64,000 bases of DNA from an uncultured virus (IMG/VR IMGVR_UViG_3300050821_005794) (lineage: Duplodnaviria > Heunggongvirae > Uroviricota > Caudoviricetes), in the IMG/VR virus record IMGVR_UViG_3300050821_005794. One strand, 5' to 3'. Both the position numbers and the translations under genes were made by a program. Below, in pieces: positions 1 through 64,000 of the stretch. The notes beneath the pieces were generated by a model. The model did not search any database and was not told where the DNA came from. It saw nothing but the letters and a program-made list of their open reading frames with translations. How positions within the stretch are numbered: the stretch's first letter is position 1; every line of letters begins with the position of its first letter.

Positions 1-812
1 GTGCTACTGGGTTATAGTGTATGCTTCTAACCCAAGCGTACATTCCATTGGAGTTATGTGCGTTTTGCTACACTATGCTACACGTTTTTACTTTTCGCGG
101 TCAGCTAAGATGATAACTGGTACAATAAATGTACCAGTTTCGACACTTTCAACACTAAAATGTTCGCGTAACCTCAAATCCCCCAACAATAGACTTACCT
201 AGTCATTTGGCTAGTATCGCCTACCCAACGCCTAGAGTCCGCATCCATCCTACAGACCTTATATCATCACCGGCCACACTATCCGCAACACTACATCGGT
301 TTGTTTCTATGTATCGGCCCAAAGCTTCTATCATTCCATCATGCGCGTCTATTCCTGCAGGCCACAGTCTGCGATTCCGCGCAACGTCACTATTGCTACT
401 AGGGAATATCCAATTGTACCCTGTATTGACTGTCCAATTCATTGTCTGCTTTCGTCTTGAACCGCTCTACCATTCAGCAATCGTCTTCCAGTCGCGGCCA
501 TAATATGCCTGTCGCTGGCCGAATCTGAACCGGCCAATCAAATACCCAACGTACGTCATAAGTTTGCTCATTATTCCTCTTTGCGTTCGTCCTACGGGAT
601 TCTAGACCGTCTACTGTGCATCCTAGTACGTATTGCGGCCATGTTGAAAGTCTTTATTGCTGGCCGCTGGTTTTTGTTGCGCCACAATCCTAGATCAAAC
701 GTAATCCGAGCACGACATATAATACCCGCACGTTCGACACACTAGCCTACACTTAAATTGCTTTAATTTAGCCGCGCAATTTGGACAATAATTAATCGCG
801 TGTTCTGGCGTA

Positions 813-1064
813 TCATTTGGCTTTTGTTCTGCCGCCGGATTCGACGTATTCAATCGTAATCGGCTGTTCACATCTTGAACAATAAGCCGCGACCATATCA
901 TAAGTCTCTAGGTATAGAGGTTCAGTTCCGAGTCTATGCCGCGTTAGGTGTCTAGTTATTACAGCATCTTTGCCATTACTAGGCGCTATCATCTTTTTGA
1001 CGCGGGCTACGTACAGGATTGGTTCGCCGTTACACTCGGAACAATTGTCTACCTCATATGGCAT
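813..1064 (-). CDS. hypothetical protein with two CxxC pairs
   Basis: ATG ORF with CSEC and CSRC motifs. Confidence 0.45.
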   Translation of the reverse strand: MPYEVDNCSECNGEPILYVARVKKMIAPSNGKDAVITRHLTRHRLGTEPLYLETYDMVAAYCSRCEQPITIEYVESGGRTKAK

Positions 1065-1436
1065 TTGTGGCCCACACTCTGGCCGCCAGTCTGTCTAATA
1101 GCTTAGATAATCTAAGAAAAGATTTTACAATTTAGTTCAGTGTTCGGCAATCAAATTGCTTGCGTTGAATGCCGCCGATTTGCGGCATTATTTAGTAGAT
1201 TTGTAATTCCGCTAAGTCTAATCAAATCAACAAACTAGCATTTTCAATGTGCGGTCATAGCATGAATTTAGAAGTTATTGAATCTGCTAGGCTTAACGAG
1301 TACTAGTACAATCGCTCATATTGGCTTCTAGGTGCCCTGTATCTCACGTGGCCGCGTTCAGAATGTGAACCAAATATGTAGTTTTTACACTAATTGTAAA
1401 ATCTTTTCAGTTTTCCTATATTGATCCAGAATTTGC

Positions 1437-1465
1437 TTGACAATTATTCCCTATAGGCGTAGTGT
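1437..1465 (+). promoter_or_regulatory. sigma70-type promoter for the early + strand block
   Basis: TTGACA at 1437, 17 nt spacer, TAGTGT; AGGAGG RBS before ATG 1487. Confidence 0.6.
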
Positions 1466-1486
1466 CGCACATAGGAGGTTTGATCA

Positions 1487-1684
1487 ATGAACGCACTAGA
1501 ACTATCACAAGCAATCGGCCACGTAGCAGAATTGACCGCCGATGGTATCCGCGTACTTGTTCACATCATGGACGCCAAACACGTCTATGGATGCACGCGG
1601 TACCTTGTTACTCCGGTTTCAGGTTCGGACCAAGTATGGGTTGATGCAATGCGCGTTAAAATTCAATCGGAGGTAAAATCGTGA
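1487..1684 (+). CDS. hypothetical protein
   Basis: Strong AGGAGG RBS; stop overlaps next start (GTGA). Confidence 0.7.
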   Translation: MNALELSQAIGHVAELTADGIRVLVHIMDAKHVYGCTRYLVTPVSGSDQVWVDAMRVKIQSEVKS

Positions 1685-1881
1685 ATCGCAAGAATGCGCT
1701 AGAAATTGCACAAGGATTGAACACTCAATCTGTTCATTCCCTATGCGTAACCTGTAACAATTATCGCGGCAGATTTGAATGCCCAACATGTAAGGTCTCT
1801 TATTGTTGGGGTTGCTGGCAGAAACATTGCGATGCCAAGATTTGTGCGTATGGGAAAGCCAAAGTCATTCCAGTATTGTGA
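1681..1881 (+). CDS. small Cys-rich zinc-finger-like protein
   Basis: CxxC-CxxC-CxxCxxxH pattern; GGAGGT RBS. Confidence 0.6.
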   Translation: MNRKNALEIAQGLNTQSVHSLCVTCNNYRGRFECPTCKVSYCWGCWQKHCDAKICAYGKAKVIPVL

Positions 1882-1923
1882 ATTGGTAACAGAGACCAAA
1901 ATTCAAACTAAGTGAGGAATACA

Positions 1924-2982
1924 ATGGCACACAATCCGAACCAAATGAATGGCAAGTACTCAATGTTTTGCACGGGTGATACCAATGCGGCATGGCGCAA
2001 ACTGGGCCAGCGTACCCCGAATGCCGTAACGTGGGAACAAGCAATGGACCTTGCCCAATTGAATTGGACAGTAATTAAACAACAATTGTTCGGCGATTCA
2101 TTAGGCGGATTCTCTCAATCCGTGGCCGCGTTCGGTATCTTCCGGCAAGACAACGGCGCGTTTCTCGGTTCCGTTGGCGACCGCTATACTCCGATGCAAA
2201 ATGAGAACCTCTTCACGATTGGAGACTTGCTAGTTGAATCAACTGGCGGCAGTCACTACGATAGCGCCGGAGCGTTAGGACAAGGCGAACGCGTTTGGTG
2301 CTGTATCAAGCTTCCGTTTGATTTCGAGATAGACGGCGGTGACAAACACCAAACGTTCTTGATGGGCCTGTCTTCACACGATGGATCATTGTCTACTATT
2401 TGGAAATTGGTAGACTTCCGCGTTGTCTGCGGCAATACGTTTCAATCCGCGCTATCTTCAGGCGATATGCAGATTAAAGTAAAGCATACCGCAAATGCCC
2501 ATGCACGTTTGGAGTCTGCCGCACGTACGATGCAAGGAATCGGAAACACGGCGGCCAAACTAAGAACTAAACTTGAACGCATGGCCGAAACAAAACTTCA
2601 TTCCGAAACCGTACATGAGATTATGAATCGTTTGTTTCCAGTCAAGACAACCGCCAATGGTGAGACTGTCAATCAAACTCGACGCGAGAATATGATTGCC
2701 GATATCCTTCGCGTCTACGAAATAAACGACAAAAACGCCTACCCATCTGTCAAAGGTACAGCATACAACTTGCTGAACGCGGTAACGGATTATACAGACC
2801 ATATTCGGAATCCCAGAGGAGCGGGTCAAGACTCGCAAGCAATTCAACAAGCCCGAGCCGAATCTGCCATGTTTGGTTCAGGCGATAAGCTCAAAGAATC
2901 CGCGCTAGATATTATCTATGATGTTTCAATGGCCGCCGGAGGAAATATCCTTGACGCGGCTATGTCCCGCACGGTACTCTAA
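1924..2982 (+). CDS. DUF932 / phage-plasmid TIGR03299-like protein
   Basis: AWRKLG, VGDRYTPMQN, SAGALGQGERVW, SHDGS, RVVCGNT, KHT and GTAYNLLNAVTDYTDH motifs typical of DUF932. Confidence 0.85.
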   Translation: MAHNPNQMNGKYSMFCTGDTNAAWRKLGQRTPNAVTWEQAMDLAQLNWTVIKQQLFGDSLGGFSQSVAAFGIFRQDNGAFLGSVGDRYTPMQNENLFTIGDLLVESTGGSHYDSAGALGQGERVWCCIKLPFDFEIDGGDKHQTFLMGLSSHDGSLSTIWKLVDFRVVCGNTFQSALSSGDMQIKVKHTANAHARLESAARTMQGIGNTAAKLRTKLERMAETKLHSETVHEIMNRLFPVKTTANGETVNQTRRENMIADILRVYEINDKNAYPSVKGTAYNLLNAVTDYTDHIRNPRGAGQDSQAIQQARAESAMFGSGDKLKESALDIIYDVSMAAGGNILDAAMSRTVL

Positions 2983-2983
2983 T

Positions 2984-3036
2984 CGTATATTGCGACCATC
3001 CTATAGAGTGACACTGTAGGATGTGCGGAGTATGCG
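2984..3036 (+). other. long intergenic hairpin 1 (RNase III-like site candidate)
   Basis: CGTATAT/GTATGCG and CATCCTATAG/CTGTAGGATG stems between stop and next RBS. Confidence 0.55.
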
Positions 3037-3054
3037 GTACATCTTATTTGAGGT

Positions 3055-3798
3055 ATGAAAATGACAAAAGAAACGAAGCCCGAATTACAGAAATTCGAAA
3101 TTAAAAACCGTTGGACAGGCGAGACAATCTATTCAGGCGTGGCCGCAAGTTTTGAGGCTTTAATTTTGGCCGCGATTGCTACAAAAACCAATCTCACACG
3201 TGCCAATCTCACGGGTGCCTATCTCACGGGTGCCAATCTCACGGGTGCCAATCTCACGGATGCCAATCTCACGGATGCCTATCTCACACGTGCCAATCTC
3301 ACGGGTGCCAATCTCACGGATGCCAATCTCACGGATGCCAATCTCACGGGTGCCTATCTCACGGGTGCCTATCTCACGGGTGCCTATCTCACACGTGCCA
3401 ATCTCACGGATGCCAATCTCACGGATGCCAATCTCACGGATGCCAATCTCACGGGTGCCTATCTCACGGGTGCCAATCTCACGGGTGCCAAAGGAATCTA
3501 TCCCATCGTACCTGAAGAGGGTTCTTTTGTTGGGTTCAAAAAGCTATCTAACAACACGATAGCTAAACTTTTGATACCTGAGAATGCTGGCCGCGTCGGC
3601 GGATATACCGAACGTAAATGTCGTGCCGAACGCGCGATTGTAATTGAGGGTACAGGCTTTTCAAAATACGATGATAAATTCGGGTACGCTCCGGGTAAGA
3701 CTGTCACTCCGGATTCATGGGACCCAGACCCGCGCGTTACGTGCTCGCATGGCATACACTTTTTTCTGACGCGGGCAGAGGCACAAGCATACGACTAG
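3055..3798 (+). CDS. pentapeptide repeat protein with C-terminal DUF5758-like domain
   Basis: About 20 A(N/Y)LT(G/D/R) repeats; C-terminal GFKK..IAKLLIP..RKCRA..CSHGIHFF. Confidence 0.9.
   Translation: MKMTKETKPELQKFEIKNRWTGETIYSGVAASFEALILAAIATKTNLTRANLTGAYLTGANLTGANLTDANLTDAYLTRANLTGANLTDANLTDANLTGAYLTGAYLTGAYLTRANLTDANLTDANLTDANLTGAYLTGANLTGAKGIYPIVPEEGSFVGFKKLSNNTIAKLLIPENAGRVGGYTERKCRAERAIVIEGTGFSKYDDKFGYAPGKTVTPDSWDPDPRVTCSHGIHFFLTRAEAQAYD
3188..3490 (+). repeat. 15-bp tandem repeat encoding the pentapeptide repeats
   Basis: Unit GCC(A/T)ATCTCAC(GGGT/GGAT/ACGT) repeated about 20 times. Confidence 0.95.
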
Positions 3799-3800
3799 GT

Positions 3801-3852
3801 TAATGCTTTGCGCGTATGGCATCGGCAACGGTGCCTATCGCGGAGTGCATTA
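3801..3852 (+). other. long intergenic hairpin 2
   Basis: TAATGC/GCATTA basal stem; GGCATCG-GCAA-CGGTGCC apical stem. Confidence 0.55.
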
Positions 3853-3882
3853 CAGACTCTAATCTAAAATTGAGAGGTTGCT

Positions 3883-4359
3883 ATGCGAACAGACGTGCAA
3901 ATTGATAAACGTTACGTGTACTGTCCGAATGCGAGCACACTAGGGTATGGCAAGTACCGTGCTCAATTCGGCGATTTCCTTATGTGGCGCGAAGCAACAT
4001 ACGCGGCCAACGATCTAGAAACGAAAACTAACCCGCACTGTCATATGTGCTATGGCCGCATGGCCGGAAGGATTCACTATGCGCCCGCAATTTGTGACGA
4101 TACCGAACCCGTGCGCGATTGGATTCTGGCTATCGCGCTAGGCTCAAACCTCACGTTCGCTATGGAACGTTGGGTTGATCCTTCCGAGGTAGTAGAGGTT
4201 TTTGAACCCACAGCCAAACTACAAAGTTTCCTGAATTACTTTCTTTCCGAACAATTCAAACAAGAAAAGCCCAATACGTTGCGGGCCTGGAGTACTTCCG
4301 GCTTTAGCACTATGCAAGAATATCAAAATTATCTCAATTCAAGGAGTGTGCGACCATGA
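3883..4359 (+). CDS. hypothetical protein
   Basis: GAGAGGT RBS, 158 aa, ATGA overlap with next gene. Confidence 0.75.
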   Translation: MRTDVQIDKRYVYCPNASTLGYGKYRAQFGDFLMWREATYAANDLETKTNPHCHMCYGRMAGRIHYAPAICDDTEPVRDWILAIALGSNLTFAMERWVDPSEVVEVFEPTAKLQSFLNYFLSEQFKQEKPNTLRAWSTSGFSTMQEYQNYLNSRSVRP

Positions 4360-4658
4360 AAACGATTAAGGTCTATTCCCACCGCGATAGTTGTATCCGC
4401 GTAATAGAAACGAATGATGCTAACTACGCGCGAGATTGCTTCGACGGTACAGACCGCGAATGGAAAGAAATTGCCGAGGAATCCGCCATAGGAGACTTGG
4501 ATTCGCCAATGGGCACGTTCTATATCGTGTCTAGCGGTCTCTCTGGTTTGTACATGGCCGATAATGTTTCTGTCTATGGCAATCGTGCGACCGCGCTATC
4601 GGCGGCCAAAGAAGAGTACGAACGTTGGCAAGAGGAAGACTCAAAGGAGGAATCTTGA
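4356..4658 (+). CDS. hypothetical acidic protein
   Basis: AGGAG RBS, coupled start. Confidence 0.7.
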   Translation: MKTIKVYSHRDSCIRVIETNDANYARDCFDGTDREWKEIAEESAIGDLDSPMGTFYIVSSGLSGLYMADNVSVYGNRATALSAAKEEYERWQEEDSKEES

Positions 4659-4747
4659 CTTCACGTATCGTACTACGCGAACTGGCAGCCCTATTGGGAC
4701 TGATACTCCTAGTTGTGGCCGCCTTGAGTCTCTGGGCCATGCTAGGA

Positions 4748-4799
4748 TAATGTGCCGCGTCTAGTGCGTCCTAATAGGTGCATTAGGCGAAGTACATTA
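4748..4799 (+). other. long intergenic hairpin 3
   Basis: TAATGTGC/GTACATTA and CGTCTAGTGC/GCATTAGGCG stems just before an AGGAGGT RBS. Confidence 0.55.
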
Positions 4800-4969
4800 C
4801 ACTCAGGAGGTCTCTGTTATGCGTGAAGCATTGGTACTGTACGTGTGCGCGTCTGAACACGCGGTCACGGGCGATATGCTGGCCGCCGAGGCTATAATAA
4901 ATTTGGCACGCAAGCTCGAATCTGGCCTAGACTGGCCAGATATCCTAGACGATACGGAGGTACACGAAA

Positions 4970-5197
4970 ATGCTAAGTAAAGAACAATTGTCTTGCGGAT
5001 ACGTCCAACGGCGCGAATGGAATGGTATCCGCGTATCTTTGTGGCGCGAACATTCAACATATCACGTTCGGGCGCACGATTTTAACACTGGCACGCGATT
5101 AGATTGGGAGGTCCGTGCAAAGCTTACAGAAGCCCGCAAGCAATACAGCATTATGTGCCGCAAGTTTATCCGCGATAGAATTATGGCAACACTGTAG
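4970..5197 (+). CDS. hypothetical protein
   Basis: GGAGGT RBS. Confidence 0.65.
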   Translation: MLSKEQLSCGYVQRREWNGIRVSLWREHSTYHVRAHDFNTGTRLDWEVRAKLTEARKQYSIMCRKFIRDRIMATL

Positions 5198-5251
5198 ACT
5201 AGACCGGCGGCCATAACGTTGTTCACAATCTGAACAAGGGAGGAGTGTGTC

Positions 5252-5461
5252 TTGACTACACACAATCTGGCCGATGTGCTGGCCGAAGGATACACAGAGA
5301 TTGATGCTGTGCCGCATGCTACGCTTAGTCTAGGGTACCTGATTAAGCAGAAGGCGCATTGCGCGTTCAGGCTAGATGACGGTCTCTGGCATTACTTCAG
5401 ATTCTCGGATGTGACTAAGGCAAAGGAAATGGATGCTGCGATGCGCGGGCCACTACTCTAA
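5252..5461 (+). CDS. hypothetical protein
   Basis: GGGAGGAG RBS, TTG start. Confidence 0.55.
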   Translation: MTTHNLADVLAEGYTEIDAVPHATLSLGYLIKQKAHCAFRLDDGLWHYFRFSDVTKAKEMDAAMRGPLL

Positions 5462-5839
5462 CCAGTTGTCAGTGTTAAGTACTTTGGGATCAATAGGATA
5501 GGTATGTGCGAAGATTAGCTAGGGTATTCGCCGCATTTCGCCCATAAAATCCGGTATTCCCAAAAGAGTCGGTCAAATTTTCGGTCCGCGATTCGGGATT
5601 CGCGAATTCTGAATTCTTATTTTGTCTAACGTTGCGGCTGAGGTTCAACCTTACAGCCATCGTATACTATCAATCCGTGCTTCAGGCGGCCACCATCGGG
5701 CAATGGCACAGGCGGAAACTTGTGCCCGCAGACAGGACATTCGCGGCCAGGTTGTAATACTTTCTCTTGGTCGCCGTTTTCATCCATAAAATCCCAAATT
5801 CCAAAAAGATCGAGCAAGATTTTTAGTCCCCGTTTCCGA

Positions 5840-6037
5840 TTATGCCGGGACGTTAAACTGAATTCCTGAAACTATTTTTGAGACAGGCGCTTGTGCTGCC
5901 GCTGTTGCAGATCGTATAGACGGGTACCCTACAGCAGCACTCTCAATTGGGTTCAAACCAATCGGGGCATGAAATTCCACGCTGCCCGCGACCACACCAT
6001 TATTAGTAGCTGGGCCAGCATCAAACTGAACGCTCAC
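5840..6037 (-). CDS. small Ala/Val-rich hypothetical protein
   Basis: AGGAG RBS, GTG start; resembles 6065-6277 in composition. Confidence 0.6.
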   Translation of the reverse strand: MSVQFDAGPATNNGVVAGSVEFHAPIGLNPIESAAVGYPSIRSATAAAQAPVSKIVSGIQFNVPA

Positions 6038-6064
6038 GAAACGGTCTCCTCACATGGAAACTAA

Positions 6065-6277
6065 CTAACAGGGATTTGTGATTTGCCCCCACACACCAGC
6101 TTTGTTAATTGCGTTACTAGCGTTGACTGTGGTAGCGATGCCAGGATCAAGGAATGGCGCAGAACTTGGGCTTAGACTCGGCAAGCCAAGTGGAACTTGA
6201 ACTTCAATGCCCGTAGTGGGCGGTGTGCCACAAAGAATTTCGGCGGTCCCAGTGGCGGGACCAGCAGTGACGGCCAT
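6065..6277 (-). CDS. small Ala/Thr/Pro-rich hypothetical protein
   Basis: AGGGAG RBS, tight packing with neighbours. Confidence 0.6.
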   Translation of the reverse strand: MAVTAGPATGTAEILCGTPPTTGIEVQVPLGLPSLSPSSAPFLDPGIATTVNASNAINKAGVWGQITNPC

Positions 6278-6278
6278 A

Positions 6279-6614
6279 TTACTCTCCCTTCAATTTCGTA
6301 GGTACTACCATGTCGTAGCGGCCAGATTTGTTCCACTTTTTTGTGGCTTTCCAATCGCTGGCGGCGGATTTATCTACAGGCTGAAATCTATCGTGACTAG
6401 TAGCTACGGACATTTTTTCTGTTGGTACGTGGCGGCCAGGTCTCTGAAGTATGTCCGCAGTTCTTGTACCGCCATTTTCTTTCGCGACTACGCGGTCCTT
6501 GGCATCAAAGTTACCGTGGCCATGAAATTGCTGACCTTCGCCGCCCGAGTGCGGAATACAATTCATGCCAGTTGACGCTACAGGATAGGGTGTTTTAGTT
6601 TCTTTTTCTTTCAT
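6279..6614 (-). CDS. basic low-complexity hypothetical protein
   Basis: Abuts upstream gene; KKWNKSGRYDM resembles KKWHKKGYSM in 6615-7010. Confidence 0.65.
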   Translation of the reverse strand: MKEKETKTPYPVASTGMNCIPHSGGEGQQFHGHGNFDAKDRVVAKENGGTRTADILQRPGRHVPTEKMSVATSHDRFQPVDKSAASDWKATKKWNKSGRYDMVVPTKLKGE

Positions 6615-7010
6615 CTACTTGGCTTTCATCTTATTGACAATTTTTTGAGAACTGGCGAGGTCGGCTGGGGCTTCCATGGAATACCCCTTTTTATGCCACT
6701 TCTTTACTTCTCGGGGCACCATTGTCTTAGACTTCATAGTCGCAGGTTGCATCTCGGGGCCGCTGACAGGAAGCTCACTGCGGTCGCTAGACATGGCGTA
6801 GGGGTTGCCAATATTAGAATTGGCGCTGTTGCCTAATCCCGGGTGACCGTCGCCGGAAAGAGGAACCTTCTTAAAATGTGACATGGGCGTGGGCATAACT
6901 GTATCTGGCCGCGTGCCATTATGAACTAGGGGTTTATCTGGCCCCGACTTAGCGACCTTACCTGAGTGAGTCCAGGGCGTTGCCATAAAATCTTTAGGGT
7001 TCTTTGCCAT
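6615..7010 (-). CDS. basic Lys/Pro-rich hypothetical protein
   Basis: 131 aa ATG ORF heading a packed - strand run. Confidence 0.65.
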   Translation of the reverse strand: MAKNPKDFMATPWTHSGKVAKSGPDKPLVHNGTRPDTVMPTPMSHFKKVPLSGDGHPGLGNSANSNIGNPYAMSSDRSELPVSGPEMQPATMKSKTMVPREVKKWHKKGYSMEAPADLASSQKIVNKMKAK

Positions 7011-7090
7011 TGTTGATTACTTTCTATGTTTACTGTTTGTTTTGGAAATAACCGGCACCGATTGGTGGCGTAAGAAATGCTAAAAATGTC

Positions 7091-7126
7091 TTGACATTAT
7101 AGCGGCAATATGTTCATATTGTGAAC
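7091..7126 (+). promoter_or_regulatory. promoter overlapped by a GTTCA-N5-TGAAC palindrome
   Basis: TTGACA at 7091; -10-like CATATT lies inside GTTCATATTGTGAAC (7112-7126); AGGAGG follows. Confidence 0.6.
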
Positions 7127-7137
7127 AGGAGGCGACC

Positions 7138-7398
7138 ATGACTTACAAAACGTTTCTTGAGAAATTGGCTGCTACGCCGCGAACCTGGTACTTCGCGCAC
7201 AACGGGCGTATACGACAAAAAGATGGGTACTGTCCCATTGCCGAAGCCAACGTACTGAAATCACAAATAAGTAACGACCTATATTTCAAAATTCTGAATT
7301 CTGCCGATAATGAAGGGAAGTATTTTGATTCTCAAATTCGCGCCGATCTTCTGAAAGCCTGCGGGTTATCTGAAACCGAGCCTGAAGTTGCCCAATAA
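7138..7398 (+). CDS. hypothetical protein
   Basis: AGGAGG RBS with promoter upstream. Confidence 0.7.
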   Translation: MTYKTFLEKLAATPRTWYFAHNGRIRQKDGYCPIAEANVLKSQISNDLYFKILNSADNEGKYFDSQIRADLLKACGLSETEPEVAQ

Positions 7399-7782
7399 GT
7401 TACCAAGGTATTGGCTGAAACTTCGCGGCCAAGAGAAATTAGTCTTGGCGATACTAGATAGCAACGGGTATTTCAAACGCAAGGTTTCGAAGAACTGTTT
7501 TGGAATCGTTGTGCGGGCCACCGAAATTGAGTCTTACGAACTTGCTAAGGAGAACTGAATAAAAATGGAAACTTTAGTTACTGTAGGATATTGGGGCGTC
7601 ATTGCTGTAGGAATAGCCGACGTGACTGCTTTGGTTGCGTGTTTAATTTATTGGTTTGTCGCGGACGGTGGCTGTGATTGACACGATTGAGGCTCGCTTT
7701 GTTTTAAGTCGCGGCCAGTGCTTCTCTAATTTGTGCGCCGACTCACTGATGATTTACTATCTTGTTACTATGGAGGCTCAAA

Positions 7783-8004
7783 ATGTTTATGCTAATCGAA
7801 ATCGTTGTAGGAATGTTCTTGGCGAAGGTCCTGTGGAACGTCTTCCAAGAGTCATGTCAGCGGTCGCAGGTAAGTCAAACTAGCCAAGCCTGGGTCATAT
7901 TGAAAGCCCTAGTTTTGATCGCCGCCGTCTGCGGTATCGGCCTAGTCTTCTTGGGCTGGCTGCTCTGGACCATCAGTGTTCCACACAACTTGCCCATTCG
8001 GTAA
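7783..8004 (+). CDS. small membrane protein (two hydrophobic segments)
   Basis: GGAGG RBS before ATG 7783. Confidence 0.55.
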   Translation: MFMLIEIVVGMFLAKVLWNVFQESCQRSQVSQTSQAWVILKALVLIAAVCGIGLVFLGWLLWTISVPHNLPIR

Positions 8005-8207
8005 TGGCCAACGGCCTTCTAGCAATCCAAATCTGCGGCATTCAAAACAACATTTAATAAATATTTCCCGCTCGGATTTCAATTCTTGTTCGCAGTGCGG
8101 ACAGGTCATCTTGGACCCCCACAATACTTTATATTACTTCAGATAATTTGTAGAATTGTGGCCACTGATTTCGTTCAGTGGCCGAAGCGTATCTCGTCCG
8201 CGAAAGA

Positions 8208-8462
8208 TTATGCCCACCTTGGGATACGCCGAATCGCGGCCAAGACAGGTGTTTCAAATCCTGAATCTATTAGTTGCTTGGTGCGGTTTAGAGCTTCTTG
8301 TTCGCCGAACTCATTGATCACAAACCCGGCAGCCATGTGCAGCGACCCAACCATGCGATTGCTTATCGGGTCAAACGAAGACTTGGAATAGATGTCAAAT
8401 ACTGTTGATTTTGTGCCAGAATTAACTTGAATGCGATGGTTCTTATAGTTAGTTTGTAGCAT
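8208..8462 (-). CDS. hypothetical protein
   Basis: GGAGG RBS; TTGACA-17-TAACCT promoter upstream near 8497-8525. Confidence 0.65.
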   Translation of the reverse strand: MLQTNYKNHRIQVNSGTKSTVFDIYSKSSFDPISNRMVGSLHMAAGFVINEFGEQEALNRTKQLIDSGFETPVLAAIRRIPRWA

Positions 8463-8599
8463 CGCCGCCTCCGTTCAGAATGTGAATAACGCTAGAAGGT
8501 TACTACAAACCAGCGGCCATGTCAACAACTCTTTTTGGGAATTATATACTTAACTTCCCGTCTCCTGTAAGTGCTTCAAAAAACCTATGTTAAAATTTG

Positions 8600-8751
8600 G
8601 GTAGGCGTGCCCAACCATTAGGTTCGTCAGCGCCGCCTTGGGTTAGCGGAAGCAACCGCTAGTCCAAGCCAGCATGATTGACGGCTAAATTGCCCTGATT
8701 GACAGTCGGGGCACAACGAGTCTCCGATGAAGAGGCTAAACAACGCCTACC
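8600..8751 (+). ncRNA. candidate structured ncRNA (multi-branch, about 150 nt)
   Basis: Closing stem GGTAGGCGT/ACGCCTACC plus three internal arms; G-U pairs favour + strand; TGnTAAAAT just upstream; no ORF. Confidence 0.6.
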
Positions 8752-8827
8752 TTTTGAGCGGGTTAGTTCTGAATGGTCTTCTGATCTATCAGATACTAGC
8801 AACAATCATTAGCGGTAGGTAGCAAAT

Positions 8828-8865
8828 TGGGGGCGGTTCCCGAAAGAGGACTGCTCCCTTTCACT
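8828..8865 (+). terminator. hairpin / intrinsic terminator
   Basis: GGGGGCGGTTCC-CGAAAGA-GGACTGCTCCC followed by TTT. Confidence 0.5.
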
Positions 8866-9006
8866 TCTTCTTAGTCTTTGGTTTGTACTTCAAAACATTA
8901 TCTACGACCTGCTCAAAGCTCAGGGGATACAAAGACAGTTTTTTCTGGTATCTTCTCGGTTTGGGTCTCCTTCCTTTAGTTTGTTTCAAGTTCATTGAGG
9001 ACCTTT

Positions 9007-9291
9007 ATGAGTATCGACCAAGCAGAATACACAAAATTAGTTGCTTCTTTGCAAAAACTTAGTGAATACCTAGATGCAGTCCAAGAGAAATTGCGGGTTT
9101 ATGACACCGCGCTAGGATTTGCGAAACTGAATGACCCGACCACAGCGTCTACATTTGAGTTTTACATGGCACAGACACAACTTGAGGAAATGAAAAACGC
9201 TTCTTCTCTTGAGCACAAAGTACTTTTTGAACAGATTCGCGGACACGTTGCTCGTGTTTTTCAGGCGAGTAGTAGTCTACCCATTTCGTAA
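9007..9291 (+). CDS. hypothetical helical protein
   Basis: GAGGA RBS before ATG. Confidence 0.5.
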   Translation: MSIDQAEYTKLVASLQKLSEYLDAVQEKLRVYDTALGFAKLNDPTTASTFEFYMAQTQLEEMKNASSLEHKVLFEQIRGHVARVFQASSSLPIS

Positions 9292-10016
9292 AACAATCAA
9301 CAAACTGGTGAAACTCGTTTTGCTCAATCCGTAGTTCTATCATTTCGTAAGCTCCTCGTAAGTCAGCCGTTTTCCTGTCCCAAACTCAAGCGTACAATGC
9401 GGACGGTGCCAGCCCTTAAGGGGTGCCACCGTCGCAGTTGAAAACCTAGGGACCACTCACCATGCATGGCCCCCGATTGAGACAATATGAAACGCTTGAA
9501 GGAATTACCACACGTAATTAGCTCTATCCGCACAGTTACAGTCCTCACCCTGATTTCCATTTGGGAGGTGTACCATTTAATCTTCTGGCTGGTAGCTGTT
9601 CGGTAGAGTCATCAAGCGTTCCATATTCCCAACGCTTCATTTCTCTTGGTTACGATGACCTGCGATTAGCCGCTCGGAAAGGCAATCCCACTCTTCCTGA
9701 GTAAATGGTAGAACTCCTATAAATTCCCCATTAGCGAACTTCGCCCTGTGGGCTATCTGAACACCGCAGCCACAGGGACATAGAAGCAGTTCGTCGTTAC
9801 AGATACAGCCTGCGTGCAAGTCGATGATCATCCACTACCGTCTCTTTCCCTCCCTTGAGGGACTTATATACTCGACTCAGAAAACTATACACCCCAATAA
9901 CACTCCGGAATGGTTGTCCTTATTGGGATGGCCCGCTACGTGGGCGCGGGTCTTGAACAACCACTGGCTTGGCGTTGCACCGCCATACGGACAACTCGCC
10001 CTGGCTGCTATACCGA

Positions 10017-10562
10017 TTACGCAGAAATCAATCTGAATTCCGTAATGTTAAAATGATTTGAAGAATTGTAGGTTGCGCTGCCGGTGTAATCAAAACCGCC
10101 GCTAATATAAAGAGCGGGCGTGCTCGACCCTGGTGCATAGGAACCAATCGTAGAAGTTAGATTAAAGTTAGTCACTTCGCTGATATTTGTGTTGCCGGAA
10201 ATGGATGCATAGAACAGCAATATTTCTTCGTAAAATGCAGTGTCGCTGACGGATTGCTGTGTGGAATGATAAATTTCAGTTCCACTCCCGCTAACAGTAG
10301 TTACTTTGATTCGGCCAGTTGTGCCGCTATAATCAGAAACAATGTGAATATTTCCCGCCACGATTAGCTTGCAGAGAATCCCATCAATAGACGATGGGGT
10401 CAATACTGCGTCCCCGCCACCAGAAAGTTGAAACTTACTCCAAGCCCCGTTGCCCAAATTAGACGGAGAAAGCTGCGCTATGCTAGACCCAGGAACGTCC
10501 CCAAGAAAATCTGCCGCAAGAATATCATTCACAACTGCTGTTATATCCGAAGATAGACTCAT
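10017..10562 (-). CDS. Ser/Gly/Thr-rich beta protein, possibly virion-associated
   Basis: ATGA coupling with upstream gene; composition. Confidence 0.6.
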   Translation of the reverse strand: MSLSSDITAVVNDILAADFLGDVPGSSIAQLSPSNLGNGAWSKFQLSGGGDAVLTPSSIDGILCKLIVAGNIHIVSDYSGTTGRIKVTTVSGSGTEIYHSTQQSVSDTAFYEEILLFYASISGNTNISEVTNFNLTSTIGSYAPGSSTPALYISGGFDYTGSATYNSSNHFNITEFRLISA

Positions 10563-11122
10563 TCAATTCTCCTCTTTAGTGTAATTTGTTCTGCAACTCT
10601 TTTCGCAACGACAAAATCATCGTTCGAAAGTTCGTTCACTGCTTTTGTAACTCCGCTCCAGCCAGTGGAACCATAATCATCAATTACAATAAAACCGCCG
10701 GGCACAATTCGGGGTGCGATAAATTCTAAAGCATCTTTGGTACCTTGGTACAAATCTAAATCAATGTGAGCTAGAGATATTTTTGATTCTTCTAATCCCT
10801 TAAATGTTTCAGGAATCCACCCAGCATGAACTGGGCCTAAAACCCATAGGTTCTCATCAAACGGAATAGCGAAGCGGCCAGGTTCGTTGTTCAAGTCTTG
10901 AACAGATGACGGCGGCAACCCTTCAAAAGAATCAAACAATCGGATTGGCTTTTCTGGTGCCGCCAATTTCATGGCTGCTGCCGAACCCCCGCTGTGGCAG
11001 CCACAGTCCCAAAATTCGCCGTTTACTTTCCGAACTTCAAGAGCGCAATCGTACAGGTTCTTACATTTCAGACCGCTCAACATCGTGGGAAAAAGAAAAC
11101 CAATTTTTTCTTGTTGAATCAT
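10559..11122 (-). CDS. TylF/MycF-family O-methyltransferase
   Basis: LFDSFEGLP, GWIPET, HIDLDLYQGT and GGFIVIDDY motifs. Confidence 0.9.
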   Translation of the reverse strand: MIQQEKIGFLFPTMLSGLKCKNLYDCALEVRKVNGEFWDCGCHSGGSAAAMKLAAPEKPIRLFDSFEGLPPSSVQDLNNEPGRFAIPFDENLWVLGPVHAGWIPETFKGLEESKISLAHIDLDLYQGTKDALEFIAPRIVPGGFIVIDDYGSTGWSGVTKAVNELSNDDFVVAKRVAEQITLKRRIE

Positions 11123-11478
11123 AGTGGCCTAAAAACATTCATATCGCGAACTTGTTTCTTTTTTGCTGGTTTTTTTCTTTGCACTATCGTGGGCTTGTAA
11201 TTCTGAATTTGTAAATACCAAGTTTGAATCGCGGCATCCAAGTTGCGAATCTCAACGCTCGTTCGGAGTCTTATGTCTGGGCCCGCATCTTGAAGCAACG
11301 GCTGCAAGCAATTAATCTGATAGAGTAATTCATCTATCCGGCGCTGCGCCACCAATTTTGATTTTGGTTGCCGCCATTTGCGAGCGTGCTTTTGAAAGGC
11401 TTCGGGCTGGGTTTCAGGATCGGGAATCTTGCTAACAGCTACGCCGGGTTCTTGATTCTCGATGTCCATACGACACAA
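11119..11478 (-). CDS. hypothetical protein
   Basis: Coupled to TylF gene by ATGA overlap. Confidence 0.55.
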   Translation of the reverse strand: MCRMDIENQEPGVAVSKIPDPETQPEAFQKHARKWRQPKSKLVAQRRIDELLYQINCLQPLLQDAGPDIRLRTSVEIRNLDAAIQTWYLQIQNYKPTIVQRKKPAKKKQVRDMNVFRPL

Positions 11479-11891
11479 TCTATTTCTTTGGGCGCGCTCG
11501 GGGCGTCCACTTGAAAATCAACCGCCGGAATTTGTGCTATGCTTTGCACATCAATCGGTGCAGGTCCGACAGGTGCAGGAGGCTCTAGTGCAGGCTGTTC
11601 AGATTGAAACACTTGTAGCGGGTAATCTGGTTCGTAAATACCCCCCAGTCTCAAAACCTTCTTGGCAGGTTGTTCGGATTGTGAACTCGCAGACGCATCT
11701 GAAATATTTTGCAAATTCATTTCATCTGTGACCCCGAATCGCGCAGCCAAGGCTTGGCGTTCTTCAAGCGGCACGGTGTTAATCAGATGCGCTAGACTTT
11801 CACCCAATTCCGCCGCCACTTGATGAACTACTGAATCTATAGAATCGGCAGCCAGTTCCTTGGTTGCTAAAACATTAACAGCAGTGCTCAT
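11439..11891 (-). CDS. hypothetical protein
   Basis: AGGGAG RBS, ATGA overlap. Confidence 0.6.
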   Translation of the reverse strand: MSTAVNVLATKELAADSIDSVVHQVAAELGESLAHLINTVPLEERQALAARFGVTDEMNLQNISDASASSQSEQPAKKVLRLGGIYEPDYPLQVFQSEQPALEPPAPVGPAPIDVQSIAQIPAVDFQVDAPSAPKEIDCVVWTSRIKNPA

Positions 11892-12169
11892 TCTTCTCCC
11901 TTGATTTTCATGCCCTGAAGCAGACGAACATCGAAGTCCGTCAAAAGTAATTCGCTATTACCGATGGTCTTGTTCCAGTGGCTTGCGCGCCCGATTTCGC
12001 AAGACGTGGATTTACATTGAATGCGAGCCTTGTCTACGGCTATGAGCGCGGCCTTTTCCTCATGCTGCTTTATGTGTTCGCCAACTGCCAATTCTAGGTA
12101 AGCCTCGCCGCCACGTACGATTTTACAATCTGTACAAAGCGGGCATCGCCAGATAAGTTGTTTGGACAT
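11888..12169 (-). CDS. hypothetical protein with CxxC..HxxxH zinc-finger-like motif
   Basis: CPLC..EHIKQH; start reassigned to ATG 12169. Confidence 0.55.
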   Translation of the reverse strand: MSKQLIWRCPLCTDCKIVRGGEAYLELAVGEHIKQHEEKAALIAVDKARIQCKSTSCEIGRASHWNKTIGNSELLLTDFDVRLLQGMKIKGEE

Positions 12170-12188
12170 TGTGGGCCATCCCCACATA

Positions 12189-12383
12189 CTATTTATTGTT
12201 TTGATTCTGGCTGAAGTAGTCATCCTTGATGGAATGACCCAGGACATAGCCCATCATAATCGTCATGAAAGAAATGTAGGTGCCGTCCAGCCGGTGCAAA
12301 TAATGAAAAATATTGCCCATGACGAAAAAAGCAGATATGGCAGCCGTGTGCCGCCCCTGAAAAGCGGCGAAAACTTTATTCAT
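12189..12383 (-). CDS. small membrane protein, holin-like
   Basis: Two hydrophobic segments and a polar tail. Confidence 0.45.
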   Translation of the reverse strand: MNKVFAAFQGRHTAAISAFFVMGNIFHYLHRLDGTYISFMTIMMGYVLGHSIKDDYFSQNQNNK

Positions 12384-12475
12384 GGGGGATATTCTTATAT
12401 TATTGAATTATTATTATTATTTCGGGGTGGCCGCCAAAGCGGGCACAGAATTCACAATCTGAACAGCGCGGCCAA

Positions 12476-12679
12476 TTACAGTTTCTTTTCAATCCAAGCA
12501 ACGGCGGCCTTCATTTCGTTCTTGGCTGATTGATCTGCTTTTAGGATGCCTGCTTCTAGTGTGAGCTTTAGCTTCGTTAGATCGGCCTTGAGCGCGGCCA
12601 GTTCCTGAGCTTCCTTAGAGTGGTAGATTGAGCCTAGCGCCAATCCCAAAACAAAACAAATTACATAAAGTGCTAGCAT
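12476..12679 (-). CDS. N-terminal TM plus coiled-coil protein
   Basis: GGAGG RBS; hydrophobic N-terminus. Confidence 0.6.
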   Translation of the reverse strand: MLALYVICFVLGLALGSIYHSKEAQELAALKADLTKLKLTLEAGILKADQSAKNEMKAAVAWIEKKL

Positions 12680-12833
12680 TAGTTTAGTTTCCTCCGTACT
12701 TTTACGCCCGGCCCGCAGGCAGAACATTTCCAGCCATGAAGGCCAGATGATTCAGTTTTGCTAATTTTTTCACCGCAGGGTTTTTTCACTACGGCGGCCC
12801 CGCATAGGGCGCAGGAATATTGGTACCTAGACA

Positions 12834-13280
12834 CTAGGCGTGATCGCCCTTGGGACCTTGAGGTCCTTGCGGCCCAGGTACTCCGTCCTTACCATCTCGA
12901 CCAGGTGTTCCGTCTTTTCCGGCAGGGCCTTGCGCTCCATCATGTCCGTCGCGACCTGGTGCGCCATCGTGACCTGCCTGACCGTCCTTGCCTGGCAAAC
13001 CATCGTGACCATCTTTTCCTGCTTGTCCTGGCTGCCCGTCTTTACCATCCCGACCGGCCATACCATCAATTCCTCGTGGTCCTGTTGATCCAGTGGCCCC
13101 AGTTGCCCCAGTCTTTCCCATTGGCCCTTGAGGTCCGATTGGTCCTTCCACAGAGGCTCCTGGCTTCCCTTGCGGCCCAACGGGGCCTGTCGGTCCCGCA
13201 GTCTTAGCCAAACTATGAATCAATGCTACAACCGCCGTGACTGCTCCGCCAACCGCGATAAAATCTGAATAAGGAATCAT
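12834..13280 (-). CDS. collagen-like (Gly-X-Y) protein with N-terminal membrane anchor
   Basis: Long GXY run after hydrophobic [13 protein letters not shown]. Confidence 0.85.
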
Positions 13281-13711
13281 TGTTGCCCCCAGAATACTGA
13301 ATTTAGAAAAGGTTGTTCACAATGTGAACAAATAAAAACGGCTATTCATTTTGTTCTGCGCCGATTCATGTTGCGCGATGCGCCGCCGTCAAAGCCCAAA
13401 TGTCTATTCGGGGCCATGCCCCGAGGGATTTACTTTACCCGATTTCTTGCGGAATCTTTCTTCTTGTATGCCCTGAATGTTGGCCGCCGATCCTACAAAA
13501 TTTACCCTTCGATACAGTTTAGGGTGATCCGTGTCTCGGTCTATCCAGAATCGTGGCGGGCTTCCAGTTTCCATGCTACATCCCCAACTAGTTAGTATTC
13601 TATCCCAATATTCAGGATCATCATTAGTTGTATCAGGATTCTCAATTGGCTTTAATATCGCACACCGCCCCCAGATACAAGAAAGGTTACAAAAATCAAC
13701 AAAATCATCAC

Positions 13712-14317
13712 TTACGAGCCATCTTCCATAGTTTCAATAACTTGACTGATTTCTGGGCGATCAAGTAAAAACTTGGCGTTTGGCCGTTCTTTCTTCTTGC
13801 CACGCTTCTTGGGTTTCAAAAATTCATCTATTTGCTGTGGGCGATCCGCAGCTTTTATGAAAGCCAACAAAGAATGATCGGGACTGAACCATTCTCCATG
13901 AGAATGGAATTTCCTGAAATGGGCATGAAGAGCACTTTCCGCTTCCTTAGCTCGCGCTTTATCGGCAAACAATACAGAACCTAGAAAATATAATTCATCG
14001 GCGCTTCCAGTTTGAAGTTCTGATTTCCTTTGATTAAGATCATTAGTATGGCCTATCTTTATGAATCCCAAAGATTTACTTTGAACAAAATACAAATATC
14101 TTGCCCTGTCTTGGGCAGGAACAATCATCCGGTCCGAACCCCTACGTCTAGTTTTCCTTTTCCTCCCAATTCCATACAATCCGAATGTTCCTGCATCTCC
14201 CACCCTGCCTGTATGCGCAGCATCACTTAAAGTGTTCGCGATATCTTGTTTCTCAAATGCCATAGCTTCTCCTAGTTTGGGCACAAACACACCCATACCT
14301 AAGATGCTATTATACAT
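13712..14317 (-). CDS. GIY-YIG (T5orf172/MUG113-like) domain protein
   Basis: YLYFVQ..IKIGHT..R..ELQTG..E..LH..F....GEWF. Confidence 0.85.
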   Translation of the reverse strand: MYNSILGMGVFVPKLGEAMAFEKQDIANTLSDAAHTGRVGDAGTFGLYGIGRKRKTRRRGSDRMIVPAQDRARYLYFVQSKSLGFIKIGHTNDLNQRKSELQTGSADELYFLGSVLFADKARAKEAESALHAHFRKFHSHGEWFSPDHSLLAFIKAADRPQQIDEFLKPKKRGKKKERPNAKFLLDRPEISQVIETMEDGS

Positions 14318-14346
14318 CTGTGGGGTTGCCTTTCGGAACTAAATTT

Positions 14347-14628
14347 CTATCTCTTCCTTGGCAGACTTCTCAGACAGTTGTAAACCTTGTCAATTGCCGC
14401 CGATTTGGGCGCGGCACCATAGGGATTGGGGTTTGGATCGTCTAAGTCATCCGGGTCGCTAGAATCGTCTTCTAGGCCACCAGAAACCAAATCTAGGACG
14501 TACCCGCCGTGATCTAGGAAGACTACTTCTAGTTCTTCGCCGCACTCGCCGCAATAAAAGGTTTCGCCGTCTACGACTTCTTCGGTGCTTAAATCTACTT
14601 CATTGTTGCATTCGGGGCACGTCTTCAC
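14347..14628 (-). CDS. LysW-like zinc ribbon protein with acidic linker
   Basis: CPEC..GE..YCGECGEELEVV; lacks the C-terminal EDWGE of true LysW. Confidence 0.55.
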   Translation of the reverse strand: MKTCPECNNEVDLSTEEVVDGETFYCGECGEELEVVFLDHGGYVLDLVSGGLEDDSSDPDDLDDPNPNPYGAAPKSAAIDKVYNCLRSLPRKR

Positions 14629-14674
14629 TGTTGTCTCCTTTCAGCCATGGTAAAATATAAATTACTATAAACTA

Positions 14675-15160
14675 CTAAACCGTAGTGGGGTCCTTGTAAT
14701 GCCCGTCTTCAACAGATACAAATTCAAATAGCCCGTGCGGGTCCCGGTCTGTGCGGAGTCTGCCGCAAACAGTCTCAGGAACGCTGATTTCTTCTACTTC
14801 GCACAGCCAGTTCGTAGGGCAGGTATGTTCATTATAGAAATATCTCTGATGTTCACGGTATTCTTCTGGTGTGTCTTTCTGACTGTGGCCCCACTTCCAT
14901 GTATTTAATTTAACTGTAATCGGCGGCACAGTTTGGCTAACGAGGGTTACGGTTACGGGAGTGTTCCGACCTTCGGGACCGTCAATTTGTTCTACTTCGT
15001 ATGTGTCGGCGGTTCTGAGCGTAAACTTAAAATAATTGCAACAAACTTTGCACAACCAAGGCCCGAATGTACTGCGACCCTGGCATTGGTCTATCCGCCA
15101 TTCATGTTGTTCGCAAACAGGACACTGAACAAATACTTTATGTTTGGCTCGAACTCTCAT
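14675..15160 (-). CDS. hypothetical Cys-containing protein
   Basis: CPVC, CKVC and YFYNEHTCPTNW. Confidence 0.65.
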   Translation of the reverse strand: MRVRAKHKVFVQCPVCEQHEWRIDQCQGRSTFGPWLCKVCCNYFKFTLRTADTYEVEQIDGPEGRNTPVTVTLVSQTVPPITVKLNTWKWGHSQKDTPEEYREHQRYFYNEHTCPTNWLCEVEEISVPETVCGRLRTDRDPHGLFEFVSVEDGHYKDPTTV

Positions 15161-15462
15161 TTCTTTTTCTTCACTTCCGCCGCGATAGCCTCTATACTAC
15201 CCGGCGGCAAAACTTTTATCTTCTGGCCGCAGGTCTTACAAACAGGCTTGGCTAATTCTTCTAGTGCCGCGATTCGACGGCCAAGATTCGCTAGTTGATC
15301 CGCGACCAAGTTAAAGCGCCCTTGTGTCTCCCCAATCAATCCATACGACAAATCTATGACTCCGCTTTGATCCCACTTGATTAGTACACCCATCCGATCC
15401 GCAAGCAAGTCAATACTTTTCTTGCATCGCCCAGCCAACTCGCGACATTCTTTATCTTTCAT
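15157..15462 (-). CDS. hypothetical protein
   Basis: AAGGA RBS, coupled. Confidence 0.6.
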   Translation of the reverse strand: MKDKECRELAGRCKKSIDLLADRMGVLIKWDQSGVIDLSYGLIGETQGRFNLVADQLANLGRRIAALEELAKPVCKTCGQKIKVLPPGSIEAIAAEVKKKK

Positions 15463-15676
15463 ATTCCTTCTTTCTGTTCACTTTGTGAACGGTTGCTTGC
15501 ACTGACAATACCTCGCATCGCCTGATATGTTTTCTTTTAGTGGGCGACCACAGCCAGAGCAAATCATAATAACGCCGCCGCTGTTCACCACTTCCCTGAG
15601 AATAAATTTTTCATCTTCAGTCAGATGATGCAGTTTCCACATCATACGGGGATGCAAAATCCAATCAATGATATCT

Positions 15677-16117
15677 CTAAACATAAAACCTATGTGCCCC
15701 GATCTGCACCGTAAAGGGATGGTCAGACGTGCCCATCAAGTCAGGACCCGCGATAACTCTCGAAAACCAACCACTGGCCGCCGCTGTTGGATTCTCATAA
15801 TAGTGCGCCCCATTTGTAGGGTCGGGGTCATCTGTATTAAGCACAAGCGCGGCCAGTCGCAAAGCTTCTTGATACATCGTTTGGTCTAGTCCTGTACTGA
15901 CCACCGGGTCTAGGTTGTGCTCGGGGTTGTCGGGACGGGTCCACGAAAATGCGTTGCGTTGATAAATTACACCAATTAATGTTTTAGGAAATCCTTCGGC
16001 ACCAATACGGTTTTTGACACAGTGCGCCACGGCCCTCATGCCTTCACTGGCTGATCCGCGCGCCTCAAACCAGGTGCACTTTGCGAGTTCGGTTATTTCT
16101 TCTTGGCTGAAGTTCAC
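15677..16117 (-). CDS. cell wall hydrolase, SleB/Hydrolase_2 family (endolysin candidate)
   Basis: LAKCTWFEARG, AVAHCVKNR, VIYQRNAFSW, DPTNGAHYY and IGAHRFY. Confidence 0.9.
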   Translation of the reverse strand: MNFSQEEITELAKCTWFEARGSASEGMRAVAHCVKNRIGAEGFPKTLIGVIYQRNAFSWTRPDNPEHNLDPVVSTGLDQTMYQEALRLAALVLNTDDPDPTNGAHYYENPTAAASGWFSRVIAGPDLMGTSDHPFTVQIGAHRFYV

Positions 16118-16467
16118 TTTACGAACAACCCTTCAGGTTCAGATTCAATAATGGCCGCGATTTTCGTAAAGGATTTGCCTCGATCATTCATCTCCGACAA
16201 CTGTGCGTCGCCTCCGAGAACCGGTTTATCTATAAAATGCGATCCTCGATCTAGTAGCCCTAACCAATCCGCAACGACGCGAGGCAAAATATCTCTCTCA
16301 CCCAGAAAATACCCATCTTCCCATTGGCCGCCAACTTCCTTAGAGTATAAATCACAGGCTACTCCGAGACAGCACATGGCATCCCCCACTCGAAGCCGCT
16401 TTATTCCCTGCTTGTATTCCCCGCTTCGAAGTGCGGCTACCCATTTCTTTGCATTTTCGTTTAGCAT
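16114..16467 (-). CDS. conserved phage hypothetical protein
   Basis: KWVAALRSGEYKQG..CCLGVAC..NDRGKSF..IA pattern common in phages. Confidence 0.75.
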   Translation of the reverse strand: MLNENAKKWVAALRSGEYKQGIKRLRVGDAMCCLGVACDLYSKEVGGQWEDGYFLGERDILPRVVADWLGLLDRGSHFIDKPVLGGDAQLSEMNDRGKSFTKIAAIIESEPEGLFVK

Positions 16468-16476
16468 AGTTCCTCC

Positions 16477-16734
16477 TTATACAGTCTTAAATTTGTGCAA
16501 TACCAAAGCCGCATCCAGTCCCAAAAGAAAAAACAAGAAATCTTCTACATCAGAACCTTGCGTAGCTTTGTCTTCTGTTAGCTTGTCAAAGATGAATTCT
16601 TTAATGGCCGCGAATCCTGTAACCATACCGGCGGCCACGTACCAGTGCGGGCTGTACAGCAAAATAGCCAACGTAAGAAACGCGCCCCATCCTACGTGGG
16701 CTAGTTGGGATACAGTATTTAGGGTTAGTTTCAT
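16477..16734 (-). CDS. membrane protein
   Basis: Three hydrophobic segments; KE..D motif. Confidence 0.65.
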   Translation of the reverse strand: MKLTLNTVSQLAHVGWGAFLTLAILLYSPHWYVAAGMVTGFAAIKEFIFDKLTEDKATQGSDVEDFLFFLLGLDAALVLHKFKTV

Positions 16735-16841
16735 ATTTTGAATAGTAGCATACGGTGCCCAAACAAGTCAAGCATTATTTTTCAGAAAAGTCTTGACACG
16801 CTGGCCGCGATTTGGTATACATCTTTCAGGAGGTACTAAAA

Positions 16842-17102
16842 ATGAAACGAATTGTTGAAGAAACCGAAATTTCTGGGTTAGAGGCGTTGCTCGGCGAACA
16901 AGTTCTTTTGATGTGCGCGAATTATTTTTATGCCGGAAAACTCGTTGGCGTAAATACTTCGTGTGTTGAACTATCGGATGCGGCTATCGTATACGAAACT
17001 GGCCCTTGGACCGAAAAGGGATACAAGGATTCACAAAAACTTTCAGCCAAGAAATGGTACGTCGCAACTGCTGCGATTGAATCCTACGGAGTAGGCAAGT
17101 GA
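16842..17102 (+). CDS. Sm/LSm-fold-like small protein
   Basis: GEQVLL..YFYAGKLVGVN..VELSDA resembles the Sm1 motif; AGGAGGT RBS; TTGACA upstream. Confidence 0.5.
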   Translation: MKRIVEETEISGLEALLGEQVLLMCANYFYAGKLVGVNTSCVELSDAAIVYETGPWTEKGYKDSQKLSAKKWYVATAAIESYGVGK

Positions 17103-17317
17103 AAGACCTTCGGAGCAAATACAAGCGGTTTAGGTCTAGGTCTGGGTCTAGGTCTGGGTCTTGGTCTGGGTCTGGGTCTGGGTCTAGGTCTGGGTCTTGG
17201 TCTGGGTCTGGGTCTGGGTCTAGGTCTGGGTCTTGGTCTGGGTCTTGGTCTGGGTCTGGGTCTGGGTCTGGGTCTAGGTCTGGGTCTTGGTCTAGGTCTG
17301 GGTCTGGGTCTTATTAA
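17099..17317 (+). CDS. Ser-dipeptide (RS/GS/WS) low-complexity protein
   Basis: GTGA-coupled; about 30 TCT-(A/G/T)GG hexamers. Confidence 0.55.
   Translation: MKDLRSKYKRFRSRSGSRSGSWSGSGSGSRSGSWSGSGSGSRSGSWSGSWSGSGSGSGSRSGSWSRSGSGSY
17132..17312 (+). repeat. hexamer tandem repeat TCTDGG
   Basis: Read directly from sequence. Confidence 0.95.
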
Positions 17318-17536
17318 CTCGTTCATATATGAACTGCAACCACGATCCTGTTATGCTAGGTCCTGCGTGGGGCATCCGTCTGAAATATGGCCGCGAATCC
17401 GTGCCTCAAGACGTGTCTGACCTAGAAGACTATTGCGAATCCTGCGGCCAAGAAAATGCTGTTTATTTGCGGCCACCGAAAGCAGTGATTCCTGAACCTG
17501 AATTTGAAAATAATCACGATTGAAAGGAGAACTAAA

Positions 17537-17689
17537 ATGAATATCGGAGAACCACAAAGAATACATACGATTACGCCCACGAAAGAACCTGTGCCGCAAT
17601 GGCAGCCAGAAAAAGAACCTTGGGCCGTGCCTCAAGAAGAACCTGTCTTTGCTGAACCTATTCTTGAGCCTGCGAAGGTGGAACCGTAA
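17537..17689 (+). CDS. small Pro/Glu-rich peptide
   Basis: AAGGAG RBS; MNIGEPQR start and repeated EP motifs. Confidence 0.65.
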   Translation: MNIGEPQRIHTITPTKEPVPQWQPEKEPWAVPQEEPVFAEPILEPAKVEP

Positions 17690-18489
17690 TGGCTGGCTCG
17701 CCCTGCAGGGGTTGCGGTGCGCCCGTAGGTGGAAATAGTTCTCTAGACTTCTGCCAGGTTTGCAGAGATGCGACGCTAGCGAATGCAACGTTCTATACTA
17801 CACGGTGCTCTCAGTGTGGCGCGCACATGTATTTGTCGCAACTAGCGGCCAACAAACCTTTGTGCTCGTTTTGTACACAATCTTCGGCAGGAAGGGGCTA
17901 CCGATATTTCAATTATGTCACTTACGGTTCTTCTGTTCTCGGGTATCCCGAACCCGCGCCGCCAAAGAAACTAGAAACAATTAGTTCTAGAGAACCCTTG
18001 GTCGGCTATAGGGTGTGGAAGCTTGACGCAGAATGCCGCCTTGGCAGCGCATATATGAAATCCTATAAGTGGCCTATGCGGCGCAAGCTCTGCCGAGACG
18101 AATTCGATAAGGCGGGCATCCATGCCGTGAAAGAAGCAAAGCAGTTGGTTGAAAGCCAAAGTCGTTGGTCATGTAGTATCTGGCCAGAAGAGCAGGCACC
18201 TTGGTATAACTATCAAGCCGACGTAGCCGGGGCCATTTATATGTGGGGCGAAGTTAAAGAATGCCCGTTGGGGTACCTAGCTGAATTCGCCTACCCCAAA
18301 CTACTGTGGGTACCCGAAGATACCGATCCCTGCATCATTCTTCAACTTGAAGAAAACTACGGCGTGCCTTGTGATTTATCACCACATTTTAAGAAACACG
18401 AAAAGAAAGATGCTGCGGAAGACGTTGTTGGCCGTTGGATTTCCTACAAAATTCACCACGCCACCATTCCCCCGCCAACACTGCCATGA
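17689..18489 (+). CDS. hypothetical protein with N-terminal zinc ribbons and a conserved C-terminal domain
   Basis: CxxC pairs; GYRVW..GIHA..GAIYMWGEV..GYLAEFAYP. Confidence 0.7.
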   Translation: MAGSPCRGCGAPVGGNSSLDFCQVCRDATLANATFYTTRCSQCGAHMYLSQLAANKPLCSFCTQSSAGRGYRYFNYVTYGSSVLGYPEPAPPKKLETISSREPLVGYRVWKLDAECRLGSAYMKSYKWPMRRKLCRDEFDKAGIHAVKEAKQLVESQSRWSCSIWPEEQAPWYNYQADVAGAIYMWGEVKECPLGYLAEFAYPKLLWVPEDTDPCIILQLEENYGVPCDLSPHFKKHEKKDAAEDVVGRWISYKIHHATIPPPTLP

Positions 18490-18770
18490 AACCTAGTCTT
18501 ATATTATTTCTTCTCTTGGCCGCCGGTACGTCCGACAAGCGCGACATTCAAATCCTTGGTCCTGACCCCGATGCTGTTGGCGGCCACATTCTTCTGCCTC
18601 ATGTCCCGCCAATTATTTATGTGCGCCAGACAAAAGGCCCAGCCTTACCTGAAAAAGGCAGTCTTAGCTGCCATTGGGACCAGCAAAACAAAGATGGGCG
18701 GCCATACTTGGTTGGAACTTGCGACGATAATATAGAATTAATTGTTACTGGATTAGACTTGAATTATTGA
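18486..18770 (+). CDS. secreted hypothetical protein
   Basis: Signal-like MKPSLILFLLLAAG; ATGA overlap. Confidence 0.55.
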   Translation: MKPSLILFLLLAAGTSDKRDIQILGPDPDAVGGHILLPHVPPIIYVRQTKGPALPEKGSLSCHWDQQNKDGRPYLVGTCDDNIELIVTGLDLNY

Positions 18771-18964
18771 TGTATCTCATTCTAAGCCCCGTCTCTGGCG
18801 GCAGAGTTACGGTGTAGCGGAGTCTGTAAGAAACCCACGTGGGTCGAAATAAATATTTACAAATCCTAATCAACCAAGTTGATTCATACGCAGCGGCAGT
18901 TGCTGCCCCGCCGACCATCATTCCCAGAAAGTTGCGCCGACTACTGTTCATAACTTGAACTCCT

Positions 18965-18993
18965 GAAAAAGGGCCGAGCCTAAACCCGGCCCC
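18965..18993 (-). terminator. intrinsic terminator
   Basis: GGGCCGGG-TTTAGG-CTCGGCCC then TTTTT on - strand. Confidence 0.65.
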
Positions 18994-18999
18994 ATAGTA

Positions 19000-19392
19000 T
19001 TAAACTTCCCGCCCGACCAAGAAAAAACGCTTGCCATTGTCAAATTGCATTACGTCTATCTTGCCTGCAAAGCCGTGCTTCTTGACGCACTCTGTAACTA
19101 GCGTCTTGAAGCTCTGGACGAAGCTCTTGCGCCTTGCAGCTTCGATTGTGATTTCCGGCGTCGTGACATCAATTTCGCCGACGACCTCGCAAGGATTCAA
19201 GCCTTCGCTGTTGATCCTATCCAAGAGATTGTTAATCTCGCGGAAGACTGATAGATGCCGCAGACCTGCGTACCGATTGCGGCCCCGGCCAAGTGGTAAA
19301 TCGTTTCTCGAAATCGGTCTGATCGTGTGAAACTTCATACCGTCTAGTACGTTGATCTCGCGCCCTTCTAGTGCTTGTGCTGTCGCAACCAT
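19000..19392 (-). CDS. hypothetical protein
   Basis: AGGAGG RBS before ATG 19392. Confidence 0.7.
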   Translation of the reverse strand: MVATAQALEGREINVLDGMKFHTIRPISRNDLPLGRGRNRYAGLRHLSVFREINNLLDRINSEGLNPCEVVGEIDVTTPEITIEAARRKSFVQSFKTLVTECVKKHGFAGKIDVMQFDNGKRFFLVGREV

Positions 19393-19489
19393 GTGATTCC
19401 TCCTTTTAGGTGGATGCCCCGTTCGCATCGTAGAAACATTCTAGCAAGGAAGGAAAATCACGTCTGTTCAATATTGCACACTATTGAAA

Positions 19490-20734
19490 TTATTCTTTGG
19501 TCTTCTCGTAGTAGGCTGAAGATATAACCTTGAGTTGTGCGCGGCCACATTCTCGAACGTATCTATCTGGCACAGTGCAAATGACGACGCCTTCTCGAAT
19601 GTGGTTGCCGCCTGCTTGGGTTTTGCCTTCGACCAGCGTTGTAGCTACTTCGGGATTCCACCCGCCAACAGCAAACAAAGATACCCATTCAATACTATAT
19701 CCTTCAGTCATCAATCGTGCTTGAGTCTTAGGCACCCAGTTGCCTTCTGAATCGCGAATATCAAACACTAAGACTCGCGGGTGCTCGGGTGTCGCGCCGT
19801 AATCAAAGCCTTTCTGGGTTGGCACAACTTCGCCGTACAGAGTATACTTAGGGTTATCGCGGCACCATCGTTCTAAATCAGGATTTTCCTTGGCTGCTTT
19901 TCTCCAAACATTACTAGACTTGGCCCGCTTCCAGAGTTTGCGCGAACCAACATAAAATTTGCCCTTGCCAAAGCCTGGCATAAAAACACACCTGAAATTG
20001 CTACCGTGGATTTTTTCAGTAATAACTACGTCTTCGCCAGGCACAAAAACCTGAGTATAATTTTTGAAGGCTTCGACATCGTAGATAGGTGGTGTGTGTT
20101 CGGGGGCCTTCTCATTAGCCCCGCCCAAATCGCCCCAGGGATCGTACAGCCCAAAACTCAGCCAATATGAAAGGAAATATAGCCAACCCTTCAGCGAGCG
20201 CGGCCAAATTTTAGATTGCTTTATGCTAGGTCCGCTAGATTGAACTTCATCAGGCTCGGGCGGGTTCCAGTGTGTGATGCCCAAAAATTCAGATACGTCG
20301 TCACCCTCTACAACTTGAATTTGTTTGCCTGTATCTCCATTATCCCGTAGCAAAGCGAAACTACTCGGTCTATAAAAATCAATGCCGTTGAGAGTGTCTT
20401 CATAGGGTGCAATCGTGGGCATGAGTAACCCTTCGGACCACTCTTTGCGCAACCTTCGCACTGTAACCCTGCGCCACTTCTCAGGAATCTCCATTTCAGG
20501 TACAATAACCCGAAGATTGCCGCCGCCATCCTTCTCCCACACAAAAGAATATTCAGAACGTGGGGGTACGACTGAATCTGGCTGCACATAGACTGCAAGC
20601 TCGCCAACTTTGAACTGCCCCTTACCAACCACAACTTGAAATCCCTCAATGGGTATTATTTCTAAACGATCAGCGTTTGGGTGGGGCAGGATACTAGCAA
20701 TGCGAACTACGTTGGTTCGGTGGGTAGAGTTCAT
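19490..20734 (-). CDS. ATP-dependent RNA ligase (DRB0094/Rnl2-like) with N-terminal OB-like domain
   Basis: HPNADRLE N-terminus; motif I TEKIHGSN; YGEV, VFDI, REGVV and LKVIS. Confidence 0.9.
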   Translation of the reverse strand: MNSTHRTNVVRIASILPHPNADRLEIIPIEGFQVVVGKGQFKVGELAVYVQPDSVVPPRSEYSFVWEKDGGGNLRVIVPEMEIPEKWRRVTVRRLRKEWSEGLLMPTIAPYEDTLNGIDFYRPSSFALLRDNGDTGKQIQVVEGDDVSEFLGITHWNPPEPDEVQSSGPSIKQSKIWPRSLKGWLYFLSYWLSFGLYDPWGDLGGANEKAPEHTPPIYDVEAFKNYTQVFVPGEDVVITEKIHGSNFRCVFMPGFGKGKFYVGSRKLWKRAKSSNVWRKAAKENPDLERWCRDNPKYTLYGEVVPTQKGFDYGATPEHPRVLVFDIRDSEGNWVPKTQARLMTEGYSIEWVSLFAVGGWNPEVATTLVEGKTQAGGNHIREGVVICTVPDRYVRECGRAQLKVISSAYYEKTKE

Positions 20735-20763
20735 AATGTGAACACCTCGGCGGCTAAAAAGAA

Positions 20764-20824
20764 AGAACGGACAAATTTTTGTGATCCAGTCTTATAAAGA
20801 GAACAGATCACGGCAGCCCGTTCT
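20764..20824 (-). ncRNA. Y-RNA-like hairpin 3
   Basis: AGAACGGGC(U)G pairs with UGUCCGUUCU; upper stem GUGAUC/GAUCAC. Confidence 0.7.
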
Positions 20825-20830
20825 GAAATT

Positions 20831-20950
20831 TAAGACACAGACGAGAATTAGGAATCCGTAACCCACATTTCTGTGGATGCGGGGTTTGAACCCGCTCTCA
20901 GTTATTAGACTGATTTATCCAATAACGAATTCCTGTCAGCCCATGTCTTA
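20831..20950 (-). ncRNA. Y RNA with tRNA-like domain (YrlA-like)
   Basis: UAAGACAUGGGC(U)GA/UCGUCUGUGUCUUA bulged stem; AGGAAUUCGU/ACGGAUUCCU; T arm GCGGG-UUCAAAC-CCCGC; AUCCACA-GAAA-UGUGGGU. Confidence 0.8.
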
Positions 20951-20968
20951 TAAAGTACTAAAATAAAT

Positions 20969-21030
20969 TGTAGACAAGTTTGTGTTCAAGGAGTTTACAT
21001 TAGCAGGTAACCCTCGAACCTCAGCCCACA
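20969..21030 (-). ncRNA. Y-RNA-like hairpin 1
   Basis: UGUGGGC(U)GAG pairs with CUUGUCUACA; upper stem GUUCGAGG/CCUUGAAC. Confidence 0.7.
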
Positions 21031-21043
21031 GCCCGCACAATTT

Positions 21044-22618
21044 CTATTCTAGCGCAAATTGACTTATAATCTGCGGCGTACTTGCATCAAACCCAACCAC
21101 ATCGAGCATTCCAGCATCGTTGGGGTCCGCAATACTAAATTGATTAGCGACTAGTCCACAGACTACTAGCTTGGCCGCGATTCCTGTTTTCTGCCTGTAC
21201 ATCTGCAAGGCTTTGACAGGATGTGTTGCCCCGCACCAGGTTTCTGAATCCGTATAAATCACGAAAGTATCAACGTTCATTTTCTTTTCAAGAGCATCCA
21301 AAATCGGCGCGGCACAGTCTGTGCTACCGAATGGTAATCCTTCTGTGATGCGGATAGCGTCCCGCAGGGTTGTCTTGGCGGTAACAGGAATTTCTATGAG
21401 TTTGTGTTGAAACCCAGCCATGTAATAGTTGCTTTCTGTTCTTGCGGTAACCATTGCCATAGCCATTGCTGCCGTTCGTGGCGACAGAAACGTACCCGCA
21501 ACCGAACCTGAAGACATCGAACCGGAAACATCAATCCCCAGATAGAAATTCTTCTTGGTCGGCTCAATGTTCTTAAACGCTAAATAAAATGCGTCATCTA
21601 GCGCATCTACAACCTGTGGCACGACCTTCCATTCGCCGTGACCTAGCATCCCTCTGCCAGCGCCATATGTACAGGCTGCGATCAGAATTTGGATAGGGTG
21701 AACGCGGGCTTTCTTAAGAAGGTCTGCGTCTGTCAGCCGTTCACAAACTGTACTAGCTGCTTCTGACAGCGGCGACAGCAATCCAGACTTGCTCATGTTG
21801 CCTAGATTGCGAATCACAGCTGTCATGGGCATTTTCTCAAGCAGCGCGGCCCAAACAATAGGGTCCTTCAAAAGTTCAGTAGGTACGGATTCGCGAACCA
21901 ATCCGTAATCTTTAATTAACTTGGCCGCATCGAGGGCCTTCGTAGTTTCTTGCAATTTAACATGGCCTTTGATGATAGCAGGGGTAGTCTTAGTAACTTC
22001 GCCCTTGACAACCCACTTTGCGATGGCTTGGTATTGGCCCTTGAACTTGATGTGTCGGAGCCGAAAGATATCCTTATGGCTCCAACCATCTCGCTGTTGG
22101 TACTTTACTACTTGTTCCGCCAGACGTTCGGGTTCCTTCTCAGTATACCACGCCGCAACAGCCCGGCGCAGACCTCGGCCCCATCCTCGGAATTGGCGAA
22201 CATAGGCAACGAAATGAAATAAGTGCGTGCCGATTCGAGCAATTTCAGGCAGGTTTGCTAATGCCGATGTTCGGGCAGTAATATCACCTTTGGCGGCCAC
22301 GTACGCTAACGCCATCAGTGCCGGATCGTTCTTCGGAGCACGACCGCCGCGACTGATTTCAAGAATGCGGTTGACAACTCGCAAGCCGTCTTTTTCGGCG
22401 CATTCTTTGACGGCTTTGAGATTGTCTATTGTAAGCTTTTGCTCGGAGGCATAGTAGCTGCCGCCTTCTGATCCCAAAATTAAGAAGCGATCTAACCGCT
22501 TCCAACAATCCACAGCGAAAGAATATCCACTGGCAGAATTCTGAACTTGTCTTTCGTTTAGAGGTTCAGTTTGTGGCGGATTCTCTAATGTGCTTGCAGC
22601 CCGCGTTAAGTAGCTCAC
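21044..22618 (-). CDS. rsr: Ro60/TROVE domain RNA-binding protein with vWA domain
   Basis: RLDRFLILGSEGGSYY, GWGRGLRRAV, KYQQRDGWSHKD, MPMTAVIRNLG, DVSGSM, TDSETW and GMLDVVGFD. Confidence 0.97.
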   Translation of the reverse strand: MSYLTRAASTLENPPQTEPLNERQVQNSASGYSFAVDCWKRLDRFLILGSEGGSYYASEQKLTIDNLKAVKECAEKDGLRVVNRILEISRGGRAPKNDPALMALAYVAAKGDITARTSALANLPEIARIGTHLFHFVAYVRQFRGWGRGLRRAVAAWYTEKEPERLAEQVVKYQQRDGWSHKDIFRLRHIKFKGQYQAIAKWVVKGEVTKTTPAIIKGHVKLQETTKALDAAKLIKDYGLVRESVPTELLKDPIVWAALLEKMPMTAVIRNLGNMSKSGLLSPLSEAASTVCERLTDADLLKKARVHPIQILIAACTYGAGRGMLGHGEWKVVPQVVDALDDAFYLAFKNIEPTKKNFYLGIDVSGSMSSGSVAGTFLSPRTAAMAMAMVTARTESNYYMAGFQHKLIEIPVTAKTTLRDAIRITEGLPFGSTDCAAPILDALEKKMNVDTFVIYTDSETWCGATHPVKALQMYRQKTGIAAKLVVCGLVANQFSIADPNDAGMLDVVGFDASTPQIISQFALE

Positions 22619-22636
22619 ATTGCCTCCATTTGTAGG

Positions 22637-22665
22637 ATTTTATCAGAACCCTTAAATATTGTCAA
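22637..22665 (-). promoter_or_regulatory. near-consensus sigma70 promoter of the Ro60 operon
   Basis: TTGACA-17 nt-TAAAAT, then GGAGG and GTG start. Confidence 0.8.
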
Positions 22666-22768
22666 GTCTTTTTTTTTTGAATATTTCTAGATATTCCTAA
22701 CATGGCGGCCTATTCCATTTCTTCTAGGCGGGAACCGTCCAAGCACCCAGCACGTTTGGATGCACCTG

Positions 22769-22987
22769 CTAGTCAGGGGACGAATGAAACCTGCCGCCAA
22801 TTCCGAAATTCTTTTTGACTTTTCTCCTATACGCAACCATGTAGTTCGGATGCTCGTCGTAGAACGATCTCATTTTACATAAACTACTGCAAAATCTTTG
22901 TTTGGTGCCGCCGTTTTGCGGCCTAACTTTTTGAAAAAATCCCTTGAGACACCAAAAACACAATCTTATTGGTCGCGAATCATTCAT
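22769..22987 (-). CDS. small zinc-finger protein
   Basis: CFWC..FCSSLC. Confidence 0.5.
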   Translation of the reverse strand: MNDSRPIRLCFWCLKGFFQKVRPQNGGTKQRFCSSLCKMRSFYDEHPNYMVAYRRKVKKNFGIGGRFHSSPD

Positions 22988-23327
22988 ATCTGAACAGTTA
23001 CTAACGGTTATCTGTGTCTATTACGGAATCCACTGCCCAAACAATTAATAGGATAAACAATGCTGTTAGATAAACTCCAATTATAGGAAAGTCCGGATAG
23101 AGCCGTCCAAGAAAGCTGCCAGTAAGCGCGGCCAACATAGCTGTTAAAATAAAAACAGGCACTCTCATTCGCTCAACACAGCAAGTGCGGCTATCGGGAT
23201 TGATTTCATGGCTTGGGCAACCTTTCTTTGAGAAGGCTACGAATGTCTTCAATAATAATACCAATGTCCACTAAGAGAAATATTATTACTACTCCGAATA
23301 TCCAAACATATATACTGGATGGATAGC

Positions 23328-24002
23328 TCATATTTTCTCCTTCTCCGCAGCGCCACGGTTGGCGGCGAGACTGGCAATAAATTCGCCGAAATTAGCCGCA
23401 TCCACACAACTGTCATCACACTTCCGAATATCCAAACATAGTGCTTCTGGTCCACATGGACCCTCATGTGAGGGGCGTGGCACATCAATATATGGAACTA
23501 GATACTCATAGACTTCTCGCTTCGCTGCCAGCACCGCTGCGTTCACTTTCTCTGTTACAAATCGCTCTACTTCCTCTGGCGTCATCCTGCCCATCTGGTC
23601 GCGCAGGGCGTCTTTTTGTTCGATTAGTTTATTTTCTTGTCTCTTCAACTCCGCATAACACTCATCGAGTTCCATTGACATTCCGGTACATTGAACCCGC
23701 ATTAGTCCGGTAGTATCCCAAACCTTCTTCGCCACCAGCTTCTCCAACTCATCTTCTTCGGCGCGGGTGGAGAGGGCGAGGATATCACGTACATGTTCTT
23801 GTGCAAACTCACACGGTGCAGGCCAACTACCATACTGGTCGCCATGTCCTTGATTACTTTTCGTTCGTTCAGCCGCCGCCCGCAGCGTCAGCGCCCGTTG
23901 TGCCGCGCGGTCGGCGATAAGTGAATCAATAACATCGTAAAGATTCTGCATCTCTTCATTAGGCCATCGCTTACGGCAGTACTTCTCCTTCACTCTATCG
24001 TC
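23328..24002 (-). CDS. hypothetical coiled-coil protein
   Basis: GGAGG RBS upstream of MDDRV start; start position approximate. Confidence 0.55.
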   Translation of the reverse strand, partial: DDRVKEKYCRKRWPNEEMQNLYDVIDSLIADRAAQRALTLRAAAERTKSNQGHGDQYGSWPAPCEFAQEHVRDILALSTRAEEDELEKLVAKKVWDTTGLMRVQCTGMSMELDECYAELKRQENKLIEQKDALRDQMGRMTPEEVERFVTEKVNAAVLAAKREVYEYLVPYIDVPRPSHEGPCGPEALCLDIRKCDDSCVDAANFGEFIASLAANRGAAEKEKI

Positions 24003-24332
24003 CATTGGCAGCCTCCCGTACCAGCTTCTTCGCGTGAAACAACTTGCAATCATCTTCGTGATTTAATTTTGAAGGACTGGCAGCAACGGCATGGCAGAAC
24101 TTACAGTGAAACCAACGATCTGCTCCTTGCTCGACCGTGTAGAAACCCTTCGCACCTTCCACGAGTGCCCAGCGTAGGGCCTTCTTTAATTCTTCAACGA
24201 GCATCAGCGACCTCCTCATCTAGTACTTCATCCCCTTTAAGGCTTCGTCCACTCTCGCTCGCCATTCCGATTGCGGAAAGTCAGGATAGAACCGTCCAAG
24301 AAAGGTGCCAACAATCGCAGCCAACATAGCTG

Positions 24333-24704
24333 TTAAAATAAAAATAAACAATCATCATTTGCGCGGATTTCGACAGCTGTATCTGCCGCAGTCCGCAACG
24401 ACAGCACCTGTTGTGTCTTGTTTACAACATTAAGCGCGGCAAGTTGGTCGCGCCATTCAATGGCCTGATTGAACACGCCTGTAAAATAGTCCATGTGCTC
24501 ATCAACCGAGGCGTTGGCCCCCAGTCCAGTCACTTTGCACAATTGTGCGCTTATCAGCGTCCGTTGTGCGGCACGGTCGGCGGTGATAAATTCGGCCAGA
24601 CTTTTGACTTGGGCCTCATCGAGATATTCCGTAGACATGTCGGCATATTGCCACTGCATTGCACGCAACTTCTCCTCCAACTCCTTTTCGCTATTGTCCA
24701 TCAC
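24333..24704 (-). CDS. hypothetical protein, partial paralog of the 23328 gene
   Basis: Shares ADRAAQR motif; GGAGG RBS. Confidence 0.55.
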   Translation of the reverse strand: MMDNSEKELEEKLRAMQWQYADMSTEYLDEAQVKSLAEFITADRAAQRTLISAQLCKVTGLGANASVDEHMDYFTGVFNQAIEWRDQLAALNVVNKTQQVLSLRTAADTAVEIRANDDCLFLF

Positions 24705-24993
24705 ACCCTCCAGTTCTTCTATAAGCGCCCAGACCTGCGCGCTACTTTCTGGTCAAAGAGATGCCTCTAGTGCGTACAGTCTTGACAGTTGCTCTGTCAG
24801 GATATCGTTCATCAGCAACCTCCTCAGTCCTCGTTCTACCTCTCCCGCTCCGGGTCTCGCCGGGGTCGTGCTGAATTCCCGTACTGTGCACAGGACACAC
24901 TCCGTATGACTTTCCACATGTACAGTTCAGAAGGCACCTCCTCTCCGCCACATCCGTCGCGGCCTGTAATTTGGTGGGCACGCAGAGGGAGGT

Positions 24994-25437
24994 TTACCCG
25001 CACACTCTGTAAGTGCCGTTTTCCAGTACTTCTACTAAACAGGGACTTCCCGGTTTTGTCCACTCTTTCAAAAAGTAATCAACCACATATCTCTTTGATT
25101 TCCCTTGGAATGTGTTCACCATGCCAGGATTCATCAGAGTGCCGTCCCCTTTCCAATATTTGTTAACGTAGGTGTAGCATTTGTCCACCAAGAATTTCTC
25201 TGTCGCATCGACAAACATTCGAGTACCGGGTGCTGGTTTGTAGTCTATCGGTGTGATCACATCTTGGTCCCAATTAACGTGTGTCATTTCCTTACCTCCA
25301 CGAGATTCAACGCAGAAGGGTGTTACACCATCTCGACTGTTCCAGATGATTTCCCACTCAGAACCATCATCTGTTTGGTATTTCATAAGTTTGAATGCTT
25401 CCGCATGATTGCTCAACCCGCACCACCCTCTCTTCAC
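24994..25437 (-). CDS. conserved phage hypothetical protein
   Basis: HAEAFKLMKY..EIIWNSRDGVTPF. Confidence 0.7.
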   Translation of the reverse strand: MKRGWCGLSNHAEAFKLMKYQTDDGSEWEIIWNSRDGVTPFCVESRGGKEMTHVNWDQDVITPIDYKPAPGTRMFVDATEKFLVDKCYTYVNKYWKGDGTLMNPGMVNTFQGKSKRYVVDYFLKEWTKPGSPCLVEVLENGTYRVCG

Positions 25438-25457
25438 GGAGCGTCAGTTCGTGCTCA

Positions 25458-25931
25458 TCACTTCGAGTTGGCCCATTCGTCATCCGAAAGACCGTTCTCC
25501 GTCCAGTACCCAAGGAACCCTACAACTAGATTCTGCAACAGCGCGTCAGGGTCGAAGTCCATTTCCTTGCCATTCATCGTCGCGCAACGAACTGCGTATT
25601 TTCCGGCAAGACGAACCTGTTCGGCAAAGCCTTCTTTGGTCATGGTGACGCCTTTTGATCTATCGAGTCTCGCATCGTTGGGGTCACTGCTCTTTCCGAT
25701 GATGAGCACGGCTCGTTCTCCCCTGCCCATCCTAAATACCATTGGAGGTACGTTAAACTTTCCGTAGCTTTCGTGTCTGTCGGCTCCGTAAATCCAGTGG
25801 TCAGGTCGCAATGGCATCGACATGATTGCAAATCCACTACCATCAGGGAGTGGTCCACCAACCTCAGTTATCTCGCCTCCGCAGTCGTCTGCCAACTTCT
25901 TAAGCAAAGGTGGCACTTTCCGTTCCTCCAT
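25458..25931 (-). CDS. conserved phage hypothetical protein
   Basis: PLPDGSGF..PLRPDHWIY..YAVRCATMNGKEMDFDPDAL; GGAGGAGG RBS. Confidence 0.75.
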   Translation of the reverse strand: MEERKVPPLLKKLADDCGGEITEVGGPLPDGSGFAIMSMPLRPDHWIYGADRHESYGKFNVPPMVFRMGRGERAVLIIGKSSDPNDARLDRSKGVTMTKEGFAEQVRLAGKYAVRCATMNGKEMDFDPDALLQNLVVGFLGYWTENGLSDDEWANSK

Positions 25932-26073
25932 ATGCGTATCCTCCTCCGTTCGTGCCCATCTTTAGTGTGAGGGCGCTGTCGGCCTCATCGCCATATACGA
26001 GCATAACCCGCTATGGCCCAGCACCCTCACCCTCTGCCGTGTTGCTAGGGATAAGCTAGTAAACACGGCGAGA

Positions 26074-26571
26074 TCAATTCACTGTGACCAAATTGCTGAG
26101 GAGTTCTGGCTCCCACCAATAGCACCCACGGCCACCACACACCTGAAAGTTGATCCAGGTGCCTGAGACTGTACCAGCGTGAACTGCGCCGGTTGAGTCG
26201 GTGATTTGCCAGTTGAAGGCAAACGTCCCTGGAATCGTTGTGACTCCACGCTCTGGCTTCAAGGGACTCGGCAACGTAAAGGCGGTCACGGCTGTAATGG
26301 TCCCCTGCCCGCTGATGGCGGGATTGGACTGGTAGAGGTCAAACCAATTCCTCGGGATGCCGCCCTGAAAGAAATATTCCAGGTCTGGGAGGCCGCTAGG
26401 GTCGTGATATGTGACTCCTCGGCAACTGAACTGCTCAAAGCTGGTGATCGGTTGGGCCGAGGCCATATCACAATAGAACGGAGTATTGGACGAATACTTG
26501 GATGCAGACTGCGGCATTGCTGGAACTGCAAACAACATCATAACTGCAAGTAGAATCGCTGTGAGTTTCAT
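26074..26571 (-). CDS. secreted beta-rich protein
   Basis: Signal peptide MKLTAILLAVMMLFAVPA. Confidence 0.7.
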   Translation of the reverse strand: MKLTAILLAVMMLFAVPAMPQSASKYSSNTPFYCDMASAQPITSFEQFSCRGVTYHDPSGLPDLEYFFQGGIPRNWFDLYQSNPAISGQGTITAVTAFTLPSPLKPERGVTTIPGTFAFNWQITDSTGAVHAGTVSGTWINFQVCGGRGCYWWEPELLSNLVTVN

Positions 26572-27047
26572 TGTTCTGTCACCTCTCCTGTAAAAGTTTC
26601 ATATGTTCGATACCACCGATTGGTGTAGTGATCGTTGAACAGCACTGTCAGCGTGCCTGTGAATGTGGCCCCTCTGAACTCAATGATGGCCGTTCGCTCG
26701 TAGCGGGGGGCACTATAACTGCCATCCGATTGGCGAACTGATGGGTGATAAACCGATGACACCGTGCCGCCAGTAATAACAAACGTGCCGGACACGCCGG
26801 ACAGACTGAGTGAGCCGCCTGCTTGAATGACACCGCTTTGCACCGTTGCCTTGAAATTCAGCGTTCCTACCACGCCTCCGCTAGTTTCCAAATTTGTGCA
26901 GGCAAGGTTAACGACTACCGCCCCCTGGGATGGCGTGCAGATCGTAGTAGCATAGTTCGGAACGGCTGTGAATTGTGTTTCCTGCGCGTACGAAGACCTT
27001 ACAGACATCATAATCATGAAAGCAACTAGTACAAGTATTCTCTTCAT
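26568..27047 (-). CDS. secreted beta-rich protein
   Basis: Signal peptide ending SYA-Q; AGGAGG RBS. Confidence 0.7.
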   Translation of the reverse strand: MKRILVLVAFMIMMSVRSSYAQETQFTAVPNYATTICTPSQGAVVVNLACTNLETSGGVVGTLNFKATVQSGVIQAGGSLSLSGVSGTFVITGGTVSSVYHPSVRQSDGSYSAPRYERTAIIEFRGATFTGTLTVLFNDHYTNRWYRTYETFTGEVTEQ

Positions 27048-27063
27048 TTTTCCTCCTTTAGTT

Positions 27064-27432
27064 TTAGTGTTTGACCCCCATCAACTCATACCGTACGTTA
27101 TTTATCGGGCTAATGCAAGCAAAATCTTTTACGGGAACGTTTACGTTGTACCCGATGAGCAAATCCTTGTCTGTAACCCTAGCAACCAAGGCAATGCTGC
27201 ACAAGGCCGCGCCTGGGGCTTCGGTCTTGAGGTTGCGGCCCTCCATCGTGTAGACTTCTACAATAGGCGACACAGAAACTAGCTTGCCGTACTCTTCTAT
27301 CGCCCCATCGCCTTCCATGATTTCAGTTATTGGCCGCGAAGTCCTAGCGTACCTCAACCTGTCTGTATCACAGTACCACAAACTGTTATCGGATTCGCAA
27401 GTGAACTGAATTAGCACTATTCTGCAATCCAC
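27064..27432 (-). CDS. hypothetical protein
   Basis: ORF fills the gap in a - strand run. Confidence 0.5.
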   Translation of the reverse strand: MDCRIVLIQFTCESDNSLWYCDTDRLRYARTSRPITEIMEGDGAIEEYGKLVSVSPIVEVYTMEGRNLKTEAPGAALCSIALVARVTDKDLLIGYNVNVPVKDFACISPINNVRYELMGVKH

Positions 27433-27586
27433 TTTGCGAATTTAGAACCAAAAAGTCCTAAAACAAACATCGCCACATACCCGGGCGGCAAAAGCACATT
27501 GCTACTATGGCTGTGTACCGCAAACCCCACATAGCAACCGATAAAATAATAGATTAATCCTACTATTGAAACACGAAATGATGAAC

Positions 27587-28093
27587 TCACTTATTCCTCC
27601 TATTTATTTTCCTAGACTGTCTTTGCTGGCTGCGCTTTTTGGCGGCCCGAGCTTTGCGCTTTTGTTTGATCTGCGCTTCCACGATACCCGAGATTCCTTC
27701 TTGTTCGCAGCACATGAATGCTTGAGTGAAGTTACCTGGTGCACAATACTTCCAATCAATGTGATCTTCTTTTGACTGGCCGCAGCGTTCACATTTTGAA
27801 CAACGCTCAATCTGAACAAGCTTATCGTGAACTTCAAACAACGGCGGGCGATTACGACTTAGGCGTGGAATCTTTCTCTTCTTAGCGTAGAAAGATCGCG
27901 GCACATCTCCTGAATTCGTAATTAAATACTTAGCCGAACAACATGCCTCTTGCTCTCGCCGCCGAAGTCTACAGTGCGGGCACCGAACCATCCGACCAAG
28001 GTTAGGATTCCTCTGAGCGTAGCTACCCGTAGTAGCTGCTTGTGCCGCCGATTGAACAGCTAGTTCTAGAATCTGGTCGCGGGTTAGTTCCAT
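27587..28093 (-). CDS. basic Cys-rich hypothetical protein
   Basis: CPHC and CxxC motifs; Arg/Lys-rich tail. Confidence 0.6.
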   Translation of the reverse strand: MELTRDQILELAVQSAAQAATTGSYAQRNPNLGRMVRCPHCRLRRREQEACCSAKYLITNSGDVPRSFYAKKRKIPRLSRNRPPLFEVHDKLVQIERCSKCERCGQSKEDHIDWKYCAPGNFTQAFMCCEQEGISGIVEAQIKQKRKARAAKKRSQQRQSRKINRRNK

Positions 28094-28255
28094 TTAACGA
28101 AGACCCCGCGTGTGAGCAATGAGTACCCACATTAGACAATTGAAAATCCAACTAAGCGCGACGTAATTCCTTTGAGAGAACGCAGAAACCGCGCATCCGA
28201 AACAACAGATAACCACAAAAAATTCAAGTATGTTTTGAATGTTATGAATATTCAT

Positions 28256-28564
28256 TTACCAAATCCCCATGAATGCCCCAAGTTTAGCCAACCTTTGCAT
28301 ACCCTTCTCAAACCGTGGCCCATGCATGATCTTTTTTGGTAGACTAATGTGTACCATTTCGTGCAATAAAACACACCGACTAAATTTCAGCCAGTGCTTG
28401 TATGTCCGGTTCAATTCTATGCCAACCCAATCGCCAATGTAGGTACTGAAACCAAAGGTGTCCTTGGGCATCTTAGCAAACCTTACGTAAATCTTTGGAA
28501 GCTGGCCGCCAAAGTATAGTTTATTATATTTTGTGTACCAGCCCCGAAGCTGCTTATTCGTCAT
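28256..28564 (-). CDS. SprT-like zinc metalloprotease domain protein
   Basis: YNKLYFGGQLP..LLHEMVH..HGPRF. Confidence 0.85.
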   Translation of the reverse strand: MTNKQLRGWYTKYNKLYFGGQLPKIYVRFAKMPKDTFGFSTYIGDWVGIELNRTYKHWLKFSRCVLLHEMVHISLPKKIMHGPRFEKGMQRLAKLGAFMGIW

Positions 28565-29073
28565 CCTACTTGTCCTTTATGAACAACCCGGCGCAGACTG
28601 ACGGTGCTATCAAAGCCCCAGTAGTCGCAACCGGAACCCCATCCCTCGCCCCAGTCTTGGAATTTCACGATGTACTTGAAGCCTTCGTCATTGTAATCAA
28701 TCTTGCCCGTGTCTTCAGGAGCGATTACGCCAAAGCGACCAAGAAGACCTAGTTGATCAAAATCGTTAGCTTCGTCTTGGTCGCGACCGCGCACAACAAT
28801 AACTTCGTCGCCGACTTGAAAGCCTTTGCGTACGGGTTCGGCGGCCACAAGTTCTAGATGATCTGATCCGATCCAGCGGCCATTAACGACGCCAGGTACA
28901 ATACCATAGACCGCGCCAGGACGAGCAAACTCTACGCCAATTGCGTCGCCGTAATAGAAATCAGAGTGGGGTTGAATATCTCGTATAATTCCAGTGGCCC
29001 CGATTACTACACCATTGTTCGCGTCCTGAACTCCCAAACTCTTTACTCGTACTCGGTCACCGATCTTAAACAT
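28561..29073 (-). CDS. tandem SH3/KOW-like domain protein
   Basis: FKIGDRVRV and FQVGDEVIV duplicated module. Confidence 0.65.
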   Translation of the reverse strand: MFKIGDRVRVKSLGVQDANNGVVIGATGIIRDIQPHSDFYYGDAIGVEFARPGAVYGIVPGVVNGRWIGSDHLELVAAEPVRKGFQVGDEVIVVRGRDQDEANDFDQLGLLGRFGVIAPEDTGKIDYNDEGFKYIVKFQDWGEGWGSGCDYWGFDSTVSLRRVVHKGQVG

Positions 29074-29280
29074 ATCTTCCTCCGTTCATATTGTGAACTG
29101 CGTACCACTAGTGCCTACCAAAAACGCAGCCAAGATAAACAGGGCCGCGAATATGGCGACCACCACTATAGATTTTAATTTATTTCTCATGACTAAATTT
29201 TAGAGGGCGACCTTAGCCGCCCCCTGCGCCATCTGCTTTCCTTGAGTTCCTCCCGAGTCTGCCTCGATATTACGCAGTCG

Positions 29281-29309
29281 AGATTAGCATGATTGAATAT
29301 CAATGTCAA
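29281..29309 (-). promoter_or_regulatory. sigma70-type promoter
   Basis: TTGACA-17-TAATCT with TG extension. Confidence 0.65.
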
Positions 29310-29932
29310 GATTTATTTTTCGGTACGCCTGTTCGTTGGTCTGGCCCCAAAGGAAACAAACACCGGCCCTCGAACGGATCGTCTACTGCGAATGAAAATT
29401 TCAATTGATCGGCACGATTTGTGATTATTTCTGAGACGTATTTACCTTCGGGGCCTTCCATCGTACCGAAAGTATCTGAAAATTTTTTGAGTTCCTGAAG
29501 TTCGGGGCCGCATTTTCGAAACAGGTTGTATCTTTCTTCCATTTCTAGATCATGATAAAGTTCAAAAAGTTCGGCCTGCTCTAGTGTGCCCATCGCTAGC
29601 GCTTCGATATCTTTCGCGGACTGCCCTTCATCTGATAGCCACAATTCTTCAGCCAACTGATCTTGTCTTTCTAGGCCCCTCTGGATGTGCGCAGCCTCCA
29701 GGGTATGCGACCGAGGTGTCTGTTTGGCGCGGCCACGAAGCACAACATTCCAAGTAGGCATGGGAAATTCGTGATCGTAATTGATTACCCAGTCTGCCGT
29801 GCCATTCTTTACTAATTCTATTGCTTGTTCTTTAGTAACTAGCTTGTGGCACGTACACTTCTTGGGCCTTGGTTCCCCGAGGTCGGCGCTGTAGCACGAA
29901 TGGACAAGACAAATTCTAAATATTATTTTCAT
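29306..29932 (-). CDS. hypothetical protein
   Basis: 208 aa, ATGA-coupled. Confidence 0.65.
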   Translation of the reverse strand: MKIIFRICLVHSCYSADLGEPRPKKCTCHKLVTKEQAIELVKNGTADWVINYDHEFPMPTWNVVLRGRAKQTPRSHTLEAAHIQRGLERQDQLAEELWLSDEGQSAKDIEALAMGTLEQAELFELYHDLEMEERYNLFRKCGPELQELKKFSDTFGTMEGPEGKYVSEIITNRADQLKFSFAVDDPFEGRCLFPLGPDQRTGVPKNKS

Positions 29933-30282
29933 TCAGATTGTGAACTCCATTGAGGCTTCCTGCTTCCGTGCTTGCCGTTGAGATGACAGTCAGGACAGAG
30001 ACACTGACAGTTGTCTAGCGAGACTAGCCCACCTTGGCCGCGCGGTACGATTTCATCCAAGTGCATCCGCTCAAACAGGCTGCCTTCGTATGGTGCTTCT
30101 TTACCGCAGTCTAGGCACTGGCCCTTCTGGCGCTCGTAGACTTGGTGCCGGATAGACGCAGTAGCTATATCCTTGAAGCATATTTTAGGATCGGCGGCCA
30201 GTTGAAAAGCTTGTTTTTGGTTCTTGAAAATCCTTGTGATTTGGCCGCCGATTCCGTACTCCACCCAAACTATTTTTCTCAT
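29929..30282 (-). CDS. HNH endonuclease-like protein
   Basis: CLDC..HLDEIVPRGQGG..DNCQCLCPDCH. Confidence 0.8.
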   Translation of the reverse strand: MRKIVWVEYGIGGQITRIFKNQKQAFQLAADPKICFKDIATASIRHQVYERQKGQCLDCGKEAPYEGSLFERMHLDEIVPRGQGGLVSLDNCQCLCPDCHLNGKHGSRKPQWSSQSE

Positions 30283-30481
30283 TCTGGTTTAACACCACAG
30301 TCTCTCAGAAACCTAAAATCATAAGCACTCAAAGTAAGCATACAAGGATTCGCGATTGGCGTAACTGGGCTGTGCGGCGCACGAGCATGGATTCGTTCCC
30401 ACCAGTCTTCAAATTGTTTCATGCTTTCCTTGCGCCGCGATTCGTGTTCGGGGTCCCAATCAAAACTGTTCATAATGTGAA

Positions 30482-31123
30482 CTACAATGCCCCCGAATGT
30501 GCGCCCAAATATTCCTGCGCCATAATTTCCAAAATCAAACCATTTAGAACTTCGTCCGCTCCTATCATCTTGCCATCACCGCCGAATTCTCTCTTGGCGG
30601 CCACAATCGCGGCCTGTATTGTTTCTTGTTGTTCCTTGGTCGCAAAATATTCTAAGGAGTAAAATTTACCGTCTTGTACTGTATCAGGCAGTTTCTTGTT
30701 GTCTAGCAGGGCTTGGCGAAATTGCTTCGTAGTTACGGAATCATCAGCAGCCATGTCTAAAATATTGGCCGCGGGTAGCTGGCCTGTGCTTTTCTTGGCC
30801 GCGCGAACTAATTTGGCCTTCTCAAATCCCATTGCCGAAAGTTGGTCTTCTGAAACTTCAGGCAGCAAATCCCTAGCCAGGCCCGCGAATGCGTACAATG
30901 TGGTCCTACCACGGTTGAACTGGGCTTCTAGCGATTCAATATACGCCCCAAAAGAATCGAAGCCTTTTTCTTTCCAGTAGTGTTTTGCACGAACTTCGTT
31001 GAGCAAAATACCGATTTGTGTCCGCGCTTTTGTTAACGTCATTTCGGCGGCCAGCAATCTAGGTAATAAAGAATCAATTTCTGCGAGCACGATGGCTCCT
31101 TCTGATTTTACAAGATTGTTCAC
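30482..31123 (-). CDS. hypothetical protein (possible DNA-binding)
   Basis: IG..L.EV....W...GF.SF..Y pattern seen in phage proteins. Confidence 0.65.
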   Translation of the reverse strand: MNNLVKSEGAIVLAEIDSLLPRLLAAEMTLTKARTQIGILLNEVRAKHYWKEKGFDSFGAYIESLEAQFNRGRTTLYAFAGLARDLLPEVSEDQLSAMGFEKAKLVRAAKKSTGQLPAANILDMAADDSVTTKQFRQALLDNKKLPDTVQDGKFYSLEYFATKEQQETIQAAIVAAKREFGGDGKMIGADEVLNGLILEIMAQEYLGAHSGAL

Positions 31124-31567
31124 TTTATGAACTCCGTATCGGATTTAAAAATGTGTATTGACTTGTGCTGCAACCAATGGCACAATCGCTAAAATCTTCG
31201 CCATCATATTCTTCCCAATAAGGACCGGCGGCAACCCATTCTTCGAAATACTTTTCCTTAGCCGCCGGAATTAAATAATCATGACCGTCGTCATCGCTTA
31301 CAAACATAAACCTCTCCGAGAGAATATCTAAATTCAAAGGCAGGTTCTTTTTCCCTTTAAGCATCGTCTAGTCCCCCTCATCTAAGTGCGGCGTGCCGCA
31401 ATCGTCGAAATCTGATCTTGTGGTCTTCCTGCGCAGTGGTCCAAGATACGCTTCAGGGTGATGTGCAAAATTATTGTTACCGTCGTTGGCTGCAAACGTA
31501 TCGTGCGGACAATAAGTCATTCTAAATTCATCTTCGAAATATAAATTACAAGTGCCACATCTCACTC

Positions 31568-33400
31568 TCATTCTTCTGTTCCTCCATTCACCATTTCTAC
31601 AAACCTACATGTCTCGCCGCGAAACAAAAGTTTGGTACTGCGACCTTCAGATTCGCGACTTTTATCTAAAATTACCTTTGTTTCCGGGCTGAACACGGCA
31701 ACGTCTTCCCCATCGTCCGACAGCCGCTTTCTATGCAGAATAAATACTTGACTGGCGTCTGAACCCAGAGTTTCTGAACCTTTGATGCCACGAGTTTGTA
31801 ATTCGCGGCCACGGTGTTCGTCTTGAGGTTTCCTTGGTTGCCCCACAACGATTACTATTGTACCATACTCGATAGCCAAATCCTTAAATGCACGCATGGC
31901 CTCAGACTGGCTTTTGATTTCGTCTTTTTCGCTGCGAGTTAAAAAATGAAGGTGGTCTACGACTAGGATGTCGGCCCCGAGTCTGCGCTTGGCCCATTTC
32001 AAAAGTTCTGTAACTTCCTTCCAGTTCGCGCCAGGTTTATACCCGTTGTAAAATTTCGCACCTTCCATTTTCTTGGCCGCCAGTTCATAATCTGAACGAC
32101 CTAGAACGTCCCGGCCCTTGCCAGTCAGATACGCTGCCGCGCGGCGAGCATACTGCGCCGGAGGTAATTCAGCCGAATAATTAACTACTATTTTACCGTA
32201 TTTTATGGCGTTCTCTAACAAGATGCCCATTAAAAAACTGGTTTTTCCGGTGCCGGTTTCGGTGGCCGAAAGCATCATTATGTCCCCTGGAACCACGGCA
32301 GTCCACTTGTCAATTCGCGGCCAAGGAAATCTTAATCTAGCCGGGTTGTCTAAAGGCGACGTATCGTCTACGTGATACAAAGATTCAGTTAAATCGTGCA
32401 TAAACGGCATAGGCTGTTCCAACGCCGAGGCTTTCAAATCTTCGACCAAGTGTGTAAATTTTGACACATCTCCTAACTTGACTAACGCTTCGTTCGCGTC
32501 CTTCGTATCAGGCCACCGAAGCATATACGTTCTGTCCCTGAGTTCAGTCCAGAGCTTTGTCATGGCTTGCTGGCCCGGCAAATCCGTATCTCCAGCCAAG
32601 AAAATCCTATCAGCCGTGAGTAATTTGTCTTTCATCTCCGGTGTTACTTGAAATTGTGCCCCCGGAAGTGCGACCGCCCGGAACCCCGATTGCTCCATCG
32701 TAAGAGCGTCTAATTCGCCTTCTACAATAAACAAATCATCAAAAGGTTGAATCGTTTCAATATTATACAAGGTAGTTTCCATATTTGTTTTTCTGATAAA
32801 GGCTTTGGAAACTATCGACCTGTACTTCAGACATGTAACTTTTTCACCCACTATCGTAGGTATCAAAATCCAACCTTGGTCTACGAATTCGTGGTTTGGG
32901 CTGACCCTAGCCGCCGACTGCACGAAGCCTAAATGGTGTTTCTTGGCGGTTTCTAGGCGGATACAGCGTGCTTTTAGAAAGTCTAGTGCCCCCCTACTAG
33001 ATTCTAAGCTGCGTTCGGCTGGGGCCAAATCTGCGAGATTAAACGTATCAAACTGTTTTGGGGCCGCATCCAAGGGTTGAAAGACTTGTTTTACTCTGGT
33101 TGACCCGTCTTTCCATCCAGCCAACCCCTTAGCTTTATCCACGGCTTCCTCAAATGTGGCCCCTGAAAGTTCTTGAATGAACTTGATGACATCCCCGCCT
33201 TTTCCGCAGCCAAAGCAACAGAACAACAGTGCCCCGTTTTTTTCAGTTAACGTAAAACTAGGCGTGTCGTCCTTGTGTCCTGAGAAGGGGCAGCGACCTT
33301 TCCATTCCTTGCCTGATCGTTCAAGAACTGAACTGGCGGCATAGATCGGAAGCGCGACCGAGGTTTGCTTTAGATATTCAATGTCGGTGCTAGAAATCAG
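31568..33400 (-). CDS. primase-helicase (CHC2 zinc finger, TOPRIM, DnaB-like SF4 helicase)
   Basis: Frame extends upstream of the called ORF to include GRCPFSGHKDDTPSF..FCCFGC; IVEGELDAL, TGTGKT and VVDHLH; probable CTG start overlapping upstream TGA. Confidence 0.9.
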   Translation of the reverse strand: MISSTDIEYLKQTSVALPIYAASSVLERSGKEWKGRCPFSGHKDDTPSFTLTEKNGALLFCCFGCGKGGDVIKFIQELSGATFEEAVDKAKGLAGWKDGSTRVKQVFQPLDAAPKQFDTFNLADLAPAERSLESSRGALDFLKARCIRLETAKKHHLGFVQSAARVSPNHEFVDQGWILIPTIVGEKVTCLKYRSIVSKAFIRKTNMETTLYNIETIQPFDDLFIVEGELDALTMEQSGFRAVALPGAQFQVTPEMKDKLLTADRIFLAGDTDLPGQQAMTKLWTELRDRTYMLRWPDTKDANEALVKLGDVSKFTHLVEDLKASALEQPMPFMHDLTESLYHVDDTSPLDNPARLRFPWPRIDKWTAVVPGDIMMLSATETGTGKTSFLMGILLENAIKYGKIVVNYSAELPPAQYARRAAAYLTGKGRDVLGRSDYELAAKKMEGAKFYNGYKPGANWKEVTELLKWAKRRLGADILVVDHLHFLTRSEKDEIKSQSEAMRAFKDLAIEYGTIVIVVGQPRKPQDEHRGRELQTRGIKGSETLGSDASQVFILHRKRLSDDGEDVAVFSPETKVILDKSRESEGRSTKLLFRGETCRFVEMVNGGTEE

Positions 33401-34299
33401 AACTGCCCCCTTGTAGCTGCCGCGAATGTTTCCCGCTCTTTTTCGGCGGCCAGAAATTCTTCGTTCTCCTTACGCGCCCGTTCGTCATCCGCCGACCAAT
33501 CAATAACAGGCTTCTCAAGTTTCTTGGTTGGCAAGACCCGATCCATATACTTCGCGGCCACGCGAAGAAATTCTGCGACTGGGTATTCGGTGTTGGAATA
33601 CGCGCCTTCTTCTTGTGCCCAAAGTTCAAAGGCAGGTACGATTAGATCGCCTGGATGATTCTCGCAAAGTTCTTCCCATTTTTGGGGGTAGCGACTAGGG
33701 TACCTTGCGACCGCCGAAATGCCTTTGACTTGCTGCCAAATCTGAACGATAAATTTGTGCAACTTTTTGGGATTTTTGTCGGGGTAGAGTCCTGCTTGAA
33801 ATTTTGGATTGGTCGCAACAGACGGCTGCGGTTCTGCACCTATCCTTTCCTTACCTATCCTATCCAAACCTATGTAGATATCCGCTAGACCTTCGGTAGA
33901 TGTAGTTTGGATATTATCTAGATTAACGGTAGATTTCTGTAAGTCACTAAAAAGATGTGCCTTACCTGGCTTATATTTACTTTGCTGGCTTTCGGCGGGC
34001 AACCGAGCTTCAATCCCTATAAATTTGCCCCAAATCTTACCATCTTCATCTTTTCTTCGCCCAATCATGCCGACTCTTTCAAATTCGTCTAGCATTTCTT
34101 CAACCAAATCAACCGTAATTTCTGGCCGATTGTAGCTGTACACTTCTGTCCAAACTCGGCGGCTATTTGCTTCGAAGGTTCCGTCCGCCCCAGCCAAGGG
34201 AATTAGGTTGGCATATTCGGCCCGAAATTCCAAGGGTTGAACCCGTGCTAATTTGTCGGATCGCCACAAAGCTTCGCCATCCACCAAACGTTTAGGCAC
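33397..34299 (-). CDS. phage replication initiator-like protein
   Basis: MPKRLVDG..W.S.K N-terminus; position directly upstream of primase-helicase. Confidence 0.55.
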   Translation of the reverse strand: MPKRLVDGEALWRSDKLARVQPLEFRAEYANLIPLAGADGTFEANSRRVWTEVYSYNRPEITVDLVEEMLDEFERVGMIGRRKDEDGKIWGKFIGIEARLPAESQQSKYKPGKAHLFSDLQKSTVNLDNIQTTSTEGLADIYIGLDRIGKERIGAEPQPSVATNPKFQAGLYPDKNPKKLHKFIVQIWQQVKGISAVARYPSRYPQKWEELCENHPGDLIVPAFELWAQEEGAYSNTEYPVAEFLRVAAKYMDRVLPTKKLEKPVIDWSADDERARKENEEFLAAEKERETFAAATRGQF

Positions 34300-34607
34300 T
34301 AGGCAACTCCTAAACCATCAAATTCCGGTTGTTTTGGCCGAGGTATCCATTGCCGAATAGATTCCATAAACACAGTATTGAAAAATTGCTGATGATAAAC
34401 AAATGTAGGAATCAAATCAGCCAATGATAGAAGCATATCCTGCTGATTCGGGCGCACATCGCCAGATTGTGTTTTAACTTCTACTGCTTGGTATTCCCAA
34501 CCACCAACTTTTTTCTTTCGGCATAAAAAATCAGGCCACCCACTTCGTAAAACAGTCCATCCTTCTTTTTCTAGGTGGTTCTTTACGCTGATCTCAAAAT
34601 CATTCAT
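34299..34607 (-). CDS. VRR-NUC / PD-(D/E)XK nuclease
   Basis: GWPDF..AVEVK..PNQ. Confidence 0.8.
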   Translation of the reverse strand: MNDFEISVKNHLEKEGWTVLRSGWPDFLCRKKKVGGWEYQAVEVKTQSGDVRPNQQDMLLSLADLIPTFVYHQQFFNTVFMESIRQWIPRPKQPEFDGLGVA

Positions 34608-34761
34608 ATTGTTTCTCCTTGGACGCGGTTTGAGGATAAACTACCGCTTTGTGTGTATTTAGATGCGGTTTGGTGGGTAAAAAGTTGTCTACAGATTCAG
34701 AATTCATAAAACGAACAACGTGGAAATCAAAGCGGGTAAGGTCTGCCATATTTTATTTAAT

Positions 34762-35679
34762 CTACCACTCCGCTACTTTCTTGGCAAGTCTTTTCCGTTG
34801 GGTCCGTTCTTTTTTGGCCGCCGACATGCGTGCTTTGGTGGTTTCGTGATTTGCGGTTAGGTCTAGGCACAACAGGAATGTTCCAAAATCATGTCCCATT
34901 TCTAGGTCCGTTACGTGCCACGGTTCAAACTTGCCATCTTCCTTGCCCAATCGTAGGATAAAAGCATCCGTAATCTGGCCGCCAAATTCTTCTAGGTAGG
35001 CTTTGCGATACGCCGAAATTTGATAGAGGTAGGTAATATTCAATTGATTACTAGACTTCCAGTCAATCAACGATGACTTGTTCAAGAATTGAACAGAACA
35101 ACACGACCTATCCCCACAGGCCGATACTAAAGCGCGGCCATCCATTGTGCCTGCAAATTCATGCTCCCGAGAATAAACCTTCTGTTCGGTGCTCAGCCAG
35201 GTTACTTTGTGTTGATGCATCCAATCCAGCGCAGCCTCGCAACATGACTGAGCACGCGGGTCTTTGACTTCGCTGACGAGTTTGGTAACGATGCCATTGT
35301 TGGTTGAGATCGCAAAGTTAATCGCATTTTCTAAAGCACGATGGGCTTCTTGGCCTACATCACCGGCGTCTTCTAAAATTTCGCGCGGAGCTTTCTTAGC
35401 TTGATCGAGCAAATCTAAAAACGCGGCCAGGGGTATAGACTTTGTGTAGTCTTCTAGGCCGTCAGATTCAAGCGGCATTAGTTTAACCGCCTTTTCTACT
35501 GTGCGCTTAGCCGCCCAGGGTATTAAATACTCGCTTTTGTCTATGATGCGCAGAACGCTAGTGACCCCGGCCTGCGGCACCAACTCGGGGCCGTATTCTC
35601 TTAGGTATGTGTGAGAATCTGAATCAAAGAATAATTTAATGCTCCCGTTGTAATGACTGTATGGACCGTATCGCGGCAT
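34762..35679 (-). CDS. PD-(D/E)XK exonuclease (Cas4/YqaJ-like)
   Basis: GVTSVL, G..AH, FAGTMD, IDWKSS and YQISAY. Confidence 0.85.
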   Translation of the reverse strand: MPRYGPYSHYNGSIKLFFDSDSHTYLREYGPELVPQAGVTSVLRIIDKSEYLIPWAAKRTVEKAVKLMPLESDGLEDYTKSIPLAAFLDLLDQAKKAPREILEDAGDVGQEAHRALENAINFAISTNNGIVTKLVSEVKDPRAQSCCEAALDWMHQHKVTWLSTEQKVYSREHEFAGTMDGRALVSACGDRSCCSVQFLNKSSLIDWKSSNQLNITYLYQISAYRKAYLEEFGGQITDAFILRLGKEDGKFEPWHVTDLEMGHDFGTFLLCLDLTANHETTKARMSAAKKERTQRKRLAKKVAEW

Positions 35680-36230
35680 TATTTTTTACCTCGGGATTGG
35701 TACTTGTCGGGTTGTGCCACAAATTTATCAAATTCAACTGGCCGGTAATCTGTGTATTCGACGGCAAACAATCGTTGCCACTCATTATGCAAACGGCCAA
35801 GTTCCGTAGCGTTCTTTTCGTCTCCTGCGTTCGGCGCAAATCCATGCCAGATATTATGCAGATGCCCGTGAATATTCAAGGTGCAGCCAGGTGGTAGCTT
35901 TTCCGCCGGATGGTGTGTTAGCCAACACCTTCGAAAAACCATTCCGTCATTTACGCTTTCAAATCCATGTGCGAGCCACCAAGTAGGACTGCGTTTGTCA
36001 TCGTGGTTGCCGCGAATTAAAGTTTTGTGTCCTGTAAGTTGAGGATGGATTGCGTCCCATCCTTCGGGTTTGCCAATAAAAACATCACCCAAATGAATTA
36101 CCATATCATCGGGCTTCACAACTTCGCGCCACCGTTTGATTATTATTTCCGTGAAATTCGGCGGCCTGTCGCAATAAGTAGCTATGTTCGCATGGTTAAA
36201 ATGCGTATCTGAAATAAGATAAACTTTCAT
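35679..36230 (-). CDS. calcineurin-like metallophosphoesterase
   Basis: SDTHFNH, HLGD, GNHD and HGHLH. Confidence 0.9.
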   Translation of the reverse strand: MKVYLISDTHFNHANIATYCDRPPNFTEIIIKRWREVVKPDDMVIHLGDVFIGKPEGWDAIHPQLTGHKTLIRGNHDDKRSPTWWLAHGFESVNDGMVFRRCWLTHHPAEKLPPGCTLNIHGHLHNIWHGFAPNAGDEKNATELGRLHNEWQRLFAVEYTDYRPVEFDKFVAQPDKYQSRGKK

Positions 36231-36353
36231 TCTCTTTGCATTTGTGCCACCGTTCGAATCATGGCATTGATATCCTTATAGTTTGGACACTGAAGTCTCT
36301 TCATACGTTCGATCTGTGTTAACTCAACCGGAAATAAAACAGACAGGATTTTT

Positions 36354-36650
36354 TCAACTAATTCTTTCATGGCTGCCCCTGATAGAACTGCAAGCCGAAA
36401 CGCACGAACACGCCTGAGTTCTGCAATACGTTTGGCATTTCGGGCTAGGGTGTTGTTTCTGAGCATCTTTATCGCAGGAAGTTGCCCTGGAACACTCGCA
36501 AGGATGAACTTCCTTGAAGGAATTGCTACACATTTCTGGTTGAGCTTCGCCTGTGTTGGGATCGTGGTAGTGCCCGTCCGGGCCACGACCTTCTTGCGCC
36601 AAAAATGTTGCTACAGACATCGTTACGGCAAGGACAATTATTTTGAACAT
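36354..36650 (-). CDS. secreted Cys-rich small protein
   Basis: GGAGG RBS, signal peptide, 9 Cys in about 50 aa. Confidence 0.6.
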   Translation of the reverse strand: MFKIIVLAVTMSVATFLAQEGRGPDGHYHDPNTGEAQPEMCSNSFKEVHPCECSRATSCDKDAQKQHPSPKCQTYCRTQACSCVSACSSIRGSHERIS

Positions 36651-36664
36651 TGTGCCTCCAAATT

Positions 36665-36985
36665 CGTGATCGTCTCTCCGACTGTCAAGCCTTGTGGGAA
36701 CAGGAACCACTTGGGTACCCAAGTTTAAGCCATCCCCTTGTTATGCAGGCATCCGGCTTTCGCACCCACTTCAAGGACGCAGCCATCAGGGAGAAAGGAG
36801 GTTTAGGAAAGGCCCCGATAGCCGCGCCCAACTCTTACAGAAAATTGGTCCGGCATTTTGGCATTCTTACTGGTGTTACCCGGATCGCAAAGTAGGACCT
36901 GGCCCGAATACTCAGTCCTGTGCCCGCTCTCGCAGGCTAGCCCATCCTTCGCTCCCACCAGATCAGACGGTAGCTATCCGCCAAC
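36665..36985 (-). ncRNA. candidate structured intergenic RNA downstream of ssb
   Basis: Several hairpins including a 17-bp stem with G-U pairs favouring the - strand. Confidence 0.5.
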
Positions 36986-36989
36986 TCCG

Positions 36990-37400
36990 CTAAAAAGGAA
37001 TGTCGGAGTCGTCTATTTGTTCAGATTGTGAACTTACGGCCCCGACAGGTACTAATTCTTCATCTTGGCTGCGTTCTTTTTTAGGATCGAGCATTCTGAA
37101 AATATCTGCTATGATTTCATAGCTTATTTTCTTTTGGCCGCCAGATTCGTATTCCTTGGATTGAATCTTGCCTTCAACATAAACTAGCGAACCTTTGCGA
37201 AGAAATTGTTGGGCTACCTCAGCCTGTTTTCGCCAGACGACTACCTTGTGCCATTCTGTTTTGGTAACACGGTCGCCCTTACGATCTTTGAATGATTCGT
37301 CCGTAGCCAAACTGAAATTGCATACAGCTTCGCCCGAAGCTGTGTATCTTACCTCCGGGTCTCGGCCAAGTCTCCCGACAAGAATAACTCGGTTGATCAT
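36990..37400 (-). CDS. ssb: single-stranded DNA-binding protein
   Basis: NRVILVGRLGRDPEVRY, TEWH and C-terminal DSDIPF. Confidence 0.97.
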   Translation of the reverse strand: MINRVILVGRLGRDPEVRYTASGEAVCNFSLATDESFKDRKGDRVTKTEWHKVVVWRKQAEVAQQFLRKGSLVYVEGKIQSKEYESGGQKKISYEIIADIFRMLDPKKERSQDEELVPVGAVSSQSEQIDDSDIPF

Positions 37401-37666
37401 GCGCCCTCCGTATTTTCTGGCAACTGCGCCATTGCTTTCTTGGCGTAAAAACTTGCCAGTTCAAGATGAGTCCTGACGAGCGCGATTTCGCGGCCACTGT
37501 ACGTTCTTGTGGGGTCCGCGATAGTAGGTCCACTATTAGCAGGATTAGATTCAATCGTGGCCAACACTTCAGTTAACAATTTATCAAACAACGCGGCCAG
37601 ACTGACAGCTTTAGCCATTCCTATTGCGTTCAGTCTACGAACACGAAATTCTTTATTAACGCTCAT
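37397..37666 (-). CDS. Acb2/Tad1-like cyclic nucleotide sponge candidate
   Basis: GREIALVRTHLELASFYAKKAMA resembles the RE.(S/A)L..T.LE.A..(W/F)A.KA helix of this family. Confidence 0.6.
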   Translation of the reverse strand: MSVNKEFRVRRLNAIGMAKAVSLAALFDKLLTEVLATIESNPANSGPTIADPTRTYSGREIALVRTHLELASFYAKKAMAQLPENTEGA

Positions 37667-38640
37667 GCTGTCTCCTTCGCAGGGTTGGCGGCCTCTACTA
37701 ATTCTACAGCGCGCTTGGGATCAGTGGCCAAAAGTTTACTAAATTCATCAAAAATGATATTCCATTGGCCAGTTTTGAGGTCTTCTAATTTTTCAACCTT
37801 GGCGGCATGAAAAATATACCTTTTGAGTTTTGTCTTGGCTGGAAGGCCGCGCCCGGCTTTAAGTCCTTGTTTTTCAAGCTTGACTGTCAATTCGATAGCC
37901 TTGGCGATATAACCGTCGTATTCATCTTTTGTGGGCAATGAGTGAATATCCTTGGAAGTTATTGCAGCCAAAGGTGTTGCCCCCGAAAGCGCAGTTTTGG
38001 GTACTACTGACGGCACATCCGGGTGCTTTGAAGGGCTAGAATCGCCTGCAAATGCGGCTGAAGGGGTATTTACGGTGGTGGTAGAAGGGCGCGCCGATGT
38101 GGTAGTTACTGTAGGTCTGTTGGTGTAGGCTGGCCTGGGCTGAAGTCGTTCAGAATATGAACGCTCGGGTTCGGTGCCCGAAGCTGCGGCTCCGTCATCG
38201 TCTTCGGAGGCGGTGCCCGTAATGGTATGATATTCGTACCGGCGGCAATAAGTAAGCACCCCGGCGATTTGCTGGATCGTATCTTCCTTAGGCCGGGCCA
38301 GCAAGCAGCTTGTTAGTTCCTCGCCCGACTCAACGTGCAGCAGCCGTGTATAAATTCCATGACGGTCGCCTTCTTGAATGTTTTCTTGAATAATGATCAA
38401 GCCTTCTTCACGGAGGGCCGGTTGCGTGGCTTCCATTACTTGGTCTAGAGTAGCGTACTTTGATTTGTAAAAGGTGTTGTTAGTGTCCTTCAGGATAGGC
38501 GGAAATTTAGCTTGTGCCCGCATCAATGCGGCGGCCACCTTAAGGTCTTTACGACAATCTTGATATCCTTCACCGGATGTGATACGTTCTAGTTCAGTTG
38601 CAGCCAAGGTTTGTGTAGCAGTTTCCAAAATAGCCTCCAA
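37663..38640 (-). CDS. ERF-family single-strand annealing protein
   Basis: N.FYKSKYATLD, LLHVESGE, LTYCRRY and EDDDG. Confidence 0.9.
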   Translation of the reverse strand: MEAILETATQTLAATELERITSGEGYQDCRKDLKVAAALMRAQAKFPPILKDTNNTFYKSKYATLDQVMEATQPALREEGLIIIQENIQEGDRHGIYTRLLHVESGEELTSCLLARPKEDTIQQIAGVLTYCRRYEYHTITGTASEDDDGAAASGTEPERSYSERLQPRPAYTNRPTVTTTSARPSTTTVNTPSAAFAGDSSPSKHPDVPSVVPKTALSGATPLAAITSKDIHSLPTKDEYDGYIAKAIELTVKLEKQGLKAGRGLPAKTKLKRYIFHAAKVEKLEDLKTGQWNIIFDEFSKLLATDPKRAVELVEAANPAKETA

Positions 38641-38647
38641 TGCGAGA

Positions 38648-38760
38648 ATTATGCCACACCGGAAAACTATGTCAAGCGAAATATTATGAAATCTCGCTAA
38701 ATCTTACGAAATCTCAAAAAAAGTTCTTGACAGAAAATCTTAGGTATGCGATGATTGGTT
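38648..38760. promoter_or_regulatory. divergent promoter pair
   Basis: - strand TTGACA..CATAAT near 38648-38675; + strand TTGACA at 38727. Confidence 0.55.
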
Positions 38761-38862
38761 GATGCTAGGAAGGTCTGGCAAAGATTGGATTATTGGTGCT
38801 CAGGTGCATTTGCTATGGCGTCGCAGAGAACTGCGACAGCCGAATGGCTATGATTTTCGAGA

Positions 38863-39249
38863 GTGGATGGACCTGACCCAAGCGGTAACTGTATTAGAGC
38901 GATGTTTGAAACTAACGGAGCACAAATAGTGGACCAAGTTTTAGAGTGCCTGATCGCGGCCCGCAAGAAGCTCGACAAGCCCGAGAACTGGATTCAAAAA
39001 GCATACCACATAGGTCACCGAGCTTGTCTCGTTGGTGCGCTCAATTTTCATTGTATCAATTCAGAACACGCTGATGCCACGAACGCGCGCGATTTCTTGA
39101 AAAACATGCTAGGCGAGATTCCTGAAAAATGGAACGACGCTGTCGGGCGCACGCATACAGAAGTCCTGGCGGCACTCGACAGGGCTATAGATTTGCGTAG
39201 AGATTCTAGGGTGCTGCCTGAGCACGTAGACTTAGGAGGAGAAGCATGA
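38863..39249 (+). CDS. conserved phage protein (DUF6197-like)
   Basis: ENWIQ..CLVGAL..WNDAVGRTH.EV.A.LDRAI. Confidence 0.7.
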   Translation: MDGPDPSGNCIRAMFETNGAQIVDQVLECLIAARKKLDKPENWIQKAYHIGHRACLVGALNFHCINSEHADATNARDFLKNMLGEIPEKWNDAVGRTHTEVLAALDRAIDLRRDSRVLPEHVDLGGEA

Positions 39250-40199
39250 CAGATATACCGCACGGTATGAAAGCCAAGAGCATCAAGCATATTATCCGAA
39301 CTAAGATTGACGAATGGCTAGAGAGTATCGAAGACACCGAACTTCGCAAACAGGTTGCCAAAAATGTAATTGTAACCGGCGGGGCCATCGCTTCGATGCT
39401 GCTAGGCGAAGATATAAACGATTTCGATTTGTACCTCCGCGATCACGACATTGCGCTCGCTGTCGCCAAACACTATCTATCTAAGTTTAATTCAGTAAAG
39501 AAATATGGAATTGAGTGCCCCTTGCGACTCCTAGATGAAGACGGGCGCATCAAGATAGTCGTACAATCCGCAGGTGTGGCGTCAGAAAGCGGTTCAGACA
39601 AGCCCTACGAATATTTTGAAGCCGCGCCTGAAAATGCCGAAGCATATGTTGGGGACGTGATTGACAATCCCGAACAAATTGAAGATACGTACCACGAAAC
39701 GGAAGAGAAGGCCCTTGGAACTGGCGGCAAAGAAAAGTTCAGGCCGATCTTTCTTACGACCAACGCGATTACTCTGAGTCACAAAATTCAGATTATTATT
39801 CGATTCTTCGGAGAGCCTGACAAAATTCATGAGAACTACGATTTTGCGCACTGTACAAATTATTGGACCTCTTGGGATAACAAACTAACCCTGCGGCCCG
39901 AAGCACTAGAAGCATTGCTGGCCCGCGAACTCAGGTATGTCGGGAGCAAGTATCCCATCTGTTCGATGATTCGCGTTCGCAAGTTCGTGTCCCGAGGTTG
40001 GCGCATAAACGCTGGCCAAATTCTAAAGATGGCTATGCAAATTAATAGTTTGGATTTGAAAAATCTTAGTGTGCTGGAAGACCAACTGACAGGCGTAGAC
40101 ACAGCGTACTTTCTCCAATTGGTTGAATTGTTGAAACAAAAAGACCCCGCACAAGTTGATGCGGCGTATTTAGTAGAAATAATTGATAGGATATTCTAG
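39246..40199 (+). CDS. nucleotidyltransferase-fold phage protein
   Basis: GGAIASM..NDFDLY matches the G[G/S]..DxD signature; YDFAHC; RVRKF..RGW. Confidence 0.65.
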   Translation: MTDIPHGMKAKSIKHIIRTKIDEWLESIEDTELRKQVAKNVIVTGGAIASMLLGEDINDFDLYLRDHDIALAVAKHYLSKFNSVKKYGIECPLRLLDEDGRIKIVVQSAGVASESGSDKPYEYFEAAPENAEAYVGDVIDNPEQIEDTYHETEEKALGTGGKEKFRPIFLTTNAITLSHKIQIIIRFFGEPDKIHENYDFAHCTNYWTSWDNKLTLRPEALEALLARELRYVGSKYPICSMIRVRKFVSRGWRINAGQILKMAMQINSLDLKNLSVLEDQLTGVDTAYFLQLVELLKQKDPAQVDAAYLVEIIDRIF

Positions 40200-40369
40200 T
40201 GAAGCTGTACGAACCTCTGTATTCGTCTTTCAGTGGCCCGCCCAAAGCATTCTACTGTTCAGTTTGTGAACAAGTCTGCAAGACCAAGCGGGGTGTATTG
40301 ATTCATCTTTTTCGTAAGCACCAATTGAAAGAACAACAGGACCTGCCATTTGACAATCTGCTACGTTGA
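40199..40369 (+). CDS. small C2H2-type zinc finger protein (absent from ORF track)
   Basis: GTG start; FYCSVC..HLFRKH; 56 aa. Confidence 0.55.
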   Translation: MKLYEPLYSSFSGPPKAFYCSVCEQVCKTKRGVLIHLFRKHQLKEQQDLPFDNLLR

Positions 40370-43300
40370 TTTTGAGACGAAATGCATTCTAGATTTGAAA
40401 ACTTGTGGCCTCGATAGGTATTCCAAAAAAGCTGAAGTTTTAATGCTTGGCTGGGCCTTCGATGAAGACGATGTTCAAATTTGGGAGCCGCGATTCGGGC
40501 CGTTACCAAAAGAAATTATGGCGGCTATAAAATCAGATTGTACTTTGGTTGCTTGGAATTCAGGATTTGAACGATCGATTTTCAAACACGTACTTGGAAT
40601 TGACATTCCTATTGACCGCTGGCTAGACCCCTCGGTGTACGCTAGAACGTTATCCCTTCCGGGCAGTTTGCAATCTACAAGCGACATACTAGGTTTGGGC
40701 GACCAAGGTAAGGATGAAGATGGCAAGAGACTTATCAAATTGTTCTGTGAACCCGCCTCGATGGGCGGCGAATTAACATTATTTGGCATAACCGAACCTT
40801 ACTTTCGCGAACCTGAGAAACATTTAGAAGACTGGGAAAAATTCAAAGAATACTGTAGGCAAGACGTTAGGGCCGAGCGAAAAATCCTAAAGGACTTGGA
40901 ACAATTCGTGCCACCAGAAATAGAACGGAGAGTTTGGTGCCTTGACCAACGCATAAACGAAACAGGCGTGCCTGTAAATCGCGAATTTGTAAAAAAAGCT
41001 CTTACCTTGGCCGAACGAAGTAAAGAAGAACTTCAAACCGCGCTGAAAGAAAAAACCCAACTAGAAAATCCCAATTCGCGCGACCAGATGCTTGAGTGGT
41101 GCCGAAGCCAGAGGTATCCCTTTCAATCTCTAGAAAAAGCCTCTGTAAACTACGCTCTTAGTGGCAAGAACATTACCGACTTGTGCCGCGAAGTCCTGTT
41201 GCTGCGCAAGGAAGCGGCCAAGACATCGTACATGAAACTAAGCGCGATTTTGAATAGATTAGGCGATGATAATTATCTGCGGGATCAATTTAAATATTTG
41301 GGTGCCGCGAGAACCGGAAGATGGAGCGGTGGCGGTGGTGGGAGAGAAAAAGGTGGCGTTCAATTTCAGAACATGCCGCGCCCAACCAAGGAAGTAGAGA
41401 AAAATCTAGAAAAAACGATAGCTCAGATTGAGGCTCTAGATTACGAAGATATCAAAGCCGCGCACCCTTCAGTGATTACCGCCGTGACTTCGTGCATTCG
41501 GTCGGCGTTCCAATCTCCGGTAGGTAAAAAATTCATAGTGTGCGATTTGAGCGCAATTGAAAATCGAGTCTTAGGGTGGCTGGCCGGTGAAGACAAAATT
41601 CTACAAGTCTTCATGGATAACCTGGACCCGTATATCGCTTTTGCTGTTCTAATGTACAACAAAACCTATGATGAGCTTCTGAACGACAAAGAGAAAAGAC
41701 AGATTAGTAAATCAGCCGTTTTGGGGTGTTTTGGGGATGGCACTCTAGTTCTCACACAGCGCGGTTGGGTACCAATTCTAGATGTTCAAATAAAAGACCA
41801 GTTGTGGGACGGAAAAGAATGGGTTTCGCATCAAGGTATAGTTTGCCAAGGGCGGAGAATTGTGGTACAATTAAATGGCGTATTAGCTACGCCAGAACAT
41901 GAGATTCTAACTGAGGAAGGGAATTGGAACACAGCATGGGAATTACTTCAAAATACCCAATTAGAGAAAAAGGCTATAGATTTGGCGAATGGGAAGTTGT
42001 TTGCAGCAACAGAACAAAACGGGACTTCCAGTATGTCTGTACCTGCACGAAATGTGGAACAGAAAAATCCATTGACCGAAACAATCTGGAACTCGGAAAA
42101 ACAAGGTCTTGCGTTATTTGTGCAAACAAAAAAATTCTTGAACAGAAAGGCAGCATCTATTTGGAGTTCCGAGAGTGCGGTAGGGACAATATTGATAGAT
42201 TGGCGAATAGGTATTATGCCATTCTTTCCCGCTGCCGTGGAGCTTCGTACGCAGCACACAGATACGCAGGACGCGGCATTGAATGCCATTTCTCTTCTGT
42301 CTATGATTTCATCCGGTACGCGACTACTTTGGCAGGATGGGATAATCCCACGTTGCAGATTGATCGGAAAAACAATGATGGGCATTATGAGAGAGGTAAC
42401 CTTCGGTTTGTTTCCGCAAAAATTAACAACCGCAATAAAGAAAATCTTCGATGGATTAAATGGAACGGAATGCTCTATACGGCAACCGGGTTTTGGGAAA
42501 AGTACTGCCCTCGCTATCGCGATGCAGGAACAGTGTGCAGGAAAATTCGAGAAGGACTCTCCCCAGAAAGAATCATTGCAGACCAAGCCAAATGTAAAGG
42601 TCCCTACTTACGACATTCTAAACGCAGGACCGCGAAATAGATTTACAATTCTGACGGACAAAGGACCGATGATTGTTCATAATTGCGGCTATGGGCTTGG
42701 CTCTGGTGTGGCCCGCGTTTGCAAAAATTGTAAGACTCATTGGTGGGCCAAGGATGCAATGTGCCCCAAAAAGAAATGTGGGTCGCGAGAATTCGAATAC
42801 GAAGCTATTCTAAAGGACAATGGCTACGGCGATCTGATGCGTACGGGGTTGCTGGCCTACGCAGAAAACATGGGTGTCATTATGACGCCACGCCAAGCAT
42901 ATATCGCGCAGCAAACATTCAGGAAAGCCTATACAAAGGTTGTAGAGTTGTGGGCCGCATTGGAAGCGGCGGCCAAGCAAAGTATTTCAGAAGGAATAGA
43001 TGTCACAGTAGGGACGGTGGTATTTAGCCGACTGGAATTCGGCGGTCAATATATTTTAAGAATTACTTTACCATCTGGCCGCAGCCTTCACTATATGAAC
43101 GTTCAGCTAGTTACAAGGTCGCTAGTTGGTGCAGACGGCAGAGAATACGAAAAACAAACTATTATGTATGATGGGATCGGGCATGGGGTAGGAGAGGTTT
43201 CAGAAGCGGAAGGCGGGAAAGGCTCAAAGTGGGGACCGACGTATTCGTACGGAGGCAAGCTCGCGGAAAACATTACACAAGCAATCGCTAGAGACATCCT

Positions 43301-43505
43301 GGCCTATGGGATGCTATTGGCCGATGAAGCCGGTGCTAATATTTGTGCTCATGCGCATGATGAAGTAATTTGTTTGGCCGATGACAACGCTCTTGACTTT
43401 GGATTAGACGATCTGAGATACTATATGTCGCAGTCGCCTAGCTGGGCTAAAGACCTTCCCTTGGCCGCTGAGGGGTATTGTGACCGACTTTACCGAAAAA
43501 ATTAA
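40350..43505 (+). CDS. family A DNA polymerase with 3'-5' exonuclease, intein-containing
   Basis: VDFET, AWNSGFER, RTGRWSG, CDLSAIENR (motif A), KSAVLG/CGYG (motif B) and HAHDE (motif C). Confidence 0.95.
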   Translation: MTICYVDFETKCILDLKTCGLDRYSKKAEVLMLGWAFDEDDVQIWEPRFGPLPKEIMAAIKSDCTLVAWNSGFERSIFKHVLGIDIPIDRWLDPSVYARTLSLPGSLQSTSDILGLGDQGKDEDGKRLIKLFCEPASMGGELTLFGITEPYFREPEKHLEDWEKFKEYCRQDVRAERKILKDLEQFVPPEIERRVWCLDQRINETGVPVNREFVKKALTLAERSKEELQTALKEKTQLENPNSRDQMLEWCRSQRYPFQSLEKASVNYALSGKNITDLCREVLLLRKEAAKTSYMKLSAILNRLGDDNYLRDQFKYLGAARTGRWSGGGGGREKGGVQFQNMPRPTKEVEKNLEKTIAQIEALDYEDIKAAHPSVITAVTSCIRSAFQSPVGKKFIVCDLSAIENRVLGWLAGEDKILQVFMDNLDPYIAFAVLMYNKTYDELLNDKEKRQISKSAVLGCFGDGTLVLTQRGWVPILDVQIKDQLWDGKEWVSHQGIVCQGRRIVVQLNGVLATPEHEILTEEGNWNTAWELLQNTQLEKKAIDLANGKLFAATEQNGTSSMSVPARNVEQKNPLTETIWNSEKQGLALFVQTKKFLNRKAASIWSSESAVGTILIDWRIGIMPFFPAAVELRTQHTDTQDAALNAISLLSMISSGTRLLWQDGIIPRCRLIGKTMMGIMREVTFGLFPQKLTTAIKKIFDGLNGTECSIRQPGFGKSTALAIAMQEQCAGKFEKDSPQKESLQTKPNVKVPTYDILNAGPRNRFTILTDKGPMIVHNCGYGLGSGVARVCKNCKTHWWAKDAMCPKKKCGSREFEYEAILKDNGYGDLMRTGLLAYAENMGVIMTPRQAYIAQQTFRKAYTKVVELWAALEAAAKQSISEGIDVTVGTVVFSRLEFGGQYILRITLPSGRSLHYMNVQLVTRSLVGADGREYEKQTIMYDGIGHGVGEVSEAEGGKGSKWGPTYSYGGKLAENITQAIARDILAYGMLLADEAGANICAHAHDEVICLADDNALDFGLDDLRYYMSQSPSWAKDLPLAAEGYCDRLYRKN
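41727..42683 (+). mobile_element. intein (319 aa) inserted in polymerase motif B
   Basis: N-terminal CFGDGTLVLTQRGWVPI; block B ATPEHEIL; C-terminal TYDILNAGPRNRF..IVHN followed by Cys. Confidence 0.92.
41924..42640 (+). CDS. HNH homing endonuclease nested out of frame inside the intein
   Basis: CTCTKCG..TRSC, YAGRGI, IDRKNNDGHYERGNLRF..NNRNK; GAGGAAGG RBS-like sequence upstream. Confidence 0.85.
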   Translation: MEHSMGITSKYPIREKGYRFGEWEVVCSNRTKRDFQYVCTCTKCGTEKSIDRNNLELGKTRSCVICANKKILEQKGSIYLEFRECGRDNIDRLANRYYAILSRCRGASYAAHRYAGRGIECHFSSVYDFIRYATTLAGWDNPTLQIDRKNNDGHYERGNLRFVSAKINNRNKENLRWIKWNGMLYTATGFWEKYCPRYRDAGTVCRKIREGLSPERIIADQAKCKGPYLRHSKRRTAK

Positions 43506-43761
43506 TTATGCTTGGTTGGACTGGAAATACGTTCAACACCATGAGCGACTGGAGAAATTTGTTTTAAGTTTGCGACCGCAATTGGTGTGCCAAGAATGCA
43601 AAGGTGGCGGTGGATGGACTGAACCTATTCTTGATGATGGAACGGGACCTTGGGAAGAATGTGGATGGTGTGAAGGAATCGGATACGTAACGCCGCATAT
43701 TCGTGGCCAGTGGTTGAAATATAAGAAACTAGAAAAAACTAATGCCCCGTCAGCCAGATAA
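43480..43761 (+). CDS. CxxCxGxG zinc-finger protein
   Basis: CQECKGGG and CGWCEGIG. Confidence 0.65.
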   Translation: MTDFTEKINYAWLDWKYVQHHERLEKFVLSLRPQLVCQECKGGGGWTEPILDDGTGPWEECGWCEGIGYVTPHIRGQWLKYKKLEKTNAPSAR

Positions 43762-43927
43762 AGAACTCATGAGTTGGGAAGCAATTGGCCGCGAAATCGG
43801 CGTGACCGGGCCAGGTGCTTTGAAGATTTATCGCCGGGCACTAGAAAAGATTCGGAGTGAACTTCGTGATAACCCCGCGTATGCAGAAGAGATGTTCAAC
43901 TTAATGCAACACGAACCTGAGAACTAG
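43742..43927 (+). CDS. sigma70 region 4-like HTH protein
   Basis: MSWEAIGREIGVT..KIYRRALEKIR. Confidence 0.7.
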   Translation: MPRQPDKELMSWEAIGREIGVTGPGALKIYRRALEKIRSELRDNPAYAEEMFNLMQHEPEN

Positions 43928-44526
43928 TTCTGATGCGGGAAAGAATCAACCAAATCTAGAAATTCTTGTACAGATTCGACACGAGGTTCACTGGAATCTT
44001 GGTTCCAGGTCGCGTCCAGAAGGTAGCATTTGTGCCCCGAAATATTATTTAGTGCCGATACGGTTGGCGGATAATCATCAATCCCAAAATCAATTCGATG
44101 CTTCTCAATATATTCGGCTTTTTCGTAAGCATGGCTTACTACTATGATTCGCGGATAGGTTTCTGCTGCCCCGTCAGGACACAGTTTATGATTGTGCAGC
44201 CAAAGAAGAGTTTGGGCTTTAGCACCCGTACCGCCGGTGTCCATTCGGCTCGTAATAAAGAATATTTCGTGGTTGGTTTGTCTTAGCCACTTGGATAATT
44301 TCTCAACGTTGTCTCGTATGGGTTCGGATCGGTACCAAAAATTAGGTATGGTCTTTATTTTATCCCAAACTTGATTCCACTCTGGCTTGGTCAGTACTCC
44401 GCTATAATCCCAGTCTGACGGTGAGTATTTCGGAGGTATTTTTCCCGGCCATAGTTCGTTGGCCACAAGCGCGAGATTTCCTGTGAAATCCGCGAGCACA
44501 CCGTCTATGTCGAAAAATATTTTCAT
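43924..44526 (-). CDS. HAD-family 5'(3')-deoxyribonucleotidase
   Basis: FDIDGVLADF, FITSR and IDD. Confidence 0.85.
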   Translation of the reverse strand: MKIFFDIDGVLADFTGNLALVANELWPGKIPPKYSPSDWDYSGVLTKPEWNQVWDKIKTIPNFWYRSEPIRDNVEKLSKWLRQTNHEIFFITSRMDTGGTGAKAQTLLWLHNHKLCPDGAAETYPRIIVVSHAYEKAEYIEKHRIDFGIDDYPPTVSALNNISGHKCYLLDATWNQDSSEPRVESVQEFLDLVDSFPHQN

Positions 44527-44876
44527 TAGTATGCCTTGCCGCCCGCTAGAACGCGATTCTCAGGCTTGTGATCGGCGCGCACGGCGTTGTAGGCCATTTT
44601 TTCTTCGTATGCGCCTTGCAAGTCCATTCCTAATCCTGCGCCCATGTCAAAAATACGAATCAAACAGTCTGCCAATTCTACTTCGGCCATCTTCCGATGC
44701 GGGAGTTTATCATCCATAAGATTTTTGCGATGGCCTTCTAGAGCTTCGGATAGTTCAGAATGGCAAAGGGCAATTAATTCTCCAAAGTTACGATGAATAG
44801 GTTCTCCTGTTCGGACATCGTGCCACCACTTCTGATTGGCCGTATGAACTTCCCTAGCGTAGTCATTTAGATTCAT
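44526..44876 (-). CDS. MazG-like NTP pyrophosphohydrolase
   Basis: HSELSEALE..EVELADCLIRIFD..KMAYN. Confidence 0.85.
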   Translation of the reverse strand: MNLNDYAREVHTANQKWWHDVRTGEPIHRNFGELIALCHSELSEALEGHRKNLMDDKLPHRKMAEVELADCLIRIFDMGAGLGMDLQGAYEEKMAYNAVRADHKPENRVLAGGKAY

Positions 44877-45453
44877 TAGTTGCCTCCGTAATAGTTTTGT
44901 TTAATCGTGCCAAAACTTTCTGATACGTACCATCCGATTCCGGCCTATTGTCCACAAGATTGCCGGTTTCCTGCGCGTCCAGAAGAATAGCCAAACATGC
45001 AATGGCGTGGCCTAAATGGTGAACCCCAGAATCGGCGGCTACTTCCTCTCGTTCATTCCAACTAGTGATGTGCCTAAGTGCGGCATCAATGTAAATTTCA
45101 GCTTGTACTTTCTTGGCTCGCCAGTTATAAGGACCATAAAGTTTGGCTCCGTGCATCAGGGCGTGAGCAGCATGAATCATGGCTACGGCTGGCAGTTTAG
45201 TGACAGATACTTTTTTAACACCAACCAAGTCCTTGGGATTGGTTGTGCTGGCCTTCAATTCCGTGCCCATACCCTTGAGCGGGCTGTGTTCAGCGCACCA
45301 TTTATCTGTAATTTCGTGGTAGTTGATCGTGTGATAGTGCCCCCGGCAGCCGCAGAGTTTAGCCCAGTTGTCGCCTGCACGGTTTGCTTGCCCTGTAGCG
45401 GGGGATGTAGGTGCCCACTGGCCTACGTTTACTTCGCTTGTATCGCGGCCCAT
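44863..45453 (-). CDS. DUF5664 dATP/dGTP diphosphohydrolase-domain protein
   Basis: NPKD..G..K, GAKLYGPYNWR, AALRH and DSGVHHLGHA. Confidence 0.85.
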   Translation of the reverse strand: MGRDTSEVNVGQWAPTSPATGQANRAGDNWAKLCGCRGHYHTINYHEITDKWCAEHSPLKGMGTELKASTTNPKDLVGVKKVSVTKLPAVAMIHAAHALMHGAKLYGPYNWRAKKVQAEIYIDAALRHITSWNEREEVAADSGVHHLGHAIACLAILLDAQETGNLVDNRPESDGTYQKVLARLNKTITEATNESK

Positions 45454-45612
45454 TATTTCCTCCCGGTCTTTACGCTTCCCAAGACTATACCTTCGTTCCC
45501 ACGCACAGTTCGGGTGCCAGTTTTGATTTCCTGCATTCTATCGTGAAACTCGGCAATAACCATATTGAGACCCATTGCTAGAATTTCAAGTGTACTGGTT
45601 AATTTTTCTAGT

Positions 45613-46047
45613 TCATTTCTCGTATTTTGTAGTGTACGATGGTTCTTCGTTTTCATCGCGATTTTCTAATATAACGGTATTTGCCGCCGTAGATGTGTGT
45701 GGATATTTTGGGGTTATGGCGTTTCTTAATACCCATTGCTTGGCGGAGCAGTCCTTTTCTGCGTCAGCCAAGCTTTTCTTAGATGCAGCTAAGTGCGCCT
45801 GAAGTTGCTTTACGGTGGTCGCGATTGTAGCTACATCATTCTGAGCTTGCGCGTATTCCTGGGCCAACTGCAAGACGTTCTTGGCTTGAGGGTCGGTAAT
45901 ATTGTTCATATTCTGAACAGGACCCGTCAATGCAGCCGTGGGAGTTTGCCCGCCATTTACTGCTATCGGTTCAGTTGGGGACGCGGCCTGTATGTGAGGC
46001 TTACAGATCGGGCACTTCTCAACCATGTGTGTTTCGCAGCGCATCAT
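45613..46047 (-). CDS. hypothetical coiled-coil protein
   Basis: Coupled to the recA stop. Confidence 0.6.
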
Positions 46048-46850
46048 AATGTTTCAGGTTTCAGGAAACCTTCTCCGTAGATCATTTTAATTTCGCATTC
46101 GGTAAAAGGCGGCGCGCATTTATTTTTGACTACCTTGATTCTAGTATTGGCTCCAATTACTTTGTCGCCCTTCTTGATGGCGCTGACCTTTCTAACGTCC
46201 AATCGGATGCTAGAATAGAAGCGCAGAGCCTTGCCGCCAGTTGTGGTTTCGGGGTTACCCCACGTAACAGCGAGTTTGTCTCTAAGCTGATTGATAAAAA
46301 TTAAGATTGTGTTGGATTTGTTTAAGATGGCTGTGAGCTTCCTCAAAGCCTGACTCATAAGTCGAGCTTGCAATCCCATCTGAGGATCGCCCATATCGCC
46401 TTCGAGTTCGGCCCGAGGCACGAGCGCGGCCACGGAATCAACTACAATAATTTGTACTTCTCCTGAACGGATTAAACTTTCTACAATTTCTAGGGCTTGC
46501 TCCCCACTATCCGGCTGCGAAATTAAGAGTTTGTCTACATCCACGCCGAGGTGCCGAGCGTAGTCCTTGTTTAGAGCGTGTTCAGCATCAATGAAAGCAG
46601 CTTGGCCACCTTCAGACTGGGCGCTTGCGATGATATGCAAAGTCAACGTTGTCTTGCCGCCGGATTCCGGGCCGTATATCTCTGTAACGCGCCCTTTTGG
46701 TATGCCGCCGATGCCGAGTGCTTCGTCTAGTTCGGCTATGCCAGTAGGAGAAACTTCAATGTCTAGTTTGTCTTTACTGCCGAGTAGAAAGATACTTCCG
46801 CGACCGTGTTGTTTGTTAATCGTCTGGATGGCTTCATCTAGTTTTGTCAC
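46044..46850 (-). CDS. recA: RecA recombinase lacking the C-terminal domain
   Basis: [42 protein letters not shown] and [10 protein letters not shown]; only 268 aa. Confidence 0.97.
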
Positions 46851-47089
46851 TTATACTCCGTATATTTGGGAATTATATAGTTAACTCCCCAACTTTTTAT
46901 TGAAGTCGTGGTCTTTTCCACATCGCAAACACCAGCCGCCTCCGATTTCATGAACGACGGAGCAGCCCAGAAACCAACACCAAAACTTGCTACGCGTATG
47001 TCTTTCAAATCTATACGCCCATGCCTTACCAACAGCATAAGCTGAAAAGAGAAAGCCAAAGATTAGAAGAAACCGATACTGCGTGTCAG

Positions 47090-47902
47090 TCATAACTCTT
47101 TTCCTTTCATGCGGGAGTTAGCTATATAATTCCCATATATTTTGCCGCCATAGGCGAATCGACCCTTTGAGACGATACAGGGGTACAAATTGAACAACCC
47201 ATCAGCCTGTAATTCGATTATGACCAACCCGTTCAGCCAGGCTGTAGCTCGGTTACGAAGATAGCCAGGGTTAGTCTTGCCCCCGATTGGCGCGATCCAG
47301 GCCATCCATTTTTGAATATGTTCTACTGGCGAAATTTTACAGAATGACTGCGGACTGTGTGTGTGGCCCGCCAATACGCTAGTCCCATATAGTTCCACGG
47401 CTTTCTTGGCTGGAAATGCTCCGGCTTGATTGCCTATTCCAGTTAAGATTTCTCCGTGGCACGTTGTGAGCTTCCCAATCTTGTTGGAGTGGCCTAAAGG
47501 AATGATCTTCCAACCGCGTTGCTCTAGTTTGAAGTGCCGCGTATGATCTACGAGTCCATCTAGTTCGGGATGTTCCTCAACTAAATCAAACTCGAAACGT
47601 TCGTGATTGCCTATATGCCATATTTTATTTGCTGTCGGCGGTAACAACTTTTCAATTGGGCCTAGAATGTCTTTTTCGAATCCTTCTATATCTCGCAGAT
47701 ATGATTTCGGCGGCCTGTATAGAGGTTTGCCCTTAGTATGGTGGCTAATTGACTCTAAATCAAGCTGGTCGCCACCAAAGATGAATCCCGCAACTTTATT
47801 CTCTCGCAGAAAATGCTCAAGCGCCCTGAAAGTCGGTACGTCCCACTTCGGATAGTGCAGGTCATAATATGCTACCCATGTTTGACAACTAGATTTTTTC
47901 AA
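47090..47902 (-). CDS. metallophosphoesterase
   Basis: DLHYP, GGDQLD, GNHE, HG and GHTH; TTGA-coupled start. Confidence 0.85.
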   Translation of the reverse strand: MKKSSCQTWVAYYDLHYPKWDVPTFRALEHFLRENKVAGFIFGGDQLDLESISHHTKGKPLYRPPKSYLRDIEGFEKDILGPIEKLLPPTANKIWHIGNHERFEFDLVEEHPELDGLVDHTRHFKLEQRGWKIIPLGHSNKIGKLTTCHGEILTGIGNQAGAFPAKKAVELYGTSVLAGHTHSPQSFCKISPVEHIQKWMAWIAPIGGKTNPGYLRNRATAWLNGLVIIELQADGLFNLYPCIVSKGRFAYGGKIYGNYIANSRMKGKEL

Positions 47903-48138
47903 GCAATTGCTCCAGATTTCTTGTATTCGGCCATGCGTTGCGTAATGAACAATCCTATGCCCATCAAACATGCTGCGTCAAATAGGCGGTCATCGTTAGG
48001 GTAAAAGCAGTACCGCCGCCAAGGTGCGTACCAAGAAATGTACCCCAAGTTGTTGTCGCCGTCAACGTGATCTACTTGCCATTGCTTAGTTTTTCCTGAA
48101 TCTGATGGCCGCCCTTCTGTGAATTCAAGATAGGACAT
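47899..48138 (-). CDS. conserved phage hypothetical protein
   Basis: KTKQW..LGYISWYAPWRRYCF.P..FDAACL. Confidence 0.7.
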   Translation of the reverse strand: MSYLEFTEGRPSDSGKTKQWQVDHVDGDNNLGYISWYAPWRRYCFYPNDDRLFDAACLMGIGLFITQRMAEYKKSGAIA

Positions 48139-48373
48139 CTTTGTTCTCCCGATCCCGATAATTATGGCAGTGATCATTTCCATGCTTGTCCAAACCACCC
48201 ATTTCATTGCAACCGAAAAACTCGCATTCTTGTGGTACGTACGATTCACCTGTGGCGTCAAAATAATCTGTATTCATGACGCAGCCAAGATGATGATCCT
48301 GCCATCTGTGCCCGCAGATGCAGATTCCAATTCTATTGGGGCCACTATATTTAGGAAACCATTCTTTGTTCAT
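48125..48373 (-). CDS. Cys/His-rich hypothetical protein
   Basis: CICGH..HH and CEFFGC. Confidence 0.6.
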   Translation of the reverse strand: MNKEWFPKYSGPNRIGICICGHRWQDHHLGCVMNTDYFDATGESYVPQECEFFGCNEMGGLDKHGNDHCHNYRDRENKDVLS

Positions 48374-48381
48374 AATTTGAA

Positions 48382-49062
48382 CTAGAATCCCGCCAAATGC
48401 GCGCCAATGAATCCTATGATAATTCCTACTCCTAGCCAGCGTAATTTGCTGCGCCGGGCTTGTGCTTTTATATCCGCGACCTCGGCCTTGCAGGCTTTAG
48501 ATTCATTGTCGTTCTGTACTTTCATGGCCGCTATGAATTTATCTTTTTCGGTTATATCAAATTGTAAGTTGGCGGCCAAGGTTGTCTCGTTGCTCAACCG
48601 CGTTTTAGTATCCGCCAAATCTGCCTGAGTTCCGGCCAGAGTATCCAAGCTGACAGCCAAACCGCGCCCAGTCCCAAGAGGTAGCTCGATGTCTTCGCCA
48701 TTTGTTGTGCCTCCTAACTTGGTTGCCGTTTCTTGTGCCGTCAAACTTGCGTCTTGCTTGACCTGAGCAGCCACAGCCACATCCCTGGCGGCTATTGTGG
48801 CCGCGAGTTTTTGATTGGCGTTCACAAGTTGAACATTCAGCGCGGCCCATTTTGTTTCGTCTTGCGCAAGCTGAGTTTGAATTGTTTGGGTTTGCTGTTG
48901 CTGAGTCACCAAAATAGACTGCCACTTTTGGTCGGATTCTTTAGCATGGCGCGCCAACAAAGAATCAACATAGTAGACGCTTCCGAAGGCTATTCCGGCG
49001 GCCAGTGCGAGCAAAATAATATGGTTGCGCAGCCATTGGGCATCCTGAGTTAAATTAAGCAT
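48382..49062 (-). CDS. membrane-anchored coiled-coil protein (spanin-like candidate)
   Basis: N- and C-terminal TM segments around a long coiled coil. Confidence 0.55.
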   Translation of the reverse strand: MLNLTQDAQWLRNHIILLALAAGIAFGSVYYVDSLLARHAKESDQKWQSILVTQQQQTQTIQTQLAQDETKWAALNVQLVNANQKLAATIAARDVAVAAQVKQDASLTAQETATKLGGTTNGEDIELPLGTGRGLAVSLDTLAGTQADLADTKTRLSNETTLAANLQFDITEKDKFIAAMKVQNDNESKACKAEVADIKAQARRSKLRWLGVGIIIGFIGAHLAGF

Positions 49063-49318
49063 TTAGTATGGGGTCCTTGGTGGGGTCTTTCTTAGGCGTG
49101 GGATAATTCATGATGCGGTAGGAGATGGCTTCAGCAATATTAGCAAGTTGCTGATCATTGAACAACGCTATGGTAGGCCGCTCAATAGCCTTGTACAGAA
49201 TATCTATTTCTTTTTTCTGGTCGTCAATTGTGCGCCTGGCGGCGGCCAATTCACGTTCTAAATCTATGTTTCGTTCAGTCAGAAGCAATGTTACAGGGTC
49301 ATTTCGTTTTTGGAACAT
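49055..49318 (-). CDS. hypothetical coiled-coil protein
   Basis: GGAGG RBS; promoter TTGACA-17-TAATCT at 49338-49366. Confidence 0.65.
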   Translation of the reverse strand: MFQKRNDPVTLLLTERNIDLERELAAARRTIDDQKKEIDILYKAIERPTIALFNDQQLANIAEAISYRIMNYPTPKKDPTKDPILNA

Positions 49319-49362
49319 GTGCCTCCCAATCCTCACTAGATTACCACTATCTTGTTGGTGTG

Positions 49363-49692
49363 TCAAGTCTTTTTTGAGTTAGAGTCTTTCACGACCAACG
49401 CGATCCAAACATACAGCAGCCAGTCCTGCGTGTACTGTGCGGCCCAGATAAAGAAGTCTCCGGGGCTGGCGATGCCTGTGTCTCGAATAACAATCCAATC
49501 AGCCAAAAATTTCAAGTGCGAAGCGTGAGTCATACAGACGTGCATCATGTCTACTTCGAAGGTAGTACATCCTCCGGGCCACAGTGTGGGCATCTGGCCG
49601 CCGTTGAAGGCCATAACGATGGCGTTGAGTACGAAGCCCGCAGCATAAGACAACCAAGGACAAAGAAGGATTGGCCAGTAGGGTATCTTCAA
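49363..49692 (-). CDS. DUF5317-like membrane protein
   Basis: LNAIVMAFNGGQMP..LKFLADWI..SPGD. Confidence 0.7.
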   Translation of the reverse strand: MKIPYWPILLCPWLSYAAGFVLNAIVMAFNGGQMPTLWPGGCTTFEVDMMHVCMTHASHLKFLADWIVIRDTGIASPGDFFIWAAQYTQDWLLYVWIALVVKDSNSKKT

Positions 49693-50054
49693 TTTGATCC
49701 GATGAGTTTTTGCTTTTGAAGTTTGTTGTAAAGTTTCCTTTGGGTTTTTGTATCGACCCGCCCAGGAAGTCCCAAATGTGGCCCGCCGAGCGCGATTGTT
49801 GCTGGCGGATATGTTAGGTAGTGTATCGCCCGTTCTAGCCATCGGATGTTATCCTTTACGTAGCCTAGTGCTCTATTGCAGTGACGACACAAAATTCCGC
49901 GCACAAGACCTGAAGCATGGTCGTGGTCTGTATTAGGTTTTGTGAGGGGTCGTTCACAAAGCGGACAGATACCTTTTTCGTAATCAAATATTTTCTGCCA
50001 AAGTTCAAGTGTTAGATTGAAGCATCTGAGCAGTCGTTTCTCTCGGGGTGTCAT
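49689..50054 (-). CDS. endonuclease VII family protein
   Basis: CPLC..DHDHASGLVRGILCRHCNRALG. Confidence 0.9.
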   Translation of the reverse strand: MTPREKRLLRCFNLTLELWQKIFDYEKGICPLCERPLTKPNTDHDHASGLVRGILCRHCNRALGYVKDNIRWLERAIHYLTYPPATIALGGPHLGLPGRVDTKTQRKLYNKLQKQKLIGSN

Positions 50055-50521
50055 GAAAAAAAACTGAGGCTCCCAACGGTGGCAATCAATCTGTGGTTAT
50101 CTGTATTTCTTGTTATACTTTCGCAAAACCATTCCCTAATGTTGGGATCATTGAGGCGGCCATAATAAAGCGCGACAGGTTTAGCTGGGGCGTTATTGAA
50201 ACTGAAAACTGAGGATAGTGAGTCTCTTGGCTGTGTTATGTCGTTCTCTCTTGTGCCCGAAAATATGCCGTCTATTTCCTTGAGCAGCAAATCAAAAGCG
50301 TAGTTTCTGGTTAAGGGTAATTCGTCTGAGTACGGGGCATCCGTCCACGAGTACTGCCTGTGATTGGCTAAAAGTTGCAGCCAGTCTCCTGAATACCAGC
50401 CTTGGCGAACGCGGTCCCGAATTACAAAACAGACGGCTAGCATACCTGACAGACCATCTTGGCCGCCGTCTTGCCATGCCTTAAGCGCCAACTGCGATTT
50501 TATAAAATACTCACCTTGCAT
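50051..50521 (-). CDS. divergent SleB/Hydrolase_2-like protein
   Basis: LALKAWQDG..GMLAVCFVIRDRV..QYSW..VGSLSFF parallels the 15677 gene; EARG Glu not conserved. Confidence 0.55.
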   Translation of the reverse strand: MQGEYFIKSQLALKAWQDGGQDGLSGMLAVCFVIRDRVRQGWYSGDWLQLLANHRQYSWTDAPYSDELPLTRNYAFDLLLKEIDGIFSGTRENDITQPRDSLSSVFSFNNAPAKPVALYYGRLNDPNIREWFCESITRNTDNHRLIATVGSLSFFS

Positions 50522-50538
50522 TTATATATTATACCACA

Positions 50539-51900
50539 CTATTTCTTCGTACCTAACTTAGCCGCACCCTCTGCCGTAACGGGCGATTTAGGACGATCAT
50601 ACCGAATTCCTTCTGGTGTCTTAGTTTTTGCCCACCCTCGTTTTTCTAGCGCTGCCAGGGAGTTATTCATTCTGAGTTTTTCGTTTTTAGAAGTAACCTG
50701 GGCATCGTTTTTGATTGTAATAGATTTCAAATTATTTTGAAGTGTTTTTTGATCGTTGATTTTCGACCAAAATTCGGCGTGCCCTTGTTCGTACGCGGCG
50801 GCGGCCATTGGTTTAGACCGATTGACTTGGCCTTCGATTCCCTTGGAATCAAATTCTAAATGAACTCCTTTGCTTGCACCCTGTCCCGTTGCTAGGTCAG
50901 GAGTGTTTGCAAAATACATATCAGGTTGTCGTGCAATAATGCCTCCCGTGGGGATCATCTCCATAGCACGATTCACGTTGGTTTCGTGATGTAATGTATC
51001 CGTATATTTTGAGAGGTCAGTTCGGTAGTTATCTCCAATTGGCGGTAATTTCTTAGACTGCGATTGCTCGCCTTCGGAACTACCTAATTTCGCGGCCCCC
51101 TTATTTTTGGCTTCACCCGCTGCAAATTTATGTAATGTATCCGCCATGTGTTCGGTTACTCGTTCCGGTGTTATGTCCTTCTCATTCAATGCCGCAGTTT
51201 TGCCGGGGTGACCGGGGTGTTCAAACATGTGGACGCCCGAACCTTCTATAAGTTCACCTTTGTATTTTAGACCCGCGCTTTCGACCATCTGTTGGGGTGT
51301 TTGTTTTGGCGCAGATTTAGACTGAGGTTGTTCAACTTCTGAACGAGGCTTTTCTGCTTCGCGTGGTTTTTCTAATTGGCTGCGCTTTTCTTCTCGGATA
51401 GCATTGGTATCGCCTGTTGGGGCTTCAACCATGCCACGTTCCAGGTTGGCCCGGTCTAGCGCGATGGCCTCTTCAGGCGTAAGTTTGCGGCCAGCCTGAC
51501 GTTCTAAATAACTATGAATTTCTGGCGGCAACGAACCTGTTTCTCCGGTAGGTGTGGCTCGCGATGTTGCTTCAGGTTGGACCATGACTTCCTTAGCGGG
51601 GGCCACTTCTTTAGGAAGCAGCCCTTCAGGTCCTTCGCCTTCGGTGCCAGAGGCCATACCAATAACCATATTAGCAACTTTATCTCGGTCTGTAAAAGTT
51701 TCTTTTAACTGGCGGCCAAGTTCTTGTGAAACTGGATTGGTAAGAGGCAGCGCGGCTATAGCGGCGGCACCTTTTGCCACGTTCACAGCCCTAACGCGCA
51801 GACCATCAAATACACTTGGGACCTCTGTGGGTGCAGGCTGTGGTGCAATTGGAGGGTTGGCGGCGGCCTGTTGTTCTGGATTGTCTGGCGTATTTGGCAT
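50539..51900 (-). CDS. putative internal virion / ejection protein
   Basis: Position and low-complexity composition. Confidence 0.55.
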   Translation of the reverse strand: MPNTPDNPEQQAAANPPIAPQPAPTEVPSVFDGLRVRAVNVAKGAAAIAALPLTNPVSQELGRQLKETFTDRDKVANMVIGMASGTEGEGPEGLLPKEVAPAKEVMVQPEATSRATPTGETGSLPPEIHSYLERQAGRKLTPEEAIALDRANLERGMVEAPTGDTNAIREEKRSQLEKPREAEKPRSEVEQPQSKSAPKQTPQQMVESAGLKYKGELIEGSGVHMFEHPGHPGKTAALNEKDITPERVTEHMADTLHKFAAGEAKNKGAAKLGSSEGEQSQSKKLPPIGDNYRTDLSKYTDTLHHETNVNRAMEMIPTGGIIARQPDMYFANTPDLATGQGASKGVHLEFDSKGIEGQVNRSKPMAAAAYEQGHAEFWSKINDQKTLQNNLKSITIKNDAQVTSKNEKLRMNNSLAALEKRGWAKTKTPEGIRYDRPKSPVTAEGAAKLGTKK

Positions 51901-53591
51901 TATTCTTTCCCTGCAACCACTATTTTTGCACCCTTGTCGGCGGCTAGCGCCAACCGAAGGTCCTGCGGATGAACTTCATAATGGTTGCCATCGCTGCCAA
52001 GAATATGAACCCAGGCATCTTCGCCCGTATTGGCAGTTTTTTCCGCTGCGCGTTCGCCTGCTACGCCGCCAGCAGCTTGGGTGGTTTTCTTTGCAACAGC
52101 TTTCGTAATTTTGGTTACTGTACTCTCAGGCCGACCCGCCTTGACAGCGCGTTCAGCCATTGCATCAGGACTGTTAATTCGAGCGTCTGCAATTGGAAGG
52201 ACGGCAGCGAGTGCACCCGCTGGACCACCCGCAGCCGCGCCCGCCGTAGCGCCAATCATTTTCTTTAGACTGATGGCTGATTGGCGGTTTTGAACATTGA
52301 CTTGACCGCGAAATTCGTTTTCAACATTCCGCAACGCACCGTAGGTTTTCTTTAGTTCATCAATGTTATTTCCGCCAAAGGAATTAATGTGATTGTAAAC
52401 TTGCTCGCGGAGAGCATCTGCGGCGACGCTTTTCATTCCGCTAGCAGTTCCAGCTTTAATAGCAGCAGCGCGTTCGGAAGCCTTCAGTTTCCACCAACCT
52501 TCGGCAGCTAATTCAGAATTCAGGTGTTCTATATCAGCTTCCATTTCTTTAATACTCATCATGGACTTGGGGCCGGGACCGGAAAATTTATTTGCTAATT
52601 CTTCCGCACCTTTGGCTGCTTCAGGACTATATTTTGTAAGCGACGGAGTTATTTTTGCGCGAATAGCGTCGGCAACGGGAGCCACGTCCTTCAAGTCGTT
52701 TTCATGCGTCTTAATCATGGGTTTGACTTGATTATTCCACAATTCATCCGAAGCAGTTAGTGCAGCATCGGATACACCTTCTACTCCCTTGCCTTTTATA
52801 TCAGGTAATTTTTTTACAAGTTCAGGAAGGGCGCGATTCCAGTCATCTTCCCATCTGGTATTCCATTTGCCAGGCTTACCTGACCGCGTAGCTTCGGCTA
52901 ACGAATCGCGACCAATGCCGACCGCTTCGCCAACTTTTTGCGCACCTGCGATCCCTAATTCAGCCAATAACGATCCTACGGCCCCGCCTTCGGCACCTGA
53001 TTTAGCGCCGCCCGCAGCATCGCCTTCGGCGGCTCCTTTAATACCGCCCTGAACACCACCGACAGTTCCGCCCTTCAGCATACTTATAATAACCTTAGAC
53101 GCTGTGGGATAGTCCTCCAAAATTTGCATGATTTCAGGTGCTCTAGTGGCTATCTCGGACACCGATGTTAGGGTTTTCAGACCTTCTTCACCTATGAGCC
53201 ATTCTATACCTTCTTCGCCGACATTGCCAGCGCCTTCGCCTATATTTTTAGGTTCTGCTAGAGCGCGGCCTTTAGCTAGCACACCTTCAACATTTTGGTT
53301 GCTGCCAGTGGCTTTACTAGCTAGTTCGCCTATGCCAACAGCAGTTTTCAGAGCACCTTTGCCCATGCCGACAGCAATGTCTTTGGGAGTTGCGGTTAGG
53401 TCTTGCTGTGACTGGCGGATTGCCATGTCCTGGGGAGACACATTGGCAGACGCAAAAGACTGGCCACCAAATTCGGCATAGGGGTCTGATGCAGCAGGCG
53501 CGGGGGCCGTAGGATTGGTATTTACTTGAATTGTCTGCCCGCCGAACTCAGCGTACGGGTCTTGCGCGGTTTGCGGTGCTCCGTCTGCCAT
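51900..53591 (-). CDS. putative DNA ejection protein
   Basis: DPYAEFGGQ repeated twice; Ala/Gly-rich helical composition. Confidence 0.65.
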   Translation of the reverse strand: MADGAPQTAQDPYAEFGGQTIQVNTNPTAPAPAASDPYAEFGGQSFASANVSPQDMAIRQSQQDLTATPKDIAVGMGKGALKTAVGIGELASKATGSNQNVEGVLAKGRALAEPKNIGEGAGNVGEEGIEWLIGEEGLKTLTSVSEIATRAPEIMQILEDYPTASKVIISMLKGGTVGGVQGGIKGAAEGDAAGGAKSGAEGGAVGSLLAELGIAGAQKVGEAVGIGRDSLAEATRSGKPGKWNTRWEDDWNRALPELVKKLPDIKGKGVEGVSDAALTASDELWNNQVKPMIKTHENDLKDVAPVADAIRAKITPSLTKYSPEAAKGAEELANKFSGPGPKSMMSIKEMEADIEHLNSELAAEGWWKLKASERAAAIKAGTASGMKSVAADALREQVYNHINSFGGNNIDELKKTYGALRNVENEFRGQVNVQNRQSAISLKKMIGATAGAAAGGPAGALAAVLPIADARINSPDAMAERAVKAGRPESTVTKITKAVAKKTTQAAGGVAGERAAEKTANTGEDAWVHILGSDGNHYEVHPQDLRLALAADKGAKIVVAGKE

Positions 53592-53598
53592 TTATCCT

Positions 53599-55620
53599 CT
53601 ACTTTATGACTTGAGCGTTCGGGTATTTCTTTTGAAAATCGGCTAGTTTGTCTTGTGAAACATACCCAGCAGGCTGACCCGGGATTTGAACATGAACTGT
53701 TCCGGCAGGAGGACCTCCCTGTCCAGGCACAGCCGTCCACTTATCCATGATGGCTTGGTTTTTTTCAGATACGACGGGTTGTTTCACACTTTCGGGAGTG
53801 CGGCCACTCATGTTGGACTTGAATTTGTCCCGAATAGTTTCAATTTGAGTTTTCAGAAGATCAAGATTACCAACGATTTGAGCTTTCTGAGTATTGGGGC
53901 CGGCGTTACGGTTCAAATTCTTGCGCTGGGCTTCGATTTCCTGATCTGAGGCAGAACCGCCAATTTTGACCGCGTTGGCAGCCTCCGCAGCGGCCTTATT
54001 AGCGACCATGTCATACAAAACAGGTTCAGGTTGGTCAGTTTGGATGCCATATTCGTTAGCTAACTGATTGAGGGCGCGCAGATGTTCCTGCGGTAAACCC
54101 GTAGCAACTTGGCCCAATAAATCTAAGTGACCTATAGCGGTGTTGATACGGTCTCTGGCTGCGCCTTCGCCGTGTGTTCCGCTTTGGTATTCTTTCAAGT
54201 ATTGAACTTCAAGCGGATATTTTTTCTCATCGTAGGGATCATTAGGATAGGCGTGGTTCACAGCATCAATGTATTTCTGTTTTTCTTGGCCGCGCGGCAG
54301 AGACGTAACGGATTGACGGCGGTCATGAATGGCCTGAACTGTGTCCCACATCTGCGGCGGCAAACTTTGAATAAAAGGTTCTCCTGTTAGCGAATAATCT
54401 CCAACAGGGGTATTCATGTCTCCTTTTGATGGGCCGACATAATGTAATTTCTGACCTGTTCGATCATCAACTACCCAAGTGCTCAATTGTTGTGTGCCAG
54501 GATTCCAAATATCTTTAAATGTTGTTTTTCTTTCACCAGATAGGGGTTCTCCCGTATCTGGGTCTTTCATTATTTTAGCTATTCCTAGCACAGAATTTAT
54601 ACTAACCTTAATGGGGTTGCCGTTTTTGTCGGAAATTGTGTCATCGTGCCAGTTTTTAGTGTCTGTTAATGCTTCGTTGTATTTTTTCAAACCCTGGTAG
54701 TCTAGAGCGTTCCACTGTTCAAATGGAATTGTCTGGCCTGTTTCTAGTGATTCGGCACCTGGGATGCCTACCGCTTTGAGATGCTCGACTTGTACCGGAG
54801 TTAGTTTTACGGGTTTGTCAATTTCCGCCAAACTATATCGTTTCTCGACAGGCATTTCTCCTGTTTTTGGGTCAGGAACCGCGCCTTCTACTGGTACGAC
54901 CCTTGTGAGAAAGGGTTTGTATTTTAGATAGTCTGGATTATCCTGCCGAAACTTAAGTGCTTCATCCCAAGTCATATCTTGAGCAATTATTTTATTCCCA
55001 CCGGCGGCAACAGCGCCTAGTCTATCCTGTCCTAAAGCTGCGTATTTGGACTGGCTTTCCATCGTAGCATTGCGAAGTTCTTGCGCGGCCCTGGCGGTTT
55101 CAATAATCGTATGAGCATTGGTTGCTTTGTTGAGCATCATTTGTTGCTGGCGCTCAAAATCCTCACCTGCCTGCTTGCGCTCAAGCAACCCTTGTTCTTT
55201 CTGTCTCGTTATGGCGTCTTCAGCGCCCGCACCCAAGCCTGACGCAGCCGCAGCTAATCCACTCTTTTGTGGCCCGATTCTAGAACCCGCAGCCAGTCCT
55301 AACAATGCTGACCTGGCAATCTTGCGAAGTTGGTCGCCTGTAGTCGCGCGACCCATTTGAGCAGGTTGCATAACTCCGTTTTCATCAACCTTGGGTGGGG
55401 CAACTTCTTTTTGACTACCTGCGACAGCACCCAGTACGGCACCCATGAAGGCATGGCTAAGGGAATGGAAGCCTGAGCCTGGTGCAGGTTGCGCTGCCGG
55501 ACCTTGTAACGTTTGCGGTTGTTGAGGTTGTGGTTGAGGCGCAGGAGCAGGAGGTTGGAGTTGGCCTGTTATGGGTGCCGATTGTGTATCTATTTGTGGC
55601 GCGTCTACAGGGTCGGGCAT
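53599..55620 (-). CDS. putative DNA ejection protein
   Basis: Gln/Ala-rich 673 aa ORF in podovirus-like order. Confidence 0.6.
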   Translation of the reverse strand: MPDPVDAPQIDTQSAPITGQLQPPAPAPQPQPQQPQTLQGPAAQPAPGSGFHSLSHAFMGAVLGAVAGSQKEVAPPKVDENGVMQPAQMGRATTGDQLRKIARSALLGLAAGSRIGPQKSGLAAAASGLGAGAEDAITRQKEQGLLERKQAGEDFERQQQMMLNKATNAHTIIETARAAQELRNATMESQSKYAALGQDRLGAVAAGGNKIIAQDMTWDEALKFRQDNPDYLKYKPFLTRVVPVEGAVPDPKTGEMPVEKRYSLAEIDKPVKLTPVQVEHLKAVGIPGAESLETGQTIPFEQWNALDYQGLKKYNEALTDTKNWHDDTISDKNGNPIKVSINSVLGIAKIMKDPDTGEPLSGERKTTFKDIWNPGTQQLSTWVVDDRTGQKLHYVGPSKGDMNTPVGDYSLTGEPFIQSLPPQMWDTVQAIHDRRQSVTSLPRGQEKQKYIDAVNHAYPNDPYDEKKYPLEVQYLKEYQSGTHGEGAARDRINTAIGHLDLLGQVATGLPQEHLRALNQLANEYGIQTDQPEPVLYDMVANKAAAEAANAVKIGGSASDQEIEAQRKNLNRNAGPNTQKAQIVGNLDLLKTQIETIRDKFKSNMSGRTPESVKQPVVSEKNQAIMDKWTAVPGQGGPPAGTVHVQIPGQPAGYVSQDKLADFQKKYPNAQVIK

Positions 55621-56057
55621 GTTTCAGGGTCCTCAACTTTCGATTCCAGTAGCCAACTAATTTTCGTACTCAAAGTTATAGTAGTATCTTTTAGAGAACG
55701 TTGCATAAAAAGTAATATTTTCCTGGCGGCGCGGTCATCTGAAAATCCATAGACAGCCAGCAAGTCTTTCAATGTGTTCTCAGGCGTCAGTCTGTGATTC
55801 TTGCCCGAACACTTAGCTGCGACGTCTGAGCAGGCGGCCTTTATGCCCCCGCCGAAACTTGTAAAAACGCGGTAGTGATCTGAGTCGCATTTTTTTTCTG
55901 GACGATACGACCGCAGCAAAAGCGGGCTTTTCAAACTGAACGACTTCGATTCTGGCGAGTCGAAGCAACCGTTTTGGTTGCCGATTCCGATTACGAGCAA
56001 CTCTATTTTTAACATTAGACTATCAATAAACAGAAGATGGCATCTGCCCACTACCAA
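55605..56057 (-). CDS. hypothetical protein
   Basis: Fills the gap; true start probably MLKIELL. Confidence 0.5.
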   Translation of the reverse strand: MVVGRCHLLFIDSLMLKIELLVIGIGNQNGCFDSPESKSFSLKSPLLLRSYRPEKKCDSDHYRVFTSFGGGIKAACSDVAAKCSGKNHRLTPENTLKDLLAVYGFSDDRAARKILLFMQRSLKDTTITLSTKISWLLESKVEDPETCPTL

Positions 56058-56781
56058 ATCCTGGTCCTAAAGGTAGATTTGTATTGCCACCGCCAAGACT
56101 ATTGCCGAGACTACTACCCAATGACGCACCAAGCGGGCCGCCTAATGCTGCCCCGCCAATTGCGCCTATCGCTCCCATTACCGGGGCCATCCAACTAGAA
56201 TTTGCTTGTTGAATTTGCGTCGCGCCTTCCATTGAAGAACTGGCCGCACCTGTAGCCGCGTTTTCACTTCCTGAAACCGCGCCACCGAACCCGGAACTGG
56301 CACCGGCTAGTCCTTCTGCTCCGCCGACCAATTCACCTATTGCCGTGTTGAAATTCTGGCGACCAGTTGCGTAATTAGCTTGTGTAATATTTTCTTGCTG
56401 GTTGGCGTTAGCTATCGCACCTTGTGTGTTGACCATCTCGCCAATCTGTTGGTTGGCCCCGCTAGGAACGAATGCACCGCCTCCGCCAGCGGCAGCTTCT
56501 TTAGCGTTGGCTGCGATTTGGGCGTTCTGGGTGCCTTGTGTGATAGCATCCGAAGCCTGGGTTCGCATTGCGGCTTCTTCTGGCGCGGAAAATCCCGTTT
56601 GGTTAGGCCCGGCGCTGATAATTGGTTCCAGCGCAGTTTTAAGCGACCCTAAAATGGCTTGATTTTGCCCAAAAATAGTCGCGAAATCTTGGGCCATCAA
56701 ATTTGTAAAGTTCATCGAGGCAGTAGCGTTGGCTGCTTCTGCTGATTGCGCCGCATTTTGGGCGTCTGAGGCTCCACAGAT
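56023..56781 (-). CDS. Gly/Ala-rich pilot/ejection protein with probable ATC start
   Basis: Frame open upstream to ATC TGT GGA GCC, giving MCGAS; GAGGGT RBS 6 nt before. Confidence 0.65.
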   Translation of the reverse strand: MCGASDAQNAAQSAEAANATASMNFTNLMAQDFATIFGQNQAILGSLKTALEPIISAGPNQTGFSAPEEAAMRTQASDAITQGTQNAQIAANAKEAAAGGGGAFVPSGANQQIGEMVNTQGAIANANQQENITQANYATGRQNFNTAIGELVGGAEGLAGASSGFGGAVSGSENAATGAASSSMEGATQIQQANSSWMAPVMGAIGAIGGAALGGPLGASLGSSLGNSLGGGNTNLPLGPGFGSGQMPSSVY

Positions 56782-56785
56782 AGAA

Positions 56786-57208
56786 TTACCCTCTTTCTGC
56801 TAAATTTAAGTTACAAACAATCTCATTTTTGCTTCGGCGAAATCCAAACTTACGTAAAAACCAAATCAGAGGTGCAGAGATGGATTCAAAAATCAACTGA
56901 GCGTACTGGGGTCTGGCTTCTTGCTTAATATGGTTGATAAATTCAGCCATAGCCTTCCTTGTTCTGGCGATTTCCGTTGGCGGCGCAAACTGACAGTGGA
57001 TTCTGAGGATATTTTCCATTTTGAGGTACCCAATTGTGCCGATTTCGTCTTCTACAGCAACGTAATCTGTGCCTTTGTGTTTTTGACTTACGTCTTTCGG
57101 AGGCAACCAGAAAGAAAGATTCGATGTTTTCGAGTGTTCGTCGTCCGCGACTAGCCATTTTTCCAGCAAAAGTTCATCGTTGACCGCGATGGGTCTGAAT
57201 TTGAGCAT
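56786..57208 (-). CDS. GNAT-like fold protein in tail module
   Basis: MLKFRPI..LRKFGFR; typical position before ejection genes. Confidence 0.5.
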   Translation of the reverse strand: MLKFRPIAVNDELLLEKWLVADDEHSKTSNLSFWLPPKDVSQKHKGTDYVAVEDEIGTIGYLKMENILRIHCQFAPPTEIARTRKAMAEFINHIKQEARPQYAQLIFESISAPLIWFLRKFGFRRSKNEIVCNLNLAERG

Positions 57209-57210
57209 AT

Positions 57211-57447
57211 TTATCTCTTAAAAGAATGAAAAGCATCGAAAATAAAGTGTATAAACCCGCCGATACCTAAAGCGGCCCCACTGAAGTACCAAATTTTCTT
57301 TTCGACGGCCTTCATATCCTTCTGAAGCCTCGGTACGGCCCCGGTTTCGCCATCATCTGAAACCAATAAATCCATTTTGGTGCCCAATTTCGCAAGATGT
57401 GTTAAAACTTGTGTTTCAAACTCATTGTTGCTATGCGTTTCTTCCAT
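57211..57447 (-). CDS. small protein with C-terminal TM helix (holin/XhlA-like)
   Basis: Coiled coil followed by a hydrophobic helix. Confidence 0.55.
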   Translation of the reverse strand: MEETHSNNEFETQVLTHLAKLGTKMDLLVSDDGETGAVPRLQKDMKAVEKKIWYFSGAALGIGGFIHFIFDAFHSFKR

Positions 57448-57453
57448 AACAAT

Positions 57454-57696
57454 CTAACTTCCTCCTGGCCGGATGCCATTGCGGAGTGGCGGGGTAATTC
57501 TGTATTGCGGGATGCTGTTGGCGTAAAATTGACGCAGAGAATCTGGGTCAGTAGCGAGTGGGGACGGTATGAGACACCTAAGAAAACCATTTTTGGAGCT
57601 TTCCTGCGGGAGTTGGTTCATTACGGGCGTAGCCATTGCAGAATTTGAATCTATTGGCCGCAATTTTGACATGTCGGGTTGCATGAATTTGCTCAT
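57454..57696 (-). CDS. hypothetical protein
   Basis: GGAG RBS; MSKFMQPD start. Confidence 0.55.
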   Translation of the reverse strand: MSKFMQPDMSKLRPIDSNSAMATPVMNQLPQESSKNGFLRCLIPSPLATDPDSLRQFYANSIPQYRITPPLRNGIRPGGS

Positions 57697-57701
57697 ATTG
57701 A

Positions 57702-60700
57702 CTACGATTCTCCATGGTGCGAGCCATAGACTGTAAACGTAAAAATCTCGTTCCTGACGCCATCTGTAGACCCGAAATCTATCTTGACTTGCATGTGCCG
57801 CGCCCAAGCAGGCAACGGAACAGCAGGACCGCTGACGCTTTGTTTGAAGTCATAGCGGTTGGAATACAACGTTGCTGGCGCAAGCGTGGTTCCGTACAAA
57901 GCAGGTGGGTCTTGATGAACGTATCCTGAAATACTTTGGAATGGCCCAGAAATTTCGTTGAGCAGCACAGAAAGAACAGGACTCGTTCCGACCAAGTTGA
58001 AATCACAAGTAATAAATGCCAGTTCGGCTAACTGGCCGGGATAAGCCAAAACGATGCTGCCCATGATGAAGTTGGCCGGATAGGTTTTACCGTTGTCCGT
58101 AAAAACATTGGCGTTGCGATAGTAAATATACCCGCCGCCTGCTGTGCCTGTATCTGCCGCTGAAGCTTGGTTAGCGTGTGTAATCGCCGTAGTAAACTGT
58201 GTCGGCGTGGCTGATACGATAACTTGGTTAGCTACGTTAAAAATTCCGCTGCCGTTAGTGGTGCCTACGGTAGTAATGATCTGGCCAACTACGAAGTTAT
58301 TGTTGGCAGTATAGGTCGCCACATTTGAGGTTAGCGAAGTATTGGTAATAACCGCCGAGCCTGGTCCAACCAAAAGTTGATGCACGCCAGGACTAGTTTC
58401 GATTGATTGAATAGCCTGCGCACCGCCAGTAATGTTAGCTTTGGGACTCCAAACAAATCCGCCTTCGGGAGCCTGGCTTGTATTGCACCTGAACCAACCT
58501 GTGCTACCGTCCGAAATGTGAACAGCCTCGTCTTGGTTTGAAGCGTGCCACGTTACGTAAGAATTAGCCGGATTGAAGGATTGCAATGTAGGATCGTTCG
58601 GATAGGCTGGACACGGTGCGCCAATAGGAAATCCGATTTTAGATATCCCAGAAGTGGGATCAAGCTGTACGAATTGTTTGTCTGCCGTGTGTGCGTAAAT
58701 CGTCGTGCCATTCACGTCAGCCGCGAATTGATTGAGCAGTCCAAGATTTTGAATAAACGGTGCAGGATAGAAGACAGTGATCCCTGAAACCCCGCTCGCA
58801 GCCGCAACCGCCGAACCCGTACCATAAATAATATAAACATCCGAAATCGTAAAAACAAGCAAGCCTACCGAGGTAGGAATTAACTTGCTGACTTTGGAAG
58901 GAAAGACAAAGTTGTTAGCGGGCGACCAGCTTTCGTAAGGATTGCCTAGAATGTTGCCTAAATCGGGGCCAGTAGCGTAATAAACAACGTTTGAGACGAA
59001 ACCCCACATACGCCCCATGTGAAATACCATGCCGCCGATTCCAGTTGGCGGAGGCGTGTTCTGGCCTGCCTGCGCGGGCAATTGAAACTGGTTGAGCGTA
59101 GCATCCAAGGATTGGTCTACAATCGTGGTTGAAGTATTAGGATAGGGATTCGTAGGCAAGGAATAAAATGTGTTACCGCCGTCCTTGGTTCGGAAGACCC
59201 AGATTGTGTTGACTTGAGGATCGGTACTTGCTACGACGGTTATGTCTACAACCTTGCTAGAAAACGCACCTGTGCTCGCTGAAGCGGGAGTCATGTTAGA
59301 GAAGACTGGCGGCGAGACGTTGGTATTGGCGTAGGCATACCCATATTCATACCCCGTCGTGGCCGAGAGTGCTCCTGAGCCGCCAACAGAAACAGAAATC
59401 CCTGCCGTGAAAACTTGAATTTGAGCCGAGTCTATACTGAAGGTCTGGCCGCTACCGGAAACTACAATCTGAACCCCGAAGTTACTCGTGTTTATAATAG
59501 AAGGATTAAGAGTTGCGCCCCAGACATCCGTGCTGCCACCAAAGGAAATCAGCATGTCTGAAGTGCCAGGCATCAATAATAATTTCTGGTTGCCTATGGC
59601 GTTACCGTTGTTGTCTTGTAATCGTGCATAAATAAGTGTGTCACCCGCGACCGCTGAAACATGTCCTGTCACGTTAACTTGAACGCCCGTAACGGTGCCG
59701 GAAACGCTGAAGCTATAATTCGTCGCGAACAACGGAGCGGTCTGAAGGTCTGCTGTAGGAATTGTTGTCGCGTACGCCCCATCAGGAGCGCCTTGGACAT
59801 TTGTAGGGTTGGTCCAACTCACGACAACTGGGGATGTGTAGTAGACAGTTACGCTGATATAATCTATGAGAGCTTGTCCGGTAGCGTGACTCTGAGAAGT
59901 GTTGAACTTCGTAGCTACCGCAATACCAAAACCAGAGTTGTTTATATCTGATGGCGCTAGCGTAGCACCCCATAGATCGGAAGATGATCCCCATGTTTCT
60001 GGCGTAATTGACGGAGTATACGCAGTGCCGCCAGTGTGCCCAGTTCCAGATTGAACATTTGCTTTCAGTATTTGAATGGAATCTGTAGTTATTGTGCCGC
60101 CGGAACCAAGAGACCTGGCCCTATATACATTCGCGACTACCCCCGTAATAGTGGCCGTTGAAGGTATGGCAAACTTAAAATTAGTAACATTCAGATAGTT
60201 ACTACCGTCACTACCTGGACCACCTGTTACGGAAAACGCAGCCGAAGCATAGACCCCATCAAGAACTTCTGCGTTTGTCGGATTTGACCAAACTTCGTTG
60301 CCATCAGGACCAGATATGCCCGAATCTGTCGCTGAAAATGGAGAACTCGGGCCTTGCGATCCCGAACCGCCTCCGGCTGACCCTGAAACGCCCGTTCCGG
60401 CGTACGCGCTAGTAAGCGTAATACCTGCCGTAGCAATGCCCCAGTTTCGAAGGGCTACTTGCACGGCTGTGCCTGTATCTGCCGCTGAACCTACGTTTGC
60501 GTGAACTATGGCGACCGTGAATGACGTTGAGTTGGCCGTAGCGATGACAGCATTTGTTACGTTGAAAACACCGCTGCCGTTTGTTGTGCCTGTTACTGTG
60601 ACCAAGCGGCCAGCGACAAAGTTGTTAGCCGCAGTATATGTTGCGACGTTGGAAGTCAGGGCGGTGTTGGTTATGATTGCCTGACTAGGCGCAAAGCCCG

Positions 60701-61166
60701 GCCAGGCTAGTTGGTCTACGCCGTCGCCGATATAGAGTGTGTTGTTGATCCCGAAAAACGATGCCTCTCCCGCGCCATTCGACTTGGTAAAAATACTCGT
60801 AACTTGTGCCGGACTGATCGTATAAATCTGAGTCAGACCATCCATCATGACTTGAATGGTTTCTGAAATCGTAGTAAATGTTTTGAAGGAATAGAACGAG
60901 TTGATGGCCTCGCCTACAGTTTGCAAAGAATACTGGCTGACACCGGGGCGTCTGGAAAGAGTGAGCAAATTCGTAAGTTCGATGTTGACGCCAGAAATAA
61001 TAGCTTCGTTGCGGCCACCGTAATACAGAGTCTCTACGCGGGTGCCCGGAGAACGCAAAGGATTGCGCTGACACCACAGCCCCGTAAAAAACAGGGAGGT
61101 CCATAAAGGAGCGTAGTGTGTTTGTTTTGTATCTTGGCTGCCTGCCTGTTGAAGTGGATTAGGCAT
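57702..61166 (-). CDS. tail nozzle / tubular protein B-like with inserted beta domains
   Basis: 1154 aa; N-terminal L.RRPG; beta-rich; follows adaptor gene. Confidence 0.7.
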   Translation of the reverse strand: MPNPLQQAGSQDTKQTHYAPLWTSLFFTGLWCQRNPLRSPGTRVETLYYGGRNEAIISGVNIELTNLLTLSRRPGVSQYSLQTVGEAINSFYSFKTFTTISETIQVMMDGLTQIYTISPAQVTSIFTKSNGAGEASFFGINNTLYIGDGVDQLAWPGFAPSQAIITNTALTSNVATYTAANNFVAGRLVTVTGTTNGSGVFNVTNAVIATANSTSFTVAIVHANVGSAADTGTAVQVALRNWGIATAGITLTSAYAGTGVSGSAGGGSGSQGPSSPFSATDSGISGPDGNEVWSNPTNAEVLDGVYASAAFSVTGGPGSDGSNYLNVTNFKFAIPSTATITGVVANVYRARSLGSGGTITTDSIQILKANVQSGTGHTGGTAYTPSITPETWGSSSDLWGATLAPSDINNSGFGIAVATKFNTSQSHATGQALIDYISVTVYYTSPVVVSWTNPTNVQGAPDGAYATTIPTADLQTAPLFATNYSFSVSGTVTGVQVNVTGHVSAVAGDTLIYARLQDNNGNAIGNQKLLLMPGTSDMLISFGGSTDVWGATLNPSIINTSNFGVQIVVSGSGQTFSIDSAQIQVFTAGISVSVGGSGALSATTGYEYGYAYANTNVSPPVFSNMTPASASTGAFSSKVVDITVVASTDPQVNTIWVFRTKDGGNTFYSLPTNPYPNTSTTIVDQSLDATLNQFQLPAQAGQNTPPPTGIGGMVFHMGRMWGFVSNVVYYATGPDLGNILGNPYESWSPANNFVFPSKVSKLIPTSVGLLVFTISDVYIIYGTGSAVAAASGVSGITVFYPAPFIQNLGLLNQFAADVNGTTIYAHTADKQFVQLDPTSGISKIGFPIGAPCPAYPNDPTLQSFNPANSYVTWHASNQDEAVHISDGSTGWFRCNTSQAPEGGFVWSPKANITGGAQAIQSIETSPGVHQLLVGPGSAVITNTSLTSNVATYTANNNFVVGQIITTVGTTNGSGIFNVANQVIVSATPTQFTTAITHANQASAADTGTAGGGYIYYRNANVFTDNGKTYPANFIMGSIVLAYPGQLAELAFITCDFNLVGTSPVLSVLLNEISGPFQSISGYVHQDPPALYGTTLAPATLYSNRYDFKQSVSGPAVPLPAWARHMQVKIDFGSTDGVRNEIFTFTVYGSHHGES

Positions 61167-61169
61167 GGA

Positions 61170-62102
61170 TTAGGTTTGCAAACTCTGTCGCCCTTGCTGG
61201 ACCTTGATACCTGTTGCCTGTTGTTCTGCAACCATCGAGAGCCACGCAGCTTGAAAAATGTTGCGCTCCTCGTCCTTAAGGCCTTCAGCAATTCCCAACA
61301 GCGCGGCTACGAATTTCTGACTTGTGGGCATCCAGCGCGGATCATTGAAGTAGGCTAGAATTAATGTGAGGAATCCCCATTGGTAGACGAAGGAGTAGTG
61401 ATCTGGAATCGGTGCCCATGTTCCGGCCAAGGTTGAAAACAATGCAGGTTGTTTCTTCTGGTAGATTACGTTAATTTGATAAACTTGATCGGGTACAGGC
61501 AAAACACGGAACGTAATATTTCCGGCGTTGTCATCTACTTGTGGCGCGATATACGCAGGTGCCCCAGATTCGTTGCCGCTACCCAAGATGTTTCGCTCAA
61601 ATGAGACTTCTGAAACTTTGCCGGATAGCGCGGTCCCAGTATCGGCGGCAGAGCCTACGTTGGAATTAACAATTGCAACCGTGAATTGTGTTGGTGACGC
61701 ACTAGCAATAACTTGGTTCGTTATGTTGAAGACGCCCGCACCGTTTGTCGTGCCTGTCACAGTAACAGTGTTGCCCGCTACGAAGGAATTTGCAGCGGTG
61801 TAGGTGGCAACGTTGGAGGTTAGACTTGTATTGGTTATGGTTGCCGCTGGAACATACGAGGCTTTCTCAATGAACCCAAATGTAGTGACCGCCGTTGCGT
61901 AATCTTGTACTCCAATGGTTGCCAGAAAGGAAACGTTCGCTCGATTCCAGTTCCAACAAAACGGCGGTGACAGAATAGTCTGTTGGATAATGTTCGCAGA
62001 TGTGATAGCAGGTTCGTTGCCCGCGCCGATATTTAGGCTTAGGAAATCAACATGTGATTGGCTAAAATTTATACTGTTTTGCAGAGTAATCGTTGAAGCG
62101 AT
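61170..62102 (-). CDS. head-tail adaptor / tubular protein A-like with probable ATC start
   Basis: Frame open from ATC GCT TCA ACG (MASTITLQ) after GAGGT RBS; PF.WNWNR, PVPDQVY and PIPD motifs. Confidence 0.7.
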   Translation of the reverse strand: MASTITLQNSINFSQSHVDFLSLNIGAGNEPAITSANIIQQTILSPPFCWNWNRANVSFLATIGVQDYATAVTTFGFIEKASYVPAATITNTSLTSNVATYTAANSFVAGNTVTVTGTTNGAGVFNITNQVIASASPTQFTVAIVNSNVGSAADTGTALSGKVSEVSFERNILGSGNESGAPAYIAPQVDDNAGNITFRVLPVPDQVYQINVIYQKKQPALFSTLAGTWAPIPDHYSFVYQWGFLTLILAYFNDPRWMPTSQKFVAALLGIAEGLKDEERNIFQAAWLSMVAEQQATGIKVQQGRQSLQT

Positions 62103-62111
62103 GATACACCT

Positions 62112-62945
62112 CTAAGGTCTTAAGGAAGAAAACATGTCGCAGCAGTCTCGTTCGCCAACTGCGATGGTTCCATCTGACTGAAGCCTGTCTTGAAGTTTTG
62201 GGTCTATTCTAACAACCGGATGCGTGCAACCAAGAAGACCATTAATATCTTTGGCCGCGAACTTGCAATGCCAACACTCGCGTGGCGGAACATTTTCTTC
62301 ATCCGTAACAAAGCCCGAAGTTGGCGTGCCGTCTTTAAGCGGAGCCGGAGAGCCTTCGCGTTTGTTTGTTAGGGGAATCACTCCTGCCGAAGTGAACATT
62401 AGAACGCCACTAGGATAGACTAATCCTTCATACCCGACTTGGCCTTCGGATTTAGAGTTGAATGTGTTGTGTAAAAATGATACGGTTGAGCCGTGGCCAA
62501 CGATTAGAATAGGTTTGTTCAACTTCTGAACAATTGCAGCCACATCATCAAAGAATTTAGCCTGTCGATTGTCAAACTGGTTGAGTGATTCGCCGCCAGG
62601 AATCTTGAGTGAGCGGTTCTTGATGTACTTGTCTAGGGGATAGTCGGCTTTGGATTTGCCTGTAAAATCTCCAACATTCAGGGGCCGCAAGCGCTTGTCT
62701 ACGTGGCTTTCGCGAATGTCTAGAATACTTTGCAAAATTTCGCGAGTTTCTTTTGAGCGGTCTAGATCATCCGAGATAATTAGCGGGAACTTTATGCCGG
62801 TACCTTGCAGGAACAATGCTGATTGGCGGATTCCGTCGCGGCCTTCGGGCGTTAGCTGTGCGTCTGGACCGTTCGACCAGCTACGATAGGTATTGGCTTG
62901 GTTTCCGCCAGTTTTTCCGTGGCGAACTAAAAACATAATTGGGTT
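62112..62945 (-). CDS. histidine phosphatase (phosphoglycerate mutase family) with Cys-rich C-terminus
   Basis: FLVRHGKT, LTPEG, SDDLDR, PGGES and IVGHG; start position uncertain. Confidence 0.85.
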   Translation of the reverse strand, partial: NPIMFLVRHGKTGGNQANTYRSWSNGPDAQLTPEGRDGIRQSALFLQGTGIKFPLIISDDLDRSKETREILQSILDIRESHVDKRLRPLNVGDFTGKSKADYPLDKYIKNRSLKIPGGESLNQFDNRQAKFFDDVAAIVQKLNKPILIVGHGSTVSFLHNTFNSKSEGQVGYEGLVYPSGVLMFTSAGVIPLTNKREGSPAPLKDGTPTSGFVTDEENVPPRECWHCKFAAKDINGLLGCTHPVVRIDPKLQDRLQSDGTIAVGERDCCDMFSSLRP

Positions 62946-63685
62946 TATGATGGCCGACCCCCGATAACGGAGTGTTTGTAGATTTTTGAAATGTGGGACA
63001 AGAAATAATCTTTGGACCAAATACGCTTCATAAAATTGCACGTATTGCAGCACGGGGCCACATTATCTGTGCGGTATCCTATTTCGTTATTGATCCGGTC
63101 TACTCCATTGTAGGTAAAAGAACCATTTGATTGGCGGGAATATTCTGTTGATGGCGGGATACCGCAGTAGACGCAACAGCGAGTGACGATATTGAAAAAC
63201 TGTTCATCCGATAAATCCCACTCTAAACCACGTTTGGTTGCTTCTCGTTTATAGCGTCCGATTACTCTATTTTTAGCAGCTACTCCGAGACCCGCAGTTC
63301 GCTGTTCTTTTTGTAAGCATCCGCAACTTCTAGTATTACCAAGAAGATGTGGAAGTGCGACGGTTGTTATATTTCCGCAATCGCACTTACAAAGATACAT
63401 CTGTCCTTTAGTCTTGCTGTAGCCCAGAAAAGCGGTCGCCAATAATCGGCCATTTCTGTAGCCTGACCAATCCTTTTCGGGGAACTTCTCGCACTTACAA
63501 CTTTTGACGCAGACATTTCCTTTTCGAATGTTTCCTGGTCGCGCAGTTGTTTCTTCGCCGCAATTTTTACATTTTACAATCCATGTAGTTAGAAATCCTG
63601 TCGGAGTCTTAAAGGGAATTCCTTTTTTGACAACAACGAGATTATCCTTTATAGGATAGTTTTGAAAATTAGGTGTTAAACGCAT
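62945..63685 (-). CDS. free-standing HNH homing endonuclease
   Basis: Two CKC.CG..SC.C modules; CVYCG; GVDRINNEIGY..NVAPCC..CNFMK. Confidence 0.85.
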   Translation of the reverse strand: MRLTPNFQNYPIKDNLVVVKKGIPFKTPTGFLTTWIVKCKNCGEETTARPGNIRKGNVCVKSCKCEKFPEKDWSGYRNGRLLATAFLGYSKTKGQMYLCKCDCGNITTVALPHLLGNTRSCGCLQKEQRTAGLGVAAKNRVIGRYKREATKRGLEWDLSDEQFFNIVTRCCVYCGIPPSTEYSRQSNGSFTYNGVDRINNEIGYRTDNVAPCCNTCNFMKRIWSKDYFLSHISKIYKHSVIGGRPS

Positions 63686-63687
63686 GA

Positions 63688-64000
63688 CTAGAAGATCATC
63701 CAAGGGAGCTGGAAAGGCCAAGCGGGGCCAGGGTATAGACCCCCGACGGTAGGTTCTATGACACCTCGGGACGGGTAGAAACCGGAATTATCGCGCTCGC
63801 GATCACCCTGCATCTTGGCATTCATCAGACTTTCTTTCCACATTCTGTACTGATCCTGAAATTTTCCCCGAACACCTTTGTCTGTTGAGTGGCTGTACGC
63901 CAAAGCTACGAATCCATCCTTGAAATACTTGATGAAATCGTCAGGTATGGGTTCTAGCGTTTGGTTGAACGATGTGAATAGCCCGTTAGAGAACGCGAAT
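63688..64000 (-). CDS. 3' part of a virion adaptor-like protein, truncated by window edge
   Basis: Frame open to window end; EPIPDDFIKYFKDGF resembles APIPDHYSFVYQWGF in 61170-62102. Confidence 0.55.
   Translation of the reverse strand, partial: FAFSNGLFTSFNQTLEPIPDDFIKYFKDGFVALAYSHSTDKGVRGKFQDQYRMWKESLMNAKMQGDRERDNSGFYPSRGVIEPTVGGLYPGPAWPFQLPWMIF

Follow-up and report, generated by a model that had tools for sequence, protein, structure and literature searches.

The window (the whole stretch of DNA that was analysed, 64,000 nucleotides) carries a cluster of three tandem Y RNA genes, which sits between the rsr gene, encoding a Ro60 protein, and a gene for a DraRnl-type RNA ligase (Table 1). 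The middle RNA of the cluster, Y-b, is placed 94 nt downstream of the rsr stop codon, on the same strand, and no open reading frame of at least 60 amino acids overlaps positions 20735-21043. Positions within Y-b are numbered p, where p is 20951 minus the window coordinate.

Table 1. Features of the Ro60/Y RNA/ligase locus, with window coordinates and, for the parts of Y-b, RNA positions (p).
Feature	Window coordinates	Position in Y-b	Strand	Description
Predicted sigma-70-type promoter upstream of rsr	22637..22665		-	TTGACA, 17-nt spacer, TAAAAT, with TG
rsr (Ro60 gene)	21044..22618		-	524 aa; TROVE domain and Ro60 vWA domain
Y-a, short Y RNA (stem and loop, YrlB-like)	20969..21030		-	62 nt; from a regex motif census
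Y-b, D-armless tRNA-like Y RNA	20831..20950		-	120 nt; middle of the three
P1 stem		p1-12 with p109-120	-	plus p14-15 with p105-106 past bulges
P2 stem		p17-24 with p94-101	-	G25-C93 can pair too
Predicted Ro60-binding module, 5′ strand	20936..20942	p9-15	-	GGGCUGA; conserved in the 21-row alignment A6
Predicted Ro60-binding module, 3′ strand	20839-20845	p106-112	-	CUCGUCU; conserved in alignment A6
Linker	20914..20925	p26-37	-	UUAUUGGAUAAA; YUAY (UUAU), then GG..A; D loop-like, without a stem
V (variable-arm) hairpin	20898..20913	p38-53	-	UCAGU-CUAAUA-ACUGA; 5 bp; followed by GA
T arm	20879..20895	p56-72	-	GCGGG-UUCAAAC-CCCGC; canonical; pair probabilities 0.88-1.0
Acceptor-like hairpin (AS)	20861..20878	p73-90	-	AUCCACA-GAAA-UGUGGGU; 7 bp; pair probabilities 0.83-1.0
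UA dinucleotide	20859..20860	p91-92	-	after the AS; the P2 3′ strand resumes directly
Y-c, third short Y-like RNA	20764-20824, U tract 20754-20763		-	read by eye
ATP-dependent RNA ligase gene	19490..20734		-	DraRnl/NgrRnl (Rnl5-like) type; 414 aa; N-terminal OB fold and nucleotidyltransferase domain

The product of rsr matches PF25045 (E 2.6e-64) and PF05731 (E 9.2e-42), and it scores 574.9 bits with the Rsr model NF041674, under the curated cutoff of 900. Homologs of this Ro60 protein are numerous (7998 proteins at E<=1e-30), the top one apart from the protein itself being 75% identical. The site upstream of the gene agrees with the promoter consensus at 11 of 12 positions and is the sole promoter-like site on the minus strand between 19300 and 23100; the promoter scan overall was not above chance (4 sites found versus 5.2 expected). 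An endolysin-like ORF in the window and the location of the closest Ro60 relatives on viral contigs point to a phage origin. Comparison of 19400-22700 with a phage collection by blastn gave no match. Among public sequencing runs, the full stretch occurs in two soil metagenomes, which may be its source, and in no RNA run; contigs from 4 DNA runs revealed no variant across Y-b, which was covered by the probable source run only.

The ligase matches PF09414 and PF21189 (PHA02142 OB fold), and its residues 13-106 match the structure of the N-terminal OB domain of the Naegleria gruberi RNA ligase NgrRnl (5COT, E 1.3e-6). It is also related to phrog_968 (E 1.4e-41) and scores 122.8 bits with TIGR02306 (DRB0094/DraRnl family), under the cutoff of 151.15; its sequence EKIHGS is presumably motif I. 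Whether the enzyme belongs to the Ro60/Y RNA system is uncertain. We examined 235 Ro60 loci, made up of 3 loci, 80 metagenomic ones (the best 80 of 535), 73 viral ones and 79 from genome bins. A tblastn match to the ligase occurred in one of them, L004, which is the window's own contig, and a homolog lay beside Ro60 in 0 of the 234 others (flanks reaching 2.5 kb at most, or 3 kb for L001). Among these loci, the combination of rsr, Y RNAs and ligase thus occurs just once. The 37 neighbouring ORFs of 16 related loci comprise one RtcB (L200) and one metallophosphoesterase (L005), the rest being unrelated or unknown. The layout echoes two arrangements noted in the accessible parts of earlier papers, the rsr-yrlBA-rtcBA operon (PMC7790460) and the combination of RNA ligases with a TROVE protein in some jumbo phages (PMC7824862).

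The two RNAs that flank Y-b are of the short type. Y-a starts 14 nt past the rsr stop codon and forms a hairpin in the regional fold; in an alignment, it shares GGGCYGA, GGUUAYC and CUUGUCY with short Y RNAs of related loci. Y-c aligns with the short Y RNAs as well, carrying the variant motifs GGGCUGCC, UGUUCUC and UUUGUCC. When Y-a and Y-c are aligned together with short Y RNAs, 10 of the 15 predicted pairs display compensatory changes. The RNA cluster likely ends with Y-c and its U tract; no terminator was called there by the scan. Tandem Y RNAs are the rule in the related loci, and L006 carries five in a row.

With its 120 nt and its bulged stem bearing a predicted Ro60 motif, Y-b has the length (80-130 nt) and the stem of a Y RNA. 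A preliminary description of this DNA had placed three hairpins within a Ro-type stem. All three are found on the minus strand where it had put them, and the ends of P1 coincide exactly with 20950 and 20831. The GGCNGA of the closing stem agrees with the nucleotides G7, G8, C9, G11 and A12 that, according to the accessible text, are protected by Rsr in D. radiodurans Yrn1 (Chen 2014, PMC4201824). The AS abuts the T arm without a spacer and is sealed by its GAAA loop; the open ends and the cloverleaf with an anticodon arm that characterize a tRNA are absent. Only UA separates the AS from P2, at the place where canonical relatives carry a D arm (GCUC-A..GG.A-GAGC).

YrlA RNAs (RF02553) are the obvious term of comparison. 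In the accessible text of Chen 2014 (PMC4201824), they are defined by a 5′ GNCGAAN0-1G motif, by a YUAY opening the variable region and by a less conserved V stem-loop, the stem-loops T and D being almost invariant. The portion of Wang 2018 (bioRxiv 10.1101/312249) that is accessible adds a conserved UA joining the AS to the D stem-loop, and a conserved pyrimidine that ends the variable loop and has a D-loop purine as its partner. Y-b resembles these RNAs in its position beside rsr on the same strand, in its Ro60-type stem, YUAY and V hairpin, and in its canonical T arm, directly followed by a looped-shut AS and then by UA. It departs from them by the lack of a D arm, by a GG..A linker added between YUAY and the V arm, by an A instead of a pyrimidine before the T stem, and by its 5′ motif GCUGACAG (GCUGAC, not GNCGAA), which differs at two positions from that of YrlA. 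Variants of the latter kind, GCUGAC or GCCGAC, are common in related loci. The idea put forward in the preliminary description, of a YrlA variant devoid of a D arm, is borne out by the adjacency to rsr, the canonical T arm and the closed 7-bp AS followed by UA only.

Scans with models of known families, to which the preliminary description had looked for confirmation, returned nothing for Y-b. Rfam gave 0 matches in the window at the gathering score. At E<=10, a local scan of 20600-21200 found neither RF02553 nor RF00005; its matches to IS605-orfB-I (15.8 bits, other strand) and Plastid-ycf2 (14.9 bits) were set aside as due to chance. Between 18500 and 25000 at E<=5, there were 4 chance matches, none of them to YrlA or tRNA, and at E<=1 there were 0 matches over the whole window, so that no canonical YrlA or tRNA was detected in the 64 kb. 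ARAGORN, run on the window, likewise reported 0 genes. The RF02553 model does match relatives: it recognized a Ro60-adjacent YrlA in Gordonia phage Cashline (42.2 bits), in Mycobacterium phage Sparky (36.6 bits) and in a viral contig (33.5 bits), as well as the canonical YrlA of metagenomic relatives (30-52 bits), all of these controls being under the gathering score of 69. The curated YrlA model thus misses D-armless RNAs, and Y RNA censuses undercount them.

Homologs were reached with R1, a covariance model built from Y-b alone. Its best match, at 4966-5083 of L006/L087 (67.9 bits, E 8e-14), is the closest relative of Y-b. The elements of the L006 RNA come in the same order as those of Y-b, namely GGGCCGA, UCGUUACCGGUCAAA, the hairpin GCCAGC-UUCG-GCUGGC, GAG, the T-type hairpin UGGG-CUCAAUA-CCCA, the hairpin ACUCC-GAAA-GGAGU, CUA and CGGAU, and a linker UCGUUACCGG..AAA precedes the V hairpin. 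The sequences of the helices differ from those of Y-b, and the D-armless layout is common to both. With filters off, a search of 17 loci added L191 (4466-4587, 52.2 bits) and weaker Y RNAs. When viral contigs were scanned with a pattern for the 5′ half of Y-b, 18 stretches came up. The one in L163 (the L087 contig) was recognized by eye as a Y RNA; the remaining 17 seem to be fortuitous hits to unrelated sequence.

Covariation was measured on A6, an alignment whose 21 rows come from 17 loci and include short Y RNAs alongside canonical and D-armless ones. The fold that it describes, composed of P1, P2 and the V, T and AS hairpins, is called here the family fold. Paired cells amount to 93.0%, compared with 61.8% after shuffling and 41-48% in slid controls, and both sides have changed in 35 of 39 pairs, with 0 of 500 shuffles reaching any of these measures; the fitting of A6 to the structure of the model itself biases such pair counts in favour of that structure. 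All five helices covary, P1 and P2 included. Double changes affect 4 of the 5 pairs of the V hairpin (helix 3; 91.1% of cells paired), all 5 pairs of the T arm (helix 4; 100%) and all 7 pairs of the AS (helix 5; 95.2%). An alignment of five D-armless RNAs made with MAFFT placed L200 wrongly and was left out. The Y-b gene is real and conserved, and it encodes a Y RNA that belongs to the YrlA lineage as a variant devoid of the D arm.

The 141-nt region of Y-b folds at -51.1 kcal/mol, compared with -29.0 +/- 3.7 for shuffled sequences (z = -6.0; 0 of 200 shuffles as low). The T-loop motif GGTTCRANYCC has one match in the window versus 0.48 expected, and 41 of 100 shuffles contain at least one. 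As the motif alone is not significant, the weight comes from the whole fold, from the adjacency to Ro60 and from the homologs.

For Y-b, the family fold has an energy of -44.4 kcal/mol. The MFE structure, at -50.3 kcal/mol, contains instead a 10-bp hairpin, GUUAUUGGAU/GUCUAAUAAC (p25-34 with p41-50), with pair probabilities of 0.71-0.99 versus about 0.01 for the 5-bp V hairpin. This hairpin, which appears in neither of the two folds of the preliminary description, buries both YUAY and GG. Among the relatives in A6, 54.2% of its cells are paired versus 50.5% after shuffling, and it is specific to the window and not conserved. An isolated Y-b favours the 10-bp hairpin by 6 kcal/mol, so that the family fold may need proteins or tertiary contacts and may not hold as the main form of the RNA. 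Another fold had been suggested earlier, in which UGGAU would pair with AUCCA to make a mini-tRNA. The complementarity exists, but the resulting structure, at -35.9 kcal/mol, lies 14 above the MFE, its pairs have probabilities close to 0, and it is not conserved: in A6, 55.2% of its cells pair, compared with 44.4% after shuffling and 59.6% at a slide of +3. In sum, the comparative evidence backs the V, T and AS hairpins, rejects the UGGAU:AUCCA pairing and leaves a competing helix specific to the window.

This competing helix raises the possibility of an RNA with two states, which would pass from the 10-bp hairpin to the family fold and back, thereby hiding or exposing YUAY and GG, for instance upon Ro60 binding. 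Such a switch would draw on the MFE status of the helix and on its direct stacking on P2. However, 67 of 500 shuffles score as high as the relatives do for this helix, and four relatives (L006, L021, L023 and L086) have MFE folds in which the linker stays single-stranded. Moreover, being rich in A and U, the helix could result from the low G+C content. We regard a two-state RNA as improbable and retain a Y RNA built on the family fold.

RNAs organized like Y-b are not confined to this phage. Through model matches and inspection, we gathered 21 Y RNAs that have a T-type hairpin and no D arm. They are spread over 20 loci (L004 and 19 others), on viral contigs and in bins labelled Cyanobacteria, Chloroflexota/Anaerolineae, Armatimonadota, Gemmatimonadota and Actinomycetota. 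First classifications by regular expressions served as leads only, as several RNAs were mislabelled, for instance owing to false T arms in short loops or to class II-like D arms, or because a call spanned two RNAs. When Rfam was applied to 17 D-armless loci, an RF02553 match was present too in 7 of 7 loci of one set and in 4 of 10 of another; L212, L213 and L218 have 108-136-nt matches to the tRNA model instead, and L187, L206 and L103 match neither model. D-armless RNAs thus usually stand beside a canonical YrlA, but they do without it in L187, L206 and L103, which makes the window unusual, not unique.

The linker deserves attention in this context. YUAY is common to all Y RNA classes examined here, so that the part specific to the class is the GG..A extension only. 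A GG at most 6 nt after YUAY occurs in 11 of 18 RNAs with a T arm and no D arm, in 9 of 39 with both arms and, among short Y RNAs, in 44 of 240. Fisher tests of the D-armless RNAs against the two other classes give p = 0.008 and 0.00016, the classes having been assigned automatically with some rows misclassified; about a fifth of the other Y RNAs carry such a GG as well. In lists curated by eye, the longer string U[AC]YY-N0-2-GG-N1-2-A is found in 12 of 21 D-armless RNAs versus 4 of 36 canonical ones (Fisher p = 4.5e-4). It reads like the consensus of the tRNA D loop, A14-N-Y-Y-G18-G19-N-A21, and the linker occupies the side of the junction opposite to that of a real D arm. In parallel, canonical RNAs mostly have a pyrimidine just ahead of the T stem (33 of 36), and D-armless ones much less often (6 of 18, with A in 9). 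Such a loss is expected if the D-loop partner of this pyrimidine is gone.

Minimal tRNA-like structures are known elsewhere. The tRNA-like domain of tmRNA and the D-armless mitochondrial tRNAs keep the acceptor and T arms, and a stemless loop contacts the T loop. Their replacement loop lies at the site of the D arm, whereas in Y-b, whose acceptor end is closed, the string belongs to the opposite strand of the junction. Closer to Y-b, RNAs having a T arm without a full D arm are described in the accessible text of Chen 2014 (PMC4201824), namely M. smegmatis YrlB, D. radiodurans Yrn1 and RNAs a and b. In those systems they are associated with Rsr, as extra Y RNAs in tandem with others. Yrn1, compared by its description in that text, has another order of arms and an anticodon-like arm, and the accessible text describes neither the order V-T-AS nor the GAAA cap nor the GG linker that Y-b has. 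The kind of RNA is thus already known, Y-b having a variant layout. Literature searches turned up no title or abstract devoted to a class of Y RNAs without a D arm; T-arm-only RNAs are mentioned only in Chen 2014, whose supplements may list others.

A phage precedent is provided by Thermus phage phiLo, whose Ro60, Yrl1 or Yrl2 and the host PNPase form ternary complexes in vitro (PMC12135203, accessible text), which hints at a way in which an RNA like Y-b could work. As in the window, Y-like RNAs encoded by the phage adjoin the phage Ro60 gene. However, Yrl1 and Yrl2 lie upstream of Ro60, fold as stem-bulge-stem and have a CGAA motif, and the term "tRNA-like" does not appear in the main text of that paper.

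The neighbouring ligase suggests that Y-b could be a substrate of RNA processing or repair. RNase P would cut the 12-bp minihelix made of the T arm and the AS, and the ligase would reseal it; otherwise, Y-b would guide or decoy the ligase or a host anticodon nuclease. The products of RNase P bear a 3′-OH and a 5′-phosphate, ends that ATP-dependent ligases join. On the other hand, DraRnl-type enzymes prefer a nick in a duplex, and a cut in a tetraloop is different, which counts against resealing. Cleavage by RNase P is documented for M. smegmatis YrlA, and only a YrlA with a 7-bp AS was cut and given CCA, according to the accessible text of Chen 2014 (PMC4201824); the AS of Y-b also has 7 bp. 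The DraRnl-type gene comes after the RNA cluster on the same strand, and Ro60 adjoins RtcB in L200 and, as stated in the accessible part of PMC7790460, in Salmonella. Against a role as substrate, however, stand the AS of the relatives, unconserved in length (5 to about 15 bp), the U tract lying between the RNA cluster and the ligase gene, and the 234 other Ro60 loci whose flanks contain no such ligase. We give little credence to this scheme. The idea that YrlA might act as a nuclease decoy is not new, having been raised in print (Hughes 2020, PMC7790460, accessible text).

One may also imagine that Y-b is decaying, that is, a canonical YrlA which suffered a deletion of the D arm and persists as a functionless remnant carried along with rsr. 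The window does contain no canonical YrlA, the Rfam YrlA model is blind to Y-b, and the AS length and the presence of the V arm vary widely among D-armless relatives. But L006/L087 and L191 keep the D-armless layout with conserved junction motifs in spite of different helix sequences, the five helices covary, the T loop is fully canonical, and D-armless Y RNAs with a T arm recur in phage contigs and in MAGs of five labelled phyla. A relic of this sort is very unlikely. Finally, the intergenic position of Y-b and the hairpin with a U tract that follows might evoke an element acting in cis on the ligase gene (a leader, a terminator or an attenuator), or else a piece of tRNA left behind by an integration event, but this is hardly credible in view of homologs found beside Ro60 genes without a ligase, of Y RNA stem motifs on both strands that are common to Y-a, Y-c and many short Y RNAs, and of the finding of no integrase or tRNA gene nearby.

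Our preferred reading is that of a Ro60-binding RNA of the YrlA lineage that has lost its D arm. The three RNAs would probably be transcribed together with rsr from one sigma-70-type promoter and cut from the precursor. The closing stem of Y-b, with its predicted recognition module on both strands, would bind Ro60. The head of the RNA amounts to the top half of a tRNA, with the T arm stacked on the 7-bp, GAAA-capped acceptor-like stem, plus the V hairpin. In this head, the single-stranded 5′ linker (UA-UU-GG-AU-A) may serve as a stemless D loop, its GG docking on the T loop and rebuilding a tRNA-like elbow. By analogy with RYPER complexes, Y-b would serve to tether the phage Ro60 to some protein of the host with affinity for tRNA or structured RNA (in the cases studied, PNPase), and it would gate the Ro60 cavity during infection. 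Tethering and gating of the phage Ro60 would be the most likely action of Y-b, a decoy or a substrate being minority readings. Taken as a whole, this account of a co-transcribed, processed, elbow-forming RNA that binds and tethers Ro60 appears probable to us.

A bolder proposal may be formulated. D-armless Y RNAs with a T arm would be a distinct, widespread and undescribed class, marked by a stemless D-loop-like string (UA-YY-GG-NN-A) that would have shifted to the variable-region side of the junction and would restore the tRNA elbow through contact with the T loop. In the window one of them would act, as the sole tRNA-like Y RNA, with Ro60 and the DraRnl-type ligase in a phage particle for RNA repair or against nucleases. 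We hold this full proposal to be unlikely.

The highly conserved D and T stems have been proposed to be the part of YrlA that is read by an unknown effector (Wang 2018, bioRxiv 10.1101/312249, accessible text). A D-armless class that retains the T arm and the acceptor stem, and that supplies the sole tRNA-like Y RNA of this phage, narrows what such an effector needs. Y-b also offers a compact construct of 120 nt with which to ask whether the GG of the linker replaces the D loop. Lastly, the neighbourhood of Ro60, Y RNAs and an ATP-dependent ligase adds a further, isolated link between Ro60 particles and phage RNA repair.

The D-armless tRNA-like Y RNA of the phage (Y-b, minus strand) stands between two shorter Y RNA genes (see table). 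The first of these, Y-a, starts 14 nt past the stop codon of the Ro60 gene rsr, and Y-b comes directly downstream of it. The third, Y-c, displays the variant motifs GGGCUGCC, UGUUCUC, and UUUGUCC. It probably also serves as terminator for the Y RNA cluster; a terminator scan made no call at this position. On the other side of rsr, a 72-aa ORF has a CxxC...CxxxC spacing resembling that of a zinc ribbon, and searches of Pfam and PHROG gave no match for it.

Features of the window and of loci around Ro60 genes of relatives
Feature	Locus	Position	Remark
Y-a, YrlB-like short Y RNA, 62 nt	window	20969-21030	(-)
Y-c, short Y-like RNA	window	20754-20824	(-); then U tract
72-aa ORF	window	22769-22987	(-); just upstream of rsr promoter
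D-armless Y RNA	L200	1924-2027	one tRNA before the next
D-armless Y RNA	L200	2274-2382	
Canonical YrlA	L200	4150-4283	after Ro60, before tRNA array
tRNA-model match	L212	1972-2090	just upstream of Ro60
tRNA-model match	L213	1695-1820	just upstream of Ro60
tRNA-model match	L213	1858-1965	just upstream of Ro60
tRNA-model match	L213	2185-2320	just upstream of Ro60
tRNA-model match	L218	2182-2301	just upstream of Ro60

A close relative of Y-b (L191 4466-4587) shares its layout of three hairpins, but here the tRNA-type T loop (UUCAACU) sits on the first of them and the second bears the loop UCGUAAG. In a cyanobacterial bin (L200 50-4283), the order is RtcB, two D-armless Y RNAs, Ro60, canonical YrlA, and a tRNA array. 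Large tRNA arrays surround the Ro60 genes of many relatives (L013, L014, L054, L206, and L200), with 25, 22, and 19 tRNAs in the first three; L006 (5944-6290), listed with these loci, also contains a permuted tmRNA. In contrast, no tRNA was found in the whole 64,000 nt of the window.

In other relatives, a Y RNA stem (GGGCCGAAG...GGUUAUC ... CUUGUCUUCGC) surrounds an entire tRNA whose arms follow the usual order. This is observed in L005, L084, and L085 (4512-4652) and in L023 (2895-3027). Within these stems, ARAGORN assigns L005 4556-4630 to tRNA-Ile(GAU); its call for L023 2933-3006 is an odd 'tRNA-???'. Finally, the tRNA-model matches in Armatimonadota and Gemmatimonadota bins (L212, L213, and L218) are 108-136 nt long; these could be Y RNAs that have their arms in tRNA order and contain a long insert.

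Follow-up and report, generated by a model that had tools for sequence, protein, structure and literature searches.

A probable mobile intein of a phage DNA polymerase and the HNH-like gene nested across it in another reading frame

Inteins that carry their homing endonuclease in a reading frame of its own entered the literature in 2025-26 (Gosselin et al. 2025 preprint; Arsenault et al. 2025; Phillips et al. 2026 preprint). The architecture discussed here is thus not new, and the doubt voiced in a first-pass annotation of our sequence, as to whether such an arrangement was known, has been answered in print. Gosselin et al. described non-canonical actinophage inteins with an endonuclease VII-like homing endonuclease in a separate frame. 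As far as the accessible text goes, Phillips, DeSimone, and Gogarten (bioRxiv 10.64898/2026.09.14.751524) reported that a LAGLIDADG endonuclease lies out of frame (+2 ORF) in a dnaX intein of cyanobacteria, and cited a precedent from 1998 (Gorbalenya 1998). The accessible part of Arsenault, Gosselin, and Gogarten (Genes 2025, PMC11855218) deals with the ShiLan-domain insertion, a hidden out-of-frame HNH in a mycobacteriophage DNA methylase. Nested genes of another kind, Rz/Rz1 and not inteins, are the subject of PMC5418858.

Here we analyze a stretch of 64,000 nucleotides from an uncultured soil virus of the Caudoviricetes (IMG/VR record IMGVR_UViG_3300050821_005794), hereafter the window. We consider it very probable that its family-A DNA polymerase gene carries a mobile class-1 intein, and that the homing endonuclease of this intein is a separate +2-frame gene lying across the intein's middle. 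The reading draws on open frames, homology and predicted folds, constraint, start signals, intein-free alleles, and several insertion sites, all of them observed or computed.

The window shares with the actinophage inteins of Gosselin et al. a same-strand, out-of-frame endonuclease ORF between the splicing blocks, an extein frame without stop codons, an extein-frame middle without recognisable structure, the offset itself (frame 3, i.e. +2), a proposed origin by invasion of a free-standing endonuclease gene, and a nested ORF overlooked by annotation. The endonuclease families are set apart by their descriptions, ours having an HNH-type motif at residues 144-172 and theirs an endonuclease VII-like core at residues 1-67; in addition, our host genes encode family-A polymerases and helicases, and a second clade here uses frame +1. 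The ShiLan insertion, in the accessible part of its description, likewise contains a nested out-of-frame HNH gene, leaves the host frame free of stop codons, and adds a host-frame peptide predicted to form a harmless loop, similar to the by-product peptide of the window. However, that text reports no detectable splicing domains, so that the peptide stays in the host protein, whereas the clear intein ends of the window would remove it; it also reports no ribosome-binding site and proposes leaderless initiation, whereas Shine-Dalgarno-like starts are enriched among our loci. With the dnaX intein, again as far as its accessible text goes, the window has in common an overlapping endonuclease ORF within an intein, frame-dependent selection (low in the endonuclease frame and relaxed in the extein frame), and a sporadic distribution with intein-free alleles; the dnaX case differs in having a LAGLIDADG enzyme and a cellular host gene, where the window has an HNH-like protein and a phage polymerase. 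Known combinations of a splicing domain with a non-LAGLIDADG endonuclease in phage replication genes also resemble the window, but their endonuclease is fused in frame or lies between separate gene halves, whereas in the window it is overprinted on a continuous host gene.

We did not find in print a nested endonuclease family with an invariant Arg at the catalytic His position, polymerase and helicase hosts for an out-of-frame nested endonuclease of the window's family, or two clade-specific frames (+2 and +1) for a nested endonuclease. The accessible part of a Jerseyvirus paper (PMC8425127) mentions inteins and does not mention HNH.

The polymerase intein and the frame across its middle

The features of the locus, in the numbering of the window, are as follows.

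40350..43505, plus strand: precursor gene of a family-A-type DNA polymerase, 1051 aa with the intein counted (phrog_17, E 2.9e-95; Pfam DNA_pol_A, E 3.3e-07)
41709..41726, plus strand: KSAVLG, the N-extein flank of the insertion site and one half of the homing site as predicted
41727..42683, plus strand: class-1 intein, 319 aa in the polymerase frame (CFGDG...ATPEH...TYDIL...IVHN, then C)
41727..41999, plus strand: N-terminal splicing part of the intein, residues 1-91, predicted to fold
41913..41917, plus strand: Shine-Dalgarno-like GAGGA, 6 nt upstream of the TTG of the nested ORF
41924..42640, plus strand: nested HNH-like ORF, +2 frame, 238 aa, with TTG at 41924 and an alternative ATG at 41936; the frame is open from 41915
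42000..42584, plus strand: polymerase-frame "linker", intein residues 92-286, with pLDDT <50 throughout and no family match
42594..42683, plus strand: C-terminal splicing part of the intein, residues 290-319 (...YDILNAGPRNRF...IVHN), pLDDT 93-95, a block kept in 11 inteins
42684..42701, plus strand: C-extein side of the insertion site (CGYGLG), which aligns with intein-free relatives

The polymerase, which has 708 homologs at E<=1e-20, is interrupted at a conserved family-A motif that we take to be motif B (K..NFG..YG). The class-1 residues C1, T55..H58, H318-N319, and C+1 are all in place, and C1, T55, H58, and N319 are invariant across 11 related inteins, the penultimate residue being H, S, or G. 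In the AlphaFold2 model, the pLDDT of the N-terminal part, taken in blocks of 10 residues, is 93-97 over residues 1-70, 82 for residues 71-80, and 73 for residues 81-90. The N- and C-terminal parts together are predicted to form a Hint fold: the first 45 rows of a Foldseek search with the intein model are intein, Hint, or BIL domains, the best being the Ssp DnaB mini-intein (E 2.7e-3, probability 1.00), with none at E<=1e-3. The middle is of a different nature. The polymerase-frame intein matches no family in Pfam or NCBIfam, its sole PHROG matches lie in the N-terminal splicing end (residues 16-85), and the linker shows no conservation among the 11 inteins. These observations support the view that the intein is real and that its linker, unconserved and predicted to be unstructured, is a peptide arising as a by-product of the overprinted gene.

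The nested ORF and the polymerase frame overlap with zero stops in either. The 5' end of the nested ORF overlaps a polymerase-frame helix (residues 70-87), and its 3' end overlaps about 10-13 codons of the C-terminal block. The first-pass annotation had described clear splicing ends, a polymerase-frame middle without an endonuclease, and an intact 238-aa +2-frame ORF with an RBS-like signal and both frames free of stops; the catalytic residues and the predicted Hint fold, the lack of Pfam, NCBIfam, and PHROG matches over the low-pLDDT linker, and the ORF coordinates together with the GAGGA bear out each of these points.

The intein has a sporadic distribution among the polymerases. It is exactly absent from the five closest polymerases aligned, in which KPAVLG-(C/A/L)-GYGLG runs uninterrupted, and four intein-bearing relatives have 307-320 aa at the same alignment columns. 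The closest polymerases (57-69% identity, 705-749 aa) are intein-free, and 18 among the 119 polymerase homologs listed reach a length of at least 950 aa.

The nested protein and its relatives

Two elements of the nested protein are conserved in its family.

42038..42121, plus strand: Cys cluster (C39/C41/C44 ... C63/C66) in an N-terminal beta domain; C41 is invariant, and C44 and C63 nearly so, in 29 sequences
42353..42439, plus strand: HNH-type motif (LQIDRKNNDGHYERGNLRFVSAKINNRNK, residues 144-172); R148, N151, Y155, N159, and N171 are invariant in 29 sequences

The first-pass annotation had taken the +2-frame product to be an HNH protein, and in an HMM search of both frames the nested one matches the PHROG family phrog_374, "HNH endonuclease" (E 8.5e-25), as well as phrog_3377 (E 5e-13) and, weakly, phrog_1035, "endonuclease VII" (E 1.8e-4); the middle of the polymerase frame matches nothing. 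The nested protein has no match in Pfam or NCBIfam, and Pfam HNH_3 is touched by one of 29 family members (E 0.022). Of its 41 homologs, 14 have an identity of 40-61%. The AlphaFold2 model has a pLDDT of 88.6. Its top structural match by VIA-align, over model residues 77-175, is the PacI HNH nuclease, a middling one (Z 6.0, rmsd 3.1, 84 residues), and a Foldseek search of the model against the PDB returned nothing at E<=1e-3, the best hit being the Gme HNH nickase (E 0.44). In a weak alignment with I-HmuI (E 0.62), DR of the motif stands opposite DH, so that the catalytic, general-base His of I-HmuI aligns with the invariant R148, and N159 and N171 have Asn counterparts in I-HmuI. Since all 29 sequences, free-standing genes among them, have this Arg, it is a trait of the family and not a sign of decay. 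The Cys cluster is likely a zinc-binding element.

The assignment of the nested protein as a nuclease is a soft one. It is conceivable that the protein is real and expressed but is no DNA-cutting homing enzyme, acting for example as a DNA-binding factor or as a helper of another nuclease. The invariant Arg in place of the general-base His, the weak matches to solved HNH nucleases, and the lack of a curated-family match would all fit such a role. We nevertheless regard it as unlikely, since the PHROG families concerned are annotated as HNH endonucleases, the Asn residues typical of the fold and the Cys cluster are conserved, and the gene has spread in the manner of a homing gene, with many free-standing phage copies as well as copies nested at no fewer than five insertion sites that have intein-free alleles nearby.

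Besides the window, 18 of 94 fetched loci have the nested layout, among them Salmonella Jerseyviruses and a Vibrio phage; the phages concerned are those of Salmonella, Vibrio, Pseudomonas, Streptococcus, and Gardnerella, together with uncultivated ones. Close relatives occur in 145 Salmonella-phage records. The nested ORF is in frame +2 at 10 of these 19 loci and in frame +1 at nine, and the host genes are polymerases, interrupted at three sites, and two helicases. It is intact, with 215-352 codons, at 18 of the 19. The ORF of L015 has 176 codons only, and at L017 the match continues beyond a stop codon; decay of some copies is therefore possible. Fusions could be concealed in six HNH-frame ORFs of 305-480 codons (L017, L022, L026, L030, L032, and L094), the intein boundaries having been mapped for L017 only. 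Among longer proteins (418-2000 aa), none carries the HNH in frame at E<=1e-3, which counts as weak evidence. A blastn search with 41000-43505 against phage genomes gave no match, and the whole polymerase as a query in viral contigs gave no related loci.

It should be mentioned that the nested gene is missing from all six annotated GenBank records examined, in one of which the polymerase is labelled "endonuclease".

Free-standing relatives of the nested protein number at least 50. It is plausible, as the first-pass annotation proposed, that a free-standing HNH gene invaded a mini-intein; being in effect unrooted, a quick IQ-TREE phylogeny gives no direction to this event.

Selection on the two frames and the start of the nested gene

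We re-coded the HNH protein by the codon usage of the window (30 ORFs, 10221 codons) in 20000 trials, of which 15 left the polymerase frame stop-free, the mean being 6.3 stops; when the polymerase frame was shuffled synonymously, the HNH frame was open in none of 5000 trials. In a weaker control, in which the window HNH ORF's own codons were shuffled, the polymerase frame was open in 620 of 5000 trials (12%), which indicates that the codon set of this ORF is itself already adapted. The same shuffle at 10 loci left the polymerase frame open in 0/5000 trials at four of them and in at most 90/5000 at eight.

Comparison between loci points to the frame in which the constraint sits. Between the window and a related locus, L008, differences per codon position are 0.35/0.27/0.64 in the HNH frame (amino acid identity 0.58), 0.28/0.63/0.35 for the same overlap read in the polymerase frame (identity 0.27), and 0.49/0.40/0.69 in the remaining polymerase; the HNH protein is thus more conserved than its host polymerase (0.58 versus 0.40). 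Differences peak at HNH-frame position 3 in seven of seven pairs, and also at polymerase-frame position 2 in five of the seven. In a near-identical strain, the overlap has six substitutions, four of them synonymous in the HNH frame and one in the polymerase frame. The constraint sits in the HNH frame, and the polymerase frame is held open by selection; both had been anticipated in the first-pass annotation, and they are supported here by the codon-position pattern in all seven pairs and by the scarcity of stop-free re-codings, respectively.

The nested ORF might instead be an unexpressed relic, the element being a mini-intein with a long neutral linker that retains an old endonuclease frame. 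The Arg at the catalytic His position, the truncated copy at L015, the possibly broken one at L017, and the finding that no RNA run is listed as containing the stretch could be taken in this sense, and a preprint remarks that such ORFs could turn into pseudogenes. Purifying selection on the HNH frame in every pair compared, the intact ORFs at nearly all loci, the invariance of the Arg also in free-standing genes, conservation above that of the host polymerase, and the enrichment of Shine-Dalgarno-like starts make this reading quite improbable. Such starts occur at 17 of the 19 nested ORFs against 6.6 expected, and motifs of at least five nucleotides at seven of the 19 against 2.6 expected; AGGAGG at a spacing of 9 nt precedes the nested ORFs of L004, L009, and L082. 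A convincing Shine-Dalgarno sequence is absent, among the 19 nested loci, at L001, L005, and L006.

The same region contains one further long reading frame.

41948..42586, minus strand: antisense ORF, 212 aa, without a family match and judged a by-product

As a third gene this ORF was rejected, because it has no family match and lies codon-for-codon opposite the HNH frame. The HNH frame uses TTA, CTA, and TCA 1, 0, and 1 times, the window average being about 13 per 1000 for each. A long antisense ORF (155-280 codons) covers the nested ORF at four of the 10 loci looked at.

Could ribosomes make the HNH as part of the intein protein, entering the HNH frame by programmed frameshifting and leaving it again? 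The +2 frame corresponds to a -1 shift, and the HNH frame opens inside the polymerase ORF. However, a TGA at 41912-41914 closes the HNH frame, two shifts would be required, the other offset (+1) at nine loci would demand a different mechanism, and it is Shine-Dalgarno-plus-start signals that are enriched; moreover, reading by eye showed no slippery heptamer of the form X XXY YYZ over 41915-41936, and programmed frameshifting was rejected as very improbable. The idea that two compensating sequencing or assembly indels pushed an ordinary in-frame HNH domain out of frame, which related HNH domains within genes annotated as intein-containing polymerases could suggest and which the first-pass annotation had named as fatal to its proposal, has a negligible probability, since contigs from two other samples cross the 5' frame junction with 0 differences (41800-42118) and the 3' junction with 15 substitutions and 0 gaps (42437-42900), the HNH is out of frame in all polymerases and helicases checked (the window and 18 isolate or metagenome loci) and in frame in none, the "wrong" polymerase frame is stop-free against expectation, and substitutions track the HNH frame. 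A contig of depth 38, from which the window itself may derive, matches it exactly.

A proposed two-gene mobile unit

The reading we prefer, a mobile intein with a separately encoded homing endonuclease, suggests the following course of events, of which splicing, internal translation, and nuclease activity with its target are the parts that we infer. The polymerase mRNA would be read in frame straight through the intein, whose two splicing ends would fold into a Hint domain, while the middle of about 195 residues would be an unstructured, unselected peptide with the absence of stop codons as its sole requirement. The whole intein of 319 aa would splice out to give an intact polymerase of about 732 aa. 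Ribosomes would also initiate internally at GAGGA-6 nt-TTG (41913-41926) and produce the 238-aa HNH-like protein, which would be expected to cleave polymerase alleles that have no intein, within or close to the DNA coding for KPAVLG-CGYGLG. Repair would then copy the intein together with its nested gene into the cut allele (homing).

We also put forward, more tentatively and as a proposal nearly as probable as its opposite, that the window belongs to a large and old lineage, so far unannotated, in which a mini-intein forms a two-gene mobile unit with an Arg-variant HNH gene that is translated on its own. The frame of the nested gene would be fixed in each clade (+2 or +1), the unit would have moved among sites in polymerases (at least three) and helicases (two), and well-studied phages, the Salmonella Jerseyviruses among them, would carry it.

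To the systems already described, the present loci add a broad lineage with selection on the endonuclease frame and ordinary Shine-Dalgarno starts. Such starts bear on a question of the 2025 papers, namely how hidden endonucleases are translated. For annotation, the consequence is that nested genes go unlisted in the GenBank records examined. Cultivable phages with the same layout, such as a Jerseyvirus or Vibrio phage 97.13, offer a tractable system for splicing with a nonsense linker of 200 residues, for internal initiation, and for homing by a histidine-less HNH relative. For protein engineering, the models suggest the extent of unstructured sequence that may be tolerated between the halves of a Hint domain.

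The locus adds to the view of intein origins in which the splicing domain came first and the endonuclease later. If the two-gene unit is a true lineage, the out-of-frame state would be a stable end state and not a brief intermediate toward an in-frame fusion, and the HNH family would be a beta-beta-alpha-Me catalytic variant that works without the canonical histidine.

The intein and the frame nested within it

The overprinting described in the first-pass annotation, an intein with an HNH endonuclease in another reading frame, is confirmed. The elements concerned are the following:

40350-43505, + strand: DNA polymerase ORF, 1051 aa (phrog_17, E 2.9e-95; Pfam DNA_pol_A, E 3.3e-07)
41727-42683, + strand: class-1 intein, 319 aa (Cys1, ATPEH with T55/H58, terminal His-Asn, then Cys)
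6 nt upstream of the TTG at 41924, + strand: SD-like GAGGA in the window sequence
41924-42640, + strand: nested HNH-like ORF, 238 aa, +2 frame

The intein lies between KSAVLG (N side) and CGYGLG (C side) of the polymerase. Its splicing ends had been called clear, and both the residues (Cys1, T55/H58, His-Asn, +1 Cys) and the Hint-type Foldseek matches bear this out: with the model of the polymerase-frame intein (P0001), rows 1-45 all belong to the intein, Hint or BIL type, headed by the Ssp DnaB mini-intein (E 2.7e-3, prob 1.00), with none at E<=1e-3. The middle was said to lack an endonuclease motif in this frame, and so it does in Pfam and NCBIfam searches, which found no family in P0001; an alignment with 10 related inteins is conserved at both ends only, and the AlphaFold block pLDDT is 93-97 for residues 1-70 and 290-319, 82 and 73 for residues 71-90, and <50 for residues 92-286. 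Directly after the intein comes a Cys-rich stretch, CKNCKTHWW...CPKKKC (42669-42770, +), with a weak zinc-ribbon match (Zn_ribbon_15, E 0.22); because a similar stretch (...ICRTC...) is present in relatives without the intein, it is part of the polymerase and not of the intein.

The +2 frame is open over 41915-42640, with a TTG at 41924 and an ATG at 41936, and neither it nor the polymerase frame has a stop across the 717-nt overlap, so that the intact ORF with its RBS-like signal stands as first reported. By eye, no slippery heptamer was seen in 41915-41936. The family search proposed for both frames confined the PHROG matches of P0001 to residues 16-85 and assigned the nested product (P0002) to families named HNH endonuclease (phrog_374, E 8.5e-25; phrog_3377, E 5e-13). 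A search of a large protein collection yielded 41 homologs of P0002, of which 14 share 40-61% identity with it and are of about equal length. In a 29-sequence alignment of the family, C41, R117, I119, R148, N151, Y155, N159, and N171 are invariant, with the blocks YGGRGI and DRxDNDGHYExGNLRxV, and the AlphaFold model built from this alignment has a mean pLDDT of 88.6.

The nuclease assignment combines the PHROG names, a motif-level match to I-HmuI (E 0.62), and a structural match of middling quality between residues 77-175 and PacI, an HNH restriction enzyme (Z 6.0, rmsd 3.1, 84 residues). Against this assignment, P0002 is not recognised by the curated models of Pfam and NCBIfam, and in a language-model atlas it falls within viral clusters labelled “hypothetical”; the named families closest to it there, I-HmuI NUMOD-like and NUMOD1 (scores 0.90-0.91), are leads only. 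When aligned with I-HmuI, the family has an invariant Arg (the R148 position) opposite the catalytic His. Given this soft support, the Arg for His, and the lack of a curated match, we label the protein “HNH-like”; at the gene level it behaves as a homing endonuclease, and its HNH-like chemistry is putative.

At its two ends the overlap is true dual coding, with a folded or conserved protein in each frame: at 41924-41999 the intein helix 70-87 lies over the HNH N-terminus, and at 42600-42640 the C-terminal splicing block lies over the HNH tail.

Recurrence of the layout and its insertion sites

The window is matched without any difference by a depth-38 contig that may be its own source; a contig from another sample has 0 differences over 41800-42118, and one from a further sample has 15 substitutions and no gap over 42437-42900. 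For these contigs, which are assemblies and not raw reads, no insertion or deletion relative to the window is listed. More telling against an artefact is the same layout in independent genomes. The first comparison took in eight polymerase genes, every one with an out-of-frame nested HNH homolog of 241-269 codons (the window, Vibrio phage 97.13, Salmonella phages BPS11Q3 and VT223, Streptococcus phage Javan255, Gardnerella phage AB1, EBPR siphovirus 2, and Pseudomonas phage MR14). The suggested scan for nested out-of-frame ORFs found, besides the window, 18 of 94 fetched loci (L numbers) in which the HNH match lies entirely within an other-frame ORF of 552-1192 codons; the offset from the host-gene frame is +2 in 10 and +1 in 9 of the resulting 19. 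L016, which lies at a contig end, is probably an additional case, and L011, L012 and L040 (289-codon covering ORF), and also L014, were left out of the count. No in-frame combination of HNH and polymerase was found among the fetched loci; fusions might be concealed in six of the HNH-frame ORFs (305-480 codons), among which L017 is the one with mapped intein boundaries.

Short nested forms of 169-182 aa (L015, 2495-3022; proteins P0015 and P0018) are without the ~65-aa C-terminal helical domain, and the L015 intein is shorter to match (264 aa). In L017 (1976-3031), the tblastn HNH match continues to 3082, beyond the open-frame end at 3031; this copy may have acquired a stop codon and be decaying. 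The nested ORF is absent from the annotation in all six GenBank phage records (L002-L007), and the VT223 record names the intein-containing polymerase “endonuclease”.

A site of the type K...(L/F)(G/A)|C...N|(C/S)xYG, which we take to be motif B of family-A polymerases, is occupied by 15 of the 19 inteins; those of L021 and L071 occupy two further polymerase sites. In L023 (985-3624) and L082 (1030-3735) the host genes are helicases (phrog_16, E 1.4e-72 and 5.2e-82); their inteins are related to the others, and the ORF nested in them, in the +1 frame, belongs to this HNH family too, so the intein-plus-HNH unit is not restricted to polymerases. No intein interrupts the closest relatives of the window polymerase (57-69% identity, 705-749 aa), which read KPAVLG-(C/A/L)-GYGLG across the site. 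Among 119 listed polymerase homologs, 18 have at least 950 aa, and four aligned long ones carry 307-320 aa at the intein columns.

A quick maximum-likelihood tree was built from 69 HNH-frame proteins (all 19 nested ones and 50 from the free-standing set, incomplete or short ORFs excluded). The ten +2 copies cluster together (SH-aLRT 89), the +1 copies, with one exception among nine, make up a second group, and 48 of the 50 free-standing genes form a separate clade (98). Because the tree is drawn with a midpoint root and without bootstrap, it gives no direction of capture.

Selection on the two frames

Codon positions were compared in seven pairs of loci, the window with L008 and with L015 among them. 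For the window and L008, differences at positions 1/2/3 are as follows.

Window versus L008: differences by codon position, and amino acid identity
Nested region, HNH frame: 0.35/0.27/0.64; identity 0.58
Same DNA, polymerase frame: 0.28/0.63/0.35; identity 0.27
Remaining polymerase: 0.49/0.40/0.69; identity 0.40

It had been predicted that the HNH frame carries the constraint, and differences indeed peak at HNH-frame position 3 in 7/7 pairs; the corresponding peak at polymerase-frame position 2, where any change alters the amino acid, is clear in 5/7. Of the six overlap substitutions in a near-identical strain from another sample, four are silent for the HNH product and one for the polymerase-frame product, although these numbers are small. 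The HNH protein is also better conserved than its host polymerase in 7/7 pairs (0.58 versus 0.40 for the window and L008), consistent with either strong constraint or transfer from host to host.

The polymerase frame is protected from stops: when the HNH protein was re-coded with window codon usage, that frame stayed open in 15 of 20000 trials, in agreement with the proposal that selection keeps it open. Shuffling the ORF's own synonymous codons left it open in 620/5000 trials for the window; across ten loci the result was 0/5000 in four and at most 90/5000 in eight. Under the reverse shuffle, of polymerase-frame synonymous codons, an open HNH frame survived in no more than 1 of 5000 trials at any of the ten loci. 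The mechanism first proposed, in which selection keeps the polymerase frame open and splicing would remove the nonsense linker, is supported; out-of-frame invasion of a mini-intein by a free-standing HNH gene is a plausible origin.

A third frame is open across the overlap:

41948-42586, - strand: antisense ORF, 212 aa, codon-for-codon opposite the nested HNH frame

We rejected it as a gene, as it matches no family in Pfam, NCBIfam, or PHROG searches and lies opposite HNH codons with few TTA, CTA, and TCA (1, 0, and 1 uses, versus a window-wide rate of ~13 per 1000 for each). A codon ending in TA and followed by A or G makes a polymerase-frame stop, so avoiding it would also remove two of the three antisense stops; the ORF is probably a by-product of the xTA avoidance that keeps the polymerase frame open. 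Comparable antisense ORFs (155-280 codons) occur in four of ten loci examined; long ones include those of L008 (280 codons), L006 (195), and L001 (155).

Start signals and known systems

An SD-like 4-mer lies 4-11 nt from a candidate nested start in 17 of 19 loci, against an expectation of 6.6 derived from 2347 start-like triplets at other positions of the host genes, the loci being not wholly independent because L002 and L007 are close relatives. Motifs of five or more nucleotides occur in 7/19 (2.6 expected), and AGGAGG at 9 nt spacing in L004, L009, and L082.

The first-pass annotation had held the architecture to be possibly novel, which it is not, as three papers of 2025-26 describe out-of-frame endonucleases. 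In the accessible parts of these papers, Gosselin, Arsenault and Gogarten (bioRxiv 2025) report actinobacteriophage inteins with the endonuclease in a separate frame, including one that resembles endonuclease VII and lies “in reading frame 3 relative to the intein”, called a first report; they propose free-standing endonuclease genes as the invaders and state that such ORFs are missed by annotation. Arsenault et al. (Genes 2025, PMC11855218) report an HNH gene concealed out of frame within an insertion in a methylase; the insertion is without splicing domains and a ribosome-binding site was not found, whereas the window has class-1 intein ends and its lineage is enriched in SD-like starts. Phillips et al. 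(bioRxiv 2026, 10.64898/2026.09.14.751524) report frame-dependent selection on a LAGLIDADG ORF in a cyanobacterial dnaX intein; that ORF is in the +2 frame. In the same parts, supplements aside, the three papers do not name the endonuclease family of the window lineage, family-A polymerase or helicase hosts, Jerseyvirus-type phages, two clade-specific frames, or SD-led starts. The novelty is thus narrowed to a variant within the architecture described in 2025-26.
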